Below, piece by piece: positions 1 through 64,000 of a stretch of DNA of 64,000 nucleotides (within the stretch, counting starts at the first letter, position 1; every line of letters starts with the position of its first letter). Origin of the DNA: Alphaproteobacteria bacterium (GTDB taxonomy: Bacteria > Pseudomonadota > Alphaproteobacteria > MPNO01 > UBA830); contig OZ251539.1 of the NCBI GenBank assembly GCA_965243135.1, positions 5,312,001-5,376,000 of the forward strand, in the 5' to 3' direction. The notes beneath the pieces are model-generated. The model did not search any database. It saw only the letters and a list, made by a program, of their open reading frames with translations, and had not been told where the DNA came from. The translations under genes and the position numbers were made by a program.

Positions 1-1
1 G

Positions 2-1414
2 GCGCTCGGCCTGCTCGCGCAGGATCTTTTGCCAGTCGGCCGCCTCGAATCCCCGCTCCGTCGTCTCGGTGCCGAACAGGCAATCGAAAAACCGTTCATC
101 TACGGCGCGGTCATACCTATCCGTGACCGTGTTTGCGCTGCTATCCTGAAAATCCGGATTCTCCGGCCCTTGCAGATAGACGAGCGCGGCTCTCCGGAGC
201 ACCTTCCGCGCCTCGCCAGCATGGTCAACCATCTTCTTCGAGAGCATTGCAAGCGGCGTCGGCTCATCGTCATCGTCCGGGTCGGATTCTGCAGTCAACT
301 GCGCAGCGATCGAATACGGCAACGGAATCACCCGCTCGTGCAGGCCCTCCGTCTTGCCCCGCCCGCGAACCATGACGGCCATGTGGATTTCCGAATCCTG
401 GTCGACCTCCACGTTTAGATCCTTTAACGCAAGCGGCGGCAGGAGCTCGCCGCGTTGCAGCAGGATCCTTTGGGCCAAGCGATAATCGAAGCCGCCGGCG
501 CCGACGGTCAGTGCGGACGCGCCCTCTTTGGTCCGATCGACAGGAACCCACGGATCGGCCAGGTTCCCATTCAGTGCTTGGGCGTTCACCCTCGCGTGCT
601 CCGATGGCCTGCCGACCGCGCGAAGCCGCGCGTCCTGACCGACCTTTAGTCGAACGCGGCGGCAGACCTCGATGAAGTAGGGGTCAAGTTCGTCGAGGCT
701 TATCTGTCCGTCGTTGTCCCACGGCTTGAGCCAGGTGAGCGCCAAACCATCTCGTCTTCGGAAGAGACTGTCCCCGGCCCGTCTGAGCACGTCATCCCTT
801 CGGGCGAGCAGCATGCGGCTGGCACGGCAAACGCGCGGCCCCCAGCGCGGCCCCGGTCGCCGATCCACCAAAACCCGGCTGGAAAAGCCACCGTTCATGC
901 GCGCAATACCGTAGTTTTTGGGACCAGAGTAGCCCTGAGTTGTCTGCATGGTCAGCAAGGCGTAAAGCCAATGGTGGGGTGCGCCTCCGGTCGCCTGCGC
1001 CTGTTTGCGATCATGGTTCTTGGCCGTTACCGGAACGTCGAGCATATCCGGCGTGCGGGCGCATTCGTTGAAGCTTCCGATGCATGTTGTCGGCGGCTGC
1101 AGGAACGCTGGTTTCGTTGGGTCGGAGACGGCGAGACTCCACGCCGTGGCGACGCATCTGGGAGTCAGCGCGGCGATCAGGCTGTGCCACTCGTCCGCCT
1201 CCGTCGGCAGGGTCTCCCGGCTCCCGTTGTGCAAGGCGACCGCCCCGAGCTGCGCAAGGAACTGATACCAAGCCTGCGCCTGATGCGCAGCGAGACCGTG
1301 GAAGGAATCGATGGCATCGCCGACGAGCCCGGCGTAGAGCATCGGCAAGGTTACGGAATCGCCGTTGCCGTCTCGAACAACGGGGATTATGGAACAAGTC
1401 AGCAGGTCGTGCAT
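2..1414 (-). CDS. cas8e: Type I-E Cascade large subunit Cas8e/Cse1 (CasA), 3' end runs off the window
   Basis: Absent from the ORF track, consistent with no stop codon in the window. Manual translation from ATG 1414 gives MHDLLTCSIIPV...HQAQAWYQFLAQLG...PAFLQPP...LDVPVTAKNHDRK...GYSGPKNYGIARMNGG, typical Cse1 motifs. Downstream of cas3 on the same strand. Confidence 0.85.
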   Translation of the reverse strand, partial: MHDLLTCSIIPVVRDGNGDSVTLPMLYAGLVGDAIDSFHGLAAHQAQAWYQFLAQLGAVALHNGSRETLPTEADEWHSLIAALTPRCVATAWSLAVSDPTKPAFLQPPTTCIGSFNECARTPDMLDVPVTAKNHDRKQAQATGGAPHHWLYALLTMQTTQGYSGPKNYGIARMNGGFSSRVLVDRRPGPRWGPRVCRASRMLLARRDDVLRRAGDSLFRRRDGLALTWLKPWDNDGQISLDELDPYFIEVCRRVRLKVGQDARLRAVGRPSEHARVNAQALNGNLADPWVPVDRTKEGASALTVGAGGFDYRLAQRILLQRGELLPPLALKDLNVEVDQDSEIHMAVMVRGRGKTEGLHERVIPLPYSIAAQLTAESDPDDDDEPTPLAMLSKKMVDHAGEARKVLRRAALVYLQGPENPDFQDSSANTVTDRYDRAVDERFFDCLFGTETTERGFEAADWQKILREQAER

Positions 1415-1530
1415 GGCTCGGTGCTCTTAAGGGTGGTCGGTCGCTTGATGGCCGGAAAGATGGCGGCCCGCATGCGCCGCCTTGCCATGAGTCGGGCAGG
1501 TCGCTGCGATAATGAACAAGTCGCCATCAT
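1399..1530 (-). CDS. Putative 43-aa leader or toxin peptide (MMATCSLSQRPARLMARRRMRAAIFPAIKRPTTLKSTEPCTTC)
   Basis: Strong SD AAGGAG (1544-1539) 8 nt before ATG-ATG. The ORF overlaps the cas8e start by 16 nt. Confidence 0.4.
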   Translation of the reverse strand: MMATCSLSQRPARLMARRRMRAAIFPAIKRPTTLKSTEPCTTC

Positions 1531-1602
1531 TGACAAATCTCCTTCTGGTTGCAGGTTTCGCGGCAGCGTCCTTACCGCCCAGCATACATGCCTGAGGGAA
1601 AA

Positions 1603-1642
1603 ATTATAACCTGTCATTATACCTGTTAAGAAAAATTTTTTT
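1603..1642 (-). promoter_or_regulatory. Putative promoter toward cas8e and protospacer of the mini-array
   Basis: Two TATAAT boxes on the minus strand (1621-1616, 1608-1603) within a direct repeat ACAGGT(T)ATAAT. On the + strand, AAC (1608-1610) followed by CTGTCATTATACCTGT matches the spacer 5' half. Confidence 0.6.
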
Positions 1643-1643
1643 G

Positions 1644-1672
1644 TTGACCGCGAACCGACGGTGAGATATTCT
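1644..1672 (+). promoter_or_regulatory. Sigma70-type promoter for the mini-array
   Basis: TTGACC-N17-TATTCT with an upstream A/T tract (1631-1642). Predicted start is about 1679, at the base of the repeat-1 hairpin. Confidence 0.65.
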
Positions 1673-1673
1673 G

Positions 1674-1763
1674 GCCTGCCCCGGCCTCTCGGGGATGAAC
1701 CGCTGACGTTATAGCTGTCCATGCAGCCGTTGGTGCTTCCCCCGCATGTGCGGGGACTTGTGG
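1674..1763 (+). CRISPR. Degenerate single-spacer type I-E mini-array (CreR/CreA-like)
   Basis: Repeat 1 GCCTGCCCCGGCCTCTCGGGGATGAACCG (1674-1702), spacer CTGACGTTATAGCTGTCCATGCAGCCGTTGGT (32 nt, 1703-1734), repeat 2 GCTTCCCCCGCATGTGCGGGGACTTGTGG (1735-1763). Both align without gaps to the 29-nt I-E repeat pattern GTGTTCCCCGCnnnnGCGGGGATRAACCG. Period is 61 bp. Confidence 0.85.
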
Positions 1764-1790
1764 AACGCGTAGAGAGCAGGTCGGGAACCA

Positions 1791-4373
1791 TCAATCGTCG
1801 ACTCTTGCCAAGCCCAGACGATCATATAGGTAACGGTGTGCGCCCATCCGGAAGCGAATTTCGCCGTCGGATGCAGAGATTTCCGACGGTTCGGCATCGA
1901 GGGGCAACTCGTTGACCATCCATCCCGGCAGCGTAAACTCCCGAACCCGTGCGCCGAAGGGGCCATGCAGGGGCTCAGGCAGTTCGATTCTACGGTCGTC
2001 CAATCCCAACCGCGTCATGATCGAGCGGTCGTCCTGCGGACAATTTGCGAGCAGAGATTCGAGCCAGTCGAGCAGTACCGAGCGCGCTGTCATGCCCTCG
2101 CCGAGCGCCGCGCCGAGCGCTGTCTCCAAGTGCGCGTCCCACGGCGGGCCGAGCTCTCTCGCGAGTTCGCACAGGCTTTCACCATGCGTCGCGGCCTCGA
2201 CCAGCGCGCGATTGTCGTCCGGGATGTGAATGGCGCCACGTTGCCTCAACCATCGCTCCGTCGCCAACACGCCGATCATGTTTCGGTAAACCCGGCCGAG
2301 GCCCATCGGCACTTGCCCGCGAACCTCGCCCTTCGCGTTGACATATTTGACCAGTTCCTCCGCAGTTGGCGCCAGCACCTCGACCGTCGGCGTCTCGAAG
2401 CCGATTGGGCGGGAGAGAACGTGACGGTGCAACCGGCCGATGCGTTGCAGCAGCACGTCGCCCGGCGCGATGTCCGTAATCAGCCGGTCGGCGCATATGT
2501 CGAGCGATTGCTCCGCCGTCTGCGTGGTCACGGCGACGATGCCAGCTCGAGATTCCTTCCCGAACGCGCGTTCCAGAACCTTATCCAGCTGCCGCCGGTC
2601 TTTCGGCGCGTAGCGACTGTGGTGCGGTGTGGCTACACCGTTGCAACGGAGCAGCGGCGCGCCGATGTCTTCCAATTGCCGAAAGGTATCTTGGGCGTCA
2701 CGCACGGTGTTGCGGATGAACAGCACGGCAGCGCCGTTCTCCGCCTGCCGTTTGACTTCCGCCAAGGCCGAACCGAGCGCCCCGTGATCAAGCAGCCGGA
2801 CGCTCACTCGCTTCTCCCGGCCGTCTCTGGGAAGAGGCCGCAACCCCTCGCCCGTTCGTTGAACGGCCGGGTAGGGCACTGCGGCGGCTTCCGCAAGGGT
2901 TGGCGACTCATGTTTTTCCACCCGTGCGCCGGATGCCAGAAAGCGCAGGCGCGCTACTGCGCCCAATGTCGCCGACATCAGCAGCGCATGGCCGCCGGCG
3001 GCCGAATGCTGATCGAGCACATTGCGCAGAATCTCGGTCATATAGGCGTCCGAGGCGTGCACCTCGTCGATGATCAACAGCAGGCGCAGCATCGGGCTGG
3101 AGCGGAGATGCGCGTGCCTCACCTGCAAACCGCCGAGCAGCAACTGGTCCACTGTCCCGACCATCGCTGCGCCGCTGAGATACCGTTTCGGGCGTTCCAC
3201 GGCCCATGCGCGGTCGACGTCCGTCTCGTCGGGCCAGAGCACCTTGGCCTGTTCCGGCAGGATCCGGCCCTCTTCGGCGTCGACTCGCAGATAGCCAGGA
3301 ACGGCCAACCCCACCGGCGGCGCCTCGTGGCCGAACCATCTTTGCAAGATTTCCGCGATCCGTCGGTGGATCTGCACGGCCGCCGCGCGGGTCGGCAGCG
3401 CGAAATAGAAGCCTTCCACCTCGCCAGCCCGGAACAGCCGAAGGAAATGCAGCACCGCGGCTTCGGTCTTTCCAGATCCGGTTTCCGCTTCCAGGGTCAC
3501 GACCTGCCCGTTCTTGGGCAGCGACGCGTTCCGCAGCGCCGCTTGCGCCGGCCGCGGCGTCGGCAGGTCCGGGAAGAGATCGGCGAAGGCGGTGGGGACC
3601 GTTGTTGCCGCTCGCCGCGCAACGCTCGAATCGAGCCAACGGCTGCGCAGCAGGTTGGCGGCCGCCATGCGTGCCCACGGAATCCGCTCGTTGCCGGTCG
3701 GTGCGCCTTGATGGGGAAACATAAAAACGCTCTGGTCCGAGCCGAGCCAGTCTGCGAGCGTGATCAGGCCAGCCAAAGCATGCATGAAGCGCGGCTCGGA
3801 CGGCAAAGTCGCCGCGGCTTCGTTGAACGCCAGAGGGAACATGGCTTTGAGAGCGTTCGCCGTTTCGGCGAGCGCCGACATGGGCGAATAGCCGTTCCGT
3901 TCGTTCCAGAGGCTCGGGTCCGGCCGGGCGCCGCCGTACGGCAAGCTTCCGTGATGGGCGAGCACGGCGTTCCACCAGGTAGCCTCGTCCTCTTCGTTGG
4001 CGAACCAGCACTTCCAGTCCCTTCTACGCAGGGCCTTGCGAACGCCTTTTGACAGCGGGCCTGTCGACGAATCGCAGACGATGGACCAGATCGGACCGAT
4101 ATGTCCGGCGTCCGGCTTTTCCCGGTGCAGCTTTGCCTGGAAACCATGATTGACTTTGCCAGCGTCGTGCAAACCGATGAAGAAGCCCGTTCTCTCGATA
4201 TCAATGACGTTGAGTCGACGTTTCGCCAACGCCTCCAGTCTGCGCCGAATGGTCGCAACGTTCATCAGCCCCTCGGCGACAGCGGCGACGTCGATGCAGT
4301 GATCGATCAGCTCGAGGAAAAGGGAAGAATCCGTCTCCGACTCTCGTACCGATTTGGCCCAGGCAACGCTCAT
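1791..4373 (-). CDS. cas3: CRISPR-associated HD nuclease/SF2 helicase Cas3 (type I-E)
   Basis: WAK, HCIDVAAV, LHDAGK, LAHHG and LADWLGS (HD domain); AETGSGKTE, DEVH, MSAT and QRIGRLHRH (helicase). GAGGG RBS before ATG 4373. Confidence 0.95.
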   Translation of the reverse strand: MSVAWAKSVRESETDSSLFLELIDHCIDVAAVAEGLMNVATIRRRLEALAKRRLNVIDIERTGFFIGLHDAGKVNHGFQAKLHREKPDAGHIGPIWSIVCDSSTGPLSKGVRKALRRRDWKCWFANEEDEATWWNAVLAHHGSLPYGGARPDPSLWNERNGYSPMSALAETANALKAMFPLAFNEAAATLPSEPRFMHALAGLITLADWLGSDQSVFMFPHQGAPTGNERIPWARMAAANLLRSRWLDSSVARRAATTVPTAFADLFPDLPTPRPAQAALRNASLPKNGQVVTLEAETGSGKTEAAVLHFLRLFRAGEVEGFYFALPTRAAAVQIHRRIAEILQRWFGHEAPPVGLAVPGYLRVDAEEGRILPEQAKVLWPDETDVDRAWAVERPKRYLSGAAMVGTVDQLLLGGLQVRHAHLRSSPMLRLLLIIDEVHASDAYMTEILRNVLDQHSAAGGHALLMSATLGAVARLRFLASGARVEKHESPTLAEAAAVPYPAVQRTGEGLRPLPRDGREKRVSVRLLDHGALGSALAEVKRQAENGAAVLFIRNTVRDAQDTFRQLEDIGAPLLRCNGVATPHHSRYAPKDRRQLDKVLERAFGKESRAGIVAVTTQTAEQSLDICADRLITDIAPGDVLLQRIGRLHRHVLSRPIGFETPTVEVLAPTAEELVKYVNAKGEVRGQVPMGLGRVYRNMIGVLATERWLRQRGAIHIPDDNRALVEAATHGESLCELARELGPPWDAHLETALGAALGEGMTARSVLLDWLESLLANCPQDDRSIMTRLGLDDRRIELPEPLHGPFGARVREFTLPGWMVNELPLDAEPSEISASDGEIRFRMGAHRYLYDRLGLARVDD

Positions 4374-4519
4374 TTTCAAAATCCCTCAACTCATTCGGAG
4401 CGTGCACCTTAGCGCGTATTTCACTGGATCCAATCTGGCGGAGGCGTTTGCGACGCGCCATTATTGTCAGCTATCCATCCGGTCGGGCGCCCCGCAATTC
4501 AGCTGGCCGCCCGCCGACA

Positions 4520-4700
4520 GATTCGCAAGGGTCTCGCAGAAGGTCTCGAGCAGGACCGGACGCAATGCGTAGCGGCGCTCCCCATAGTCGGGCAGTCGTG
4601 ATTCGATCAGCGCGAGGATATGGGGACGGGAGGTTGTCGATCCGAATTCAGGGCAGGGCTTGGTGTCGTTGATTGCCAGCGGCATGTTGCGGCAGCGGCT
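4520..4700 (-). pseudogene. DUF4338-type gene fragment
   Basis: Encodes HILALIESRLPDYGERRYALRPVLLETFCE, close to HILALVERCLPDDWDRRYALRPVLLETFCE in 40223-41110. Confidence 0.75.
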
Positions 4701-5114
4701 CCCGGTCGAGATTGTCCGGCTGACCCCTGCGCCGGGATCGGAGGCGGATACTTGGAAGATAGCCCGCACCGAGCGTAGCTCTATTTTTTGCCGACCCCGC
4801 CGCTGAAAGCGTCCCTCGCAGGCTCGACGGCAACCTCAGGCAGCACGGGAACCTCCAAGAAGTTCCATGCCGCCGGATCAGCGCCAGGAAGTCCAAGCTT
4901 TTGGGTAACCACATGATTTAGTGGAATTTCTTCACCGGAAAGACCAGCATGTGGTCTTCTCCGACCAAGCAGGTAGACCAGATCTGCTACCTAAAATTAT
5001 GTCAATAAAGGGCTTTTATTGGAAGAAAAAATTTGCCGCAGATTGTCGACACCGTCGGGTTGACCGGAAAGCCGTATTCGGCGAAATTGAATCTCTCGAA
5101 GGAACAACAACACC

Positions 5115-5333
5115 ATGAACTCAGACGGAAACGCGACCCAGACTTCGAAAAATGCTGGCAGGAACATTTCGGCCGCACCTTCGATTGTCTTGCTCAATCG
5201 AAGGCTCGGCACCTCGCCCGCTCTCCGGATGTTGACGCCGTCCGAAGTCGCCTTGCTGCGGCAGTGCGCGAAGGAAGCTTCCGAGATTGCTGGCGAGGTC
5301 CTTGCGAACGAAGGCGGCACGTCGGAAACTTGA
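5115..5333 (+). CDS. Small hypothetical protein (72 aa, MLTPSEVALLRQ helix)
   Basis: AAGGA upstream and ATGA overlap with the preceding short ORF. Confidence 0.4.
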   Translation: MNSDGNATQTSKNAGRNISAAPSIVLLNRRLGTSPALRMLTPSEVALLRQCAKEASEIAGEVLANEGGTSET

Positions 5334-5348
5334 CCCGTCTTCAGCACC

Positions 5349-5556
5349 GTAAGCGTTCGCTGCCGGGGGGACGAAAAAATTTCGTCTGGGGACTGGACAT
5401 CCGGTCCTGCTTGAGCCCTTCTGCGAAAGCCCCCGCTTCACGGGCGCCCGCTACCGCGCAGCCGGCCCGGGTCGGCAAACACAGGGCCGCAGCGGGCTCG
5501 ACGTGAAAAACGCGCTGCCGGTCAAGGAAGCAGGTTCCCGGGTAGCGAACGCTTAC
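5349..5556. mobile_element. 208-bp MITE-like internally deleted element with IS66-like terminal inverted repeats
   Basis: Left end GTAAGCGTTCGCTGCC, right end (reverse complement) GTAAGCGTTCGCTACC. Interior 5401-5527 is homologous to 40903-41043 (3' part of the DUF4338 gene). No target duplication seen. Confidence 0.75.
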
Positions 5557-5780
5557 CGTTGTTCTTCCGGCGCTTGACTGGCGGCAACAACCTGACCTCG
5601 TGACCGAGCTTCGCGATCTTTCGGCTCCAGTGGCGCAGCGCGGGCTGCGCACCTCGGCTGTTGCTTCGGGAAGTGCGACACTTGGCCGAGGGTCCGGCGA
5701 AACGCGACAAACCCGTCCGCTCGGGTGCCAACTCCGCTTCGCCGAGTCGATCCGCTAACCTGTTCCGTCCTCTCCTCGAT
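5557..5780 (-). pseudogene. IS110-family transposase remnant
   Basis: Encodes RHWSRKIAKLGHEVRLLPPVKRRKNN, resembling the IS110 HYWARE..LGHEVRL.PP..VK.KND segment. Cut by the element at 5349-5556. Confidence 0.7.
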
Positions 5781-6552
5781 ATGTTGTGGTTTGGTCTGAC
5801 GGTGCCAACGCGATGCCTCGGGAGGACGAAGCTCCCGAATTTTGTAACAAACTGGCGCTCTCCCCGATTCGCCTCCGCGCTATGCGCTCCGGCCAGGGAG
5901 AGCCTATCCGCCGGAAAAAAGGTGGTTGATGAGGTACAGGGCCTCATCGCGGTTGACAGGGGGGAAGCCTTATGTTACGTTCAGGGACACTCATCTAGGC
6001 ATAACCCAATGAAAAATATAACTTATTTGCCGCATGTGGAGCGTTAGACTGCATGGGAAAATTTTTCACCTATAGTGTTGACATCGGCGAAATAAACCTG
6101 AAACCTGACAATCGCTATCTCGGAGGACCGGAAAATGGAAGCATTCATGGAACGCACCGGGCAGCGCTATAGCCCCCCAATCGACCGGGCGCACGCGACG
6201 TTTGGCATCGTGGCGCTCTGGCGTTTTTCCGACTCGCGCCGGTAGAAGCCGGCAGACGGCCCACAGCAGGGGTTGCCGACAATCACGCGATGTCGGCAAC
6301 GGGACGCTTGCCGCTGTTCGGTATGAAGGTGCGTGGGTCTGTGGGTCTTTCCTGGACGATGGCAACTGCAACCTACCGGCCTTCGAAGGCTTCTCCGGCT
6401 TCTGCAACAAGATCGGGAAACCGAAACCTTTCGTCGGAACCTGAACCCTTGAAATGCTGCCCTGCTATGTTGAGAGCGCGACATCGCAATCCAACATTGA
6501 TGCAGGGACGTTTTGCAGCGTGCGGTAAGCTGGAATGTAAGGAGATAATGCT

Positions 6553-7356
6553 ATGAACGCACCATCCTCTAATAATTTTGAAGAAATCAAGGCTAGGGTT
6601 GAAAAAATTTTCATTTCGATCTACAGTTTGTATTCGCCGATAGTCTGGATTGTCTTGGGAATTATCCTGTGCGTTGCGGTCTTGGTTTCTGCTCTTCGAT
6701 ACGATTATCCTGCGGATGGTATCGCGCTCGGCAGCGCTGCGTTTTTCGCATCTTGGTTGTCGGGTGCATGGTGCAACGAACGAAAGAGGACAAAAATCCG
6801 CAATAGTAGACCGCTTGATCCAAGACGCGTGGTTAGAATAGAGGAAGCTCAGATTGCGAGTGATCTTGTACCTCTTGTCAACAAGCTGTCGCTTGAGAAT
6901 AGCAAGCTACGGATTGTAGGATATGATGGCCAATATATTTTGGGGAGAAATAAAAGACTTTGGAGAAAATCTCTGTCCAAATGGTTGAAGGAAGGTCTTG
7001 ATGTCGAATACATCTTGGTGAATCCTTCTCCTGAGGTTATTGATTCCTTTAAGGAAATAAAGGAGAAAGAGGAAGTAGAAGGCGTTAGATTGAAGCTATT
7101 CGTTTTCGAACGTTCCGACGCCAGTGGAACGACTGAATGGGAGGAGTTCAAGACATTTCATCCAACTTTGTTTTATGGCGGAGACGGAACCAAAGCTATG
7201 TGGATAGAGGAGGATCATCCGCTGGGAAGTAGATTCGCTTATGGTGTAACCTATGTGCCGCCGGATGCAATGAACGAGGAGCAAAACAGCAAGTTCAAAA
7301 AGTACGAACGGATGATTGATTCTTCCAAAGGTCATTGTCGTGAAGTGGCAGCTTGA
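6553..7356 (+). CDS. Low-GC membrane-anchored hypothetical protein (2 TM plus alpha/beta domain, possibly PLD-like fold)
   Basis: 267-aa ORF, AAGGAG RBS, two N-terminal hydrophobic helices, visibly AT-richer than the flanks. Confidence 0.8.
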   Translation: MNAPSSNNFEEIKARVEKIFISIYSLYSPIVWIVLGIILCVAVLVSALRYDYPADGIALGSAAFFASWLSGAWCNERKRTKIRNSRPLDPRRVVRIEEAQIASDLVPLVNKLSLENSKLRIVGYDGQYILGRNKRLWRKSLSKWLKEGLDVEYILVNPSPEVIDSFKEIKEKEEVEGVRLKLFVFERSDASGTTEWEEFKTFHPTLFYGGDGTKAMWIEEDHPLGSRFAYGVTYVPPDAMNEEQNSKFKKYERMIDSSKGHCREVAA

Positions 7357-7760
7357 GCGAAGTAGGGGAACGCTGCGTTATGGAAAGCAATATAGCTACG
7401 TTTTTGGTGACGTGTTTTGTTGCAACTGGCATCATAACAGGGACAAGTCTGGTACTGGTGAATTCAGTGGGGAATTCGCTATACCGTAGAGAAGGCGGAA
7501 ATTATATTTTCAGTACGAAACAAGCGTCTAGGCTGAGAAACAAAATCTTGTATTACCCGAATACTGTCTTCTTTATGTACTTAGGGTTGGGGATTATTTT
7601 GGTGATGATGGCAATTTGCAACGAACTTGAGGTGTCGGATATCTGCAACGAAGTTGAGTGGGGAATGGCTTGTTTCTCCGCTCTTTATTTTATATGGATA
7701 TTGTACAATATTCGGGATTATTGCTCGGACGCTTTTTATGCCTTTGGCGAGGGAGGGTGA
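7353..7760 (+). CDS. Low-GC membrane protein (3 TM)
   Basis: 4-nt overlap with the previous gene (alternative ATG at 7380) and three hydrophobic segments. Confidence 0.7.
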   Translation: MSEVGERCVMESNIATFLVTCFVATGIITGTSLVLVNSVGNSLYRREGGNYIFSTKQASRLRNKILYYPNTVFFMYLGLGIILVMMAICNELEVSDICNEVEWGMACFSALYFIWILYNIRDYCSDAFYAFGEGG

Positions 7761-8377
7761 CAACTTCTGTCGATAGGACGAATGCGTGGCCATTCTGGAG
7801 TCAGGAAGGCTTCGGCGCGTCCTGAGCTTCCTGAACCCGGAGGGGCTCGCAAAACGCCGTTCGTTTCGTCGTTTCCATAGCCTCGACAAGCTTGCCGCTT
7901 CGTTGCCCTACGTCGCCGATCTCCGGGCGAGGAATCGGGGACAAACGATCTTCGCTCTCTTTCGGGAACGGATATCGGTTTTCGGCGGCCCGCTTGTAGC
8001 GCGGTCGCTGCTTTCGGGTCCGTCTGGACTTTCCAAATCGTGATGCCCATGTCTTCCGGCAAGGCATCGGGGCGTCGGCGGGAATTTTTTGCCGTTCCGC
8101 GGTCGGCAACCCGAAGTCCTGCAGGCTTGCACGGCGCCCGAATCTGCCGACGGTAAGCTGGAGCCGTCGGCCCCGTCGGGCTGCGCTCTCGAAGCCGGGC
8201 CGGTGCTGCAGCCGGCTCGGGCAATCCCGCGTTTGACGCGCACGGGGTGAGGGAACGCCGCTCCGTCCGCCGTTCCAGGCGTCGGCGAACGCCCGGCCCG
8301 GCGGTTCCGCCCTGTTCGCCTTGCCGATCCCGAGGCGCGGTGATAGGTTCCGGCGGCTTTTTCAGGGGTGCAGGCTC

Positions 8378-8665
8378 ATGTCCGTCGACCGCGAGACCGT
8401 CCTCCATATGGCGCGCCTGGCCCGCATCGAGTTGCCGGAAGCGGACCTCGACGCCCTGGCTGCGGAGCTTTCCGGAATCATCGGCTGGGTCGAGCAGCTC
8501 GAAGAGGTCGACACCGCGAACGTCGAGCCGATGACGGCGGCGGTCGGCGCCGAACTGCGCTGGCGCGCCGACGAGGTCACCGACGGCGGCATCCGGGATC
8601 GCGTCGTCGCCAACGCGCCGGAAGCCGGAAACGGCATGTTCGCCGTTCCGAAAGTCATCGAATAG
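8378..8665 (+). CDS. gatC: Asp/Glu-tRNA amidotransferase subunit C
   Basis: [17 protein letters not shown]...FAVPKVIE. Confidence 0.95.
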
Positions 8666-10134
8666 TGACCGAACTCGCCGGAACCGGCGTCGCCGGCGCG
8701 CGCCGCCTGCTCGGCGGGGGCGAAGCCTCGGCGCGCGAACTCGCCGAGGCCCATATCGTCCGCATGGAAGCGCGCCGCTCGCTCAACGCCTTCATCACGG
8801 AAACCCCCGAACGGGCGCTCGCCGACGCCGAAGCCTCCGACGTGCGGCGGGCGCGAGGCGACCCGCTCGGCCCGCTCGACGGCGTTCCGGTCGCGGTCAA
8901 GGACGTCTTCTGCACCGAGGGCGTCACGACCACCGCGGGTTCGCGCATCCTCGAAGGCTTCGTGCCGCCCTACGAAAGCGCGGTCACCGAGCGTCTCCGC
9001 GCCGCCGGCGCCGTTGTCCTCGGGAAGACCAACATGGACGAATTCGCCATGGGATCTTCCAACGAGACCAGCTGGTTCGGCGCCGCGCGAAATCCCTGGA
9101 GCCGCCGCGGCGACGACCGGCCGCTGGTCCCGGGAGGCTCCTCCGGCGGGTCCGCGGCGGCGGTCGCCGGCGGACTCTGCGCCGCCGCCGCGGGAACCGA
9201 CACCGGCGGGTCGATCCGCCAGCCCGCGGCCTTCTGCGGCGTCGTCGGCATGAAGCCCACCTACGGACGGTGCTCGCGCCGAGGCATCGTCGCCTTCGCC
9301 TCGTCGCTCGACCAGGCGGGCCCCATCGCCCGCAGCGTGCGCGACGCGGCGATCGTGCTGGGCGGCATGGCGGGGTTCGATCCCGGAGACTCCACCTCTG
9401 CGGACGTTCCGGCGCCGGATTTCGAGGCGGCGCTCGACGGCGGCGTGAAGGGGCTCAAAATCGGCGTCCCTGCGGAATACGCCGTCGAGGGGATGAACCC
9501 GGAGATCGCCGCGCTCTGGGAACGCGGCAGGGAATGGCTGGCGGCGGCGGGCGCCGAACCGGTCGACATCCGCCTGCCCCACACCCGCTTCGCCCTGCCG
9601 GCCTATTACATCGTCGCGCCGGCGGAAGCGTCGTCCAACCTGGCGCGCTACGACGGCGTCAGGTACGGGCTCCGCGAGAACGCGGCCGACGTCGCCGGAC
9701 TGTACGCGAAGACCCGCGCGGCCGGCTTCGGCGCGGAGGTCCGGCGGCGCATCCTGATCGGAACCTACGTCCTGTCGACCGGCTACTACGACGCCTATTA
9801 CCTGAAGGCGCAGAAGGTTCGGACGCTGATCGCCGGGGATTTCGCGGCGGCCTTCGAGAACTGCGACGCGATTCTGACGCCGACCACGCCGGGACCGGCC
9901 TTCGCGATGGGCGAGAAGTCGGACGATCCCGTCGCGATGTATCTGAACGACGTGCTGACGGTGCCGGCGTCCCTTGCGGGACTGCCCGCGATCTCCGTTC
10001 CGGCCGCATTGACCGGCGACGGGTTGCCGCTCGGCCTTCAGCTGATCGGCCGCGCTTTCGACGAGACGACCTTGTTCCGCGCCGCGCAGGCGCTCGAGGA
10101 GGCCGCCGGCTTCGACGCCCGGCCGGAGAAATGA
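8665..10134 (+). CDS. gatA: Glutamyl-tRNA amidotransferase subunit A
   Basis: Amidase signature [32 protein letters not shown] start overlaps the gatC stop. Confidence 0.97.
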
Positions 10135-10164
10135 CCCGGCGGCCGGCCCGCCGCGGGATCCGTC

Positions 10165-10467
10165 ATGGCGTTCGTCTGGTATTTTCTGATCCATGTCAGT
10201 CTCGGCCTCGTCGGCTGGAAGGTGTTCGCCTTCACCGGTCCGGGCGTTCTCGTCGCGGTCGCCGTCTGCGCCGGGGTGCAGGCGTGGCCGATGTACGAGA
10301 TATACCGCCTCAGCTGGCAAAAATTCGAAAGCGCGCGGCCGGCCCGCGGCGAGGCGCGCCTGCGGGAAACCCGCGCCTACTGGATCCGCATGGCCCGGCT
10401 TTACGTCTTCCGGGTCAGCGCCTTCTCGCTGCTGACGCTGTTCGTCGCATGGCTGATGCGGAGCTGA
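10165..10467 (+). CDS. Small membrane protein inside the gat operon
   Basis: 100-aa ORF with about three hydrophobic helices filling the gatA-gatB gap. Confidence 0.65.
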
Positions 10468-10495
10468 CGCCGCCCGCCCGCCCGGGGAACGAAAG

Positions 10496-11929
10496 ATGAT
10501 CCGGGGGAGAACGGGAGACTGGGAAGTCGTCGTCGGTCTGGAAGTGCATGCCCAGATCGCGTCGGAGTCCAAGCTCTTCTCCGGAGCGCCGACCGCGTTC
10601 GGCGGCGAGCCCAACGCGCAGGTCTCGTTGGTGGACGCGGCGATGCCCGGCATGCTTCCGGTGGTCAACGGGCGCGCCGTCGAGCTGGCGGTGCGCGCCG
10701 GGCTCGGCCTGAACGCCGAGATCAATCTCGTGTCGGTCTTCGACCGCAAGAATTACTTCTACCCCGATCTGCCGCAGGGCTATCAGATTTCGCAGTATCA
10801 CCGCCCGATCGTCGGAGCCGGCTGGATCGATCTCGACGGCGGCCGGCGGGTGGGCGTCGAGCGGCTGCATCTCGAGCAGGACGCGGGCAAGTCGGTTCAC
10901 GACCAAGATCCGCGGCGGACCCTGATCGACCTCAACCGGTCCGGCATTCCCCTGATGGAGATCGTGACCGCTCCCGACATGCGTTCCGGCGCGGAGGCGG
11001 CCGCCTGCGTGGCGAAGCTGCGTTCGATCCTGCGCTATCTCGGCGCCTGCGACGGCAACATGCAGGAGGGATCCCTGCGGGCCGACGTCAACGTGTCGAC
11101 GCGCCGTCTCGGCGACGCGCTCGGCACGCGCTGCGAGATCAAGAACGTGAATTCCGTCCGCTTCGTCCGGCTCGCGGCTGAGTTCGAGGCGCGCCGCCAG
11201 GTCGCGATTCTCGAGGACGGCGGCGTTGTCGAACAGGAAACCAGGCTGTTCGATCCCGACCGCGGCGAGACCCGGTCCATGCGCGTCAAGGAAGACGCCC
11301 ACGACTACCGGTACTTTCCCGATCCCGACTTGCCGCCGCTGGTGCTGGAACGGGAATGGGTCGAGGAAATCCGCGCCGCGTTGCCCGAACTGCCGGACGA
11401 GAAGAAGCGCCGCTTCGTCGAACGGTACGGGTTGAGCGCCGAGGACGCCGGCCTGCTCGCGGCGGAACGGGAAACGGCCGACTACTACGAGGCGGCGACG
11501 AAAGGGCGCGATCCCGCGGTCGCGGCGAACTGGGTGACGGGAACCCTGTTCGGCGCGCTCAACCGCGCCGGGGTCTCCGTCCGGGAAACGCCGGTCCCGC
11601 CCGAGCGCCTCGGCGCGCTGATCGACCTGGTGACCGACGGCACGGTGTCGAACCGCCTCGCGAAGGACGTGTTCGAGATCATGTTCGAGACCGGCGGCGA
11701 TCCGGCGCGGATCGTCGCGGAACGCGGCATGGTCCAGGTCAGCGACGCCGGCGCCATCGAGCAGGTCGTCGACGAAATCGTCGCCGGAGCGCCGGAACAG
11801 GCGGCGCAGTTCCGGGCGGGAAACGAAAAAGTGATCGGATGGTTCGTCGGTCAGGCGATGAAGGCGACCGGCGGCAAGGCCAATCCGAAGGTGGTGAACG
11901 GCATATTGCGGCGGAAGCTCGCGGGCTGA
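10496..11929 (+). CDS. gatB: Asp/Glu-tRNA amidotransferase subunit B
   Basis: [39 protein letters not shown]. Confidence 0.97.
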
Positions 11930-12014
11930 GAACGGACGGAATTCCGCCCGGCCGGGAAACGCGATAGATTGCCGTCTTGCGGACGCACGACAACCAACGC
12001 AGGGAAGCGCGAAC

Positions 12015-12740
12015 ATGCTCGACGTATACACGTGGCCCACGCCCAACGGGCACAAGGTGCACATCATGCTCCACGAGGCCGGACTGGAGCACAACATCGT
12101 TCCGGTCAACATCCAGGAAGGCGAGCAGTTCGCGCCGGATTTCCTGAAGATCAGCCCCAACAACAAGATGCCGGCGCTCGTCGATAGCGACGGGCCGGGC
12201 GGGCAGCCGATCTCCGTGTTCGAATCCGCGGCGATCCTTATCTATCTGGCGGAAAAGACCGGCCGGTTCCTGCCTCGCGACGGAAGCGGGCGCTACGACG
12301 TCCTGCAGTGGCTCATGTTCCAGATGGGATCCGTCGGACCGATGCTGGGACAGGCCCATCATTTCCACGCCTACGCCCCGGAACGCGTCGAACGCGGCAA
12401 GCTTCAGTACGGAATCGACCGCTACGTCAACGAAGCCAATCGAATCTACGGCGTCGTCGACCGGCGGCTCGCCGACAGGGAATGGATCGCGGCCGGCGAA
12501 TACACCATAGCCGACATGGCCATCATGCCGTGGCTTCGGGATCCGGCGAAGCAGGGAGTCGAGATTTCGGGATATCCCAACCTCCGGCGCTGGCGCGACC
12601 GGATATGGGAGCGCCCGGCGGTCGCCGCCGCCCTGGAAACGCTCAGCGATCGCCGCCGCAAGGACAACACGCACTCGGACAAGGCTTGGGAGATCATGTA
12701 CGGCAAGACCCAGGTCGGGCAGGGGCAGGCGGCGGAATAG
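12015..12740 (+). CDS. Glutathione S-transferase, YfcG/YghU-like
   Basis: TPNGHK, ISPNNKMPA, FESAAIL, QWLMFQM, YTIADMA. Confidence 0.9.
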   Translation: MLDVYTWPTPNGHKVHIMLHEAGLEHNIVPVNIQEGEQFAPDFLKISPNNKMPALVDSDGPGGQPISVFESAAILIYLAEKTGRFLPRDGSGRYDVLQWLMFQMGSVGPMLGQAHHFHAYAPERVERGKLQYGIDRYVNEANRIYGVVDRRLADREWIAAGEYTIADMAIMPWLRDPAKQGVEISGYPNLRRWRDRIWERPAVAAALETLSDRRRKDNTHSDKAWEIMYGKTQVGQGQAAE

Positions 12741-12843
12741 CCGCCGCCGTCCCGCTTTCCGGCCGGCGCGCCGGCGCGTCCCGCCTCGGTCCCGTGGCCG
12801 GCTTCGCCGCGCTTCAACCGAACGAACCTTGAAGGAAGACGAA

Positions 12844-13470
12844 ATGATCGATCTATACAACTGGCATACCTCGAACGGGCGAAAGCTGTTCGTCATGCTC
12901 GAGGAACTCGGCGCGGAATACCGGACGCACGCCGTCAACATCATGAAGAACGAGCAGTTCGCGCCGGAATTCCTGGCCATCAATCCCAACGGCAAGATCC
13001 CGGCGATGATCGACCAAGACGGTCCGGGCGGAGAGCCCTTCGCGCTGTTCGAGTCGGGCGCCATGCTCATGTATCTCGCCGACAAGCACGGCAGGTTCAT
13101 CCCGCCGGTCGAGGACGCCCGGAACCGCCACGTCGTCATCCAGTGGCTGATGTTTCAGATGGGCGGAATCGGTCCGATGTTCGGTCAGGCGCATCATTTC
13201 CGCCGGGCCGACACGAAGGTCGAGTACGGCATCGAGCGCTACACGAAAGAGACGCGGCGGCTGTGGGGCGTGCTCGACGCGCACCTCGCCGGCAACGAGT
13301 GGATGCACGGGGATTATTCCATCGCCGACATGGCGATCTTTCCGTGGACGGCGCGCCACGAGTGGCAGGGAATCGCGCTCGGCGAATTTCCCAACGTCCG
13401 GCGGTGGTACGAAACGATTGCCGCGCGGCCTGCGGTCGCCAAGGCGATGGCGATCAATCTCGCGGCCTGA
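12844..13470 (+). CDS. Glutathione S-transferase, YfcG-like paralogue
   Basis: TSNGRK, INPNGKIPA, FESGAML, YSIADMA. Confidence 0.9.
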   Translation: MIDLYNWHTSNGRKLFVMLEELGAEYRTHAVNIMKNEQFAPEFLAINPNGKIPAMIDQDGPGGEPFALFESGAMLMYLADKHGRFIPPVEDARNRHVVIQWLMFQMGGIGPMFGQAHHFRRADTKVEYGIERYTKETRRLWGVLDAHLAGNEWMHGDYSIADMAIFPWTARHEWQGIALGEFPNVRRWYETIAARPAVAKAMAINLAA

Positions 13471-13517
13471 AAACGGCCGCCCTCACGGCTGGGCCGCGCT
13501 GCGGAGGAGGAACGGCG

Positions 13518-15218
13518 ATGAAGAACGTTCAGGACGGCGGCGAAGCGATTCTGGAGGCGTTTCGGCGGCTCGGCGTCGACTACGTCATGGCCTCGCCGGG
13601 CTCCGAATGGGGCGCCGTGTGGGAAGCCTTCGCCCGCCAGGACGCGGCCGCCGCGGCGGGGCCGGCCTATCTGAGTTGCGCGCACGAAACTCTCGCGGTC
13701 AATCTGGCGATGGGATACACGCTGATGACCGGACGCATGCAGGCCGTGATGCTGCACACCGGCGTCGGACTTCTGCAAGGTTCGATCGGCATCGACGCGG
13801 CGAACCGTCAGGCCGTCCCGATGGTGGTCGTTTCCGGCGAGTCGTTGACCTACGGCGAGCAGGACGGCTTCAATCCCGGCCCGCAATGGCAGGGAGTTCT
13901 CAGCGTCGTCGGCGGGCCGCACAAGCTGGTCGATTCCATTTCGAAATGGTCGCATCCGGTCAGCAGTCCGCACACGCTGCACGAGCAACTCGTCCGCGCC
14001 GGCGAAATGGCGCAGCGTTCGCCGGCCGGCCCGATCTTCATGTCGGTGCCGATCGAAACCATGCTGCATGAATGGACGCCGCCGCAGGATCCCCGCAAGG
14101 TGCCGTCCGCGCCGCGGCCTCAGGCTCCCGAAGAGGACGTCGACCGCGTCGCCGGGCTGCTCGTGGCGAGCGAAGCGCCCGTCATCGTGGCCGAATCGAT
14201 CGGCCGCGACCCCGAGGGTTACGAGGCGCTCGTCTCCCTGGCGGAACTGCTCGCCATCCCGGTCTACGATTCTTCCTGGATGGATTTCACGAATTTCCCC
14301 AAGGAGCATCCCCTGTACCAGGGGGTCGGCCAGCCCGAGAATCTGCACGAAGCCGACCTCGTGCTCACGCTGCGGTCGCGGGCGCCTTGGTGGCCGCCCG
14401 GCAACCGCCCGCGAAGGGCGACCGTGGTCAACATCGACGAAACGCCGTTTCGCTCCCATATGGTGCACCAGAACCTGCAGGCCGACGTCTTCCTCGAAGG
14501 GGATGCGCCGGCGACCCTGCGCGGGTTGATCGGCAAGGCGCGGGAAAAGGGCGTGGACGCAGCCGCCGTCGCCGCCCGGCGCGACCGCTGGTCCCGAGCG
14601 CACGACGCGCTCGCGGCGGCCCGCGAGGCGAAGGCGGAGGAAGCGCAACGGCAGGAAACGATAAGTCCGGTCGGGCTTTGCGCGGCGCTGAGCCGCGCGT
14701 TGCCGGACGACGCGGTCTACATCGAGGAAACGATCACGCACCGCAGAACCCTCGTCGAGCATCTCGCGTACAGGGGGCCGTTGAGCTTTTTCAGCCTGGC
14801 GTCCGGCGGTCTCGGGCAGGGGCTCGGGCTCGCTCTCGGCGCCAAGCTGGCGCTGAAGGAACGTCCGGTCGTATCGGTGATCGGCGACGGTTCGTTCATG
14901 TACAACCCCGTGACGCAGAGCCTCGCGCTCTCCCGTCACGAGGAACTGCCCGTGATGATCGTCATCTTCAACAACGGCGGATATTCGGCGATGCGCAAGG
15001 AGCATCACGCCTTCTATCCCGACGGCGTCGCGGCGGCCGCGAACAGTTCCCACGGTCATCGCATCACGGAGTTCGATTACGCGGAACTCGCGCGGCCGTT
15101 CGGGTTTCACGGACGGCGGGTCGAGAAGACGGCGGAGCTGGCGCCGGCTTTGGAAGAAGGGCTGGCCGCGGTAGAAGAGGGCCGCACCTCGATTCTCAAC
15201 GTCGTTCTGGACGAATAG
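13518..15218 (+). CDS. Thiamine pyrophosphate-dependent enzyme (acetolactate synthase-like superfamily)
   Basis: GGAGGAGG RBS, catalytic HE, GDGS...NN TPP-binding motif. Confidence 0.9.
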   Translation: MKNVQDGGEAILEAFRRLGVDYVMASPGSEWGAVWEAFARQDAAAAAGPAYLSCAHETLAVNLAMGYTLMTGRMQAVMLHTGVGLLQGSIGIDAANRQAVPMVVVSGESLTYGEQDGFNPGPQWQGVLSVVGGPHKLVDSISKWSHPVSSPHTLHEQLVRAGEMAQRSPAGPIFMSVPIETMLHEWTPPQDPRKVPSAPRPQAPEEDVDRVAGLLVASEAPVIVAESIGRDPEGYEALVSLAELLAIPVYDSSWMDFTNFPKEHPLYQGVGQPENLHEADLVLTLRSRAPWWPPGNRPRRATVVNIDETPFRSHMVHQNLQADVFLEGDAPATLRGLIGKAREKGVDAAAVAARRDRWSRAHDALAAAREAKAEEAQRQETISPVGLCAALSRALPDDAVYIEETITHRRTLVEHLAYRGPLSFFSLASGGLGQGLGLALGAKLALKERPVVSVIGDGSFMYNPVTQSLALSRHEELPVMIVIFNNGGYSAMRKEHHAFYPDGVAAAANSSHGHRITEFDYAELARPFGFHGRRVEKTAELAPALEEGLAAVEEGRTSILNVVLDE

Positions 15219-15252
15219 CTTTCCGGGCATTGACGCAACGGGTGGAACGGCC
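14548..15252 (+). repeat. Copy 1 of a ~0.7-kb direct duplication (copy 2 at 16801-17481)
   Basis: Colinear, highly similar DNA from AGGGCGTGGACGCAGCCGCC to GGTGGAACGGCC. Confidence 0.9.
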
Positions 15253-15254
15253 AG

Positions 15255-15350
15255 TGCTTTACCCCTATCGACTCCGATCCGCCGCCGCGATTGCGCGAAG
15301 ATGGGCTCGCGGTCTACGGCTTCGGCGAGCGGAAGAGCCCGAAAGCGGAT
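15255..15350 (+). pseudogene. NYN/LabA-domain gene fragment
   Basis: Encodes RLREDGLAVYGFGERKSPKA. Confidence 0.55.
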
Positions 15351-15553
15351 CGCCGCGCCGCGGCTGGCGAAGCAGGAATCTTCGAGAAAGGCCGTGAAGC
15401 ATTGCGATCATGCCCGGCGATGGCAGCGCATAGCGGTTGAATGCGGCGGACGCGGTGCTCCTGACGATTCGTCGGGGCGAGCTTGAACATTCCGCTGTTT
15501 GTTCCTATAATTAAATGCAGTGCATCTGAGAGACGGCCTTTCGGGATAAGGAG

Positions 15554-15844
15554 ATGATTCGCATAGGCATTCTGGTCTGCTTGGCCGTGTGCGTTTCGAT
15601 TGCCGCAAAAGCAGAATCGACAGTAAATCAAAATGCGGGAATATACGCTAAAGAACAGGATCTCGTGCAGAGCTTCAAGAACTGCATTGAAGACGGAAAA
15701 TCCTGGAAAATCTGTAACGATGAGGTCTTGGGGAAAAGTCGGTTGCAATTATTGTCGGCGGGAAAGAAATTACCTTCAGGGGGAAGCGTTTGGGGACCGT
15801 CCGGATTTGAAGTCTTTCTGGAGAGCTTGAGGGTGAATCGATAG
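15554..15844 (+). CDS. Small secreted hypothetical protein, low GC
   Basis: AAGGAG RBS, signal peptide ending AKA, two Cys in the mature part. Confidence 0.7.
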   Translation: MIRIGILVCLAVCVSIAAKAESTVNQNAGIYAKEQDLVQSFKNCIEDGKSWKICNDEVLGKSRLQLLSAGKKLPSGGSVWGPSGFEVFLESLRVNR

Positions 15845-16477
15845 TGAAAGCGGCGCGGTTCGAAAGCGTTGTTCGGTTGGGACTAGTTGCAGTTTTTGCG
15901 GCTGCATAGCAGTGGGTTGGTTGACAGGATTAAGCGGCCCTGATCCTACGGTGCTCGCATCAATGCTTCCGGTAGGGATTTCGGCTGCCGATACGGCTAT
16001 AAAGATGCAGAATGGCAGATTCGTCGGACGAGAGAATTGCGTTCTATTGAGTTTGAGCGTGTTGATTTTCTGCGGATAATTTTATCATGGAACGGAAAAG
16101 GGCCGTAATGATAGAGATGTGGGGGCAGAGCGGACGAGTGCCAAAGCGGTGATTCTTCGTGAAATCTATTTGCGCGAGTGCTCCGAGACGGAAGCGCGCG
16201 TTAATTTGCTGTGTAACTAACCCGAGCTGCCGGCCGCACGAAACCGTTCCGCGAATCGAAGACTTTTTCGCGGCGGCGTTTGCCGTTCGAGAATTCGGGG
16301 ACGTGACGCTGAGGGCTGCCCCGTATAGCCCTGTCTTCGCGCCGCGACGCCCGAACGCGGAACGGTCATTTGGGCGAGCGGCGCGAGGCCGGGAGAACCA
16401 CCCCCAAAGTTACATGCTACGGGGTGAACAGGCACCGAATTCATGAGAGTTTGTTCTGGGAAAAGGATTCCCGCGGT

Positions 16478-16800
16478 CAGGCGACGTCCAGCGCCCGATT
16501 TTCGTTCGAGGCATGCGTTCCGGTCATCGCTCGCCGTGCCGAAGCGGCCCGACATCGCCCTGAAGGTAAGGACGTTCTGACCGCCTTCGACGCTCCGGCG
16601 CTGGCCCGCCCGTTTCATGCGCTGGTTGACCAGCACCTTGTTGGCGGCCTCCACGACGCCCGACCCAACCGGGTAACCTTTGGCCTTGAGGCTCGCGTAG
16701 CGCACCCTTGTTCTTACGGAAGAATGCAAGCTCGCGGTCAAGAATCTTGAGCGCCGGTCGCCTTGTCGCGGAGAGCGCCCGGACGACCTTGCGCGGCGAC
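16478..16800 (-). pseudogene. ISKra4/ISLre2-like transposase C-terminal remnant
   Basis: RVRYASLKAKGYPVGSGVVEAANKVLVNQRMKRAGQRRSVEGGQNVL, frameshifted. Confidence 0.75.
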
Positions 16801-17447
16801 AGGGCGTGGACGCAGCCGCCGCCCGGTGCGACCGCCGGTTCCGAGCCCACGACGCGGTCGCAGCGGCCCGCGGGGCGAAGGCGGAAGAAGCGCAACGGCA
16901 GGAAACGATAAGCCCGGTCGGGCTCTGCGCCGCACGTTGCCGGACGATGCGGTCTACATCGAGGAAACGATTACGCACAGCGGAACCCTTGTCGAGCATC
17001 ACGCGTACGGGGGCCGTTAGGCTTTTTCAGCTCGGCGTCCGGCGGCCTCGGACAGGGCTCGGGCGCGGCTTCGGCACCAAGCTGGCGCTGAAGGAACGTC
17101 CGGTCGGTGATCGGCGACGGTTCGTTCATGTACAGTCCCGTGACGCAAAGCCTCGCGTTCCCCGTCACGGGGAGCTGCCCGTGATGGTCGTGATCTTCAA
17201 CAACGGTGGATATTCGGCGATGCGCAAGGAGCATCACGCGCTCTACCCCGACGGCGTCGCGGCGGCCGCGAACAGTTCCCACGGTCATCGCATCACGGAG
17301 TTCGATTGTGCGGAACTCGTACGGCCGTTCGAGTTTCACGGATGGCGGGTCGAGAAGACGGCGGAGCTGGCGTCGGCCTTGGAAGAAATGCCGGCTGCGG
17401 TGGAAGAGGGCCGCACCTCGATTCTCAACGTCGTTCTGGACGAATAA
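16801..17447 (+). pseudogene. Frameshifted duplicate of the 3' third of the TPP-enzyme gene
   Basis: Same C-terminus (RTSILNVVLDE), several indels, and the GDG motif is out of frame. Confidence 0.9.
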
Positions 17448-17458
17448 CTTTCCGGGCG

Positions 17459-17487
17459 TTGACGCAACGGGTGGAACGGCCTAGATT
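17459..17487 (+). promoter_or_regulatory. Sigma70 promoter for tRNA-Ser
   Basis: TTGACG-N17-TAGATT. Confidence 0.6.
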
Positions 17488-17524
17488 GCGCTTTGCATAC
17501 AGCGTGTCGAGTTCCACTCCCGGC

Positions 17525-17614
17525 GGAGAGATGGCCGAGTGGCTGAAGGCGCTGGTTTGCTAAATCAGTATGCGGGTGACCGTATCGTGGGTTCGAATCC
17601 CACTCTCTCCGCCA
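17525..17614 (+). tRNA. tRNA-Ser(GCT)
   Basis: GGAGAGATGGCCGAGTGG..., anticodon loop TTGCTAA, long variable arm, GTTCGAATCC, ending GCCA. Confidence 0.97.
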
Positions 17615-17865
17615 AATCTTGTATGTCGTGCGTCGGCGTTGAAATGGGGCGCAAGCCGAAAGGTGCCGTGGCGTTCGTGCGCGAGGCTGGCGGCCTCCGG
17701 CGGCCGGCCTTGAGTTCGCTCTTCATGGCAAGCCGCGTCGTCCAGTCCGTCAAGGCGGCGATCCCTGCTTCTCGTGCCGATGACTCGAAACAGCTGTCCG
17801 CTTGTGCCGATTCTGCCTGAAACCTGTATGGTCTCCGTCGATGATGGCAAGCGTGGAGGCAGGGA

Positions 17866-18933
17866 ATGGACGACGAGCGGGCGTCACGGAGGGCGGGTGC
17901 GCGAATAGTTGAGATGCCCGGCCGTTCGTCGCGAACGAATCGCGTTGTGCACCCCGGGGGCGTTATCGAATGCCGCGACGCCTTGGCGTGCTACGATAGC
18001 TGGCCTGAGCCGACCTGCATCGTCGTCGACGGGCCTTACGGGCTGGGGAAGTTTCCCGGCGAACCGAGGACTCCCGCCGGATTGGCCGAGTGGTATGCGC
18101 CGCACGCAGCGGCTTGGTCGAAGCGCGCTCGAACGGATGCCACGCTTTGGTTCTGGTGCACCGAGGTCGGCTGGGCGTTGGTTCATTCGGTACTCGAAAT
18201 GCATGGCTGGCAGTACGAGGAATGCTGCGTGTGGGACAAGGGCGTCGCTCATGTGGCCGGCAACTGCAACAGCAAGACCATTCGCGGCGTGCCCGTCGTG
18301 ACCGAAGTCACGGTACGCTACAGCAAGCGCAACCGGTTGCCCGTCGAAGACGGAAAAATGCTGAAGATCAAGGACTGGGTGCGTCATGAGTGGCTGCGCA
18401 GCGGACTTCCGATGTCTCGCGCCAACGAAGCTTGCGGCGTAGCGAACGCTGCGACGCGGAAGTATCTGACGCAATGTCACCTCTGGTATTTTCCGCCGCC
18501 CGAAGCGATCGTTCTTATGGCCGAATACTGCTTGCGGTACGGCAGACCTACCGAGCGGCCGTATTTCTCGATCGATGGACGCGCGCCGGTGACGGAAGAG
18601 GCGTGGACGCGCTTGCGGGCCAAGTGGCATCACGTTCATGGCGTAACCAATGTTTGGCGTGAACCTGCGGTGCACGGTCGTGAGCGAATACGCACGGGGG
18701 TGGGCTATCTGCACGCCAATCAGAAGCCTCTCGCTTTGATGAGCCGGCAGATCCTGGCCTCGACGGACGAAGGCGATGCCGTATGGGAACCTTTCGGCGG
18801 CTTGTGCTCGGCGTCGATTTCGGCGTTGCAAAACCGTCGCCGCTTCTTCGCCGCCGAAGTCAATCCGGCCTATTTCGCGGTGGCGGCGCAACGCTTGGCA
18901 GAGGCCGGGGAACGAACCGAACATGCAGCCTGA
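17866..18933 (+). CDS. Amino (m6A/m4C) DNA methyltransferase, beta-class motif order
   Basis: DGPY motif IV at the N-terminus; HANQKP and WEPFGG SAM-binding motif at the C-terminus. Confidence 0.9.
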   Translation: MDDERASRRAGARIVEMPGRSSRTNRVVHPGGVIECRDALACYDSWPEPTCIVVDGPYGLGKFPGEPRTPAGLAEWYAPHAAAWSKRARTDATLWFWCTEVGWALVHSVLEMHGWQYEECCVWDKGVAHVAGNCNSKTIRGVPVVTEVTVRYSKRNRLPVEDGKMLKIKDWVRHEWLRSGLPMSRANEACGVANAATRKYLTQCHLWYFPPPEAIVLMAEYCLRYGRPTERPYFSIDGRAPVTEEAWTRLRAKWHHVHGVTNVWREPAVHGRERIRTGVGYLHANQKPLALMSRQILASTDEGDAVWEPFGGLCSASISALQNRRRFFAAEVNPAYFAVAAQRLAEAGERTEHAA

Positions 18934-18962
18934 CGAACAGGACGTTCCCGCTTCGGGAATGG

Positions 18963-19880
18963 ATGGCGTGGCCGGGCGCGCCCGCTTACGGCCCTGACTG
19001 GCCGCATCAACGCCTATACAACAATGTTGTCAGAACGCTCTTTGCTCTGCCGGACGGCTTCAGAACTTCGCTGCGCATATCGGATTTCCGAGCGACTGAC
19101 ATCTTTACTCTGAACGCTGCTCTCGGTGCGTCCATTGAGGATGCCGTCGTCAACGGGCTTAACGGTCGTCGGGAAGCGTGGGACGCAGATGGCGAGTACA
19201 TGCTCTGGCGGTTCGAACGGCAGGCGCAGGCCTTTCCGGACGTGCGACTCGTAAAGGGCGAAGGGGATGGACAGGAGATCCTCTTGGGGATTGAGCTAAA
19301 GGGATGGTTCGCTCTGTCCAAGGAAGGTGAGCCGACGTTTCGCTACACCGTCAACCCGGAAGTTTGCGCGCCGGCCGACTTGCTGGTCGTCTTTCCGTGG
19401 GTTTTGAGCGACGTGGTCGCCGGAAGCCCCAAACTGATGAGGCCGTTCGTTTGGCCAGCCCGCGAGGTTGCCGAAAGGCGTAATTCTTATTGGCGGGAAA
19501 TGCGCGAAATGAGAGGCCGAAATGGAACGATTGTTCCTGCAAGCCACCGGGAACCATATCCTGCCGTAAAGACGGACCAATGCGCTGACCGCGCCGAGGA
19601 CGATGCCGGCAACAATTTCGGACGCGTCGCGCGTTACGGGTTGCTTGACGAATTCGTTAAGGCGACCAGAAAACAGGAAGTCTCGGGAATACCGGTTGCC
19701 GCTTGGTTGACGTTTTTCAGGCACTTCAGCGACACGAGAGGCGATCTTGACGCGGTCGTGGAGGCGAAACGGTTGGGGCGAACCTATCCGGGCGGTGAAG
19801 CCAGAGAGGAAAGGATCTTGGCTGAGCATGCCGATCACCTTGAGAGAATTGCCGCGCTTCTCGGAACGGAGCCCCAATGA
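18963..19880 (+). CDS. Probable type II restriction endonuclease (PD-(D/E)XK)
   Basis: FPDVRL...GIELKGW, immediately after the methyltransferase. Start codon uncertain. Confidence 0.75.
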   Translation: MAWPGAPAYGPDWPHQRLYNNVVRTLFALPDGFRTSLRISDFRATDIFTLNAALGASIEDAVVNGLNGRREAWDADGEYMLWRFERQAQAFPDVRLVKGEGDGQEILLGIELKGWFALSKEGEPTFRYTVNPEVCAPADLLVVFPWVLSDVVAGSPKLMRPFVWPAREVAERRNSYWREMREMRGRNGTIVPASHREPYPAVKTDQCADRAEDDAGNNFGRVARYGLLDEFVKATRKQEVSGIPVAAWLTFFRHFSDTRGDLDAVVEAKRLGRTYPGGEAREERILAEHADHLERIAALLGTEPQ

Positions 19881-20167
19881 TAGCGCGTAAGCTCATGCCG
19901 GTGGCCGCTCCGCCTCTTCCGGACCCGTTCCCACCGGTTGCCGGAGCGGAGGCGACAGGCCTGATTCCGCGTTCAGCCGCCTGATCGACGGTCATTCCCG
20001 CGACTTCCCGGTCCATGGCGCGTTGCCTCCCGCAGCTGCCGCCCGAGAGAAATCCCCGAACAAGCGAAACGACCCGGCCGCGGCCGGGCGTGTTGCTTTG
20101 CGCGCGAATTTCTGTAGAAAAGCGGCGTCGACGGGGATGGCCCCGTGCAACGAAGAAGGAGACGACA

Positions 20168-21184
20168 ATGAAGAAAGCGTTTCCGGCCCTTGTGGTCGGC
20201 GCGGTCATGGCGGCATTGTCCGCGCAGGCCGCGACCCTCGACGACATCCGCGGCCGCGGCCATCTGCAGTGCGGCATCAATACCGGTCTGGCCGGCTTCG
20301 CGGCGCCTGACGACAAGGGCGTCTGGCGCGGATTCGACGTCGATCTGTGCCGCGCCGTGGCGGCGGCCGTGTTCGGCGACGCCGGCAAGGTCAAATACAC
20401 CAACCTGACCGGCAAGACCCGCTTCACCGCCCTGCGGTCGGGCGAAATCGACATGCTGTCCCGGAACACCACCTGGACCTTCAGCCGCGACGTCGACCTG
20501 CAGCTGACCTTCGTCGGCGTCAACTATTACGACGGGCAGGGCTTCATGGTTCCGAAGAAGCTCGGCGTGAAGTCGGCGAAGGAACTCGGCGGCGCGTCGG
20601 TCTGCATCCAGACGGGCACGACCACCGAGCTCAACCTCGCGGACTTCTTCCGCGTCAACAACATGAAATACGAGCCGGTTCCGATCGAGACCAACGCCGA
20701 GGCGCGCACCAACTACCTCGCGGGCCGCTGCGACGTCTACACGACCGACGCTTCCGGCCTGTCGGCGACGCGCGTTTCGCTCGACGATCCCGACGCGCAC
20801 ATGGTGCTGCCGGAAATCATCTCCAAGGAGCCGCTCGGTCCCGTCGTTCGTCAAGGCGACGACCAGTGGGCCGATATCGTGCGCTGGACCCTCAACGCGA
20901 TGATCTCGGCGGAGGAACTGGGCGTGACTTCGAAGAACGCGGCGAAGATGGCGGAGGGAACCAAGAATCCCGAAATCAACCGCCTGCTCGGCGTCGAGGA
21001 GCTTCAGGGACGCGAAGGGCTCGGACTGGCCAAGGACTGGGCGCTCGCCGTCGTTTCCCAGGTCGGCAACTACGGCGAGGTCTTCGAAGCCAATCTCGGC
21101 CCGAAGACGCCGCTCGGCATCGGCCGCGGCGTGAACGCGCAGTGGACGGACGGTGGACTGATTTACGCTCCGCCGTTCCGGTGA
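20168..21184 (+). CDS. aapJ: General L-amino acid ABC transporter substrate-binding protein
   Basis: Signal peptide, GFDVDLCRAVAAA, RNTTWT, VGNYGE, C-terminal YAPPFR. Confidence 0.92.
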   Translation: MKKAFPALVVGAVMAALSAQAATLDDIRGRGHLQCGINTGLAGFAAPDDKGVWRGFDVDLCRAVAAAVFGDAGKVKYTNLTGKTRFTALRSGEIDMLSRNTTWTFSRDVDLQLTFVGVNYYDGQGFMVPKKLGVKSAKELGGASVCIQTGTTTELNLADFFRVNNMKYEPVPIETNAEARTNYLAGRCDVYTTDASGLSATRVSLDDPDAHMVLPEIISKEPLGPVVRQGDDQWADIVRWTLNAMISAEELGVTSKNAAKMAEGTKNPEINRLLGVEELQGREGLGLAKDWALAVVSQVGNYGEVFEANLGPKTPLGIGRGVNAQWTDGGLIYAPPFR

Positions 21185-21191
21185 GAACGAG

Positions 21192-21222
21192 ACGCGCCCC
21201 GCAGCCGCGCGGGGCGCGTTTT
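21192..21222 (+). terminator. Intercistronic stem-loop after aapJ
   Basis: ACGCGCCCCGC-AGCCGC-GCGGGGCGCGT followed by TTT. Confidence 0.6.
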
Positions 21223-21224
21223 CC

Positions 21225-22421
21225 ATGCCTGACGGGAGAACCCGGGCGGCGGGCGGCATGCTCCTGAGCCGCCTGTGGCGCGACGAGGCCGCGCACGCGG
21301 TCGTCGTCCAGCTTCTGGTCGTGGCGGCGGTGTTCGGAACCATCGCCTGGCTCATCGGAAACGTCGCCGCCAACTTCGCGGCGCTGGACAAGACCTTCGG
21401 CTTCGACTTTCTCTGGCAACTCCCGGCCAACTACGACATCAACCAGACGCTGATCGAGTACACCAATCGCGATTCCCATCTGAGGGCCGCGGTCGTCGGA
21501 CTCGTCAACACCGCTCTGGTCGCCTTGGTCGGCATCGCGGTGGCGACCGTCCTGGGCTTCGTTCTGGGCGCGATGCGCCTGTCCGAGAACTGGCTGATCT
21601 CGCGCCTCGCCGCCGTCTACGTCGAGTTCACCCGCAATACCCCCGTTCTTCTGCTGATCCTTCTCTGGCACGGGATCATCATCAATACGCTGCCGTTGCC
21701 GCGGCAGGCGATTTCGATCGGCGACGCCGCGTTCCTGTCCAATCGCGGCTTCTACGTCCCGCGCCCGATATTCGAGTCCGGCGCCTGGATCGTCGCGGTC
21801 GCGCTCGTCGTCGGCGTCGCCGCGGTCGCGCTGATCTACCGCCGCGCCCGGCGCGTTCGGGACGCGACCGGGCGGCAACTGCCGGCGGGATGGCTTTCCG
21901 CCGCCGCCGTCGTCCTACCGACCGGTCTCGCCTTTTTCGCGACCGGCGTGCCGATTTCGTTCGAGTTGCCGGAACTGCGCGGCTTCAACTACCGGGGCGG
22001 GCTGTACCTCATTCCGGAATTCGTCGCGCTGACCTGGGCGCTCGCGTTCTACACCTCGGGCTTCATCGCCGAGAATGTCCGCGCCGGAATCCTGGCCGTC
22101 CACAAGGGACAGACCGAGGCCGCGCGTTCCCTCGGGCTGCGGCCGAACCGGGTGCTGACCCTGGTGACGCTTCCCCAGGCGTTGCGGGTGATCGTGCCGC
22201 CGCTCACGTCTTCCTATCTCGACCTCACCAAGAACTCGTCGCTGGCCATCGCCATCGGCTACATGGATCTCGTGGCGACGCTGGGGGGAATCACCCTCAA
22301 CCAGACCGGACGGGAGATGGAGTGCATGATCCTGGTCATGATCGTCTATCTCGCGATTTCGCTCGGAATTTCCGTTTTCATGAACTGGTACAACAGTCGC
22401 GTGCGGCTGGTCGAGCGATGA
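21225..22421 (+). CDS. aapQ: Amino acid ABC permease
   Basis: [34 protein letters not shown]. Confidence 0.9.
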
Positions 22422-23512
22422 GCTACGCGCCCGGACATCATCCCGACCTGCCGCCGCCGCCGGGATCGACCGGCGCGATAGGCTGGGCGCGCGCGAACCT
22501 CTTCTCCTCGGTCTTCAACACCGTTCTCACGTTCGTCGCGGTGTGGCTGATCTACGAATTCTTCGCGGCCGCCATCGACTGGTTCGTTTTCGACGCCGTG
22601 GTCGACGCCGACTCCCGCACCGCCTGCCGCGCCCGCGCTCCCGGCGCATGCTGGGCGGTCATCGGCGCCCGCATCGATCAGTTCGTCTACGGCTTCTATC
22701 CGGAAGCCGAACGCTGGCGGCCGATTCTCGCCTTCGTCCTTCTGTTTCCGGCGCTGGCGCCGATACTGTTCGACCGGACTCCGTACCGGCGGCAGATGAC
22801 GTGGTTCTCGCTGGCTTATCCCGCGGTCGCGGCGTGGCTGATCTACGGCGGGCTGGGCCTGACGATCGTGCCCACCGACACGTACGGCGGGTTTCTTCTG
22901 ACGATGATCCTCGGCGTCACGGGAATCGTCGCGTCGCTTCCCGTCGGCATCGTTCTCGCCCTCGGCCGGCAGTCCAGGCTGCTCGCCGTTCGGGTCATCT
23001 GCACCGTGTTCATCGAAGTGTTCAGGGGAGTTCCCCTGATCACGCTGCTTTTCGTCGCTTCGACCATGCTCAATTACTTCCTGCCGCCCGGAACGAGCTT
23101 CAATCTCCTCGTGCGGGTGTTGATCATGGTCTCCATCTTCGCCGCCGCCTACATCGCCGAGGCGGTCAGGGGAGGGCTGCAGGCCATACCGGCCGGCCAG
23201 TACGAGGCCGCCGACGCGCTCGGCCTGTCCTACTGGAAGACGACCTGGCTCATAACGCTGCCGCAGGCGCTCAAGATATCGATCCCGGGGATCGTGAACG
23301 TCTTCATCGGGCTGTACAAGGACAGCACGCTGGTCGTCATCATCGGACTGCTCGATCCTCTGGGCGTCACCCGCGCGATCCTCGCCGACGCCAATTGGAA
23401 CGGACTGTCCAACGAGACCTACCTTTTCACCGCGCTCTTCTTCTTCGTCAGCTGCCTCGCCATGTCGCGCTATTCCCTCTGGCTGGAAAAGCGCCTGAGC
23501 ACAGGTCACTGA
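22418..23512 (+). CDS. aapM: Amino acid ABC permease
   Basis: [28 protein letters not shown]; ATGA overlap. Confidence 0.9.
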
Positions 23513-23523
23513 AAGGATCCGCC

Positions 23524-24294
23524 ATGACGGAACGCGACGCCGCTTCCCCCGACGAATCGAAGGTCATGATCGAAATCACGGCGATGCACAAATGGTTCGG
23601 ACCGTTCCACGTGCTCAAGGACATCGACCTGAAGGTGATGGCGGGCGAGCGCATCGTCATCTGCGGACCGTCGGGATCCGGCAAGTCGACCCTCATCCGG
23701 TGCATCAATCGACTCGAGACGCACCAGCAGGGAGACATCGTCGTCGACGGCACCGAGCTGACCCGGGACGTGAAGAACATCGAGACCATCCGCTCCGAGG
23801 TCGGCATGGTGTTCCAGCACTTCAACCTCTTCCCTCACCTCACCGTGCTCGAAAACTGCACGTTGGCGCCCATCTGGGTGCGCAAGACGCCCAAACGCGA
23901 AGCCCAGCAGATCGCCCTGCGCTTCCTCGAACGAGTGCAGATCCCCGAGCAGGCCGCCAAGTATCCGGGGCAGCTTTCCGGCGGACAGCAGCAGCGCGTC
24001 GCCATCGCCCGCGCGCTCTGCATGCAGCCCCGCATCATGCTGTTCGACGAGCCGACCTCGGCCCTCGATCCGGAGATGATCAAGGAGGTTCTCGACGTGA
24101 TGATCGAGCTCGCCGAAAGCGGCATGACGATGCTCGTGGTGACCCACGAAATGGGGTTCGCCAACCGGGTCGCCGACCGCGTGATCTTCATGGATCGCGG
24201 CGAGATCATCGAGCAGAATACGCCCGATCTGTTCTTCAACCAGCCGCAAAACGACCGCACGAAGCTGTTTCTCAGCCAGATCCTTTCCCACTGA
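23524..24294 (+). CDS. aapP: Amino acid ABC ATP-binding protein
   Basis: [26 protein letters not shown]. Confidence 0.93.
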
Positions 24295-24523
24295 CGGCTG
24301 CCCGTTCGCTCGACCGCCGTTTCTTCCGGGGCGGTTTCGTTCTCTCCAAGAAAATTTCCCGTTGACATGACGTTGGCTGCCGAGCCCCTGCGCATTTTGG
24401 TTCGCCGGAATCCGCCCGTCAATCTTTTGGACAAAAAATAGCAACGAAATCATATGGTTACAAGACAGCATGGACATTCGGGGGTCGATTCGGTAAAAAT
24501 CGATCGTCCTCTTGGAGGTTTGC

Positions 24524-25951
24524 ATGCTGAATGAAATCGTCGTCGAACCTGCGAAAGACGAAGAGCGCTTCCGGAGTTTGATGCAGACCCATCATTACCT
24601 GGGCGCGCCGCCGAAGGTCGGCGAGACGTTATGGTATGTCGCTCGCCGGCGCGACGAATGGGTGGCGCTGATCGGTTTTTCGGCGGCGGCGTTGAAGTGC
24701 CGCGCGCGAGACGCCTGGATCGGTTGGGATTTTCGAATTCAGTACGGTCGGCTGCATCTCGTGACCAACAACAGCCGGTTTCTGATCTTGCCGGGTTGGC
24801 ACCGTCCCAATCTGGCGTCTCGCCTGCTTTCGCTGTGCGAACGAAGGCTTGCGTCGGATTGGGCGAAGCGTTTCGGCCACCCGTTGTTGCTTTTGGAAAC
24901 CTTCGTCGATCCGGACTGCTTTGAAGGCACGATTTATCACGCGGCGAACTGGCGGTGTCTCGGCCGCACGCGAGGCTTTCGCCGCTACCGCGGCGGCTAC
25001 GCGCCGAGCACCTCCAAACTCGTCTTCGTTCGCCCTCTGGTTCCGAACGCCAGAAAGCGGTTGAGCGCCGCCGAACTCGATCCGGTCTACCGTCACGGAA
25101 AACCCAAGATCATGATCAAAGCCGAAATGATGAGCGCTTTGCCGGATTACTTCGCCGATATTCCCGATCCCCGTGGGCGCCAGGGACGGCGCTATCCTGT
25201 CGCCACTGTGCTGGCGCTCGCGACCGGCGCCGCGCTGTGCGGCAGGCGCGGCTTCGTGGACATGGAAGAATGGGCGGAGGCTCTCGATCAGAAGGGACGC
25301 GAACGGTTCCGCTGCAGGTATCGCGGAAGGCGCTATCACGTGCCCTGCGCGCGCACCATTCGCAACGTGCTGGTTTGTATCGACCCCGACGAGCTCGACG
25401 CCGCATTGGCGCGGTTCAACGCCGACTACGGCTTGGCGGATTCGACCTGCGCGATCGACGGCGAGACGTTGCGCAGCGCGCTCGCCGATGAAGGCGACCG
25501 GGGCCACGGCGCCGACGGCCAGGCTGCCGCGCATGTCTAAAAACAGGTTGGAAAGCCGCCGGCCGGGGACGAAGTCGAGCGAATCGACGAGATGGCGGTC
25601 CCCGAGGAGGCGTCCGGCAAGCTGTCGACGCCCTGCTGACGCGGAGAAAGCTGGCCAAACGAGGCGCTTTCCGCGTCTTTGCCGTCAAGCAGGCGAACTT
25701 GCTTGCCGGTCTTCTCTTCAAGTACAGGGCGAGCCCGGCTTCCGGGAAAGACTTGGAACATGGCCGAGAGCGGCTGGGTCTCCGCCGAACTCAACTGTGA
25801 GCAGTCACGATAATCGGCAGTTTCAGGTGCAAAATAATCGAGGATGCCGCGCCTGGAAGGAGGGCGTTTCCGTTTCCTCTCACGCCTGAGGGCGATCGGG
25901 CCCGGAATACTGTTTTTTCAGCATGGTCCCGCAGCACCATGGTTTGGCCCT
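24524..25951 (+). mobile_element. Decayed DUF4338-ISAs1-family transposase fusion (open to 25540, frameshifted after)
   Basis: HHYLG, NNSRFLILP and LLETFVD (DUF4338), then IPDPRGRQGRRY...LCG and AIDG (ISAs1/H-repeat). KSSE and DALLT remnants follow; GCCCTG end at 25946-25951. Confidence 0.75.
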
Positions 25952-26499
25952 GAAGGCAACCAGTGAACTCGTGCCCGCTGGCAGGACCCTTTTGATCGAG
26001 TTCTCCAAATGTTTCCGTCGATTATCATGTCCGTGCACACTCAACCTCGACTTTCCCGGAGCCGGCCGGGCTTTCGTTGCGCGACGCCGCAGCCAAAAAA
26101 ATCGGCAAGTCCGGCAAGGAAGCGGTCTATGGGAACCCACGCTCCCGAGACCGCCGCCCCTGCCCAGGCGCTTGCGCCGCAGTCGCTGGACGGTCGAAAA
26201 CGGCAGCCGCGCTCGATCGGGAGGAGGGCCTTCAGCGACGCCGGTGACGGCCCCGGGAACGCCGCCCGGCTACGCCGTTTCGCCCGGACACGCCTGCGTC
26301 GCTTTCCGGCATCCCCGGAGAAGTCCTCGGCCGGTCTTCGACCGCCTGACCGCAAAAAACCCTCGGAAGACAACGGCGGTCAGGAAGTTGGAACGAAAAG
26401 GCCGTGCCGTTTCCTCGGGCTGGACGAATCGCCGCGTCGCCGGAAAGCCTCGGTCCGGCCGCTCGTTTCGGTTTTCCTCCGCCGTTTCCTGCTTGACGG

Positions 26500-26560
26500 G
26501 ATACATTATGCCGGACGACATTATGTTGACCTGCATTATGTTATTCGGCATAATGTATCG
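26500..26560 (+). promoter_or_regulatory. Promoter with four 15-bp-phased CATTATG operator boxes
   Basis: CATTATG at 26504, 26519 and 26534, inverted CATAATG at 26549; perfect 14-bp inverted repeat 26500-26513/26546-26559; TTGACC-N17-CATAAT. Confidence 0.7.
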
Positions 26561-27916
26561 ATGCAGTTCCTGAATCGCCGCGACGAAATGCGCAGACTCG
26601 ACGGCGCGCTCTCGCGAACCGGAGCGTTCGTCGCCGTCTGGGGGCGCCGCCGGATCGGCAAATCGCGCCTGCTCGTCGAGTGGTGCCGACGCCGTGACGG
26701 GCTGTATACGGTCGCGGACCAATCCGCGCCGCCGGTGCAACGGCGCTATCTGGCCGGAGCCGTCGCCGAACGCTTTCCCGGGTTCGACGATGTCGAGTAC
26801 CCGGACTGGCGCTCGTTTCTGGCCAGGCTGTCCGGGGAAGCCGACAGGACCGGTTGGCCGGGTCCGTTCGTTATCGACGAATTGCCTCATCTTCTGGCGG
26901 CGGATCCGGCTCTCGCCGGCGTTCTGCAGAATTGGCTCGACGTCCCGGAACGGCGCGTGAGCCTGGTCGTCTGCGGATCGAGCATGCACATGATGCACGG
27001 CGCGATACTTGACGCCTCCGCTCCCCTCTACGGCCGGGCCTCCGAAGCCTTCGCCCTGCGCCCGATTCGGCCGGGGCATCTTGCAGGCGCGTTTCCGGCC
27101 GGCGACGCGCGCGCTCTGGTCTCGGCATACGCGCTGTGGGGAGGCATGCCCCGGTACTGGGAACTCGCCGCGCCGTTCGGGGGCGACGCCGAAACCGCCG
27201 TGGATGCGCTGGTTCTCGATCCGGCGGGACCCCTGCACGGGGAGCCTGATCGATTGCTGCGGGAAGAAACCCCGGCGGCGACCGCGCTTCGGCCCCTGCT
27301 GGACGTCATCGGCAACGGCGCGCATCGGATCAGCGAAATCGCGGGCCGCCTCGGCAGGCCCGCTTCCAGCCTGTCGAGGCCGCTTGCTTCCCTGACGGAG
27401 ATGGGGTTGGTGCGCCGCGAAACGCCGTTCGGCGCCGATCCGAAATCCGGCAAGCGAAGCCTGTATCGGATCGACGATCCTTTTCTGCGGTTGTGGTTTC
27501 GGGTCGTCGCGCCGCACCGCGCCGCCCTTGCGGCGGCCCCCCGCGAAACGCGGCTCCGGTACTGGCGCCGGCACCGGCAGGGTCTCGAATCCTTCGCATG
27601 GGAGGAACTGTGCCGCATGGCCGTGCCCGCGCTGCGCGACTCGCCGCTCGGCCGGCTCGGTCCCTGGGAGAGCGCGCAAAGATACTGGCGCGGCAACGCC
27701 CCGGAACTGGATATCGTGGCGCGGTCGGTCGACGGTCGGCGCCTGCTGGTCGGCGAGGCGAAGTGGTCAGCCGTTCCCTCGGCGGAAACTCTGCCTCCCG
27801 GCGCGCGGGACGTCGATCTGTGCAGGGCGCTATTCGTTCCAGAGCCCGGCGCCCGGCAGGCCGGACCGGACGTTCACGTTGTCGATGCGGACGAGGTATT
27901 GAGCGCATTGGCGTGA
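26561..27916 (+). CDS. Archaeal-ATPase-type P-loop ATPase with wHTH and DUF234-like PD-(D/E)XK domain
   Basis: FLNRRDE, GRRRIGKS, VIDE, CGSS, GGMPRY, DPFLRLWFR, ELDIVA...GEAKW. Confidence 0.85.
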   Translation: MQFLNRRDEMRRLDGALSRTGAFVAVWGRRRIGKSRLLVEWCRRRDGLYTVADQSAPPVQRRYLAGAVAERFPGFDDVEYPDWRSFLARLSGEADRTGWPGPFVIDELPHLLAADPALAGVLQNWLDVPERRVSLVVCGSSMHMMHGAILDASAPLYGRASEAFALRPIRPGHLAGAFPAGDARALVSAYALWGGMPRYWELAAPFGGDAETAVDALVLDPAGPLHGEPDRLLREETPAATALRPLLDVIGNGAHRISEIAGRLGRPASSLSRPLASLTEMGLVRRETPFGADPKSGKRSLYRIDDPFLRLWFRVVAPHRAALAAAPRETRLRYWRRHRQGLESFAWEELCRMAVPALRDSPLGRLGPWESAQRYWRGNAPELDIVARSVDGRRLLVGEAKWSAVPSAETLPPGARDVDLCRALFVPEPGARQAGPDVHVVDADEVLSALA

Positions 27917-28135
27917 TTCACGGATGGCTCGCTCGGCGGCCGTCGTCGCGACCGCCGGGCCGTCGTCGCGGTCGGCTCTTGCTTGCGTCCGTTTCGGGCA
28001 GGCGCCCTGGGCGCCGGGATGCGCAGAGCGATCGTTCTTCGCGGGCCGCAGGCGACCGCGGGGTTCCGGCAGGATTTCGGCGGGATCTGGCGCACGGCGT
28101 AAGGACCGTCAGGTCGCGCCGGCCGCCTTCCCGCC

Positions 28136-28792
28136 TTAAGCGAATCGACCGGCGGCGTCGACCAACCTTTCGAAAACGCTCAGGAATCCGGATTCGTGCA
28201 CGCCGTCTACATGGACATTGTTCCAGAGGCCGGACGATCGCACCTTTTCGCGGTCGCAGTGATGCCCCAGCCAATTCGACGAGGGCCGATCGCTCGCCCT
28301 GTCCGGGAAGCCGCTCAGCAATGCGATGGCGTTCCGCTTCACATTGTCGCGGCCAAGCGCATCTTCGATCGGAACGAATGCCACCGACATGCCGCCGATG
28401 CGTCGACTGACCATTTCTTCGAGCGGCTGCTCGGCATGCCGCATGTTTCTGACCTTCCTCGCCCCCCAACTGTCGATACCGACGCCAGGGTCTCGGCCTA
28501 TCAATGCGTTGCCTACGAGCAGGCGAAACACCGAACGTCGATGATCGCCGTAAGGCGGAGTCAAGGTTCCGCAATGTTCTCCGAGGCGTTTCCGCAACGG
28601 CCTGCCGGAGCTTCCTACCCTGACGACTCGAGGTCCCTGTCCGCTGCAGGACCGGTTTTCCCCGGGCTCGAAAAAGAAGTAGACGCCCGGCCAGTTCATG
28701 CGGCCGTCCGTTTCGGAGAGACGGCGTTTTCCGCGACGCTCAAGTTCGTCCATGAGCGCATAGAACGCAATCAGGTCATCCCGCTTGCTCAT
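28136..28792 (-). CDS. GIY-YIG-like nuclease (inferred)
   Basis: GVYFF...RVG...LRKRL.EH pattern; ATGA-coupled to the upstream gene. Confidence 0.6.
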   Translation of the reverse strand: MSKRDDLIAFYALMDELERRGKRRLSETDGRMNWPGVYFFFEPGENRSCSGQGPRVVRVGSSGRPLRKRLGEHCGTLTPPYGDHRRSVFRLLVGNALIGRDPGVGIDSWGARKVRNMRHAEQPLEEMVSRRIGGMSVAFVPIEDALGRDNVKRNAIALLSGFPDRASDRPSSNWLGHHCDREKVRSSGLWNNVHVDGVHESGFLSVFERLVDAAGRFA

Positions 28793-29229
28793 TTTTCAAC
28801 CGGCTCAACCGCTTTTTTCAACCAGTTCAACTGTTCTCCGAATCTCAATCCTTGCATCGGTACGCGGACTGACGAAAAACGGCCTGACAGATAGGATCCA
28901 AGGTATTGGCGGTAACGAAATCCCGCGAGAATCGCGACCTCGTCGACCTCGGGCGGATGTTCGTTCATCTGGGAGATGACTCTCTGTGCCCAAGCGCGCC
29001 TGTCGGCAGCGTTCATCCGTTTCAGAGTTTCGTCGTATGGGGAAATCGGGCGATCCGGCTCCAATAATCCGTGTTTCGCCGACAGGATGAACCAGGGCCC
29101 GCCTGAACTTTCCACGTATCGGCGAGCCAGCTGAAACCACAGCGAAATATAAAGATCCTTCGCCGCAACGGTTTCCGTTCGCTTCTTCGCGACGCAGGAT
29201 ACGAGATAAATTCGATTCTTGTTCGCCAT
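28789..29229 (-). CDS. DUF6884-like protein
   Basis: LVSCVAKK, AKDLY.S.WF, WFILSAKHGL, PYDETL, LAG..Y, G...GEQL.WL. Confidence 0.75.
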   Translation of the reverse strand: MANKNRIYLVSCVAKKRTETVAAKDLYISLWFQLARRYVESSGGPWFILSAKHGLLEPDRPISPYDETLKRMNAADRRAWAQRVISQMNEHPPEVDEVAILAGFRYRQYLGSYLSGRFSSVRVPMQGLRFGEQLNWLKKAVEPVEK

Positions 29230-29582
29230 GGCGTTCCAGGGTCCGGTTGCCCCGTCGATTATACGCGAAGCGCTCGGGGTCGCGAATCCGGAATTGCGAA
29301 AATATATCGCGATCCATTCGTCGAGGATTCGCTTCCGGCTCCGTTGCAGGGGCTTCGGCCGGATATCGTCGGCGGGGAGACCGCGTTCTTTCCGCCGCGC
29401 CGACTGGCGGCCCGGCAACAGGTTCCGTCGATGGCGGCGTCTCGAGGAGGGAGCGGCGGGCGCCGGCTGCCGGCGTCGACATGCGTTGGCGCGCGAGGGA
29501 AGCGGCGCAAGGCGGGAACCGGCGGGCTGTCCGTCGAGACCGCGAGGCCACTTCGGCGCGGCCTGGCGGCGCGGGCCGCAAC

Positions 29583-29647
29583 GGCGCCTTGACTTACCGG
29601 CCGGCCGATATTTCCCTTGCGGCAGAGATTGCCGCCCGCCCGTATCG
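29583..29647 (+). repeat. Dispersed ~60-bp repeat (other copies at 35088-35138 + and 41161-41225 -)
   Basis: Gapless alignment of CCTTGACTYACCGGCCRRCC...GATTGCCG.CCGCC.GTATC. Confidence 0.75.
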
Positions 29648-29682
29648 AAGGAGGGCCGCGACGCGTTCCGTGGTGGATTGGT

Positions 29683-31782
29683 TTGACCGAAAGAGCAGAG
29701 GCCCTCGGCCTTCTCAGAACGATGACGAATGATCCGGCCGCCGATTTTCGGCGCGGCCAGTGGGAAGCCATCGATGCCCTCGTGAACCGAAGGGAGCGTC
29801 TGCTTGTCGTGCAGCGCACCGGGTGGGGCAAGAGTTGCGTCTACTTTATCGCCACGCGCATCCTTCGCGGCAACGGATACGGACCGACGCTGATCGTTTC
29901 CCCGCTCCTTGCCCTTATGCGGAACCAGATCGAGGCTGCCGAGCGGTTGGGAATCCGCGCAAGGACGATTAATTCGACGAACCGGGAAGAATGGCCGGAA
30001 CTGCAGCGCACCGTATGGGCGCAAGAGGTCGACGCCCTCCTGATTTCGCCCGAGCGGCTGGCGAACGACGATTTCATGGAAAACGTCCTGTCGCCGATCG
30101 CCGGGCGAATCGGTTTGTTGGTGGTGGACGAGGCGCACTGCATTTCCGATTGGGGCCACGACTTCCGGCCCGACTATCGCCGTCTGGTGAACGTCCTGCA
30201 GCGAATGCCCGGCAACATGCCGATAGTCGGCACCACGGCGACCGCGAACGATCGCGTCGTAGAAGACGTACGGAGCCAACTTGGCGATATCGGCATCCAG
30301 CGCGGAACCCTGATGCGTCGAACCCTGGCCCTGCAGACCCTGCGATTGCCGTCGCAGGCGGCGCGCCTGGCATGGCTGGCCAAGAACGTCGATTCGCTGC
30401 CCGGCACCGGGATCGTCTATGCGCTCACCAAGCGCGACGCGGATCAGGTCGCCGACTGGCTTCTGGAACATCGCATACCGGCTGCGGCATACTATAGCGG
30501 CGTCAACAGGGGCGGCTTCCGTGATTCCGACGATTGCCGCCGGCATCTCGAAGGGCGATTGTTGCGAAACGAGATAAAGGCGCTGGTCGCGACCACGGCT
30601 CTCGGCATGGGGTACGACAAGCCGGATCTCGGTTTCGTCGTCCATTACCAGGCGCCGGGTTCCATCGTCGCGTATTACCAGCAGGTCGGTCGCGCTGGCC
30701 GAGGCATTGACTACGCCGCCGGAATTTTGATGTCCGGCGCCGAGGACGAAAACATCCATGAGTACTTCAGAAGAACGGCCTTTCCCAAGGAGCAATGGGT
30801 GACTGCGATACTGAAATCTTTGGAAGAAAGCGACGGCATGAACATCTTTCAACTCGAAGAGGCGGTTAACCTGAGACGCGGCCAGATCGACCAGGCGCTC
30901 AAGTTTCTGTCCGTCGAAAATCCGTCTCCCGTATTGAAATCCGGAAGCAGATGGCTCCGCACTCCCGTGCCGTACGGGATGGATCGCGAAAAGATCCGGC
31001 GGCTGACCGGACAACGCGAGACCGAATGGCGGCAGGTCCAGGATTATATCGGCGAAGAGGGTTGCCTGATGGAGTTCCTTGCGAGGGCGCTTGACGATGC
31101 CGATCCCCGGCCGTGCGGGAAATGCGCCTCGTGCCTCGGCCGTCCGATCGTGGACATGTCCTTCGCGAATGAAGCCGCGATGGCCGCCGCTCGTTTCCTT
31201 CGAAAGTCCGAACTGGCGCTGAACGCGAACAAGCGGATCCCGCAAGGCGCGTTCGCCGAATACGGCTTTCAAGGAAACCTTCCTCTTGCGCTTCGCGCCG
31301 GGACCGGACGGATCCTCTCTCGATGGGGCGATGCCGGTTGGGGGCGGCAGGTCGCCGAAGACAAGAACGCCGGCGGCTTTCGCGACGCTCTTGTCGATGC
31401 GGTCGTGGAGATGTTGAACGAACGGTGGCGGCCGTCGCCGGCGCCGCGGTGGGTGACCTGCGTTCCCTCCATAAATCGTCCCGACCTCGTTCCCGGCTAT
31501 GCCCGGCGGCTGGCTGACGCCTTGAGGCTGCCGTTCGAGCCGGTCGTGGCGAAGAACAGGGACAACGAACCGCAGAAAGAGCAGCAGAACGGATTTCATC
31601 AGTGCAGGAATCTGGATGGCGTATTCGCCGTCGAAGAACCTGTCCCTCCAGGCCCCGTTCTGCTGGTCGACGATGTCGTGGACTCGGGTTGGACATTGAC
31701 CGTTGTAGCTGCGCTTCTTCGAAACGCGGGCAGCGGGCCTGTCTGGCCCCTGGCTTTGGCCACTTCCGGCATGGGGGCATGA
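29683..31782 (+). CDS. RecQ-family helicase with C-terminal PRTase (ComF-like) domain
   Basis: QRTGWGKS, DEAHCISDWGHDFRP, YYQQVGRAGR, Zn motif C...CGKCASC, and LLVDDVVDSGWTL PRPP-binding loop. Start uncertain. Confidence 0.9.
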   Translation: MTERAEALGLLRTMTNDPAADFRRGQWEAIDALVNRRERLLVVQRTGWGKSCVYFIATRILRGNGYGPTLIVSPLLALMRNQIEAAERLGIRARTINSTNREEWPELQRTVWAQEVDALLISPERLANDDFMENVLSPIAGRIGLLVVDEAHCISDWGHDFRPDYRRLVNVLQRMPGNMPIVGTTATANDRVVEDVRSQLGDIGIQRGTLMRRTLALQTLRLPSQAARLAWLAKNVDSLPGTGIVYALTKRDADQVADWLLEHRIPAAAYYSGVNRGGFRDSDDCRRHLEGRLLRNEIKALVATTALGMGYDKPDLGFVVHYQAPGSIVAYYQQVGRAGRGIDYAAGILMSGAEDENIHEYFRRTAFPKEQWVTAILKSLEESDGMNIFQLEEAVNLRRGQIDQALKFLSVENPSPVLKSGSRWLRTPVPYGMDREKIRRLTGQRETEWRQVQDYIGEEGCLMEFLARALDDADPRPCGKCASCLGRPIVDMSFANEAAMAAARFLRKSELALNANKRIPQGAFAEYGFQGNLPLALRAGTGRILSRWGDAGWGRQVAEDKNAGGFRDALVDAVVEMLNERWRPSPAPRWVTCVPSINRPDLVPGYARRLADALRLPFEPVVAKNRDNEPQKEQQNGFHQCRNLDGVFAVEEPVPPGPVLLVDDVVDSGWTLTVVAALLRNAGSGPVWPLALATSGMGA

Positions 31783-31783
31783 A

Positions 31784-33583
31784 ATGAATTTGCCCCCCCG
31801 GTCCCAGGCGATAATGCTTCTTACCGTTTCCTTCGGAAAATCCGACGCCGCCGGAGCGAAGCCGCTTTCGACGAAGGAATGGGCGCGTTTTGCCGCTTGG
31901 ATGAAGGATCTCGGCCTTGATCCCTCCGCGTTGTTGAAGGGCGATTTGAATGACAGGCTCTCCGGATGGGAGGATCGGTCGATAACGCTGCCCCGGATCG
32001 AAAGACTCTTGGATCGCGGGGCGGCGCTCGGCTTCGCGCTCGAAAAATGGCAGCGGGCCGGGTTATGGTCGATTACCCGTTCGGATCCGGAGTATCCCAA
32101 GCGATTGAAGCGCAAGCTGCGGTTGGAGTCGCCGCCGGTGTTGTTCGGGTGCGGCAACAAGATGCTTCTTGATCGAGGCGGCATAGCGGTCGTCGGCTCG
32201 CGGGATGCCGAACCCGACGACGTTGCCTTTGCCGAGAGGCTTGCGGAGGCCGCCGCAATGCAGGGATACTCGGTCGTTTCGGGCGGGGCTCGGGGGATCG
32301 ACCAGCGTTCGATGCTGGGCGCGCTCCGCAAAGAGGGCACCGCTGTCGGGATTCTGGCGGACAGCTTGTTGCGCGAAGCGACCTCCGCGAAATATCGCGA
32401 CTACATTCTCTCCGGCGATCTGACGCTGATGACGCCTTTCAATCCGGAGGCGGGTTTCCAGGTCGGCAATGCGATGTCCAGAAACCGCTACATCTATTGC
32501 CTGTCCGAAGCGGCAGTAGCGGTGAGCAGTACGCGGGATAAGGGAGGAACGTGGAACGGCGCTTTGGAGAACCTGAAGTTCGCGTGGGTGCCGCTCTGGG
32601 TCAAATGGACGGCGAACCCGGAAGCGGGCAATGCAGGTCTTGTCCAAAAAGGGGCTCGTTGGTTGCCGGACGACTTGAATTCGCTCGAGTCCCTGTCGCG
32701 CGACGCGACGGTCGAGGCGGCTGACGAAGCCAGCCGTCCCTTGCCCGAGGCCGAGCGTCCGGCAACGACCGAACCCGGAGCGGAAAGCCGCGCCGACCCG
32801 GAAATCGAAACCTCCGGCAAGCGCCCGAAGTCGACTCCCGAGACTGTCGACGAAAATGCTCCTGGCGTTTCGGATTTCTACGCCATGTTTCTTGACCGAA
32901 TGCGCGGCGTTACGGCCGACGGTCCTATGAAGGCCGATGAAATCGCGTCGCGTTTGGAATTGCAGAAAGCGCAAGCGAGCGTATGGCTGAAGCGGGGTTT
33001 GAGCGATGGAAGGATCGAGAAAACGGCCAAACCCGTGAGGTATCGGTCAACTGAAAACATGCGGCGACAGGCGTCCTCTCCCGAGACTGTCGGCGAAAAT
33101 GCCCCTGGCGTCTCGGATTTCTACGCCATGTTTCTTGACCGAATGCGCGGCGTCACGGCCGACGGTCCTATGAAGGCCGATGAAATCGCGTCGCGTTTGG
33201 AATTGCAGAAAGCGCAAGCGAGCGTTTGGCTGAAGCGGGGTTTGAGCGATGGAAGGATCGAGAAAACGGCCAAACCCGTAAGGTATCGGTCAACCGAAAA
33301 CGTGCAACGACAGGCGTCCTTTCCCGAGACTGTCGGCGAAAACGCTCCCGGAACTTCGGATTTCTACGCCATGTTTCTTGACCGAATGCGCGGCATCACG
33401 GCCGATGGTCCGATGAAGACCGATGAAATCGCGTCGCGTTTGGAATTGCAGAAAGCGCAGGCGAGCGTTTGGCTGAAGCGAGGTTTGAGCGATGGAAGGA
33501 TCGAGAAAACGGCCAAACCCGTAAGGTATCGGTCAACCGAAAACGTGCGGCGACAGGCGTCCTTGTTTTCTGGCAACGACTGA
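31784..33583 (+). CDS. dprA: DprA/Smf-family protein with three tandem C-terminal wHTH repeats
   Basis: YPKRL...PPVLF..G, AVVGSR, VSGGARGID, RNRYIY, GGTW. Confidence 0.85.
   Translation: MNLPPRSQAIMLLTVSFGKSDAAGAKPLSTKEWARFAAWMKDLGLDPSALLKGDLNDRLSGWEDRSITLPRIERLLDRGAALGFALEKWQRAGLWSITRSDPEYPKRLKRKLRLESPPVLFGCGNKMLLDRGGIAVVGSRDAEPDDVAFAERLAEAAAMQGYSVVSGGARGIDQRSMLGALRKEGTAVGILADSLLREATSAKYRDYILSGDLTLMTPFNPEAGFQVGNAMSRNRYIYCLSEAAVAVSSTRDKGGTWNGALENLKFAWVPLWVKWTANPEAGNAGLVQKGARWLPDDLNSLESLSRDATVEAADEASRPLPEAERPATTEPGAESRADPEIETSGKRPKSTPETVDENAPGVSDFYAMFLDRMRGVTADGPMKADEIASRLELQKAQASVWLKRGLSDGRIEKTAKPVRYRSTENMRRQASSPETVGENAPGVSDFYAMFLDRMRGVTADGPMKADEIASRLELQKAQASVWLKRGLSDGRIEKTAKPVRYRSTENVQRQASFPETVGENAPGTSDFYAMFLDRMRGITADGPMKTDEIASRLELQKAQASVWLKRGLSDGRIEKTAKPVRYRSTENVRRQASLFSGND
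32836..33564 (+). repeat. 3 x 243-bp in-frame tandem repeat (81 aa each)
   Basis: Units start TCCCGAGACTGTC at 32836, 33079 and 33322 and are near identical. Confidence 0.95.
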
Positions 33584-33832
33584 ACGGCTTCGTTCGCCGG
33601 CCTGAATTTCCTCTTCCTTTTGCCGGCGCAGGATCGATCGAGGGCGCGATATGTCTGGAAGCCGTGGGTCGCGGTCGGTCGGGCAGCTGTTTGCGGACAT
33701 GCCCCGAAACCGCTGCGCCGGTTTTACGCCGCGCATCGCAGTCTCGCCGAACGGCGAAGGACGGATCGGCGTCGCGAAGCGCTCCCGACGCGGCGCCGAA
33801 TCGCCTGGCGTCGCGGACGAAGCAAGCGGCCT

Positions 33833-34756
33833 TCAGCGGATCTCGAAAACCAGCTTGCCGCGCAAATGCCTGCCCTCGCTGACTTCGTGCGCCGCCGCCG
33901 CGTCCGCAAGGCGAAACAGGCGGGTTTCCGGCGCGGTCACCGCGCCGGACCGCGCCAGTTCGACGATGCGTTCGAGATGCGGCCGGTCGCGGCCGACCCG
34001 AGGGCGGAGCGACTGAACGTCGGGGCGGGGCGGAACGGGAGCTTTCGGCCCCGATGCGATGAACGCCGCCCGGCCGCCCGGCTTCAGCACGGAGAAGGAG
34101 CGCATCGCGACCTCGCCGCCGACGGTTTCGAACACGGCGTCGACGCCGGATACGGCTTCGGCGAAGTCGGTCTCGTTGTAATCGATGATCTCGTCGGCGC
34201 CGAGGCTGCGGACGTATTCGTGATTCCGGGCGCTTGCGGTCGTGATCACGTGGGCGCCGATATGCTTCGCGAGCTGTATCGCGAATCCCGCGACGCCGCC
34301 GGCGCCGCCCTGGATCAGGATGGTTTCGCCGGGCTTCAGTTTCAGCGTGTCTTCTACGGACACGAGCGCCGTGAGACCGATCAGGGAAAGGGCGGATGCG
34401 TCCGCGTGCGACATCCAGTCGGGCTTTCGGGCGACCAGAGACGCCTTCATGGCGATCTTCTCGGCATACGTTCCTTCCTGTCCGACCTCGCACACGCCGA
34501 ACACCGGGTCGCCGACCGCGAACTCGTCCGCGCCCGCTCCGATCTCGCCGACGACGCCTGAAAAATCGCGGCCGCATACGTAGGGAAAATCGGCGATCGC
34601 GCTGTAGGCGCCGGCCCGCACCTTCCAGTCCGCGCCGTTGACGCTGGCGGCGTGGATGTCGACGACGACCTCCCCGGATCCGGCAACCGGATCCGGCAGG
34701 TCGCCGTAGGTCAATACCTCCGGACCGCCGTGCCGTTCGAAATAAGCAGCCTTCAT
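33833..34756 (-). CDS. NADP-dependent quinone oxidoreductase (MDR family)
   Basis: AASVNGADWK, GRDFSG, GGAGGVAG, GKLV. Confidence 0.9.
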   Translation of the reverse strand: MKAAYFERHGGPEVLTYGDLPDPVAGSGEVVVDIHAASVNGADWKVRAGAYSAIADFPYVCGRDFSGVVGEIGAGADEFAVGDPVFGVCEVGQEGTYAEKIAMKASLVARKPDWMSHADASALSLIGLTALVSVEDTLKLKPGETILIQGGAGGVAGFAIQLAKHIGAHVITTASARNHEYVRSLGADEIIDYNETDFAEAVSGVDAVFETVGGEVAMRSFSVLKPGGRAAFIASGPKAPVPPRPDVQSLRPRVGRDRPHLERIVELARSGAVTAPETRLFRLADAAAAHEVSEGRHLRGKLVFEIR

Positions 34757-34959
34757 CGTTTCGTTCCCTCGCGCGCACCGTCAGCGCGGATTATGGCCGC
34801 TCGCTCCGCCGCGTTCAACGCAGGCCGGGACCTCGGCAGGAACGTTCCGCGCCAATTTTGCGTTGAATCTCCGGATTTTTTTCATCGCGCCGAATTTCTC
34901 CGGCTTTCGCGAGCCGATTCGGTTGTCCGCAGGCCATGCCTTCGGACGGGAGCCCCGTC

Positions 34960-35087
34960 ATGGACCTTGAGGCTCTTTCGCTCGAAGAGGCGGAAGTCCG
35001 CCGCGCTCGACCGGACGAACGCGATGCTTTCGTTCGACGGAACCACTGCTTGGGGTTCGAGCGTTTCGCCGGCCACGGCTTGCGCCG
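34960..35087 (+). pseudogene. DUF4338-type 5' fragment
   Basis: EVRRARPDERDAFVRRNHCLGFERFAGHGLR parallels the HHYLG region of the other copies. Confidence 0.5.
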
Positions 35088-35170
35088 CCGGCCGACCCAT
35101 GCTGCCCTCCCGACGGAGATTGCCGATTGCCTGCCTCGTGTTGGGGGACGCGCCGACAGCGTACGCACGG

Positions 35171-35569
35171 TCAAGCCTGCGCGTCGCCCTTGTAGCTGGT
35201 CAGGTTGATGATTTCGAGCACGTTGCCGTCAGGGTCGCGGAAATAGGCGCGGGGACCGTTGACGGCGCCGCCCTGACGATCCTCCTCGAAGAAGACGTCG
35301 ACGCCCTTTTCCTCGAGGAACGCCTTCGCTTCCTCGTAGTCGTCCGCGTCGACGACGAACGCGTGATGCAGATCGTGGTCTTGCGGATCGATCCTCGCGC
35401 TCGATTTCGCGAGGATCACGCAGTCGCCGCCCGTGTCGAGAAAGACCATTCCCCGCTGGTGGTTCACCTGGATCGGACGCATGCCGAGAATTTCCGCGTA
35501 GAAGGCCATGCTCCGCCGGGTGTCCGTGACCGGTATGGTGAAATGGGCGACTCCCTTCGTCCGGATCAT
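35171..35569 (-). CDS. VOC/glyoxalase family protein
   Basis: HFTIPV, HHAF, YFRDPDGNVLEI; GAGGAGG RBS. Confidence 0.88.
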   Translation of the reverse strand: MIRTKGVAHFTIPVTDTRRSMAFYAEILGMRPIQVNHQRGMVFLDTGGDCVILAKSSARIDPQDHDLHHAFVVDADDYEEAKAFLEEKGVDVFFEEDRQGGAVNGPRAYFRDPDGNVLEIINLTSYKGDAQA

Positions 35570-35765
35570 GGGCTGCCTCCTCGCGCGGGCGGAACTCCGC
35601 CGTTCGCCGCTTCGACGGAACGATAGCGGTTTCGGAACCGTATCGCGAACCGCCGGTCGGGACCGCCGAACGAATTGGCGGCGAGACCGGAAGACAACCG
35701 GGCTGCGAAACGCTAGATTCGGAAGCGCACCGAACTGCGTTGCACGACAACAAGGAGCAAGGATC

Positions 35766-36164
35766 ATGCCGGATACCCATGCCAGACAGAAGATCGCCCA
35801 TGCGTCCATCAAAACCGCCCCGGAGGTCGGCGGACGGCGCGATTTCTTCGTGTACCGGGATCTCGGAGTCACGGAGGCGAGCCTCGGCAAGTTGCGCGCC
35901 CAGACGGTCACGGCCGTTCGCGGCATGACCGAACCCACCGGCTGGCACTATCATGTCTGCGAGGGCCAGTTCGTTTACGGTCTCAAGGGCTGGGTCGACC
36001 TCGAATTCGAAACCGGCGAGAAGATCCGGGTCGGGCAGGGAGAGTCGCTGTTCATCCCGGGCGGCATGCGCCACAACGAGACCGCGGCGTCGGACGACCT
36101 CGAAATTCTGGAATTGTCCGTTCCGGCGGACATGGGCACGGTCGCCTGCGACCCGCCGGCCTGA
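35766..36164 (+). CDS. Cupin domain protein
   Basis: GWHYH...Q, IPGGMRHNE; AAGGAG upstream. Confidence 0.85.
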   Translation: MPDTHARQKIAHASIKTAPEVGGRRDFFVYRDLGVTEASLGKLRAQTVTAVRGMTEPTGWHYHVCEGQFVYGLKGWVDLEFETGEKIRVGQGESLFIPGGMRHNETAASDDLEILELSVPADMGTVACDPPA

Positions 36165-36274
36165 CGTCCGGCGCGCAACGGTGACGGGCGCGCCGCGAAG
36201 CTCCGAGGGTTTTGCCGACCTCGGACGCGCCGCGGGCCGCTGACATTCGCGCGCAGTGCGCCCCGGACAGCCGA

Positions 36275-37645
36275 ATGGATTTCGACGTTGCGGTCGTAGG
36301 AGCCGGCTTCGCCGGTCTCACGGTAGCGAATCGGGTCGCCGAACGCGGGCTGACGCCGCTGGTCGTGGAAGCCGGCGACGCCGAGCTTTACATGTGCAAT
36401 TCGCGCGTTTGCACCGGCGCTCTTCACGTCGCGTTTCGGAATCCCGAGGATCCCGCCGACGAATTGTTCGAGGCCATCGTTTCCGCGAGCGGCGGAACCG
36501 CCCGGCGCGACCTCGCCCGCGCCCTCGCCGACCGCGCGGGCCCGGCCATGGACTGGTTGCGCGGCCATGGCTGCCGTTTCGTTCAGCATCCGGGCCGGGC
36601 CTACGCTCTGCCGATGATGGCGCCGGCCCGGGCGCTTCGGGCAGGACTCGACTGGGAGAACAGCGGACCCAATCTGTTTCTGAGATCGCTCGCCGAGAAG
36701 CTGGAGAAGCGGGGCGGACGCATCGTGCGCGGAACGAGGGCCGCCGGCATCAGAATGGAAGGCGGCCGGGCGGCCGGCGTCGCGGCGCCCGGCGTGAAGG
36801 GATCCGCGCGCGCCGTGGCGATCGCCGACGGCGGATTTCAGGCCGACCGCCGTCTGCTTTCCCGGCATATCACGCGAAGGCCGCAGGATCTCCATCAGAG
36901 AAACATGCGGACCGGCCGCGGCGACGGCCTACGCATGGCGGTCGAGGCCGGCGCCGCGACGACGGGGCTCGACAGCTTCTACGGCCATGTTCTCAGCAGG
37001 GACGCCTTCGGCAACGAGGCTCTTTGGCCCTATCCGCAAGTCGACGTGATATGCGCGAGCGGAATAGCGGTAACCCCGGACGGCCTCCGTTTCGCCGACG
37101 AAGGGCTTGGCGGCATCTATCTGTCCAACGCCATCGCCGGTCTCGACGACCCGTTGTCGGCGACCGCGATAATCGACGCTCGGGCATGGGAAGAGGCGCG
37201 CAGCTCCGACATCGTGCCGCCCAACCCGTCCCTTCCCGAAAACGGCGGCACCGTTTTCGAAGCGGGCAGTCTGGAGGAGCTGGCCGCGAAAGCCGGGATC
37301 GACGCAGCCGGCCTCGCCGGGACCGTCGCGGAATGCAACCGATGCATCCGGGACGGCGGCGCCCTGCAGCCGCGGAAAACGGCGGCGCGCCCGATCGAGT
37401 CGGCGCCCTTTTTCGCGATTCCGTTGTGCGCCGGTATCACGGTCACGTCGGGCGGCATCGCCGTTGACGGGTGCGGCCGCGTGCTCGACGGGAACGACGC
37501 CCCGATGCCCGGCCTGTTCGCCGCCGGTTCCGCGGTCGGCGGCCTCGAAGGCGGTCCGGCGGCAGGTTACGTGGGCGGATTGATTAAAGCCTTCGGCATC
37601 GGGCTGATCGTCGGCGACGCGATCGCGGACGAACTCCGTGCGTAA
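36275..37645 (+). CDS. FAD-dependent oxidoreductase (FAD_binding_2, TcuA/fumarate reductase-like)
   Basis: VVGAGFAG, ADGGF, GDGLRMA, GLFAAG. Confidence 0.85.
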   Translation: MDFDVAVVGAGFAGLTVANRVAERGLTPLVVEAGDAELYMCNSRVCTGALHVAFRNPEDPADELFEAIVSASGGTARRDLARALADRAGPAMDWLRGHGCRFVQHPGRAYALPMMAPARALRAGLDWENSGPNLFLRSLAEKLEKRGGRIVRGTRAAGIRMEGGRAAGVAAPGVKGSARAVAIADGGFQADRRLLSRHITRRPQDLHQRNMRTGRGDGLRMAVEAGAATTGLDSFYGHVLSRDAFGNEALWPYPQVDVICASGIAVTPDGLRFADEGLGGIYLSNAIAGLDDPLSATAIIDARAWEEARSSDIVPPNPSLPENGGTVFEAGSLEELAAKAGIDAAGLAGTVAECNRCIRDGGALQPRKTAARPIESAPFFAIPLCAGITVTSGGIAVDGCGRVLDGNDAPMPGLFAAGSAVGGLEGGPAAGYVGGLIKAFGIGLIVGDAIADELRA

Positions 37646-37720
37646 GGCCGCCGCGGACTCGTTCGCGCGCCGCCTCGGCGCATGCCCGCAGCCCGCGGAG
37701 CCGCCTCCCCAGGCGGCGCT

Positions 37721-38536
37721 TCAGCCTTCGCGATGGGCGTCGAGGAAATCGAGCAGGGCGGCGTTGAACGCTGCGGGCTTTTCGACGTTCGACAGATGGC
37801 CTGCGCCTTCGATCAGCACGAACTCGGATCCGACGATGCGGCGATGAAGATCGCGCCCGATTTCGGGCGGCGTCAGCCGATCGTGCTCGCCGTAGATCAG
37901 GAGCGTCGGCGCCGCGATCCGGTCGACCTCGGCGGAACGGTCGAAGGTCAGCGACGCTTCGATCGTTTTCAGGTAGGAGTCCGCGCGGAGGGCGGAAACG
38001 CTGTCGACCATCCTTCGCCTCGCGTCCTCGCTTGCGTCCGGAGCGATCAGGCCGTCGACGAGCGCGTCGGCGATGTCTTCCGGCCGCTTGCCCGCGAGCA
38101 GCGGTTCCTGCCGCAGCCGCACGAAGTCCGCGCGTTTTTCCGGCGTGAGCGTGACCGTAAAGTCCGGCATCGTGTCGCAGAGCGCGAGGGTCGACACCCG
38201 GTCGGGGAATCTGGCGTAGAAATCCTGGGCGATCCTTCCGCCCATCGACAGTCCGACGAGATGAGCCTTCCTTTCTCCGAAATGGTCCAGGACGCGCAAG
38301 ACGTCGTCGGCGAAATCGCCGAAGTCGAGCCGATCCGTGTAATCGTCGGAATCGCCGTAGCCGCGGGCGTCCCAGGCCGCTGCGTGGAACCCGGCGCTGC
38401 AGGCGTCGATCTGTTCCGTCCAGTTGCTCCGGTTGCCGCCGATGCCGTGCAGGAAGAGCACGAGCGGGCCGGTTCCGGCATGATCGACCGCGAGCCGCGG
38501 CGATCCCGGAACGAAGATCGTTTCGCGCTCCGTCAT
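37721..38536 (-). CDS. Alpha/beta hydrolase
   Basis: LHGIGG, GLSMGG, GEHD, AGHLSN. Confidence 0.9.
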   Translation of the reverse strand: MTERETIFVPGSPRLAVDHAGTGPLVLFLHGIGGNRSNWTEQIDACSAGFHAAAWDARGYGDSDDYTDRLDFGDFADDVLRVLDHFGERKAHLVGLSMGGRIAQDFYARFPDRVSTLALCDTMPDFTVTLTPEKRADFVRLRQEPLLAGKRPEDIADALVDGLIAPDASEDARRRMVDSVSALRADSYLKTIEASLTFDRSAEVDRIAAPTLLIYGEHDRLTPPEIGRDLHRRIVGSEFVLIEGAGHLSNVEKPAAFNAALLDFLDAHREG

Positions 38537-38755
38537 TGTGCGCTTCTCCTGCCCGAGTATGTTTGTAGACGTTTCTCGGTTGGTTGCGAAGGGGCGGTCG
38601 CGTCCGGCGGCGGCCGTTTCCCGATACCTTGAGCGGTAAGAAGAATCGTCCGGGTCGCGGCGACATCCGGGATCGCCGTTTCGCGACTGGATTTTCGTCG
38701 ATTGACGGCGATTCCCGTTCGTTCGCCCCTGATCGCCCGGGAAAGGAGGAATGCC

Positions 38756-39379
38756 GTGTCGCAGCGCGCGCATAACCAGGATCGATTGCGACGCGCCTAC
38801 AGTTGGCTGCATCGCAGCGAGAAAGCGGAGACCGACGACGAAAAGTTCATCTTTCTGTGGATCGCGTTCAACGCCGGGTACGGCGTCGAGTTGGCGGAGG
38901 ACGACGACGACGCGAACGAAAGCAGGAGGTTCAGGGATTTCCTTGGGGAGGTTCTGAACAGGGATCGGGAAGGCGTCATCGGCCGACTTCTTTGGGAGAC
39001 CTTTCCGGGGCCGATCCGCGTTCTGCTCGAAAACCGGTATGTGTTCGGACCCTTCTGGAAGTATGCCCGCGGCGCGATCCCGAATTGGCGGCCGCAATTC
39101 GAGAGCAAAAACCAACGAGTGCTCAGGTCCATGGAAACGGGTGATGCCCATAGCGTTCTCAGCGAGGTCTTCATGCGGTTGTACGTCTTGCGCAACCAGA
39201 TTTTTCATGGCGGCGCGACCTTCGCCGAGGGCTTGGGGCGGGACCAGATCAGGGACGGCAGCAACATCATGGCTTCCCTCGTTCCGGCGATCCTCGAAAT
39301 CATGGACAAGGACATTACGGAAAATCCGAATTCCGAAGTCTGGGGAAAAGTTTTCTACCCGCGTGTCGATATAGCGTGA
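38756..39379 (+). CDS. HEPN (Apea-like) domain protein, putative RNase
   Basis: FIFLWIAFNA and RNQIFHG (Rx4H); AGGAGG RBS. Confidence 0.82.
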   Translation: MSQRAHNQDRLRRAYSWLHRSEKAETDDEKFIFLWIAFNAGYGVELAEDDDDANESRRFRDFLGEVLNRDREGVIGRLLWETFPGPIRVLLENRYVFGPFWKYARGAIPNWRPQFESKNQRVLRSMETGDAHSVLSEVFMRLYVLRNQIFHGGATFAEGLGRDQIRDGSNIMASLVPAILEIMDKDITENPNSEVWGKVFYPRVDIA

Positions 39380-39872
39380 GGCGCGGGTCAGGCGCTTTCC
39401 GAAGCGAATCGCTTTCTTCGGGAACGACCCGCCCGCCGTCGTCGTACGGGACGGCGTAGGACCATGAACTCGGCGACGCGGCTTGCTGCGCGTTCACCCT
39501 CTGCAGGGCAACCCGATGAACGGCGCATCTCGCGCCGGTCGGCCCGTCGGACTCGATGGAGGGGCTACCGGGACGAGACGCCATCCTCGATTCAGTTCGC
39601 TTGCTGGGCGGCGCCGGCGAACCGTCCATTACGGTCCGGATTTCCCGGTTGCCCGGTCTACCCGGCGGCCACTGCAGGAAAGACGCCGTGCCCGGCGCAT
39701 GCATGGATGCGGCACGGACCGGCGCGGGGAAAGTCCGCCGATGCCTCGGCAGGATCGTCCGCTACGCCCGCGACTCCATCCAGACCGCCGCCGCCCGCAT
39801 CGCCGGGAGTCGGGCGGCGACAAGGCCCCACCAGGGGTTGATGGTGCGCCGTCGTTATGGGAATATGTCGTG

Positions 39873-40226
39873 ATGAAGATGACCATCGAACTCCCCGACG
39901 TCATGTTCCGGCAGGCCAAGGCGCTTGCCGCCGCTCGCGGCGTCACCCTGAGGCGTTTCTTCACCGAAGCGCTTGAGGTGCAGCTCCTGCACTGCGAGGG
40001 CGACAGTCGCGCCGGACAAGGGGGACCGATGGCCGGCTTCGGCGCGCTGTCCGATCTCGCGCATGAACACCGCCACGTCCTCGGCGTGATCGAGGAGGAG
40101 TTCGAGAAGCTCGCTCCCGAAGATCGCCCCATGATCCTCGATACCAACGCCTTGTCCGCATGGGCGGAAGGGCGCGCGGCAATCGAGGCCCATCTTCGCT
40201 CGGCGGAACGTCTGGAAGGACCGTGA
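39873..40226 (+). pseudogene. VapB-like RHH antitoxin read in frame into a truncated VapC (PIN) start
   Basis: MKMTIELPD.MFRQAKALAA.RG.TLR, then MILDTNAL at 40131, which stops after about 30 codons at the DUF4338 gene. Confidence 0.7.
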
Positions 40227-41110
40227 GTTACCGGTATTGCGGGCGGAAATTCTCGGAAGCCGACATCAACCTGATTCGCGATTTGATCGCGCAACGGAAC
40301 CCGCCTCTCAAACGCACGCCCCTCTCGCGCATCCTGTGCGAATGCCTCGACTGGCGCAAGCCCAACGGCGGTTTGAAAGATATGAGCGCTCGCGTCGCCC
40401 TGCTGCGGATGGAACGCGACGGCCTCATCGTTCTGCCGCCGTCGCAGCTCCGGTCCGTCCGCGTTCGCCGCCCAATTCCGCCGTCTCCCGAAACCGAACC
40501 GCCCCCGTTCCCAACTCCCGACCGTCTCGATCAAGTCCGTCCGCTGCGCATCGAACCCGTCCGCAGCGCCAGCGAAGGTCGCCTCTGGAACGCCTTCATC
40601 GACCGTTATCATTACCTCGGCTTTACTCCCATGCCTGGTGCCCAGATAAGGTACTTCGTCCGCTCCGCAGAGGGCGAACCCCTGGCCGTGCTCGGCTTCG
40701 GCGCCGCCGCGTGGAAGATTGCGCCACGGGACAAGCTGATCGGTTGGGACATCGAATGCCGCCAGCGCAATCTGCCTTTCGTCGTTAACAACGCGAGATT
40801 CCTTATACTGCCCTGGGTCAGAATCAAACGCCTTGCATCCCATATCCTCGCGCTGGTCGAGCGATGTTTGCCCGACGACTGGGACCGCCGCTACGCGTTG
40901 CGTCCAGTCCTGCTCGAGACCTTCTGCGAAATGCGGCGCTTCGAAGGAACCTGCTACCATGCAGCCAACTGGATCCGGGTCGGCAAAACGCAGGGCCGCG
41001 GCAAGCTCGACGTGAAAAACGAGTATGCGCTGCCGGTCAAGGATATCTGGCTGAAGCCCCTGCGGCGGGACTGGAAGAAGGTTCTCAATCGCGGACCATC
41101 GCCTGGGTAG
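40223..41110 (+). CDS. DUF4338-domain protein carried by an IS66-like element end
   Basis: RYCGR, YHYLG, NNARFLILPWV, LLETF, YHAANW, TQGRGKLD. Its stop overlaps the degenerate inverted repeat GGGTAGCGAACGCTTGC (41105-41121). Confidence 0.85.
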   Translation: MSYRYCGRKFSEADINLIRDLIAQRNPPLKRTPLSRILCECLDWRKPNGGLKDMSARVALLRMERDGLIVLPPSQLRSVRVRRPIPPSPETEPPPFPTPDRLDQVRPLRIEPVRSASEGRLWNAFIDRYHYLGFTPMPGAQIRYFVRSAEGEPLAVLGFGAAAWKIAPRDKLIGWDIECRQRNLPFVVNNARFLILPWVRIKRLASHILALVERCLPDDWDRRYALRPVLLETFCEMRRFEGTCYHAANWIRVGKTQGRGKLDVKNEYALPVKDIWLKPLRRDWKKVLNRGPSPG

Positions 41111-41272
41111 CGAACGCTTGCGGAGGCGGAAAAAGCTACCCGCTATCAACTCCGAAGTGCGATACTGGCGGTCGGCAATCCCTGTCGCCAAGGCAGTATG
41201 GGTTGGCCGGTGAGTCAAGGTGCCGGGGCGGCGGGCAGGATGGCTTCGCGCCCGGAGTTCTTGCCCGGCCGA

Positions 41273-41347
41273 TGGTGGGCGCGGCTGGGTTTGAACCAGC
41301 GGCCTCTCGCGTGTGAGGCGAGCGCTCTCCCGCTGAGCTACGCGCCC
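41273..41347 (-). tRNA. tRNA-Val(CAC)
   Basis: GGGCGCGTAGCTCAGCGGGAGAGC, anticodon loop CTCACAC, GGTTCAAACC, ending CCA; TTGACA upstream at 41386-41381. Confidence 0.97.
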
Positions 41348-41571
41348 AATGTCCGGCAATTAAGACCGGGAAGCGCAACCTGTCAAGCCGGGTGAATCGA
41401 GGATGGACCGCCCTCCGGATCTTCCGGACGGAGGCAAGCGGGCGTTTCGCGCTCGCCGCGAAACGGATCGAAAAGGTCGGCAAAGCGGCCGTCGGCGTTC
41501 TCGCGGCCGCCGCCGGACTTCGCCGCGCGCGGAAGCGAGGCCTTGTCTTCCGGCCCGCCTTTCGCCGGGAT

Positions 41572-42636
41572 TCAGCGAATGCGGCGCCCGTCCTCGCCGA
41601 ACAGGAAAAGGCGCTCGGGAGGGAAGCTCACGCCCAGAACGGCGCCTGCCGCGTAGGACGCGGCGCCGTCGGCCACCGCGATCAGATCCCGCTCGCCGCC
41701 GTAGTCGAAATAAAGCAGCGTATCCTTGCCCAGCGGCTCCACCAGATGGATCTTCTCCGAGAGATCGCCTGCCGCGCCGACGACAAGATGCTCGGGCCGG
41801 ATGCCGACGGTCGCGCGGCCCGGCGCGGCGTCCGCGAACGGAAGGTCGATCGCGACGCGCCCGCTCTCGAACCTGACCGACTCCCCGCTCCGGCGAATTT
41901 CCCCCGGAAACAGATTCATCGACGGACTGCCGAAGAAGTCGGCCACGAACTGCGAAACCGGGTCGCCGTAGATCTCGAGCGGCGTTCCGACCTGTTCGAT
42001 CTCGCCGCCGCGCATCACCACGATCCGGTCGGCGAGCGTCATCGCTTCTTCCTGGTCGTGGGTGACGTAGACGAACGTTCGCCCGAGCTCCTGATGGAGC
42101 CGGTCGACCTCGGCGCGCATCTCGCGCCGCAGCTTGGCGTCGAGGCTCGACAGCGGTTCGTCGAGCAGGTAGGTTCCGGGTTCCGTGATCAGGGTGCGCG
42201 CCAGCGCCACGCGCTGCGATTCGCCGCCCGAGCACTCGCCCGGCATCTTGTCGAGCAGATGGGCGATCCGGACCATTTCCGCCACCTCGAGCACGCGCCG
42301 CCGCCGCAGGTTCGCATCCATCTTCTGCATGCGCGGCCCGAACTCGATGTTCTGGGCGACCGTCTTGTGCGGAAACAGCGCGTGGCTCTGGAACACCATG
42401 CCGAGGCCGCGCTCGCCGGGCTCGAGATCGTTGATCGCCCTGCCGTTCATGAGGATCTCGCCGGCCGTGGGATCCTCGAACCCCGCGATCATGCGCAACG
42501 TCGTGGTCTTGCCGCAGCCGGACGGGCCGACCATGACCAGGAACTCGCCCTCCTCGATCGCGAGGTCGATGTTCTTGACGGCGACCACCGACCGGCCGAA
42601 TTCCTTGCGCAGCTTTCTGAGTTCGATTCGCGCCAT
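41572..42636 (-). CDS. CUT1 ABC transporter ATP-binding protein
   Basis: GPSGCGKT, CSGGESQR, LLDEP, THDQEEA. Confidence 0.92.
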   Translation of the reverse strand: MARIELRKLRKEFGRSVVAVKNIDLAIEEGEFLVMVGPSGCGKTTTLRMIAGFEDPTAGEILMNGRAINDLEPGERGLGMVFQSHALFPHKTVAQNIEFGPRMQKMDANLRRRRVLEVAEMVRIAHLLDKMPGECSGGESQRVALARTLITEPGTYLLDEPLSSLDAKLRREMRAEVDRLHQELGRTFVYVTHDQEEAMTLADRIVVMRGGEIEQVGTPLEIYGDPVSQFVADFFGSPSMNLFPGEIRRSGESVRFESGRVAIDLPFADAAPGRATVGIRPEHLVVGAAGDLSEKIHLVEPLGKDTLLYFDYGGERDLIAVADGAASYAAGAVLGVSFPPERLFLFGEDGRRIR

Positions 42637-43511
42637 TACCTTCTCACCATGCCGAAACTGAAGCCGCGGGCCAGATGCTTGCGGATCACCAGGCCGATGA
42701 TCACCAGCGGTATCGTGACGCCGACCGCGAGCGCCGCCTGCCGGCCGTAGACCCGGCCCTCGGTCGAACCCTCGTATTTGCTCAACTCGACGGGCAGCGT
42801 GACCACCTCCGTCTTGGACAGGATCAGCGCCAGCAGATATTCGCTCCATGTCAGGATCAGGATGAACAGGAAGGTCGCCACCAGGCCCGACCGGACCAGC
42901 GGCAGCACGACCTCCCAGATCGTTCGCCAGCGGCCGGCGCCCAGAATCATCGCGGCCTGCTCCACCTCCAGCGGCACCTCGTCGATGAAGCTCTTCGTCA
43001 TCCAGACCGCGTAGGGAAGGGTCGTCAGGAAGTAGACGGCGACCAGACCGATGACGGTGTCGAGCAGGCCGAGAGTCGCGTAGTAAAGCGAAAGCGGCGC
43101 GACGATGACGATCGGCGGCACCATGCGCAGCATCAGCAGTTGGAACATTCGCGTTTCCGAGATGATCCGGTAGCGCGAGGCGCCGTAGGCGATGATCGCT
43201 CCGAACCCGACCGCGAGGAAGGTCGAGGTCAGGGAGATGACCAGGCTGTTGCGGAGCGCGATCCAGGGCTTCTGCAGCGACTTGATGTACTGGGTGTCCT
43301 CGTATTCCGAGTAGTCGGTCCAGACGTTCAGGTAGTTCTTCAGGGTCGGCTCTTCGGACCAGTAGACGGGCGGCCAGGCGAACCATTCGTGATCCGGCTT
43401 GAACGACGTGGCGACGACCCAGAAGATCGGGAAGGCGACGATCGCCAGCCAGAGCAGCAGAACGGCGTAGCGTCCCGTCTCCGCGAGCCTCTTGCGGGTT
43501 CCGCGGGTCAC
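42636..43511 (-). CDS. CUT1 ABC permease
   Basis: EQAAMILGA (EAA loop), six TM segments. Confidence 0.9.
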   Translation of the reverse strand: MTRGTRKRLAETGRYAVLLLWLAIVAFPIFWVVATSFKPDHEWFAWPPVYWSEEPTLKNYLNVWTDYSEYEDTQYIKSLQKPWIALRNSLVISLTSTFLAVGFGAIIAYGASRYRIISETRMFQLLMLRMVPPIVIVAPLSLYYATLGLLDTVIGLVAVYFLTTLPYAVWMTKSFIDEVPLEVEQAAMILGAGRWRTIWEVVLPLVRSGLVATFLFILILTWSEYLLALILSKTEVVTLPVELSKYEGSTEGRVYGRQAALAVGVTIPLVIIGLVIRKHLARGFSFGMVRR

Positions 43512-44455
43512 CGCGCGGCCTCGCCGTACATCTGGTCGAGCGCCCGCTTCTCGCGGCGCAGCAGATGGATGGCCGCGAGCACGATGGCGATCATGATCAT
43601 CATCACGACGTAGGACATCGCCGCCCCTTTCGACACCTCGAAATACTGCCAGGTCGTGATGTAGAGGTAGATGGGGATGGTTTCGGTGGCCGAGCCCGGG
43701 CCGCCCTGGAACAGCGACCAGGCCTTGGGGAATTCGGCCATCGCCTCGAGGAAGCGCAGCACGATCGCGAGCACGATCACCGGACGCAGCAGCGGCAGCT
43801 GGATTTCCCGGAATATCCGCCATTTCGAGGCGCCGAGGACGCGGGCCGCCTCCTGCGGCTCCTTCGGCAGCGAGGCGAGGCCGGCGATCATGATGATGAA
43901 GGAGAAGGGCACCCAGTTCCAGATTTCGAGAATCATGACCGTGGTCAGCGCCATGCGGGCGTCCGCGAGCCAGATCACGTTCACGTCGCGGCCGGAGATC
44001 ATGCTCAGCACGTCGTTGATCGGCCCCTTCTGGTACAGCAGCATCTCGCCGGTGTAGGCGATCACGATCGGCACGGTGAGCATCGGCAGGATGAACGCGA
44101 TGTAGAAGAACGCCTGGCCGCGGAACGGGCGGTACATCAGGAGCGCGAGTCCGAAGCCGATGACGAAGCAGCCGAGGGTCGAGCCGCCCGCGAACAGCAG
44201 CGACCGGACGACGGCGGCGCCGAGCCGCGGGTCGGTGACGACCTCCTCGAAGATGTCCAGCGCCGCGAACTCGGCCTCCCACCAGCTGCCGAGGTAGATC
44301 GAGTATTCGTGGAAGGAGAAGTAGAGCTGGAGGAACAGCACCGGTGCCAGCACCGTTGCCATAAGCGCGAAGAAGACGCTCAAAACCGACCGCTTGAACC
44401 GGCGGACGGCCCGCGCCTGCGTCATTCCGCGCGCTGTCGCCGGTGCGTTGGTCAT
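43508..44455 (-). CDS. CUT1 ABC permease
   Basis: EAARVLGAS, QGGPG.ATET. Confidence 0.9.
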   Translation of the reverse strand: MTNAPATARGMTQARAVRRFKRSVLSVFFALMATVLAPVLFLQLYFSFHEYSIYLGSWWEAEFAALDIFEEVVTDPRLGAAVVRSLLFAGGSTLGCFVIGFGLALLMYRPFRGQAFFYIAFILPMLTVPIVIAYTGEMLLYQKGPINDVLSMISGRDVNVIWLADARMALTTVMILEIWNWVPFSFIIMIAGLASLPKEPQEAARVLGASKWRIFREIQLPLLRPVIVLAIVLRFLEAMAEFPKAWSLFQGGPGSATETIPIYLYITTWQYFEVSKGAAMSYVVMMIMIAIVLAAIHLLRREKRALDQMYGEAAR

Positions 44456-44471
44456 TCCTGCGGCTCCCGCC

Positions 44472-44504
44472 GATTCCGGAGGCGCGCGGCGCGCCTCCGG
44501 AATC
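44472..44504. terminator. Perfect 15-bp stem-loop after the substrate-binding gene
   Basis: GATTCCGGAGGCGCG-CGG-CGCGCCTCCGGAATC. Confidence 0.6.
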
Positions 44505-44510
44505 CGCCGA

Positions 44511-45944
44511 TCAGGTCGGGACGTCGACCTTGGGGAAGACGGCCTTGTAGCTCGCCAGCTCCTGCTTGAGCTTCCGCTTGCCGATCCGGCGGACGATCTT
44601 GCTCCAGGCTTCCTGCGTGTCCTTGAGCACGCGGTCCGCCTTCTTCTGCCCCACGTAGGCTTCGGACAGGTTCTTGGCGAGCTGGTCCTGGAACTCGAGG
44701 TAGCCGGTCAGGTAGATCGGCGGCGACGCGACCTTCAGGCAGGTTTCGATGGCGTCGATGCCGCCCGGGGTGTAGGCGGTCCTGACCTTGCCACTCGTCA
44801 TGTGTCCCTTGTGCCACGGATCGTGGAACGTGTTGACGCGGTCGGCGACGATTTCCTCGGAGTTCTTCAGCGTTCCCCACCACATCGCCATGTAGGCCGC
44901 CTTTTCCTTGTTCTTGGAGTGGCGGTTGACCAGGATCGCTCCCAGCGGCGAGGAGATGGAACGGTGGACGAGCTTGCCGGAGAACCGGGATCCGGGCGAC
45001 AGGCTGTAATGCCACTTGCCGGCGGTCTTCGACTTTTCGGGGTTCTCGTTGAGCGCGATGATGCCGTCCCAGTACTGGCACGAAAACGCCTTGCCGCCGG
45101 TGATCCGCGGGATCATCTGCGGGGTTCCCCAGCCCGGCGCCTCCGGATGCGAGACCTTCTTGACGTTCAGGTAGGTATCGACGGCGTAGCGTCCCGCGGG
45201 CGTGTCGAGCGTCGGGTTCATGTCGTCGTCGAACGGGAAGCCGCCCGCCGAGTAGAAGTACATGTACCACCACGTGACGCCGTTGGCGCGATTGCGCAGG
45301 TTGGCGGATCCGTACAGGTCCTGGTCGGGCCGGTGGAAGAACTCCATCAGCTGCTGGTCGTCCTCCCAGGTGACCGGATAATCCAGCTTCCTGCCGTGCT
45401 TGTCCTCGAACCGCTTACGCTCTTCCGGATTCTCCATCAGATCCTTGCGGGTGAACTGCACGTGCACGTTGCCGTCGGTCGGAACGCCGTAGGTCTTGCC
45501 CTTGTAACGCATGAAGTTGCCGTAGGTGCCGACCGCGTCGATGCCGAAGCTCGCCTTCTCCATGTAGTCGTCCAGCGGCTCGAGCAGCCCGGCCGAGGCG
45601 AGCGACGGGATCATGTTGGAGTCGACGTGGAAGAAGTCGAACTCCGGAGAGCGGGACAGCGCCTCGGCCATGGCGCGCTGCGGGATGACGAAGATCGAAA
45701 TGTCCTGGATGCTGCCGACCCCGATGCCGGTCGCCTGCTTGAAGCGCTCCATCGAGGGCGTCATGGCGACGTAATAGTTCGACCAGATCATGCCCTTCAG
45801 GTTGCCGCCGCCGAGCCCCTTGGCGGCGGCGACGATGTTCTCGTTCTCCGTCGCGGCGAACGCCAGGCGCGGCAGGCCCGCGGCTCCGAGCGCGGCCACG
45901 CTCAGTCCGCCCCCGACGACGCTTCGTCTCGTGATGTTGTTCAT
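44511..45944 (-). CDS. ABC substrate-binding protein with Tat signal
   Basis: MNNITRRSVV twin-Arg signal; SBP_bac_1-like motifs LLEPLDDY and PVTWED. Confidence 0.88.
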   Translation of the reverse strand: MNNITRRSVVGGGLSVAALGAAGLPRLAFAATENENIVAAAKGLGGGNLKGMIWSNYYVAMTPSMERFKQATGIGVGSIQDISIFVIPQRAMAEALSRSPEFDFFHVDSNMIPSLASAGLLEPLDDYMEKASFGIDAVGTYGNFMRYKGKTYGVPTDGNVHVQFTRKDLMENPEERKRFEDKHGRKLDYPVTWEDDQQLMEFFHRPDQDLYGSANLRNRANGVTWWYMYFYSAGGFPFDDDMNPTLDTPAGRYAVDTYLNVKKVSHPEAPGWGTPQMIPRITGGKAFSCQYWDGIIALNENPEKSKTAGKWHYSLSPGSRFSGKLVHRSISSPLGAILVNRHSKNKEKAAYMAMWWGTLKNSEEIVADRVNTFHDPWHKGHMTSGKVRTAYTPGGIDAIETCLKVASPPIYLTGYLEFQDQLAKNLSEAYVGQKKADRVLKDTQEAWSKIVRRIGKRKLKQELASYKAVFPKVDVPT

Positions 45945-46024
45945 TCCACTCGCCTCCCTTGATTGGATTGCGCGGCGAGAATAGCGGAACTCGGACGGCC
46001 GAACAACAAATTGCACTATCGGAA

Positions 46025-46050
46025 AATTTTTGGCATTTTGGAAAATTCCG
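46025..46050. promoter_or_regulatory. Candidate operator (second copy at 52144-52168)
   Basis: AATTTTTGGCATTTTGGAAAATTCCG versus AATTTTCGGCATCGGGAAAATTCCG. Confidence 0.5.
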
Positions 46051-46064
46051 CGAAGGGAGAATCG

Positions 46065-46922
46065 ATGAAAGCGGCGCCGTTCACCTATCACGCTCCCGAA
46101 TCGCTCGACGAACTCATGGGGCTGCTGCCCGGCATCGAGAACGCCAGGCTGCTCGCGGGCGGACAGTCGCTCGTGCCCATGCTGAACATGCGCTACGCGA
46201 CGCCGGATCATTTGGTCGACCTGAACGGGATCGCGGCCCTCTCCGGCGTTCGCGACCGGGGCGACGCGATCGAGATCGGCTCCATGACGCGCCAGGCGGC
46301 GCTGGCGGACGCGCTGGCGTCGTTTCCGGTCCTTGCGGACGCGCTGGCGCACGTCGGTCATTTCCAGACGCGGAACCGCGGCACGATCGGCGGCAGCCTG
46401 TGCCATCTGGATCCCTCCGCGGAACTGCCCTGCGTCGCCGCCGCCGTCGGCGCGCGGCTGGCGGTGCGCGGGCCGGACGGCGCGCGCGAAGCGGCAATGG
46501 CCGACTGGCCGGTTTCCTACATGACCCCCGATCTTCGGGAGAACGAGGTGCTGACCGCGATTCGCATCCCCAAGGACGCGGCTCTGGAGGGGCAGGCGTT
46601 CGAGGAGTTCGCGCGGCGGCACGGCGATTTCGCGATCGTCGGCGTGGCCGCCATGATCTCGCTCGACGGCGGCCGGGTGAAGCGGGCGGCGGTCGCCGTC
46701 GCCGGCGCGGGTCCGGTCCCGATCCGGCTCTCAGAAATCGAGGCCGCGCTCGAAGGCGAGGCCGCCGACGGCCCGGCCTTCGGCGAAGCCGCGGCTCAGG
46801 CCGCCGAAATCGACGCCATGGACGACGCTTACGCGAGCGCTTCCTACCGCCGGCGGCTCGCGGGCGTCCTCGTCGAGCGCGCGCTCGTCCGGGCGGCGGC
46901 GCGCGCGGGGGCGGCAGCATGA
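46065..46922 (+). CDS. Molybdenum hydroxylase FAD subunit (CoxM-like)
   Basis: AGGQSL, RNRGTIGGS, RRHGDFA. Confidence 0.9.
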   Translation: MKAAPFTYHAPESLDELMGLLPGIENARLLAGGQSLVPMLNMRYATPDHLVDLNGIAALSGVRDRGDAIEIGSMTRQAALADALASFPVLADALAHVGHFQTRNRGTIGGSLCHLDPSAELPCVAAAVGARLAVRGPDGAREAAMADWPVSYMTPDLRENEVLTAIRIPKDAALEGQAFEEFARRHGDFAIVGVAAMISLDGGRVKRAAVAVAGAGPVPIRLSEIEAALEGEAADGPAFGEAAAQAAEIDAMDDAYASASYRRRLAGVLVERALVRAAARAGAAA

Positions 46923-47386
46923 AGATCTCCCTGACGGTGAACGGACGGCGCCGCGAGGCGGAGGTCGAGGACCGCATGCATCTCGGCGACTTTCTCCGCC
47001 GCGAACTGCGCCTGACGGGCACGCATCTCGGTTGCGAGCACGGCGCCTGCGGCGCGTGCACCGTGCTGGTCGACGGCGCCGCGGTGCGGTCCTGCCTGAT
47101 GCTGGCGGTGCAGGCGCGGGGAACCGAGGTGACCACCGTCGAAGGACTCGCCGCGGACGGCGAGCTCTCGCCGCTGCAGCAGGCGTTCCGGGAGCATCAC
47201 GCGTTGCAATGCGGGTTCTGCACGCCGGGCATGCTGATGTCGCTGACCGCGTGGCTGCGCGACAACCCGGCGCCCGCCGAGCGCGACGTGCGGGAAGCGC
47301 TTTCCGGCAACATCTGCCGTTGCACCGGCTATCAGCCGATCGTGGCCGCGGCGCTCGCGGCGGCCGGCGGGAAGGAGAAGGTCTGA
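46919..47386 (+). CDS. Molybdenum hydroxylase 2Fe-2S subunit (CoxS-like)
   Basis: CEHGACGAC, QCGFCTPG, CRCTGY. Confidence 0.93.
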   Translation: MKISLTVNGRRREAEVEDRMHLGDFLRRELRLTGTHLGCEHGACGACTVLVDGAAVRSCLMLAVQARGTEVTTVEGLAADGELSPLQQAFREHHALQCGFCTPGMLMSLTAWLRDNPAPAERDVREALSGNICRCTGYQPIVAAALAAAGGKEKV

Positions 47387-49707
47387 TGGGCGTCAGGTAT
47401 TTCGGCGCCGAGGTGCGGCGCGTCGAGGATCCCAGGCTGATCACCGGAAACGGACGCTACGTCGACGACATCGAATTGCCCGGCATGCTGGAAGCCGCGT
47501 TCGTGCGCTCGACCCATGCGCACGCCCGGATTCGAGGGATCGACTCGTCGGCGGCCGCGGCGCTGCCCGGCGTGCGCGCGGTCCTGACGCTGGCGGATCT
47601 CGGCGACGGCTTTCGCGGCAAGGCGATGGTCCAGCCCTATCCGGCGCCCGTCCTGAAGCAGTCGATCACGCAGTATCCGCTCGCCGGCGAAGAGGTTTGC
47701 CACGTCGGCGAGGCGATCGCCGTCGTCGTGGCCGAAAGCCGGCACCTGGCCGAGGACGGCGCGGCGCTGGTCGAGGTCGACTACGAACCCCTTCCCGCGA
47801 TCGTCGATTGCCGCGAGGCGGCGGAACCGGGCGCGGCGCTCGCCCATGCGGGATCGCCGGACAACGTCGTCGCCGAGCTCGGGGCGCGTTTCGGCGACGT
47901 CGACGCGGCCTTCGGCCGCGCCGCCCACGTGTTCCGCGAACGCTTTCAGCAGCACCGCGGCGGCTGCCATGCGATGGAATGCCGCGGCGTGATCGCCGAA
48001 GACCGCCCGTACGAGGGGCTCACGATCCATTCGTCCACCCAGTGCCCGTACCTCGTGCGGCGGAACGTCGCCGCCTATCTCGGGCGCGACGAGGGACGCG
48101 TCCGGGTGATCGCGCCCGACGTCGGCGGCGGCTTCGGTCCCAAGGCGGGCGTCTACGCCGAGGAGATCGCGATACCGCTCGCCGCCTCCCGGCTCGGGCG
48201 GCCCGTGAAGTGGATCGAGGACCGGCGCGAGCACTTCGTGGCGACCAATACCCAGCGCGATCAGGCGTGGGATCTCGAGGCCTCGGTCGACGCCGACGGG
48301 AGGCTGCTCGCCGTGCGCGGACGGATCGTCCACGACAACGGCGCTTACGTGCCCTACGGGCTGCTTCTTCCCATGACGACGCTCACCCCGCTGCCCGGGC
48401 CATACGCCGTTCCGGCGCTCGACGTATCGATGACGGTCGTGTTCACCAACACCACGCCGAATTCTCCCATACGCGGCGCGGGACGGCCGAACGCGGCCTA
48501 CGCCATGGAGCGCCTGATGGCCCGGATCGCGCGCGAACTCGGCATCGACCAGGCGGAAGTCCGGCGGCGCAACTTCGTGCGGCCGGATCAGTTTCCCTAC
48601 GCCTGCGGCCAGAAGTTCCGCGACGGCTCGCCGATCAGATACGACAGCGGCGATTACGGCGGCTGCCTCGACAAGGCCCTGGCGCTCGCCGATTACGAGG
48701 GCTTTCCGCGGAGGCAGGCGGAGGCGCGCGCTCGCGGGCGCTATCTGGGCGTCGGCGTCTCCAGCTGCATAGAGGACACCGGCGTCGGCCCCTACGAAGG
48801 CGCGACGGTCCGCATCCAGCCCGACGGCAAGGTGCTGGTGCAGACGGGCGCGGCGAGCCAGGGGCAGGGCCACGCGACCATGCTGGCGCAGGTCTGCGCC
48901 GACCGTCTGGACGTCGGCGTCGACGACGTCCACGTGATCTCCGCCGACACGGGCATGTTTCCGCAGGGGGTGGGGACGATCGGCAGCCGGGTGGCGGTCA
49001 ACGCCTGCACGGCCGCGTTCTCGGCCGCGAACGAGGTGCGGGACAAGGCGCTGCGGCTCGCCGCCGAAGTCCTGGAGGCGTCGGTCGAGGATCTGTCGGT
49101 CGAGGACGGCGTCGTCCGGGTCGCCGGCGTTCCCGACATGAAGGTCTCGTACGGCGACCTCGCTCGGCAGCTGGCGCCGATGGTGGCGGGCAAGGTGCCG
49201 GAGGGTTTTTCGCCCGGTCTCGAAGCGACTTCGTGGGACGCCTCCGAGGGAATGCCGACCGCGGCCGGCTCCAACGTCGCGGAGGTCGAGGTGGACATCG
49301 GCACCGGCGAGGTGCGCGTGCTGCACTATTCGGTCGGGCACGACTGCGGCCGCATGATCAATCCGATGATGGTGGACGGCCAGATCGTCGGCGGCGTCGT
49401 GCACGGCATCGGAAACGCGCTGTTCGAACGCATGCATTACGACGAATCGGGACAGCCGCTGAACACGAACTACGGCGAGTATCTTCTGCCGCTCGCTTCC
49501 GAGATGCCGCCGGTCGCGATCGCCCATCAGGAGACGCCGTCGCCGTTCAATCCGCTCGGCATAAAGGGAGCAGGGGAGGGCGGCACGATTCCGGCGGCGC
49601 CCGCGGTGGTCGCCGCGATCGAAAACGCGCTCGAGCCGTTCGGCGCCGTCGTCGATGCCTATCCGGTCAGTCCGGAGGACATTTGCGCGCTGATCGACGC
49701 GGGATAG
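47386..49707 (+). CDS. Xanthine dehydrogenase-family molybdopterin subunit (CoxL-like)
   Basis: VGGGFGPK, PIRGAGRP, QGQGHAT, KGAGEGG. Confidence 0.92.
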   Translation: MGVRYFGAEVRRVEDPRLITGNGRYVDDIELPGMLEAAFVRSTHAHARIRGIDSSAAAALPGVRAVLTLADLGDGFRGKAMVQPYPAPVLKQSITQYPLAGEEVCHVGEAIAVVVAESRHLAEDGAALVEVDYEPLPAIVDCREAAEPGAALAHAGSPDNVVAELGARFGDVDAAFGRAAHVFRERFQQHRGGCHAMECRGVIAEDRPYEGLTIHSSTQCPYLVRRNVAAYLGRDEGRVRVIAPDVGGGFGPKAGVYAEEIAIPLAASRLGRPVKWIEDRREHFVATNTQRDQAWDLEASVDADGRLLAVRGRIVHDNGAYVPYGLLLPMTTLTPLPGPYAVPALDVSMTVVFTNTTPNSPIRGAGRPNAAYAMERLMARIARELGIDQAEVRRRNFVRPDQFPYACGQKFRDGSPIRYDSGDYGGCLDKALALADYEGFPRRQAEARARGRYLGVGVSSCIEDTGVGPYEGATVRIQPDGKVLVQTGAASQGQGHATMLAQVCADRLDVGVDDVHVISADTGMFPQGVGTIGSRVAVNACTAAFSAANEVRDKALRLAAEVLEASVEDLSVEDGVVRVAGVPDMKVSYGDLARQLAPMVAGKVPEGFSPGLEATSWDASEGMPTAAGSNVAEVEVDIGTGEVRVLHYSVGHDCGRMINPMMVDGQIVGGVVHGIGNALFERMHYDESGQPLNTNYGEYLLPLASEMPPVAIAHQETPSPFNPLGIKGAGEGGTIPAAPAVVAAIENALEPFGAVVDAYPVSPEDICALIDAG

Positions 49708-50338
49708 GCGATCTGCGGGACAGCAGGGCTTCCACCGCGTCGGCCGACTCGCCGCTTCCCGGCGGGCTCAGCCAGATCATGAGGATCTCGGCGTCGCCGT
49801 CGCCCGCGGTCGTGTAGGTGTGGGCCATCCGGCTGTCGAGGTAGAGGCTGTCGCCGGTTTCGAGCCGCACCGGCTCGTAATGCTCCGTGTGAACGTCCAC
49901 CGGGCCCCTGAGGACGTAGACGAACTCCTCGCCCGAATGGCTCAGCAGCCCGTCGCCGTCGGCCGGGGCGCGGCTGCGCACGCGCTCGACCAGCGGCGTC
50001 ATGCGCTTGCGCTGGATATTGCCGCATAACGGCCAGATGTCGTAGCTCGGCGTGGATCTGAACCGCGCCTCTCCGGCCCGGGTGACCGTCATTCTCGCCG
50101 CCTTCGACCGGTCCTCCTCGTCCAGCGCGACGAGCTCGCCGAGCGGGACGCCCAGGCCTTCCGCCAGCCGCATGAGGTTCGCGAAGGTCGGCGACACCTG
50201 GTCGTTCTCGATCTTGGACAGCGCCGAAATCGAGATCCCGGTGGCGGCGGACACCGCCGACAGGGTCATGCCGAGCCGCTTGCGGTAATTGCGCACCCGC
50301 GCGCCCAGGGAAGCCGCCTCTTGGGCCGGTTCCGTCAT
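49667..50338 (-). CDS. XRE-HTH plus cupin transcriptional regulator
   Basis: LSKIENDQVSPT, HSGEEFVYVL, HTY. Confidence 0.88.
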   Translation of the reverse strand: MTEPAQEAASLGARVRNYRKRLGMTLSAVSAATGISISALSKIENDQVSPTFANLMRLAEGLGVPLGELVALDEEDRSKAARMTVTRAGEARFRSTPSYDIWPLCGNIQRKRMTPLVERVRSRAPADGDGLLSHSGEEFVYVLRGPVDVHTEHYEPVRLETGDSLYLDSRMAHTYTTAGDGDAEILMIWLSPPGSGESADAVEALLSRRSPIPRRSARKCPPD

Positions 50339-50354
50339 GTCCGGGCGCGGCGGG

Positions 50355-52091
50355 TCAGCCGGCGGGTATCGTCGGCAGCAGGAGATGGGACGGGCGGTCG
50401 GGTCCCGCATGCAGCGTCACGTCGCCGCCGAATATCGAAGCCGGCCGGTCGCCCGGGTCGTCGTGCTTGAAGGGCCCCACTCCCGTGAACACCGCGCCCA
50501 GCGTGCCAAGGCCGGCTCCCGCGCCGCCGGGCCATTCGTAATCCCGGCCCCGCACCGTGAGGCCGATGCGGTATCCCCGCGGCACGACGATGCAGCTGGG
50601 CCATATCTCGACGTCGAGCCTGTAGATTTCGCCGGGCGAGAGCGGCTGTTTCTCGTCGTGCGCATGGTACGGGCGCCAGGGAAGGGACAGTTCCTCGTCG
50701 AGCTTGCGGTGCGAGGCGCGCAGCCAGCCTTGCGCCACCGGCGTGTGCGGATCGAGGGCGCCCTGGAAGGTGACCTCCTTCAGGTCGGGCGAGAAGACGC
50801 GGACGACGAGGAACAGGTCGGCGTCTTCCGTCGCCGACGATATCCAGAGCGCGGCCGCCATCGGTCCGGTGATCTCGATTTCCTCCTCCGCCGGCGGGGC
50901 GAGAAAGGTCACGCCGTCGCCGAGACCCGCATAGGTCACGCTGCCCGTCGCCGGCTCCCCGGCCAGGGCGCAGTTTCCGGGATCGAGGTAGAGCTTCCTC
51001 CATTCCGTGCGCGGGATCGGCCAGTCCTCCTCGTGCCGTTCGACGAACTTTTCGCCGGGGGAGCGAATCTGGAGCTGAACCCTTGGCTGTTCCGCCCAGC
51101 CGGTGTCCTCGCCCTTGAGGAAATGCCCGAAGAACTTTTTCTGGAGGGCGACGCCGTAATCCGTGTAGAACTCGGTCCAGTGCTCGATGCCGTGGACTTC
51201 GAGCCATTTGCTGTCGCTTTTCGAGCGCGCGAAGCCCTCGAAATTGCCGCGCGGGTGCAGGCCCTGGCCTCCCCAGTTGGCCGACGACAGCAACGGCACC
51301 TCGACCTTCGACCAGTCGGGCATGCGCGACCGCCAGTATTCGGCGCTGTCGAGCGGGTTGTCGCGGCAGTCCTGCCAGAAGTCCCGCCGGTTGCCGCCGA
51401 GTTCCTCGGCGGTCAGCGTTTCCGGTCCGGCGACCCAGTCGCCGTTCATGCGGCTGCGGTAGCCGGCGGCGCCCTTGCCGTGCTGGACGGAGGTCACCTG
51501 GGACGGGAACCACGCCCTGCCGAAGCTGCACAGGATGCCGCCGTGATGGGAGAGGTCGCGATAGAAATCGGCCGCGCCTTCCCAGACGCAGATCGCGGCG
51601 AGATGGGGCGGCTGCAAGGCGGCCACTTGCCACTGGTTCATCGCGTAATAGGAGATGCCGTTCGCGCCGACCTTGCCGTTCGACCAGTCGCGCGTGCCGG
51701 CCCACTCGATGCAGTCGTGGAAATCCCGCGCCTCGCGCGCCGACCAGATGTCGAGCGTTCCCGGCGAGCGTCCGGCGCCGCGGGAATCGACGCGGACGAC
51801 CGCGTAGCCGTCCGGCACCCATTTCTCGGGATCGACGACCTCCCAGTTCTGGTACTTGTTGGTGGATCCCGCCACCACGTCGGGGTGCTCTTCGGCCATG
51901 CGGCGCCACTGGTCGGTGTACAGATCCTCGAAATGCAGGAGCTTGCCGTAGGGGCCGTAGGAGATGATCGCCGGATAGCGGCCGTCCTCCGCCGGCCTGT
52001 AGACGTCGCACATCAACTCGACGCCGTCGTCCATGGCGATCGGGACGTCCCATTCGATCCTCATGCCGTCCCGGTATTCCGTTCCGCTCAT
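50355..52091 (-). CDS. CocE/NonD family hydrolase
   Basis: DVYRP, GPYGK, DSRGAG.S.G, GISYY, GWLRASHR. Confidence 0.9.
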   Translation of the reverse strand: MSGTEYRDGMRIEWDVPIAMDDGVELMCDVYRPAEDGRYPAIISYGPYGKLLHFEDLYTDQWRRMAEEHPDVVAGSTNKYQNWEVVDPEKWVPDGYAVVRVDSRGAGRSPGTLDIWSAREARDFHDCIEWAGTRDWSNGKVGANGISYYAMNQWQVAALQPPHLAAICVWEGAADFYRDLSHHGGILCSFGRAWFPSQVTSVQHGKGAAGYRSRMNGDWVAGPETLTAEELGGNRRDFWQDCRDNPLDSAEYWRSRMPDWSKVEVPLLSSANWGGQGLHPRGNFEGFARSKSDSKWLEVHGIEHWTEFYTDYGVALQKKFFGHFLKGEDTGWAEQPRVQLQIRSPGEKFVERHEEDWPIPRTEWRKLYLDPGNCALAGEPATGSVTYAGLGDGVTFLAPPAEEEIEITGPMAAALWISSATEDADLFLVVRVFSPDLKEVTFQGALDPHTPVAQGWLRASHRKLDEELSLPWRPYHAHDEKQPLSPGEIYRLDVEIWPSCIVVPRGYRIGLTVRGRDYEWPGGAGAGLGTLGAVFTGVGPFKHDDPGDRPASIFGGDVTLHAGPDRPSHLLLPTIPAG

Positions 52092-52179
52092 ATTCGTCCC
52101 CCGGCGCGCCAGACTCGACCTGTTCGAGATTTTCTTATACGACAATTTTCGGCATCGGGAAAATTCCGGGAGAGGCGCC

Positions 52180-52908
52180 GTGGCAACCGTGGAAGTGGTC
52201 GACCGCTCGGACATGGTCGAAAAGATGAACCGGGAAATCGTGCTCAGGCCATCCGAGACGGCGGTCGTCACGGTCGACATGCACCGCGGGCATCTCGACC
52301 CGGCGGTCGCGACGATGCCGGCCGCGGCGGAAGATTGCGAGCGCGTCGTCGCCAGCGCCGCCGAGGCGCTCGAATTCGCCCGCGGCGAGGGCATGCCGGT
52401 CATCCACGTCGTTCTCGTCTACCGCAAGATTCCGGGTCTCGGCAGCGAGGGCATGTCGGCGCCGTTCTGGGCCGCGATGTCGCGGATCGCCGACGAGGAG
52501 AACCGCCTGACGCCGGGCCGCAGGAGCACGGTGGACGACCACAACATCGAAGGCGGTCCCGGCACGGAGATCGTTCCCGCGCTCTACGCGGAGACCGACT
52601 ACGTGATCGACAACAAGAAGCGCCTCGACTGCTTCATGGGGACCGATCTCGACATGCTGCTGCAAAACGTCGGCGCGAAGAACGTGTGCCTGATGGGAAT
52701 CAACACCAACACCTGCGTGCTGAACACGGCGTTCACGGCGCACAACCGGAACTACGCCGCCGTCGTGCTGTCCGATTGCGTCGCCAGCATGTACGGCGAC
52801 GACCTTCACGAATTCGGCCTGCAGAACGTCATGCGCTGCCTCGGCTGGGTGTTCGACAACCGGCAGTTCCGGGAAAAGGTCGAAGAAGGCCGCCGCCGCA
52901 ACGCCTGA
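52180..52908 (+). CDS. Isochorismatase-family cysteine hydrolase
   Basis: VDMH, KKR, GINTNTCV (Asp-Lys-Cys triad). Confidence 0.88.
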   Translation: MATVEVVDRSDMVEKMNREIVLRPSETAVVTVDMHRGHLDPAVATMPAAAEDCERVVASAAEALEFARGEGMPVIHVVLVYRKIPGLGSEGMSAPFWAAMSRIADEENRLTPGRRSTVDDHNIEGGPGTEIVPALYAETDYVIDNKKRLDCFMGTDLDMLLQNVGAKNVCLMGINTNTCVLNTAFTAHNRNYAAVVLSDCVASMYGDDLHEFGLQNVMRCLGWVFDNRQFREKVEEGRRRNA

Positions 52909-52919
52909 CGGGCAGGATC

Positions 52920-54041
52920 GTGCAAGACAGCTATCGAACGCTTTTTTCCGGCGGCAGGATCGGCGGCGCCGTCCTCGGCAACCGCGCCGCGGTCGCGCCG
53001 ATGACCCGCATCAGCGCCGGGCCCGGCGGCACGGCGACCGCCGAGATGGCCTCCTATTACGCGGCCTACGCGCGGGGCGGTTTCGGTCTCGTCATCACCG
53101 AGGGCGTCTATGTCGACGAGCGTCACAGCCAAGGTTACGTCGACCAGCCGGGCATCGCCAACGACGTCCAGGCGGAGTCCTGGCGCCAGGTGGCCAGGGC
53201 GGTGCACGACGCGGGCGCGCCGATCTTCATGCAGCTGCTGCATGCGGGCGCGCTGGTGCAGCATAACGACCATGTCGACGAGGCGGTCGCGCCTTCGGCC
53301 GTCCCTCCGGTCGGCGAGATGGCGCCGCATTACAAGGGGTCGGGGCCGTTTCCGGTTCCCCGCGAGATCGCCCGCGACGAGATTCGCGAGGCGACGGCCG
53401 CGTTCGCCGCGGCCGCGCTGCGGGCGGTCGACGCCGGTTTCGACGGCGTCGAGATCCACGGCGCCAACGGGTATCTCGCCGACCAGTTTCTGACCGAGCA
53501 CACGAACCTGCGGTCCGACGAGTACGGCGGGCCCGTCGAGCGGCGGGTGCGCTTCCATGTCGAGGCGATCGCCGCGGTCAAGACGGCGCTCGCCGGCCGC
53601 GCGCCGCTGGGCGTTCGGATTTCGCAGACCAAGGTCAACGACCTGTCCCACAGCTGGCCGGGCGGGACGGAGGACGCGCGGGCGATCTTCGGCGCGATCG
53701 GCGAGGCCGGTCCGACCTACGTTCACGTGAACGCGCACCACGGGTTCGATCCGGTTTTCGGTTCCGGAAAGTCGCTTGCCGCGCTCGCGCGCGAGGCGGC
53801 GCCGAAGCGCGTCGCGATCGTCGCCTGCGGCAAGCTGAACGATCCCGCGCTGGCGGAGAGCATGCTGGCGGAGGGCGTCGCGGACGTCGCGGCGATCGCC
53901 AAGGGGGCTCTGGCGGATCCGGCCTGGCCGCGCAAGGTGGCGGCGGGCGAGTCGCCGCGCGGGTTCGATCCCGGCATGATTCGTCCCTATGCGACGATCG
54001 CCAACACGGAAGCGTGGCGTCGGCGCAATCCGCCGTCATGA
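52920..54041 (+). CDS. NADH:flavin oxidoreductase (old yellow enzyme family)
   Basis: APMTR, QLLHAG, GFDGVEIHGANGYL, N.RSDEYGG. Confidence 0.92.
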   Translation: MQDSYRTLFSGGRIGGAVLGNRAAVAPMTRISAGPGGTATAEMASYYAAYARGGFGLVITEGVYVDERHSQGYVDQPGIANDVQAESWRQVARAVHDAGAPIFMQLLHAGALVQHNDHVDEAVAPSAVPPVGEMAPHYKGSGPFPVPREIARDEIREATAAFAAAALRAVDAGFDGVEIHGANGYLADQFLTEHTNLRSDEYGGPVERRVRFHVEAIAAVKTALAGRAPLGVRISQTKVNDLSHSWPGGTEDARAIFGAIGEAGPTYVHVNAHHGFDPVFGSGKSLAALAREAAPKRVAIVACGKLNDPALAESMLAEGVADVAAIAKGALADPAWPRKVAAGESPRGFDPGMIRPYATIANTEAWRRRNPPS

Positions 54042-54403
54042 GAGCCATGGTTTCGCCGTAGGTTGCGGAATCCGCTTTGCCGGGCGAAATCTCCGGGTCG
54101 CCGCCGGCGCCGCAAAATTGAATTTTTTCTTGCAACAGGCGGCGAATCTGTCATTCCAGCGACGTAAGCGACCGTTGGAAGTTCCGCAGGGCGTTGGCGA
54201 GAGCATATCCGAGCGACTTGGCGAGGCGCAGGAAGCTCGAAATGGCTCCGGGAATTCGGCGAAGGCCGGTCGCGCCGGATCTCGGGACGGAGAATTTCCG
54301 CGTTACGTTCGGCATCGAGAAGGCGATGCGGCGTTCGAGGCTCGGCACGGAGGGTCGGGCGCGGGCATCCGCTCGACCCGAAGCGGCAGACAAGAGGACT
54401 CGA

Positions 54404-55660
54404 ATGAGCGTTCGTTTTCAATTCGACTGGTTTGAGGCCACGCCTTCGCCGAGCCAACTCGCTTGTTTCACCATGGCCGAATTGTCCATTGAAGCGCAAG
54501 GCGAGATCGTGACGTCGGTGCGAGATCGAGAGAGGCGAACCTGTCGGGACCACGTCGTGGTTCCGTTGATTAGCGTCGTCGAGTGGCTTGTCGGCAACTG
54601 GTGGCATCTCTTCCACGAGATCGAAGATACAAGGGAGCAAAAATCCGGCTTCGAAAGTCGGCATAACCTTGCGTATGCGGGCGACGGCTTCGTTTTTCCA
54701 AATCTTGTCATGGTCCCGTCGCTGGAGGGAATGCTTCTTCGCTGGAAACGATACAAGCCCAAGCATGCATGCATCGAATTTTTGGGCGACGGGGAAGCCA
54801 ACGTCGAATGCGAGGAACTGGAAGAACAATTCCGGATTCTCGTCGATGCCGCAATCGAACGGCTTCGAAGCAACGGCGCGCTTCCGGAAACGCTGGAGAG
54901 CGAATGGAAGGCTATCAATTCCCTCGACCCGGACGAACGGGAATTCTGCCGCGCAGCGGCGCTGCTCGGCGTCGATCCTTTCGATGCGCCGGATTCCCTG
55001 GCAGCTGCCATCGCGAAGTTCCGCGAAGACATCGTTCCTTCTTTGCTCGACGATGCTTTGGCCGTGGGGAACGCCGATTCGCTGCCGGAATTGAGCGAAT
55101 GGATGGAGCGGTCTCTTCGGAGCCTTGAAGGCGTCGAAAGCGGGAACGATTGGGCGGACATGCGTCGAAATCTGCCCCGAGCGTCTTCCGCGCCGCCTTG
55201 GGAACGGGGCTATGAGTTGGCGCGTTCCGTCCGGCTCCAGCTTGGCGTCGGCGACGGCCGGTTCGATTTCGATTCGCAGGGCTCCCTGGCCGTGCATTCC
55301 GAAGAAGCGCAATCGCCGTCGACACGCGTCGAAGGGCTGGTGGCGGCGGAAATGCCTGCATGCGTGATCGTGCCAAGAGGCCAGGCGGGAAAACGGTTTC
55401 TGCTCGGGCGCGCCCTTGGCGGTTATCTGAGCGGACCCGGCCCTTCCCTTCTCAGCTCTTTGGCGACAGGCCGTCAGGCGCTGTCGAGGGCGTTTGCCGC
55501 CGAATTTCTCGCGCCGGCGGAAGCCATTCGCAAGCGGCTGAGGGGCGGCCTAGCGGAAGCGGAGGAGGTGGACGATCTCAGCGACGAGTTCGGCGTGTCC
55601 AGCGGACTGATACGCCGCCAGATCGAAAACCACAATCTGGCGACCGTCGCAGGTTGGTGA
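54404..55660 (+). CDS. Protein with C-terminal ImmA/IrrE-like domain lacking HExxH
   Basis: RFLLGRALGG, RAFAAEFLAP, LSDEFGVS; AGAGGA RBS. Confidence 0.7.
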   Translation: MSVRFQFDWFEATPSPSQLACFTMAELSIEAQGEIVTSVRDRERRTCRDHVVVPLISVVEWLVGNWWHLFHEIEDTREQKSGFESRHNLAYAGDGFVFPNLVMVPSLEGMLLRWKRYKPKHACIEFLGDGEANVECEELEEQFRILVDAAIERLRSNGALPETLESEWKAINSLDPDEREFCRAAALLGVDPFDAPDSLAAAIAKFREDIVPSLLDDALAVGNADSLPELSEWMERSLRSLEGVESGNDWADMRRNLPRASSAPPWERGYELARSVRLQLGVGDGRFDFDSQGSLAVHSEEAQSPSTRVEGLVAAEMPACVIVPRGQAGKRFLLGRALGGYLSGPGPSLLSSLATGRQALSRAFAAEFLAPAEAIRKRLRGGLAEAEEVDDLSDEFGVSSGLIRRQIENHNLATVAGW

Positions 55661-55974
55661 AGTTTGACGAATTAGCCGCAACGGAGCTTTGCCGCCATCT
55701 TTCCTCCTGACTCGACCGGACCTTTTCCGGGAAACGACGGGTCGAGGACCTTCGGAAAGCAGTCGATGCAGGCGTCGAGATATTCCGACGCATGTTTTTC
55801 GAACTGCGGATGCGCGAGGCCGGTCGGTGGTTCCGATGCGAAGCGTCGATTCTGCAAGAAATCGCGAACCGCTCCCTGTGAAGACTGGCAGCAAGCGGGC
55901 GTTGCGAATTCCGCGCGAAACGAAGAGATTTCCGGCGGCCGACCATCTCTCGTACCGGGAATCGTTTCCAATCG

Positions 55975-56358
55975 CTAATGACCGGATGGATTTGCGCCGG
56001 AACGCCCCAGCAGGATGTCGGCGGGGATACCGAGACGTTCGTTCAACGCGCGGATCATGCTGACCGTCAAGCCGCGTTGGCGGTTCAGGACCTCGTAGAC
56101 CCGGTTTCGGCCGCCGAAATACGGTGCGAGGTCGGCGGCGGTCAGTCCAGCCTGGTCCGCACGGAATTTAATGGCTTCAATCGGATCGGGCGGATCGATA
56201 GGCGCGACGCTTCGTTCGTAGTCCTCGATCACGAGCGCGAGAACCTTCATTTCGTCCCGCTGCTCCGAGGTGCGTTCTTCGAGCGCCATGAGCGCATCGA
56301 TTCGTCCCATGGCCAAGTCATAGTCGGCTTGGGATCGAATGGGGAGCGCAACGGCCAT
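55975..56358 (-). CDS. higA: HigA-type HTH antitoxin
   Basis: PIRSQADY, LIEDYE-like segment, PDPIEAIKF, EVLNRQR.LT..MIR.L...LGIP. Confidence 0.85.
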   Translation of the reverse strand: MAVALPIRSQADYDLAMGRIDALMALEERTSEQRDEMKVLALVIEDYERSVAPIDPPDPIEAIKFRADQAGLTAADLAPYFGGRNRVYEVLNRQRGLTVSMIRALNERLGIPADILLGRSGANPSGH

Positions 56359-56366
56359 GATTTCAT

Positions 56367-56650
56367 TTCAAACGGTGCTCGGGTCGATATTGTCGCATTC
56401 CGCACGGGTACCGGTCCAGCGCACCCGCCTCGTCTGCGAATTCGACGACGAGCCGATACCGTTCGCCCTTGAGTCTGAATTTCACCCGAGTGCCATTCGG
56501 TATCGACGCGCGCGGATAACGGTGCATGATATTTGGGGTGATTTCCGAGTCGTTCGCTTGCGCGAGTGCGCAAGAATCTTCTGGCGAGAGCCGCTGCAGC
56601 GGACGGGCGGCCGTCGGCGAAGCGCACGACAGCGCGAGCGGCTTCCGATT
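56367..56650 (-). pseudogene. Frameshifted HigB toxin
   Basis: Fragments YPRAS, FRLKGERYRLVV and WTGTRAECDNIDPSTV* upstream of higA, split across frames. Confidence 0.7.
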
Positions 56651-56651
56651 C

Positions 56652-56679
56652 TTGACGTTGTCGGCCGGCGCGGTATACT
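56652..56679 (+). promoter_or_regulatory. Sigma70 promoter of the lipoprotein gene
   Basis: TTGACG-N16-TATACT. Confidence 0.65.
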
Positions 56680-56689
56680 GGCGCGGAAT

Positions 56690-56815
56690 TCTTCACGGGG
56701 CCTCTTCACGGGGCCTCTTCACGGGGCCTCTTCACGGGGCCTCTTCACGGGGCCTCTTCACGGGGCCTCTTCACGGGGCCTCTTCACGGGGCCTCTTCAC
56801 GGGGCCTCTTCACGG
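56690..56815 (+). repeat. 13-bp VNTR (TCTTCACGGGGCC), 9 full units plus a partial tenth
   Basis: CTTCACGG recurs every 13 bp from 56691 to 56808. Confidence 0.97.
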
Positions 56816-56833
56816 ATCAAGAGGACCCGTTCG

Positions 56834-59059
56834 ATGACGATCTACAGGCTTTGTTTAGCGGTGGCTTGCGGCGTGGCGCTGGCGCTGGGCGCCTGCACCG
56901 AAACCAAGACAGTGCGCGTCGGCGACCCGGAGGCTCTCGCGGCCGAGCAGCGGAAGACGGCCGCGGCCGAGGCAAGAGCCGACGAGGCCGAGACCGCGCT
57001 GCGCGGTCTCCGCACCTTGCTGGCCGAGCTGGGTTCGGCCAACACCGTCGAGCAACGCACGGAGGCTCGCACGGAGGTGGGCCGCGTCCAAAAAGAATTG
57101 GCGCGGTTGCGGGAGAACCTGGAGTTGGAGGAGCAGCCAGAGGCCGACGTGGCGCTGTCGGCGGTCGACACGGCTCTGGAGGCGGTCGTCGAGGCCCTGG
57201 GGGCGGCCAATGCGGCATTCGGGTCGGGGGGGACCGTTTCCTTCGCCAGCATGCACACGACGCTGGACCGGGCGCAGGCGGCGCTGGACGACGCCCAGAC
57301 CAAGATAACCGCGGCGCTGGCGGCCAATCCCACCGGCGCGATCGAAACTGTGCTGTCGCAGGCCCAGGGCGCGCTGACCACCGCCCAGATCTCCCTGGTG
57401 CCGCTGCTGCGCGAGGAACTTGCCGAGGCCGAGGCCGAACGAGATGCGTTGAAAGATGCCGAGGCCGAACGAGACGCGTTGAGAGACGAGCATGTCTCCC
57501 CGCCTCTCTTCCGGAGCACCCGCGGCCCGAGGGATCTTGAAGAAACGATCACGATCGCCCGGACGGCCCGAACCGTCCCGAACGCCGTCGGCAACGCGTG
57601 GGTCGCGAATCCGAACGCGCTCGACATCGCGACGGAAGCCGTCCCCTACGCGGCCGGCAGGACGCTGACCTCCCGCGCCGGGGGCGAGGAGTTTCCCATG
57701 CGAGCGATCACCTTCCGGGGCGACATACGCCAAGGAAGCCAGCGGGGACTTACCGGAGCCGCCGCCGACAACGACGGTCGCTATCCGATCATCCAGGGCC
57801 CCGGCAACACGCTGGGCAACGCCAACGACCACACCAAGACAGCGGTGATCAGCTCGATCCAGATGTCGGAAGACGGCGGGCTAACCCTCAAGGCCGGGGG
57901 ATCGGGCGTCGTTTTCAACGAGTTCCAGTACGACATCCGCGGGACCGAAGCCGACGGCCCGGACGGAATCCCGGGGGACGGCGGCGCAACGACGGCCACG
58001 ACGGCCACGGACTTCCATGTCGCCATGTTCCGCAGAGCGGGCGAGACGCCGCCGTCCGTCGGCGATACGTTGACGGCGGATCAGGCCGCCAAGCTGACGG
58101 GGTGGGCGGCCGACAACTGCAGCGGAGTGACCTTCCCCTGCTGGGACGGCAACATGCGCGACCTGACGATCGACTTCGGAAAGCCTTCCCCGGATCCGGA
58201 CGGCGAATCCGGCTACCACTGGGCGTCGAAGATCCCGTCGTCCGAAGGCCAGCCCAAACCCGTCGCCGCCGACGCCATGCACCGTTGGGCCAAGCCCAAG
58301 GTGGATAATTTCGTCGACCCCGACCGCGGAGCCGGGGAATACCGGGGCGAATACCGGCTATGGCTCTCGAACTACGCGGGCCTGGGTACCGACGATTCCC
58401 ACCGCTATCTTCGATACGCCGCCTATGGCCTTTTCACGTTCACCGACTATCTCACGTCGAACGTCAGGCCGGCCCGCATGCAGGGGCTTCATTTCGGTTA
58501 CGACGCCTTCGCCGACGCCGCCGGGATGAGGACGACCGATCTCGACACTGCGATCACGGCCACGTTCACGGGCAGGGCCTCCGGCATGGTCATGGAGCCC
58601 CACAGCGACAGGTCCCAGGTCGAACGTCTGATCCGCGTGCGGGGGGACGTCACGCTCAACGCGACGATCGGCGGCGCCAACACGATCATCGGCGATATCT
58701 CGAATCTGCAGACGCCGGCCGGCGGGGGCTGGGGGCCCTACGCGCCGTTGACGGACAGCGTCCAGTTGACGAACGGAACGATCGCGGCCGACGGCAGCTA
58801 CGAGGGCGCAACCACCGTGGACGGCGCCGCGAGCCATCTCTGGGATGACGGCATGTTCGGCGGAAACTTCTACGGCAACAAGAGCGGTCCAGACCTCGAG
58901 ACCGCGGGCTGGTGGTATCTGAAGCCGCGTGGGTACACACCCCCTCAGACCAATCCCCTGACCGGCGCTGACGCCCGGGACCATCCCGGCCGGCCGGACT
59001 TCAGGTACTCGGGCGCCTTCGGCAGCTTCGGTGCCAAGTGCACCGAGGGCTGCGATTAG
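56834..59059 (+). CDS. Surface lipoprotein with coiled-coil stalk and TbpB-like C-terminal beta-barrel
   Basis: AAGAGGA RBS, lipobox LGAC, Ala/Glu-rich helices with a 30-bp duplication (57428-57487), and YAAYGLF, ATFTG, GNFYG, ETAG and GSFGA barrel-type motifs. Confidence 0.8.
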   Translation: MTIYRLCLAVACGVALALGACTETKTVRVGDPEALAAEQRKTAAAEARADEAETALRGLRTLLAELGSANTVEQRTEARTEVGRVQKELARLRENLELEEQPEADVALSAVDTALEAVVEALGAANAAFGSGGTVSFASMHTTLDRAQAALDDAQTKITAALAANPTGAIETVLSQAQGALTTAQISLVPLLREELAEAEAERDALKDAEAERDALRDEHVSPPLFRSTRGPRDLEETITIARTARTVPNAVGNAWVANPNALDIATEAVPYAAGRTLTSRAGGEEFPMRAITFRGDIRQGSQRGLTGAAADNDGRYPIIQGPGNTLGNANDHTKTAVISSIQMSEDGGLTLKAGGSGVVFNEFQYDIRGTEADGPDGIPGDGGATTATTATDFHVAMFRRAGETPPSVGDTLTADQAAKLTGWAADNCSGVTFPCWDGNMRDLTIDFGKPSPDPDGESGYHWASKIPSSEGQPKPVAADAMHRWAKPKVDNFVDPDRGAGEYRGEYRLWLSNYAGLGTDDSHRYLRYAAYGLFTFTDYLTSNVRPARMQGLHFGYDAFADAAGMRTTDLDTAITATFTGRASGMVMEPHSDRSQVERLIRVRGDVTLNATIGGANTIIGDISNLQTPAGGGWGPYAPLTDSVQLTNGTIAADGSYEGATTVDGAASHLWDDGMFGGNFYGNKSGPDLETAGWWYLKPRGYTPPQTNPLTGADARDHPGRPDFRYSGAFGSFGAKCTEGCD

Positions 59060-59159
59060 CCAGCCTGCACGAGCCTCCGTCCGAGGCTGCGGGGCAAGCG
59101 CCGCCGCCGAGCGCTGGCCGACGGCTGCCCTCGACGGCGCCGCAAGGCCGGCGAAGGTC

Positions 59160-60240
59160 CGTACGCGACCTGTCGCCTCGCGCGCAGCGAGCGGGTCGGC
59201 GGCGGGGCGCGACAGGTTGCCCTCTTCGACCTCGGCGCCGACTTCTCCTTGCTCGGGCGGCGAAACCTGACGAAGGTTGTCGAAGTCCTTCTCGCCGGTT
59301 CCGGGCTGCTCCTCGAACCGAAGCCGGAACTTCGTGCCGTCGCACAACTCCGTGCCCGCAACCTCGACGTTTCGGAAACGGGCGCGGCGGTCGATCTCGC
59401 CGGCCCACGAGCGAGTCCGTTCGGTGGCGCGTCTCGCCTCCGCGGCTCTCGACCAGCTCCGGTTCGCTGAAACCCTGCGGATGCTCGGCGTCGGCGGCCG
59501 CGACGCCCGTATCGCCTCGATCATTGCGCGCATGCCTTCGAGCGAGCGCAAAGCCTTGCGCAGGCTGCAGGACAGCAGCGCGGCTTTCGAACCGCTCGGT
59601 CCGGAGAGCGGCGACAGCCTGAACGAACTCTATTCCGCTGTGGAAACACCGCGACGATATCGAGAACGCGCTGTTCGCTCGGGAGCGCGACCTCTCCCCG
59701 GCGCTGTTGCGTTCTTCGACCTGACCAACGCTCACCTCGCAGGCCGCCCGGTTCGGCCGTTCGAAGCAGAAGCGCGACGACCGTCAGTTGGCAACCTTGG
59801 CCCTGCCTGCTGCCGGCTTCCCCCGGCGCGGCGCACCTGGCAACGTCTTCGAGCCGGGCGCCCTCGCCGCCGCTGTCGGCAGGCTCGAAGCTCAGGCAGG
59901 AGACGGTCCGAAACCCACCTTCATGCAGGCATCTCGACCGAATTTGCCTGGCTTCACGAGCGCGCGCGGTTCGGCGCGGCCGCGCGCCATGCCCGGAACG
60001 CGCCGCCGATGCCGCTTTCAAACGCGTGCCGGAGCCGGGATCCGGCGTCCGAACGCCCAAGGCGGCGAAGCGCGCTTGTGCATCTGGAGCCATGAACGTC
60101 AGCGAAAGGGCATGGCGGCGAAGGCGCGGGAAGGGTTCGAGTCCGAACTCCGAAAGCTGCGCGACGGCCTGAAGAACTGCGCGAAGCGGCGCCACGAGGT
60201 TCCGGAACGCCTTGGACGACCGCGGGAACGCCGCTAGCGC
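59160..60240 (+). pseudogene. IS1634-like transposase remnant
   Basis: LFDLGADF, ARIASIIARMPSSER, SLNELY and FFDLTN.HLAG segments with frameshifts. Confidence 0.65.
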
Positions 60241-60392
60241 CGCCAATACGACATCGAAGTGAAGCCGAGCGAAGCCAGGATATGGATCTTGCTGCGTTCG
60301 ACGACATGGGCCGGCGGGACGGGACGAACTCCGCGATGGCGCGCGCGACTTCGCTCGTCGTTGCCGGCCGCATGCCGCGTCCGGCGGGCGGC

Positions 60393-61265
60393 CTATCCTT
60401 TCGTCGCTTCCCGGAAGCGTTCGGACGGGGGAGCGGCGAACCCCCAGGAATCGCCGTGAAACTCGGGCGGCCGCTTCCAGTCTTCCGGCATGCCGGTCCT
60501 GTAGCCGTCGTCCACCTGCTCGACCTCGGCGGTGTACTCGATGACGTATCCCGCCGGATCGATGAAGTAGGCGAAGATGTTGTTGCCCGGTCCGTGCCGC
60601 CCGACCCCCCATTCGACCGGGTAGCCCGATCGCTTCATCCTTCCGGAAGCGCGCATCAGCGCGTCGTGGCTCGGCACTTCGAACGCGCAGTGGTTGAGCG
60701 TCGGCGAGTCGACGTTCGTGTAGGCGAGCGCGTGATGGTCGCTGCTGCAGCGGATGAAGTCCATGTAATCCGTGCGGTCGCTGAGCTTGAATCCGAGGAG
60801 GTCGACGAACTGCGCGCTTTGCGCCTCGCGCCGGGGCGAGTTGAGCACTATGTGACTCAGCTTTTCCGGCCGGTCGGCCGCGCCCTCCCGCGCTTCGTGC
60901 CGTGCGAGGCCGGTCGAAATCCCGTACTCCCGGCCGTCGAGGTCGCGGAACACGAAGCCGTATCCGCCTGCCGGTCCGTTCAGCGGAGCGGGGGCGTCCG
61001 CCGACGCGCCGAATGCCTTCGCCTTCTCGTGGAGCCCGTCCACCGCCTCCTTGCCGTCGGCGGCCAGATTGACCCTGAGCAGCTTTCTCTCCCGGCCGGG
61101 ATGCAGAACGAGCAGGTGGTGCTCGGCGCCGGCGCCCCGCAGCTGCACGGGACTGTCCGCGACGGCCTCGAGCCCCCAGCAATCCTCGTAAAACCTTTTC
61201 GCGGCCGCTACGTCCGACACCGCCAGTTCCGCGCTGCGCAGTCCCGTCACTCTCGGTTCGGCCAT
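60393..61265 (-). CDS. Two-domain VOC protein, extradiol dioxygenase-like
   Basis: LSHIVL, DHHALA, GRHGPGNNIFAYFIDP.G..IEY. Confidence 0.88.
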   Translation of the reverse strand: MAEPRVTGLRSAELAVSDVAAAKRFYEDCWGLEAVADSPVQLRGAGAEHHLLVLHPGRERKLLRVNLAADGKEAVDGLHEKAKAFGASADAPAPLNGPAGGYGFVFRDLDGREYGISTGLARHEAREGAADRPEKLSHIVLNSPRREAQSAQFVDLLGFKLSDRTDYMDFIRCSSDHHALAYTNVDSPTLNHCAFEVPSHDALMRASGRMKRSGYPVEWGVGRHGPGNNIFAYFIDPAGYVIEYTAEVEQVDDGYRTGMPEDWKRPPEFHGDSWGFAAPPSERFREATKG

Positions 61266-61353
61266 CCCTTTTCTCCTCCTGTCGGCGTCCGCGAGCGATG
61301 GTACGCCGGTCGCGGCGGGTCGGAAAGCTCGGTGGGCGAAGCGCCGCGAGGCG

Positions 61354-62379
61354 TCATCCCGCGGCGAGTTTCAGGGCAAGGTCCAGATTGGAGCGGGCCG
61401 GGGCGAGCTCTCCGTTCCGGATCCGCCTCGTGATCTCCGTGACGGCGGCGTTGGCGGGAGCCTGCCTGCCGGCGCGGCGGCTTTCTTCGGCGACCAGGCC
61501 GTTGATCAAATCGACCTCGCTGTAGCGTCCCTTGAGGTGGTCCTGGAGCACGCAGTCCCGCGCTCCGGGTCCGATATCGGACGCGAGCTTGTCGAAAAGC
61601 GTCTCCAGCAGCCGGTTGGAGTTGCCGACGTCTTCCGGACCCAGCCCGAATATGGGCTGGATGGCGTATTTGCGGTCCCGGCCGACGGCCAGCGCCTCGG
61701 CGCCCGCTCGAAGAATGAAGTCGCGGAAGCCGGGCATCGCGGCCGCCTCGCCGACTGCGAGCCCCAGCATCGCGACCGGTCCGAGGCTCATGCTGTTGAC
61801 GACCAGCTTCATCCATTTGGCCGCGACGATGTCGTCCGATATCGATACCGCGCCGACGCATTTCAGGATGTCGGCGACTTCCGGAACCCTTCCGGCCATG
61901 GACGGTCCGAGCGCGCCGATCCCCAGCCAGCTTTTTTCCGGCGGCGTGTTGCGCTTGACCAGCCCCGGCGTGAAAATTTCCGAGGACAGTTCGATGACGC
62001 AGCCGACGGTTCTGGCGGGGCCGACCGCTTCCGCGATCTCGTCCGCCGTCATGGCGTTCTGGATTCCGACCATCAGCCCGTCCGCGGCGAGGTAGGGTTC
62101 GATCAGCCGGGCCATCCACGCCGTGTCGTAGGCTTTGGGCATCAGGAAGACGTACCCGAATTCCTGCCTGAAGGCGCAAACCTCGCAGACGTGCCGGGCG
62201 TCGACCGCGACGTTGATCTCCCTGTCCGGCATCCGGACGGTCAGCCCCTCGGCGCGCATGGTTTCCACGTGTTCCGGCCATTGGTCGACCAGCGTGACGT
62301 CGTATCCGGCCCGCACCAGATCCGCTGCGGCGCAGCTGCCGTTCGCGCCGGTGCCGACCACGGCGATTTTTCCATTCAA
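61354..62379 (-). CDS. Ketopantoate reductase family protein
   Basis: VGTGANG, KAYD, QN, KW.KL..N, LQD...GR.SEVD.ING. Confidence 0.85.
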   Translation of the reverse strand: MNGKIAVVGTGANGSCAAADLVRAGYDVTLVDQWPEHVETMRAEGLTVRMPDREINVAVDARHVCEVCAFRQEFGYVFLMPKAYDTAWMARLIEPYLAADGLMVGIQNAMTADEIAEAVGPARTVGCVIELSSEIFTPGLVKRNTPPEKSWLGIGALGPSMAGRVPEVADILKCVGAVSISDDIVAAKWMKLVVNSMSLGPVAMLGLAVGEAAAMPGFRDFILRAGAEALAVGRDRKYAIQPIFGLGPEDVGNSNRLLETLFDKLASDIGPGARDCVLQDHLKGRYSEVDLINGLVAEESRRAGRQAPANAAVTEITRRIRNGELAPARSNLDLALKLAAG

Positions 62380-62493
62380 GGCGACGTTTCCCGACAGGTT
62401 CGATTCGGCGCGATAATGACGGTCGCAAGACGCAGATCAAGTGCGCGGAACGGGTCGGCCGAACTGCGCGCGCATTGCCTGCCGTCCGACGCG

Positions 62494-64000
62494 TTACGCG
62501 CCGTCCGAACGGCCCATCTCCAACAAAAATCGCGAAGGCGCCTTCGGCCGTCCCCGATATCGCCGCGCGCGCGACAGGATCAGGCGCTTTCTTGCGAGGG
62601 TCATCGCGACGAAGCAGCCTCGGCGTTCTTCTTCGATCTCGGGGCTGTCTTCGCCCTTCTTCACGCTATGCCATGACGGCAGGATCTCTTCCGCAAGTCC
62701 GATCAGGTAAACCGTATCGAACTCCTGACCCTTGGATCCGCGGATCGTCGTCAGCGATACAGTTCCCGGCGCCGGAATCGGTTCCTTGGAGTGCACCCGA
62801 AGCTCTTTCAGGAACCGATCCAGTGACGCGGACTCTTGCGTATCCCTGATTTCGCGCTCCGTCTTTCGCCATGCGTTCAGATCGTCCTTGAGATCGTCGT
62901 CGGGATCATTGCTGTCGAAATGCCTGAGTATTCGATCGATCGCCTCGGCAAACCTGACGCTTCCGCTTGCGAGATCCGCGACCGCTTCAACCGCTCCTGC
63001 GGCAGGTTGCGGCATCTCGGTCTCGCGAACGGCGTCCATCCACGCTTTCAAACAGGTAATCTCGGTGGATTCCGATCGCGACGCGATTTCGTCCCAGTCC
63101 AGCGGGGAAGGCGCGAAACTGTCGAACGCTTCGACCAACGCGGCCATGTTGCGCAGGTTCAGCGGCCGGTCGATTTGCTTCAAAGAAGCGACCAGCCAGC
63201 GCATCTGAGGCGAAGCGAAATCGTCGCGCCGCATCGCGACGGGAACGTCTTCGGCCGCGAGGGCTTCTTGCATCGCTTCCAGAAGGGATCGGTTTCCGGC
63301 GAGCACGGCAGTCCGGCCGCGAGCTGCGCCATCCAGGAGCGCGATCTCGCTGGCAATGCCGACGGCCTCCTCTCTGTCCGTATCGAACTCCCGGCATCGA
63401 ATCCGCTCGTCGTCCGAAGGCGGCGAGGTTTCCGGCGCCGGCGTAGCGGCTTGCTTCGACGCTGCGCGGCGGGAGTTGTACGCGACGAGACCTTTTGCGG
63501 CCTCGACGATGCGCGGCGGACAGCGGAAATTCGTCGGCAGCTGCACTACGTCGCAGGAGAAGTCCCTCGCCAGCTCGCCGATTCTGCGAACGTTCGCCCC
63601 GTTCCACTCGAAAATCGTCCGGCGGTCGTCGGCAACGGCGAAAACTTCGCGAAATCCCTGACCGGCCATTCGTCGCAAGAGCGCGTATCGAGCGTAGTCG
63701 GCGTTTTGAAATTCGCCGAGCATCCAATACCGATGCGTTTTCTGGTAGTGGCGAGCCATGGCCGGATAGGCGAACAACCGGTACGCATCCAGAACGAGCG
63801 AATTGAAGTCCAATGCATTGATGCGCCGAAGTTCTTCTTCATATAGACGATAGGCGCGCGCGATGCGTCCCGCCGAGCCGTTCGTCTCTTCAAGATGCCG
63901 TTCCGCCTTGTCAGGCTCCACGAGCCGGGTCTTCAGGCGATCGATCAAAGGCAGGAGGCGAAAGTCCTCTTCGCCCCAACCTTGCCCGCGGTCGCGGCTG
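62494..64000 (-). CDS. UvrD/SF1 helicase-like protein, 5' end beyond the window, degenerate motifs
   Basis: LDF, LPTNFRCP, KGQEFDTV and EEERR..FVAMT.A are present; Walker B reads LGEFQNAD. Confidence 0.8.
   Translation of the reverse strand, partial: SRDRGQGWGEEDFRLLPLIDRLKTRLVEPDKAERHLEETNGSAGRIARAYRLYEEELRRINALDFNSLVLDAYRLFAYPAMARHYQKTHRYWMLGEFQNADYARYALLRRMAGQGFREVFAVADDRRTIFEWNGANVRRIGELARDFSCDVVQLPTNFRCPPRIVEAAKGLVAYNSRRAASKQAATPAPETSPPSDDERIRCREFDTDREEAVGIASEIALLDGAARGRTAVLAGNRSLLEAMQEALAAEDVPVAMRRDDFASPQMRWLVASLKQIDRPLNLRNMAALVEAFDSFAPSPLDWDEIASRSESTEITCLKAWMDAVRETEMPQPAAGAVEAVADLASGSVRFAEAIDRILRHFDSNDPDDDLKDDLNAWRKTEREIRDTQESASLDRFLKELRVHSKEPIPAPGTVSLTTIRGSKGQEFDTVYLIGLAEEILPSWHSVKKGEDSPEIEEERRGCFVAMTLARKRLILSRARRYRGRPKAPSRFLLEMGRSDGA

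Follow-up and report, generated by a model that had tools for sequence, protein, structure and literature searches.

Why, in a type I-E CRISPR operon, is the first Cascade gene preceded by a short open reading frame (ORF) whose Shine-Dalgarno (SD) sequence is far stronger than its own? The question is raised by the region between cas3 and cas8e in the window analysed here, a 64,000-nt stretch of an alphaproteobacterial genome of 6.1 Mb. The initial annotation saw in this ORF either a toxin, RNA or peptide, that makes the cell dependent on Cascade, or a leader for translational coupling. The reading that we prefer, at a probability of roughly 0.4, is that of a translated leader ORF, indifferent to the sequence of its peptide, which throttles ribosomes and couples them into the SD-poor cas8e; on present evidence, an ordinary function is more likely than a toxin. 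The locus is framed by three elements:

1791..4379, minus strand: cas3, the upstream gene of the type I-E operon, an ORF of 862 aa (Pfam Cas3_HD 1.9e-28, Cas3-like_C_2 1.5e-26, DEAD 2.4e-11)
2..1414, minus strand: cas8e (cse1), an ORF of 518 aa in the genome that runs past the window start (Pfam CRISPR_Cse1 8.3e-8), with its ATG at 1414-1412
1415..1596, minus strand: the 5' leader of the cas8e mRNA, its start near 1596 predicted from the -10 box

The leader is present as a single copy in the genome, and, as originally stated, about 190 nt lie between the targeted promoter and cas8e. A TAA in the cas8e frame, 15 nt before the ATG, rules out an N-terminal extension of cas8e or a frameshift into it. 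The six frames neighbouring cas3 on its upstream side have no match in Pfam, and positions 1-6000 of the window have none in Rfam at permissive thresholds.

Divergently from cas8e, a degenerate mini-CRISPR faces the promoter from which the leader would be transcribed:

1674..1763, plus strand: CreR-like degenerate mini-CRISPR, consisting of PsiR1 (1674-1702), the 32-nt PsiS (1703-1734) and PsiR2 (1735-1763)
1644..1672, plus strand: predicted promoter of the mini-CRISPR, TTGACC-17-TATTCT, from a consensus scan
1608..1629, plus strand: protospacer-like target (1611-1629) with AAC in the PAM place (1608-1610), overlapping both TATAAT boxes of the cas8e promoter
1621-1616 and 1608-1603, minus strand: the TATAAT boxes of the cas8e promoter

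Comparison with the genome's I-E array of 78 repeats revealed that PsiR1 keeps the 5' handle and PsiR2 the hairpin, as is typical of regulatory mini-CRISPRs. No strain difference is listed in 1687-1768, and the flanks are variable. The spacer pairs with its target up to position 19, matching at 14 positions with mismatches at 4, 6, 12, 17 and 18, of which that at position 4 falls in the seed and calls for caution. The strain differences in the protospacer lie at positions 6, 12 and 17. With the flipped-out positions set to N and up to two mismatches allowed, the spacer pattern matches only the spacer itself and this target in the 64 kb, compared to 0 matches in 100 shuffles. Among the array spacers, the base most often found at the PAM -1 place is C (36 of 78). 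Such partial, PAM-flanked complementarity to a nearby promoter characterizes mini-CRISPRs of the CreR/CreA type. Judged from sequence, the upstream promoter is a genuine target of the CreR-like mini-CRISPR, in agreement with the targeted promoter of the initial annotation.

Within the leader and at its junction with cas8e, the following elements were located:

1539..1544, minus strand: SD sequence AAGGAG, 8 nt ahead of the first ATG (anti-SD duplex of -9.7 kcal/mol)
1530-1525, minus strand: ATGATG that opens the ORF
1510..1521, minus strand: run of four very rare codons, ACT TGT TCA TTA (ACU UGU UCA UUA), at codons 4-7
1462..1481, minus strand: hairpin of GGCGGC (1481-1476) and GCCGCC (1467-1462), within codons 17-23
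1399..1530, minus strand: 43-codon leader ORF (stop included) from the ORF list, with its stop TGA at 1401-1399
1424..1428, minus strand: AAGAG, the only SD-like stretch ahead of cas8e, 9 nt from its ATG

This anatomy agrees with the initial annotation in the AAGGAG-N8-ATGATG start (1544-1525 on the minus strand), the hairpin and the Arg-rich ORF overlapping the cas8e start. Seven of the 43 codons encode Arg; the overlap with cas8e measures 16 nt, and translation of the ORF would terminate 13 nt past the cas8e ATG.

The locus was compared with those of two strains (X5 and X7), of the nearest relative (L002), of the next one (L017) and of further Cas8e loci. A search for the leader DNA yielded no match in 40 relatives of the genome. 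Among 60 relatives of the L002 genome, it found the genome of L017 and a weak coding match only, and among 60 relatives of the genome carrying another mini-array locus (L004), a single 95-nt match over the mini-array part. No leader match was detected in plasmids by blastn; tblastn with Cas8e retrieved six plasmid records, all below 40% identity, which were left out of the comparison. A metagenome scan with the Cas8e alignment gave two loci, neither informative, one repeating the type of L006 and the other 36% identical.

The start of the leader ORF is the part that stands out. The 6.1-Mb genome has 312 sites with the motif AAGGAG-N5-10-ATG, counted over both strands (2.6e-5 per nt), and frames of at least 100 codons follow 193 of them. 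About 0.005 such sites are expected per 190 nt, a statistic that, like those for the codon run below, was picked post hoc with the sequence already inspected. X5 and X7 have the same SD, first ATG and spacing. L002 carries AAGGAGG at the same 8-nt spacing and retains 9 of 9 bases of SD and ATG, against 100 of 153 identical positions in the leader overall; the chance of such retention is ~0.02 (0.65^9). The second ATG varies, being ACG in X5 and X7 and ATA in L002, so that the annotated ATGATG is present here without being a conserved unit. L017 has neither the SD-ATG nor the frame in its leader. Among the other loci with mini-arrays, a comparable start is found in the leader of L004 only (SD of -15.0 kcal/mol, a 14-codon frame and no rare-codon run), which forms no pattern.

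Immediately behind the start lies the codon run, which was absent from the initial annotation. ACT, TGT, TCA and TTA are used 1.60, 0.58, 0.48 and 0.13 times per 1000 codons, respectively; TTA is the rarest sense codon of the genome, and all four belong to the nine rarest. Runs of this kind make up 1.2e-4 of all windows of codons, and among the 312 AAGGAG-ATG sites the leader ORF alone (1/312) is followed by a run of at least three rare codons. The run persists in X5 and X7, where TCA is replaced by CCA, which is rare as well. The tRNA-Leu(UAA) and tRNA-Ser(UGA) genes are single-copy, whereas ACU and UGU are decoded by the main Thr and Cys tRNAs.

The rest of the ORF is far less constrained. 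At 65% GC, a frame open for 43 codons is not significant (P ~0.3, estimated from base composition). The peptide has 0 homologues among 1.84 billion representatives and matches no Pfam family. The frame is retained in X5 and X7, with changes that look neutral between such near-identical strains: 7 of the 8 changed bases in the ORF of X7 are non-synonymous, and a one-residue deletion occurs. In L002, the frame after the same SD and ATG is reduced to four codons, a 15-nt frame with no Pro codon. The peptide is thus, by its sequence record, not conserved. In the conservation check that the initial annotation had proposed for homologous cas3-cas8e regions, SD, ATG and spacing are kept in X5, X7 and L002, and the 43-codon ORF is missing from L002 and L017 as described.

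The secondary structure of the leader is not maintained either. The 42-nt segment that contains the hairpin weakens from -17.5 kcal/mol here to -12.1 in X5 and -7.4 in X7. A consensus fold of three loci has no covariation support (term of +1.11), and the long-range stems of the leader are not kept. As a whole, the leader folds in an ordinary manner (z = -0.44), with 68 of 200 shuffles at least as stable. It shares 65% identity with that of L002, compared to 69% at fourfold-degenerate sites of cas8e, and so appears to change at about the synonymous rate, which looks neutral. Relative to X7, the leader differs by 7.4% and the flanking genes by 1.4-4.5%.

What the leader ORF leads into is a gene with a poor start of its own. 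Against the anti-SD of the genome's own 16S tail, the best duplex ahead of cas8e reaches -2.1 kcal/mol, compared to -9.7 for the leader ORF, so that the SD of cas8e is indeed as weak as first noted. AAGAG is invariant in the own locus, L002 and L017, where the duplex ranges from -2.1 to -2.5 kcal/mol. By contrast, the values lie between -6 and -12 in the 12 further loci that offered a usable start, and likewise in L010 with a GTG start 6 nt upstream; L015 yielded no score. The weak SD of cas8e is specific to the clade of these three loci. The predicted cost of opening the ribosome-binding site (RBS) amounts to 10.7 kcal/mol for cas8e and 11.3 kcal/mol for the leader ORF.

We propose that transcription of this leader, and with it of the Cascade operon, starts at a promoter under repression by the system's own CreR-like crRNA. 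The strong RBS and AUG would load ribosomes onto a frame whose peptide is irrelevant, and the four very rare codons right behind the AUG would slow them. The slowed ribosomes may unfold the GC-rich leader on their way and end translation 13 nt beyond the cas8e AUG. A limited flow of ribosomes could thereby reach a start almost devoid of its own SD, the strong SD of the leader ORF having paid its own opening cost. An RBS of its own, a stop lying over the next start and a poor, structured RBS behind it are all found in this leader, as in known coupled leaders, and to this extent the coupling reading of the initial annotation holds in the own genome. However, only X5 and X7 retain this arrangement. 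Since L002 and L017 have equally weak cas8e SDs without the 43-codon ORF, coupling is not required in the clade. Moreover, the leader evolves no more slowly than the fourfold-degenerate sites of cas8e, the hairpin and stems have not been preserved, the conserved block has alternative readings as promoter or palindrome, and the statistics on SD and codon run are post hoc.

The same observations might be taken to mean that the SD-ATG is a functionless relic or a product of chance, for instance a degenerate copy of the cas8e start, with a frame that is open simply owing to 65% GC. We consider this explanation doubtful, yet it is the strongest rival. It is consistent with a leader divergence at or above the neutral level, with the shortening of the frame in L002 and its loss in L017, and with the estimated P of ~0.3 for the open frame. 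In addition, the start of the leader ORF resembles that of cas8e: GACTTGTTC is common to both, in matching frame and about equally far from the ATG. A duplicated start would also account for the rare codons, because cas8e has ACT TGT at its codons 6-7. However, the likeness of the two 5' ends is not significant (local alignment p = 0.09 in the own locus, 0.45 in L002 and 1.0 in L017). Nor would a relic be expected to keep SD, spacing and ATG at 9 of 9 against a 65% background, or to carry a codon run that is unique among 312 comparable sites.

A CreT-like RNA toxin inside the cas8e leader is unlikely in our view. Under it, loss or blockage of Cascade would derepress the promoter, and the heavily initiated frame would sequester ribosomes, or the scarce UCA and UUA tRNAs (codons 6-7), until growth stops; the mini-CRISPR would double as CreA, silencing the frame, and as CreR, tuning Cascade. 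In that case, CRISPR-repressed RNA toxins would include a new form, belonging to type I-E and joined to the cas8e mRNA, which we hold to be just as improbable. The place and order of elements match those of CreTA, as far as the available texts describe them: a mini-array, a PAM-flanked partial match to a promoter, an SD, an AUG and a GC hairpin, all between cas3 and the first effector gene. The strong SD with an efficient start (AUG at 8-nt spacing) is itself a CreT trait, and the outlier run, which draws four codons from the nine rarest, the very rarest among them, is kept in X5 and X7, with two of the decoding tRNAs encoded by single-copy genes. According to the accessible part of Cheng et al. 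2021 (PMC8501985), rare codons opening a longer ORF might work too, and the CreTA1 module of P. aeruginosa is said, in the portion available of its description, to have promoters in common with the adjacent cas genes. Nevertheless, the frame comprises 43 codons rather than 5-6, with no consecutive identical rare codons and no Pro-Pro-stop, and two of its rare codons, ACU and UGU, are served by main tRNAs. The hairpin lies within the frame and decays between strains, and no separate small RNA is expected because no terminator-like site was found in 1300-1900. A toxin on the autoregulated transcript of cas8e would be made whenever Cascade is. Finally, no mini-array is present in the 9.5 kb of the L002 locus, although SD, ATG and a promoter-like site persist there, and the arrangement occurs in one independent lineage only.

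The conserved block could instead act as DNA or in antisense, as an internal cas8e promoter with a short leader, a palindromic protein site (GTCG-N7-CGAC) or an antisense terminator, which we rate as quite improbable. The element in question is:

1509..1536, minus strand: promoter-like match TTGTCA-16-CATTAT over the start of the leader ORF (9 of 12 positions), holding the imperfect palindrome GTCA-N7-CGAC (1534-1520)

L002 has a similar match on the sense strand (TTGACC-16-GATGAT) and needs a promoter of some kind, as a deletion has removed the upstream one. The palindrome has the arms GTCG and CGAC in L002, X5 and X7, and on the opposite strand of L002 a 7-bp hairpin followed by a T-rich stretch resembles a terminator. 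However, the promoter matches are weak, the own -35 box worsens in X5 and X7 (TTGTCG), and the own sequence has an imperfect palindrome and, on the opposite strand, a poor T tract. Moreover, an exact SD at exact spacing is left unexplained.

Least credible by a wide distance is toxicity of the Arg-rich 43-residue peptide itself, which is short, basic and placed behind a strong SD but has no homologue or Pfam family, changes in a neutral-looking way between near-identical strains down to the loss of a residue, spans only four codons in L002 and, read directly, has no hydrophobic stretch of membrane-spanning length, whereas small-protein toxins are conserved peptides, usually with a hydrophobic helix or from a known family. 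Of the toxin originally proposed, the peptide form is not supported; the RNA form may be conceived at low probability, with the rare-codon run in its favour and defining CreT features missing.

Bacterial operons contain translationally coupled or attenuating leader ORFs ahead of genes with a poor or structured RBS. The throttling leader that we prefer resembles these in its well-initiated short frame, the poor, structured RBS that follows, the overlap of stop and start, and the unimportance of the peptide. It differs in that it is not kept in the nearest relatives and shows no evident sensing logic.

Among the CRISPR-repressed toxins, the type I-F CreT1 and CreT2 of P. aeruginosa are based on proline codons, in a 15-nt mini-ORF with Pro-Pro-stop (Wang et al., bioRxiv 10.64898/2026.06.02.729485, in the part available). 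Like the present leader, they are bacterial and follow the CreA target in the interval from cas2-3 to the first effector gene, where an SD and a short frame are accompanied by a GC palindrome. By contrast, no such mini-ORF lies here between the SD and the GC hairpin, the 43 codons contain no consecutive Pro, and the 15-nt frame of L002 is Pro-free. The haloarchaeal type I-B CreT, as the accessible text of Cheng et al. 2021 (PMC8501985) describes it, is a separate small RNA whose mini-ORF, some six codons long, contains AGA AGA or AUA AUA and is followed by a hairpin. It shares with our locus the strong SD, the AUG, early rare codons, a GC-rich stem-loop and a promoter repressed by a Cascade-bound crRNA-like RNA. 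Here, however, four different rare codons take the place of two consecutive identical ones, the frame has 43 codons, the hairpin lies inside it rather than as a stable stem-loop downstream, and the RNA would run on into cas8e; the initial annotation had likewise seen a layout unlike that of haloarchaeal CreT. A type I-E CreT was not found in the literature as far as it was accessible, including the three known classes listed in 10.64898/2026.06.02.729485.

The closest counterparts are the CreR systems of type I-E. CreR-guided autorepression of a cas operon has been described for the casA promoter of S. enterica (Liu et al., bioRxiv 10.1101/2023.03.10.532045), and mini-arrays between cas3 and cas8 have been surveyed by Shmakov et al. 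(bioRxiv 10.1101/2023.03.03.530964). To judge from the available portions of both reports, they have in common with our locus a degenerate two-repeat mini-array between cas3 and cas8e with a conserved 5' handle, and a partial, PAM-flanked match ~140-200 bp ahead of the first Cascade gene, in its promoter. No leader ORF is described in those portions, whereas the present locus has AAC in the PAM place and a strong SD-ATG frame. In the available text of the former report (10.1101/2023.03.10.532045), creR genes without a found toxin are termed "standalone", and a hidden toxin is left open. Type I-E loci often contain CreR-type mini-CRISPRs. The present locus provides a concrete candidate, a strong SD-AUG with an outlier rare-codon run, on the CreR-controlled transcript itself. 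If toxic, it would extend CreTA to type I-E, with a toxin that shares its mRNA with an effector gene; if not, it would exemplify how the first, least abundant Cascade subunit may be throttled at translation.

The 376-nt intergenic spacer between cas3 and cas8e holds a CreR-like mini-CRISPR, the promoter it targets and a 43-codon leader frame (sORF), arranged in window positions as follows.

4379..1791, minus strand: cas3 (Pfam Cas3_HD, 1.9e-28)
1735-1763, plus strand: PsiR2, degenerate repeat whose beginning resembles the array repeat
1703-1734, plus strand: 32-nt spacer of the mini-CRISPR
1674-1702, plus strand: PsiR1, degenerate repeat whose final handle differs by one base from the array handle
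1621-1616 and 1608-1603, minus strand: two TATAAT boxes of the promoter ahead of sORF and cas8e
1544-1539, minus strand: Shine-Dalgarno sequence (SD) AAGGAG, 8 nt before ATGATG
1530-1525, minus strand: ATGATG, start of the sORF
1481-1462, minus strand: hairpin GGCGGC/GCCGCC
1414, minus strand: ATG of cas8e (Pfam CRISPR_Cse1, 8.3e-8)
1401-1399, minus strand: stop TGA of the sORF (43 codons, 7 Arg), ending 13 nt past the cas8e ATG

The SD, ATGATG, Arg-rich frame, cas8e overlap and hairpin of the initial annotation are all present on the minus strand. Its weak cas8e SD was also borne out, with duplex energies against the genome's own 16S tail of -9.7 kcal/mol for the sORF SD and -2.1 kcal/mol for the best cas8e SD.

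The rest of the type I-E operon continues in the genome past cas8e, followed on the same strand by a 78-repeat array (genome 5302436-5307200, outside the window; 28-nt repeats, 33-nt spacers). Across the 78 repeats, the spacer base adjoining the handle (PAM -1) is C 36 times, G and T 20 times each and A twice. These counts point to a PAM that seldom ends in A, consistent with the AAC beside the CreR target. Outside the window, no more than 50 kb from the I-E locus, are two more large arrays with other repeats (115 and 46 copies), and a small orphan array with 3-4 I-E-like repeats is present elsewhere in the genome; these additional arrays are at genome positions 5265242, 5284179 and 4812996. 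Upstream of cas3 (window 4400-12200), six long frames in GC-rich DNA matched no Pfam family at E values up to 0.001 and are candidate genes at most.

A search of the 64-kb window with the spacer pattern, in which positions 6, 12 and 18 were set to N and up to two mismatches allowed, matched only the spacer itself and 1611-1629, with no match in 100 window shuffles. The latter site overlaps both TATAAT boxes and is flanked by AAC; the targeted promoter proposed previously is therefore real, and the sequence places the mini-array in the CreR/CreA kind. The available text of two reports describes such mini-arrays for type I-E (10.1101/2023.03.10.532045; 10.1101/2023.03.03.530964). Variants of the locus in strains or relatives (X4, X5 and X7) were taken from contigs of four DNA runs. 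In X4 and X7, two target changes fall on protospacer positions 6 and 12, which stay unpaired in type I complexes, and a third turns position 17 from mismatch to match. Among the differences listed, none falls in the spacer, handle and PsiR2 (1687-1768), and the flanks on either side vary; this pattern of variation supports a CreR context. In addition, three distantly related loci share a 9-nt motif (TGTATGCTG, then A or G, then G) in the neighborhood of their CreR-controlled promoters (window 1581-1590; about 265 nt and 135 nt before cas8e in L004 and L010, respectively), at differing positions relative to the promoter. L010 also has a near reverse-complement copy across the promoter, on its other side.

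The start of the sORF is unusual for the genome. AAGGAG-N5-10-ATG occurs only 312 times genome-wide, so that about 0.005 would be expected in a 190-nt leader, and 193 of these sites are followed by frames of at least 100 codons. By itself, the open length is unremarkable for 65% GC, and the fold of the entire leader is ordinary (z = -0.44). Predicted costs of opening the ribosome-binding sites are 10.7 kcal/mol for cas8e and 11.3 kcal/mol for the sORF. Rfam gave no match over the leader region, and no terminator-like site was found between sORF and cas8e.

Codons 4-7 of the sORF (ACT, TGT, TCA and TTA) have frequencies of 1.60, 0.58, 0.48 and 0.13 per 1000 codons when 570 long frames serve as a proxy for codon usage; TTA is the rarest sense codon there. 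Four-codon runs from the nine rarest codons account for a fraction of 1.2e-4 among all 12-nt windows, and for 1.8e-3 when only AT-rich windows are counted. Within the first 11 codons, the sORF alone among the 312 sites has a run of at least three, and runs of two occur at five sites. The run is retained in X5 and X7, with TCA changed to the likewise rare CCA. tRNAs for all run codons are present, those for Leu(UAA) and Ser(UGA) as single-copy genes. The 9-mer GACTTGTTC occurs on the minus strand at 1392-1400 (cas8e codons 5-8) and 1514-1522 (sORF codons 3-6), sharing the reading frame and lying about equally far from the respective ATG, and L002, a cas8e locus of another species, has a parallel ACC at both sites. 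These copies may be a faint trace of an old duplication of the cas8e start, an alternative origin of the run; the similarity of the two starts is non-significant (p = 0.09).

A one-genome-per-species scan with Cas8e recovered 16 loci, of which only L002 (81% Cas8e identity) and L017 (76%) are close; a search of related genomes, plasmids and metagenomes added none. Neither of these two close loci has the mini-array or the upstream promoter, and both align with our locus over the final ~75 nt of the leader. The cas8e SD is equally weak in all three (-2.1 to -2.5 kcal/mol). It reaches -6 to -12 kcal/mol in 12 of 13 other loci, and also in L010 when its GTG start, 6 nt upstream of the scored coordinate, is taken; L015, whose start was mis-set, gave no score. 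Conservation in related spacers, to which the initial annotation had pointed, is partial: L002 retains an AAGGAGG spaced by the same 8 nt from an ATG, with a frame ending after 4 codons, and L017 lacks SD, spaced ATG and frame. A comparably strong leader SD-ATG recurs in a single other mini-array locus, L004, where it opens a 14-codon frame with no rare-codon run. In L004 (3740-3960; 62% Cas8e identity), the ~260-nt leader comprises in order a perfect 10-bp hairpin, an SD of -15.0 kcal/mol (the strongest scored), the 14-codon frame and a second GC hairpin. Its close relative L003 retains the mini-array and has neither such a leader nor the AT-rich promoter. In the ~80% identical X4 relative (contig record 3), 472 letters replace 710 nt of our locus (window 1203-1914), spanning the cas8e start, the spacer and the cas3 end, a size change about that expected from loss of mini-array and promoter, as in L002.

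As the most economical reading, we tentatively propose (probability about 0.4) that the sORF is a translated leader frame indifferent to its peptide. The strong SD-AUG would load ribosomes on the sORF, and their throttled flow would pass the structured leader to reach the SD-poor cas8e start. The translational coupling suggested initially is favored by the frame overlap, the SD-poor cas8e and the structured ribosome-binding site; the arrangement is not kept in L002 and L017, which holds this reading at that level. That the leader is a functionless relic is unlikely. Its alignment to L002 has 100 identities in 153 aligned positions and 26 additional gap columns, a level that does not exceed the 69% identity seen at cas8e fourfold-degenerate sites, so constraint on the leader as a whole is not visible in the alignment. 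However, all nine SD and ATG bases are kept in L002 (probability ~0.02 against leader background), and the rare run is unique among comparable sites.

A CreT-like RNA toxin is distinctly unlikely. The leader shares with known CreTs its location, part order, strong start and rare-codon run, but the sORF lies on the autoregulated cas8e transcript, and a toxin would therefore be made whenever Cascade is made. Moreover, L002 has no mini-array and yet retains the start signals and a promoter-like site. That site in L002 also speaks for the rival reading that the SD-ATG block serves as a promoter, palindrome or antisense element, to which we give a slim chance.

Strain frames were rebuilt by applying the listed differences to the window (up to four X7 differences and an unspecified number in X5 lie outside the listing). 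Among those listed, the X7 leader (1399-1600) carries at least 15 substitutions (7.4%), a net 3-nt deletion and a 1-nt insertion, compared to a divergence of 1.4-2.2% at the cas3 end and 4.5% at the cas8e start. In X5 and X7, the SD and first ATG are unchanged among the differences listed, the second ATG becomes ACG, and the rebuilt frames stay open at 43 and 42 codons, respectively. Seven of eight changed bases listed in X7 are non-silent and one residue is deleted, and the rebuilt hairpin weakens from -17.5 (own) to -12.1 (X5) and -7.4 kcal/mol (X7). A search of 1.84 billion representatives gave no homologue of the peptide, and it matches no Pfam family. Judged from these comparisons, neither the peptide as a protein nor the hairpin as a structure appears to be under selection, and a peptide toxin is extremely improbable.

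The available text of 10.64898/2026.06.02.729485 describes three classes of CRISPR-repressed toxins, and none for type I-E appeared in the portions of the literature searched. According to the text available, haloarchaeal CreT requires a strong SD, AUG/GUG, a mini-ORF in which the same rare codon occurs twice in succession, and a stem-loop (PMC8501985); Pseudomonas aeruginosa CreT requires an SD, a 15-nt frame with terminal Pro-Pro-stop and a GC hairpin, and a small protein of Acinetobacter makes up the third class (10.64898/2026.06.02.729485). Unlike the first, our leader lacks the mini-ORF and the consecutive identical rare codons; unlike the second, it lacks consecutive proline codons and the 15-nt frame. 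It has no maintained downstream hairpin, and its RNA is not separate from the cas8e mRNA. Together with the shared transcript and L002, these differences lower the case that the sORF is a CreT, and leave the looser proposal that it may work like one.

Follow-up and report, generated by a model that had tools for sequence, protein, structure and literature searches.

A probable CreR-type regulatory mini-CRISPR between cas3 and cas8e of an alphaproteobacterial type I-E system

Introduction

In the CreTA system of Haloarcula hispanica (type I-B), a degenerate guide reportedly brings Cascade, through partial pairing, to a promoter that Cas3 then leaves uncut, and CreA is said to silence the toxin RNA CreT. 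The natural, non-canonical guide tracr-L is reported to use short complementarity to make Cas9 repress its own promoter. The locus described here shares with CreTA the (here predicted) targeting of a promoter by partial pairing, and guide and target are read divergently in both. It differs in that no toxin is established and the predicted target is the effector operon's own promoter. With tracr-L it shares a natural short-complementarity guide that would make an effector the repressor of its own promoter, although tracr-L belongs to a class 2, single-protein system with another RNA architecture.

Closer precedents are found in type I-E. One is CreR of Salmonella enterica, whose degenerate mini-CRISPR occupies the interval between cas3 and casA (Liu et al., bioRxiv 10.1101/2023.03.10.532045). 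Regulatory mini-arrays of types I-E and I-F1 have also been catalogued (Shmakov et al., bioRxiv 10.1101/2023.03.03.530964), with a frequency of approximately 19% among bacterial I-E loci. In the available portion of the latter account, E. coli with an AAG flank serves as the worked I-E example, and experiments were made on an I-F1 array from Pseudomonas. A mini-array in the I-E cas3-cas8 interval that targets the cas8 promoter is already described in the available portions of these preprints, and was tested for Salmonella I-E.

The DNA analysed here (the window) is a 64,000-nt stretch of contig OZ251539.1 (assembly GCA_965243135.1, Alphaproteobacteria bacterium). A sequence-only reading of it had proposed a mini-CRISPR guide that targets the promoter of its own Cascade operon, and had assigned it to a known general class. 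The class is indeed known; the I-E mini-arrays cited above are a more exact precedent than that reading allowed.

As far as the available text of Liu et al. describes it, CreR resembles the element in the window in three respects. In both, psiR1 carries an 8-nt 5' handle and psiR2 the 3' handle part; the guide is complementary in part, at its PAM-proximal end, to a site upstream of casA/cas8e, with no obvious toxin; and the role proposed is autorepression of Cascade in response to crRNA load and anti-CRISPRs. In Salmonella, where an 8.6-fold repression was measured, 15 consecutive nt match behind a canonical AAG at about 140 bp upstream of casA. The window has a 13/16 match with a mismatch in a seed position, behind AAC and about 200 bp upstream of cas8e, and is known from sequence alone. 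Sequence similarity between the two elements is confined to the repeat-derived parts. The mini-arrays of Shmakov et al., within the same limits of the available text, also lie between cas3 and cas8, run opposite to cas3 and have a PAM-adjacent target at the cas8 promoter, PAM and promoter being putative in the window. They show the asymmetry between psiR1 and psiR2 as well; mismatches at every sixth position are tolerated and some spacers are shortened, likewise here. Two features reported below, an AAT or AAC flank and a mismatch that recurs at position 4/5 or 9, were not met in that portion of their description of mini-arrays.

Results

Locus layout

The mini-array is flanked by two genes at the start of the window:

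2..1414, minus strand: cas8e (cse1), Pfam CRISPR_Cse1; the first 471 of its 518 codons lie inside the window
1791..4379, minus strand: cas3 (862 aa), Pfam Cas3_HD, DEAD and Cas3-like_C_2

Beyond the window, cas8e is followed by cse2, cas7, cas5, cas6e, cas1, cas2 and a 78-repeat array, the genes being identified by Pfam (Cas6e as PF08798). The I-E system is complete (cas3, cse1, cse2, cas7, cas5, cas6e, cas1, cas2 and array), and its effector module includes the processing nuclease Cas6e. The main array has a period of 61, lies on the cas strand and holds 77 spacers. The mini-array is on the plus strand at 1674-1762, in the interval between cas3 and cas8e and antisense to both genes, and is read opposite to cas3. 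An Rfam scan of window positions 1-6000 at E up to 1 returned no family. The DNA of the window occurs mainly in sponge metagenomes, according to a listing of sequencing runs in which there were no RNA runs.

Structure of the mini-array

The following elements were assigned:

1644..1672, plus strand: predicted mini-array promoter, TTGACC-17-TATTCT (consensus scan), with a predicted start at about 1679, the foot of the psiR1 hairpin
1674..1701, plus strand: psiR1, a degenerate repeat with 21/28 identity to the main repeat and a hairpin at 1679-1694 in the minimum-energy fold
1695-1702, plus strand: 5' handle of the predicted product, ATGAACCG, comprising the handle plus one nt (main repeat: ATGTACC + N)
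1703..1734, plus strand: psiS, a spacer-like guide of 32 nt whose target match is confined to nt 1-16
1735..1762, plus strand: psiR2, a degenerate repeat with 20/28 identity to the main repeat and a hairpin in the minimum-energy fold
1695..1755, plus strand: predicted mature crRNA-like RNA of 61 nt (8-nt handle, 32-nt guide, 21-nt hairpin), placed from Cas6e cutting

Cas6e cleaves at the 3' base of each repeat hairpin. The sequence-only reading had described two degenerate I-E repeats around a 32-nt spacer, the first with its hairpin and handle and the second with its hairpin but eroded beyond it, and comparison with the 78-repeat array agreed on each point. The psiR1 hairpin folds, and 11 of the last 12 nt of this repeat agree with the main I-E repeat. 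psiR2 is unchanged from the main repeat over its first 12 nt and retains the 6-bp stem, with the loop and 3' part diverged. Both hairpins were present in the minimum-energy fold of the whole mini-array (z = -2.0). Two sequences resembling the locus's own repeat thus surround one spacer-like sequence. Judged by these identities, the source of psiR1 and psiR2 is the I-E repeat of this genome, and the two retain exactly what a single crRNA requires. The predicted 61-nt product agrees with the repeat anatomy at the coordinates already proposed for it, and the promoter proposed at 1644-1672 was recovered by the consensus scan, which returned two promoter-like sites in the region (mean of 0.3 in shuffles).

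Searches were made with psiS as an ordinary spacer, and no full-length match was found in phage, plasmid or viral collections. The phage collection gave partial hits at chance level only (E of 3 or more), as did the plasmid collection (E of 9 or more). No match was obtained in viral contigs with any base allowed at every sixth position.

Guide-target match

The target and its flank are as follows:

1608..1610, plus strand: trinucleotide AAC at the PAM position of the non-target strand; AAN in 7/7 cognate targets
1611..1628, plus strand: target (protospacer, written on the non-target strand), matched at 13/15 informative positions, with mismatches at 4, 6, 12, 17 and 18

The match first noted from the sequence was reproduced: guide 1703-1718 agrees with 1611-1626 at 13/16 positions, with mismatches at 4, 6 and 12 and AAC as the flank. 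Pairing is PAM-proximal and ends after nt 16-17, with nothing further along the guide. CreR-type elements pair partially, over 10 nt or more next to the PAM, with a site at the promoter of the effector cas genes; the match here agrees, the promoter being a predicted one. Within the 373-nt region, 1/5000 shuffled guides reached the observed score, and 0/5000 did so with an AAN flank. Across both strands of the whole 6.1-Mb genome (12.2 million positions), only three sites besides the guide itself reach 13/15, and the only one of them with an AAN flank is that lying 92 nt upstream of the guide. The guide-target match is unlikely by chance. Spacers of an orphan array were also run as guides, and the G+C-rich ones gave dozens to hundreds of 13/15 sites; beside these, the AT-rich psiS is unusual in having only three.

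Related loci

The intergenic DNA (1415-1790) was compared with 61 related genomes and was present only in the window's own genome. The comparison was therefore made through Cas8e. Thirty-seven loci with a related Cas8e were scanned for hairpins, and the upstream regions of 17 were viewed. A mini-array was found in the same place and orientation in seven (L003, L004, L009, L011, L012, L013 and L017). Apart from guide, target, handle and hairpins, likeness among the modules is only 31-58%.

Spacer-promoter covariation in homologous loci, which the sequence-only reading had named as a check, was found: six of these seven loci have a cognate target of their own. The match scores 13-14/15 in each, with the target on the same strand, flanked by AAT and 91-175 nt upstream of its guide. 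For the local guides the next-best sites score 8-10, and shuffled guides reach the cognate scores in 0-6 of 5000 trials in the six loci. When every guide was scored against every target, cognate pairs gave 13-14 and non-cognate pairs 4-12, the diagonal being the maximum of every row and column. By this comparison guide and target covary across loci in the same register. The remaining mini-array, that of L003, is without a target within its 8.4-kb locus (1/8 mini-arrays).

Mismatches were tabulated over the seven pairs (window plus six). Positions 6, 12 and 18 are mismatched in 19/21 cells, against 13/105 elsewhere (Fisher p = 4e-12, which is overstated as the loci are kin and cross-locus counts are not independent). 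This pattern is the footprint expected of the flipped-out bases of Cascade. All seven pairs also have one or more mismatches at a position that is not flipped out (4, 5 or 9), position 4 being mismatched in the window, L004 and L012. Position 4 lies in the seed of E. coli Cascade. Because of these mismatches, which include the seed, binding of Cascade at the targets may be weak.

In 7/8 mini-arrays the minimum-energy fold contains both hairpins. A column-wise count of hairpin covariation was dropped, the loop lengths being different; the stems are out of register in the alignment, so each sequence was folded on its own. The stem sequences vary among loci (GG/CC, GA/UC or AU/AU at pairs 5-6). 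In 3/8 mini-arrays the guide is 12 nt shorter (20 nt), a difference equal to two Cas7 steps. The closest Cas8e relatives, L002 (80% identity) and L018 (75%), are without the mini-array, so the module is dispensable.

Related strains

Four sequencing runs were compared; these are contigs and not transcripts. Run X7, a metagenome contig of approximately 93% identity, has 31 substitutions in 1415-1790, all of them outside 1687-1768 (p about 0.0005 if changes were spread uniformly), a distribution by which the RNA part is under purifying selection. Run X4, a 99%-identical strain, has three differing bases over the approximately 570 nt covered in 1300-1900. All three belong to the 18-nt target and correspond to guide positions 6, 12 and 17. 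X7 shares this target variant, so the allele of the window looks derived; the change would have cost it one base pair and created, within the Cascade footprint, a second and perfect TATAAT.

Predicted cas8e promoter

The region upstream of cas8e contains these features:

1603..1632, minus strand: predicted cas8e promoter (consensus scan), -35 TTCTTA at 1632..1627, 18-nt spacer, -10 TATAAT at 1608..1603
1616..1621, minus strand: second TATAAT, within the target; its last T is replaced in X4 and X7 (1616 A>C on the plus strand)
1509..1536, minus strand: alternative promoter-like site, TTGTCA-16-CATTAT, nearer cas8e and not conserved in X7
1399..1530, minus strand: upstream ORF of 43 codons with a strong Shine-Dalgarno, AGAAGGAGA, ending 13 nt inside cas8e

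The target sits in a patch of 24% G+C with two TATAAT boxes; the patch as a promoter is a prediction. The predicted cas8e promoter scores low (9/12), and the target occupies the spacer between its -35 and -10 plus 2 nt of the -35. A predicted cas-strand -35 and -10 enclose the target in five of seven loci (window, L004, L009, L012 and L013). The -10 at 1608..1603 is retained in X4 and X7, both of which have TATAAG where the window has its in-target TATAAT. Given the five-locus geometry and TATAAG in the two other strains, the working -10 is more likely to be 1608..1603, abutting the PAM, than the in-target box. The claim that the target covers a TATAAT facing cas8e therefore stands as to the box itself, which is present at 1621..1616 of the minus strand; the box is less likely to be the real -10. 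The site at 1536..1509, downstream of the target, would escape occlusion by bound Cascade, though not a roadblock.

The upstream ORF begins with AGAAGGAGA, 7 nt and then ATG ATG. Its codons 4-7 (ACT TGT TCA TTA) are each used at 0.2-1.8 per 1000 codons in the genome.

PAM

Protospacers outside the array were sought for the 77 spacers in the own genome, in 50,697 phage records and in 78 genomes of the order, and none was found. The hits obtained were repeat-like arrays, partial matches at chance level and one perfect self-match, that of spacer 43 in the own genome, whose flank is not AAN. Across five arrays of the Cas8e clade, 243/245 spacers have C, G or T as the base following the repeat; AAC and AAT would fit this composition, provided that the base stems from the PAM. 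AAC and AAT are candidate PAMs by this composition and by recurrence: the flank is AAT in the six related loci and AAC in the window, on an AAN background of 5.7%.

Discussion

Autorepression of Cascade

We consider it likely that the element is a CreR-type regulatory mini-CRISPR (crlRNA) of a complete I-E system, and that it represses its own Cascade operon. Every sequence-level prediction of Cascade self-repression that could be tested was borne out. The plus-strand promoter at 1644-1672 would give a psiR1-psiS-psiR2 transcript antisense to cas3. Cas6e would cut this at the bases of both hairpins to release the 61-nt RNA (1695-1755), whose 8-nt 5' handle is almost canonical and whose 3' part is a hairpin, and the RNA would be loaded into Cascade like any other crRNA. 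Cascade would then read AAC at 1608-1610, and guide nt 1-16 would pair with the minus strand at 1611-1626, with positions 6 and 12 flipped out and position 4 a true mismatch. The AT-rich patch beneath the complex most likely holds the cas8e promoter (-35 1632..1627, -10 1608..1603), and the complex would also lie over the second TATAAT. Bound Cascade would exclude RNA polymerase and reduce transcription of cas8e-cse2-cas7-cas5-cas6e. As pairing stops half-way, the R-loop could not be completed, Cas3 would not be licensed and the chromosome would stay uncut. The result would be negative feedback, in which a shortage of Cascade, its inhibition by an anti-CRISPR or its engagement with the 77 ordinary crRNAs frees the promoter.

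The mechanism, the I-E location and the frequency of such elements are already in print, on the available portions of the two preprints, and the window is a well-supported ordinary example of them. If confirmed, it would add a non-enterobacterial example to the CreR and regulatory mini-array class. The seven natural guide/target pairs come from several phyla and display the AAN flank, the flipped-out positions 6/12/18 and an end of pairing at about 17 nt. This set could be used to study which seed imperfections and PAMs are tolerated by a repressing, non-cleaving Cascade, and whether smaller complexes are built on the guides that are 12 nt shorter.

A more specific extension of autorepression is offered tentatively, and we think it rather less probable than otherwise. 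The set-point could be tuned by a deliberately imperfect guide/target duplex and be in the course of retuning between strains. The observations cited for it are the mismatches at 4, 5 or 9, the AAT/AAC flanks, the 12-nt-shortened guides and the target alleles of X4 and X7. Were it true, natural target-site alleles would give different Cascade levels in co-occurring strains.

Alternative explanations

A CreTA-like addiction module is an improbable alternative. The guide would mainly silence a toxic small RNA or ORF (candidate 1530..1399), instead of or besides autoregulation, and loss of Cascade would poison the cell. CreT toxins have a strong ribosome site followed by rare codons. The upstream ORF resembles the published examples in both respects, with AGAAGGAGA and ATG ATG downstream of the targeted promoter on the cas strand and rare codons at 4-7, and a strong ribosome site with a 14-codon ORF was seen by eye at the same position in L004. 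However, in four of seven cognate-target loci no upstream ORF was seen by eye, and the promoter leads straight to cas8e. L002 has the same ribosome site and ATG without any mini-array, its ORF there being four codons long. The peptide is not conserved in X7, with two amino-acid changes in the first six codons and indels further on. The AT-rich codons also coincide with a promoter-like site, an overlap which would explain their composition. Across loci the upstream ORF is unsupported as a conserved peptide or CreT-like toxin.

It is very unlikely that the element is the remnant of a decaying array or leader without present function, its likeness to the AT-rich patch arising by chance or local duplication. 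The degeneracy of both repeats (21/28 and 20/28), the seed mismatch at position 4, the L003 mini-array without a target and the absence of the element from the closest Cas8e relatives would all suit such a remnant. Against this, no second site in the genome matches as well with an AAN flank, and six other loci have their own covarying cognate pairs in the same register. The 6-nt periodicity of the mismatches is not given by duplication. The substitutions in X7 (0 in 1687-1768, 31 in the rest of the intergenic region) do not suit a decaying sequence, and decay would have had to spare precisely what one crRNA needs.

Action of the RNA other than by promoter occlusion, whether as antisense to the cas3 3' end, as a decoy for Cas6e or Cascade subunits or as a guide to other chromosomal sites, is given as little weight: no terminator-like site was found in 1350-1850, nor any terminator after psiR2, so transcription may run antisense into cas3, and AAG-flanked off-target sites exist, but none of these roles explains the covarying AAN-flanked target 91-175 nt upstream in seven loci or the 6-nt mismatch periodicity.

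Two genome sites combine an AAG flank with a 12/15 match to psiS and score below the target. One of them, at genome position 1416548 on the minus strand, matches guide nt 1-8 perfectly.

Anatomy of the cas3-cas8e gap

The start of the window (G000:C1:5312001-5376000 in genome coordinates) falls within a minus-strand type I-E cas operon. Between cas3 and cas8e is a gap of 376 nt, which contains a mini-array on the plus strand, antisense to the cas genes, in which two degenerate repeats (psiR1 and psiR2) flank a single spacer, the guide.

Features of the cas operon and mini-array (window coordinates)
4379..1791, minus: cas3, with Cas3 HD, DEAD and Cas3 C-terminal domains
1414..2, minus: ORF of Cse1/Cas8e; full protein 518 aa, the rest left of the window
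Left of the window, after cas8e: cse2, cas7, cas5, cas6e, cas1 and cas2, in this order
Left of the window, beyond cas2, same strand as the cas genes: main array, 78 repeats, 61-nt period
1644-1672, plus: promoter-like site TTGACC-17-TATTCT, the predicted mini-array promoter
1674-1701, plus: psiR1, 11 of the last 12 nt identical to the main repeat
1703-1734, plus: spacer (guide), 32 nt
1735-1762, plus: psiR2, first 12 nt identical to the main repeat

Each main-array unit comprised a 28-nt repeat followed by a 33-nt spacer, the first spacer base being C in 36, G in 20, T in 19 and A in 2. When compared with the main repeat, psiR1 was identical at 21/28 positions and psiR2 at 20/28. The psiR1 handle was ATGAACC (main repeat ATGTACC); psiR2 retained the 6-bp stem, with the loop and 3' part diverged. 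The minimum free energy fold of the mini-array contained both hairpins (-37.6 kcal/mol, z = -2.0; 6/200 shuffles folded equally well). The surviving parts are exactly those required for the single 61-nt crRNA (1695-1755) proposed in the sequence-only reading, and the separate promoter that it assigned to the mini-array was located as the promoter-like site at 1644-1672.

Guide-target match

The claimed target was recovered at 1611-1626, matching guide nt 1-16 (1703-1718) at 13/16 positions with mismatches at 4, 6 and 12, a flank of AAC at 1608-1610 and no match past guide nt 16. Matches were scored over 15 positions (guide nt 1-18 with multiples of six left out). Within the 373-nt region the target scored 13/15 and runner-up sites 9/15; shuffled guides reached 13 in 1/5000 trials, and in 0/5000 when an AAN flank was also required. 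On both strands of the 6.1-Mb genome, 13/15 was reached at only three sites beyond the guide's own DNA, and of these only the target, 92 nt upstream of the guide, had an AAN flank. The flank of the guide's own DNA is CCG, from the end of the handle, so this DNA is not a target of itself. The G+C content is 24% over the 51-nt patch that contains the target, compared with 65% in the genome.

Another site (G000:C1:1416548, minus strand) had an AAG flank, a perfect match to guide nt 1-8 and 12/15 over nt 1-18, and may serve the regulatory guide as a secondary target.

Related loci

Relatives of the window's intergenic DNA could not be detected among 60 related genomes, and Cas8e was therefore used as the search query. 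With one genome per species, this gave 37 loci from several phyla at 31-80% identity. The upstream regions of all 37 were scanned for hairpins and 17 were read directly. The same architecture was found in seven loci (L003, L004, L009, L011, L012, L013 and L017): psiR1 ending in (A/T)TGGACCN, spacer and psiR2, between cas3 and cas8e and antisense to both. Of the genomes of these loci, four have a main array repeat with ATGGACC as its last bases, so psiR1 there bears the true handle.

The local guide's best match scored 13-14/15 in six of the seven loci (runner-up sites 8-10), levels equalled by shuffled guides in 0-6/5000 trials. These six cognate targets lay on the guide's own strand with AAT directly before them; their distance upstream of the guide was 91-102 nt, except in L013 (175 nt). 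An AAN flank was present at 7/7 targets, the window included, versus 5.7% of positions in these regions. Guides of different loci shared 4-12/15 positions, and the modules between these elements were barely alignable (31-58% identity). Cognate guide-target pairs scored 13-14 and non-cognate pairs 4-12, with the diagonal the maximum of every row and column. Each guide fits its own target best: guide and target covary, a check on homologous loci that the sequence-only reading had suggested.

In L003 the mini-array was intact and no target was found in the whole 8.4-kb locus (best site 11/15); the target has apparently been deleted, since the gap from cas8e to the mini-array is approximately 270 nt shorter than in its relative L004. 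The mini-array was missing from the two closest Cas8e relatives, L002 (80%) and L018 (75%), in which the cas3-cas8e gap is short. The module has therefore been sporadically gained or lost, as bioRxiv 10.1101/2023.03.03.530964 describes for I-E mini-arrays generally.

The guide was approximately 20 nt rather than 32 in three of the eight mini-arrays, window counted. The shortening is exactly 12 nt, or two Cas7 steps, which suggests that these regulatory guides are carried by a smaller Cascade.

Mini-arrays with short guides
L003:3334-3416, minus
L009:3273-3355, minus
L017:3266-3348, minus

The more distant L029 (Cas8e 40% identical) had a two-repeat mini-array with handle ATAGTCC, in sense orientation on the cas strand and approximately 20-105 nt upstream of cas8e. 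A single repeat-like hairpin was present approximately 20 nt upstream of cas8e in L027 and in L028.

Pairing pattern and PAM

Across the seven pairs, mismatches occupied 19/21 cells at positions 6, 12 and 18 and 13/105 at the other fifteen positions (Fisher p = 4e-12, overstated as the loci are kin). This pattern is the signature of a guide read by type I Cascade, with every sixth base flipped out. The same pattern is noted for I-F1 mini-arrays in bioRxiv 10.1101/2023.03.03.530964. The mismatch at position 4 of the window's pair is real, and 7/7 pairs were mismatched at position 4, 5 or 9. Position 4 lies within the seed of E. coli Cascade. Such mismatches may reflect weak, tunable binding, or else the predicted pairing may be overrated.

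No outside protospacer was found for the 77 main-array spacers in the own genome, phage records or genomes of the order, and the PAM could not be read from them. Five arrays from this clade had C, G or T as the base after the repeat in 243/245 spacers. In E. coli this base is PAM-derived; if the same holds here, the composition fits the AAC and AAT flanks.

Predicted cas8e promoter

In a simple scan for sigma-70 promoters on the cas strand of the seven target-bearing loci, five had the target between the predicted -35 and -10, and the PAM abutted or overlapped each -10.

Predicted promoters
Window: TTCTTA-18-TATAAT, -10 at 1608..1603
L004: TTGAAA-17-TAATAT
L009: TTGACA-17-TACACT
L012: TTTACA-17-CATATT
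L013: TTTCCA-18-TATTGT
Window, further downstream: second promoter-like site, 1536..1509

The TATAAT box facing cas8e that had been placed inside the target is present at 1621..1616. Its role as the -10 held up less well: two other strains change its last base (1616 A>C) and retain a -10-like hexamer on the PAM side, so 1608..1603 is the likelier predicted -10.

Natural variants

No RNA run was found among the sequencing runs that contain this DNA; contigs of four DNA sequencing runs were compared over 1300-1900. Run X1 was identical to the window and is possibly its source; run X8, from a different study, was identical across the covered parts. Run X4 (sponge metagenome, 99%-identical strain) had three base differences over approximately 570 nt covered (1300-1515 and 1523-1900). 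These fell at 1616, 1622 and 1627, all in the 378-nt piece 1523-1900 and inside the 18-nt target, at guide positions 6, 12 and 17; the change at position 17 restores a base pair. Between near-identical strains, the only differences seen fall in the target.

Run X7 (approximately 93% identical) also carried X4's three changes; in addition, 12 nt are inserted behind 1604, which interrupts the PAM-side -10 and leaves TATATT there. Of its 31 intergenic substitutions, 0 fell in 1687-1768 (p about 0.0005 under even spread), which comprises the 3' half of the psiR1 hairpin, the handle, the entire guide and psiR2. The predicted RNA-coding part of the mini-array is, on this evidence, under purifying selection. 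Strain-to-strain tuning of the repression set-point by the imperfect duplex and the target-site alleles is a tentative idea and rather unlikely.

The window's allele brings the segment closer to a tandem copy of the neighbouring ACAGGTTATAAT and gives rise to a second perfect TATAAT.

Proposed mechanism and known systems

Anatomy, match, related loci and variants together support Cascade self-repression, as first proposed from the sequence, as the best reading. The mini-array would give a crRNA-like RNA that is loaded into Cascade; Cascade would bind the AAC-flanked site through a 16-nt partial R-loop over the predicted cas8e promoter and repress the effector operon, with Cas3 not licensed. 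The literature on such systems (including 10.1101/2023.03.10.532045, 10.1101/2023.03.03.530964 and 10.1101/2024.10.29.618823) supplies three general points: Cas3 is not recruited by partial R-loops, positions 6 and 12 are unpaired, and regulatory loops of this kind sense crRNA load and anti-CRISPRs.

The window's mini-array is a kind of element already known. In I-B, I-E and V-A systems, degenerate mini-CRISPRs give rise to the CreR RNAs reported by Liu et al. (bioRxiv 10.1101/2023.03.10.532045). The Salmonella I-E CreR matches 15 consecutive nt with an AAG flank approximately 140 bp upstream of casA and gives 8.6-fold repression in E. coli, relieved by extra crRNA or AcrIE8. Shmakov et al. 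(bioRxiv 10.1101/2023.03.03.530964) report mini-arrays in approximately 19% of bacterial I-E loci, between cas3 and cas8 and opposite to cas3, with the better-kept repeat beside the seed and a PAM-adjacent cas8 promoter as target; sixth-position mismatches are tolerated and some spacers are shortened. That phages copy regulatory mini-array guides is shown in a later preprint (10.1101/2024.10.29.618823). Apart from the PAM, the window's element agrees with the CreR/regulatory mini-array family in every feature that can be checked at sequence level. It differs from the published mini-arrays described above in its AAC flank (AAT in related loci) instead of the AAG type, its seed-position mismatch and its host lineage, and it comes with a small comparative series of related loci. 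A literature search, supplementary tables aside, found no paper on this clade of loci.

Additional observations

A 43-codon ORF (1399-1530, minus strand) ends 13 nt inside cas8e, the ribosome site of which is weak. Its start has a strong Shine-Dalgarno (AGAAGGAGA), 7 nt and ATG ATG, and codons 4-7 (ACT TGT TCA TTA) have genome-wide frequencies of 0.2-1.8 per 1000 codons. L002, which is without a mini-array, has the same ribosome site and ATG with an ORF of only 4 codons. The ORF could provide translational coupling to cas8e, be CreT-like, or be nothing.

Main-array spacer 43, one of only two starting with A, matches its own chromosome at 33/33 bases (G000:C1:4133743-4133775, outside the window). 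The matched site is part of an ORF encoding DHO_dh and 4Fe-4S domains, and this ORF is conserved across six further genomes of the order. Its flank is non-AAN (AG, then A as the spacer's first base), and this perfect self-targeting is evidently tolerated.

An orphan array in the same genome (L041, G000:C1 approximately 4812990-4813190, minus strand), distant from cas genes, consists of four I-E-like repeats spaced at a period of 61 nt, and the handle is ATGTACC or ATGTAGC. Its last repeat lies directly against a gene's ribosome site and ATG, and one spacer has a second copy (29/32) at genome position 3258390.

Saccharomonospora phage PIS 136 (JX006077.1, 15675-15885) gave six matches to the main array at approximately 69% identity, via the repeats. 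The region is annotated 'hypothetical protein' and may be a phage-borne I-E-like repeat cluster.
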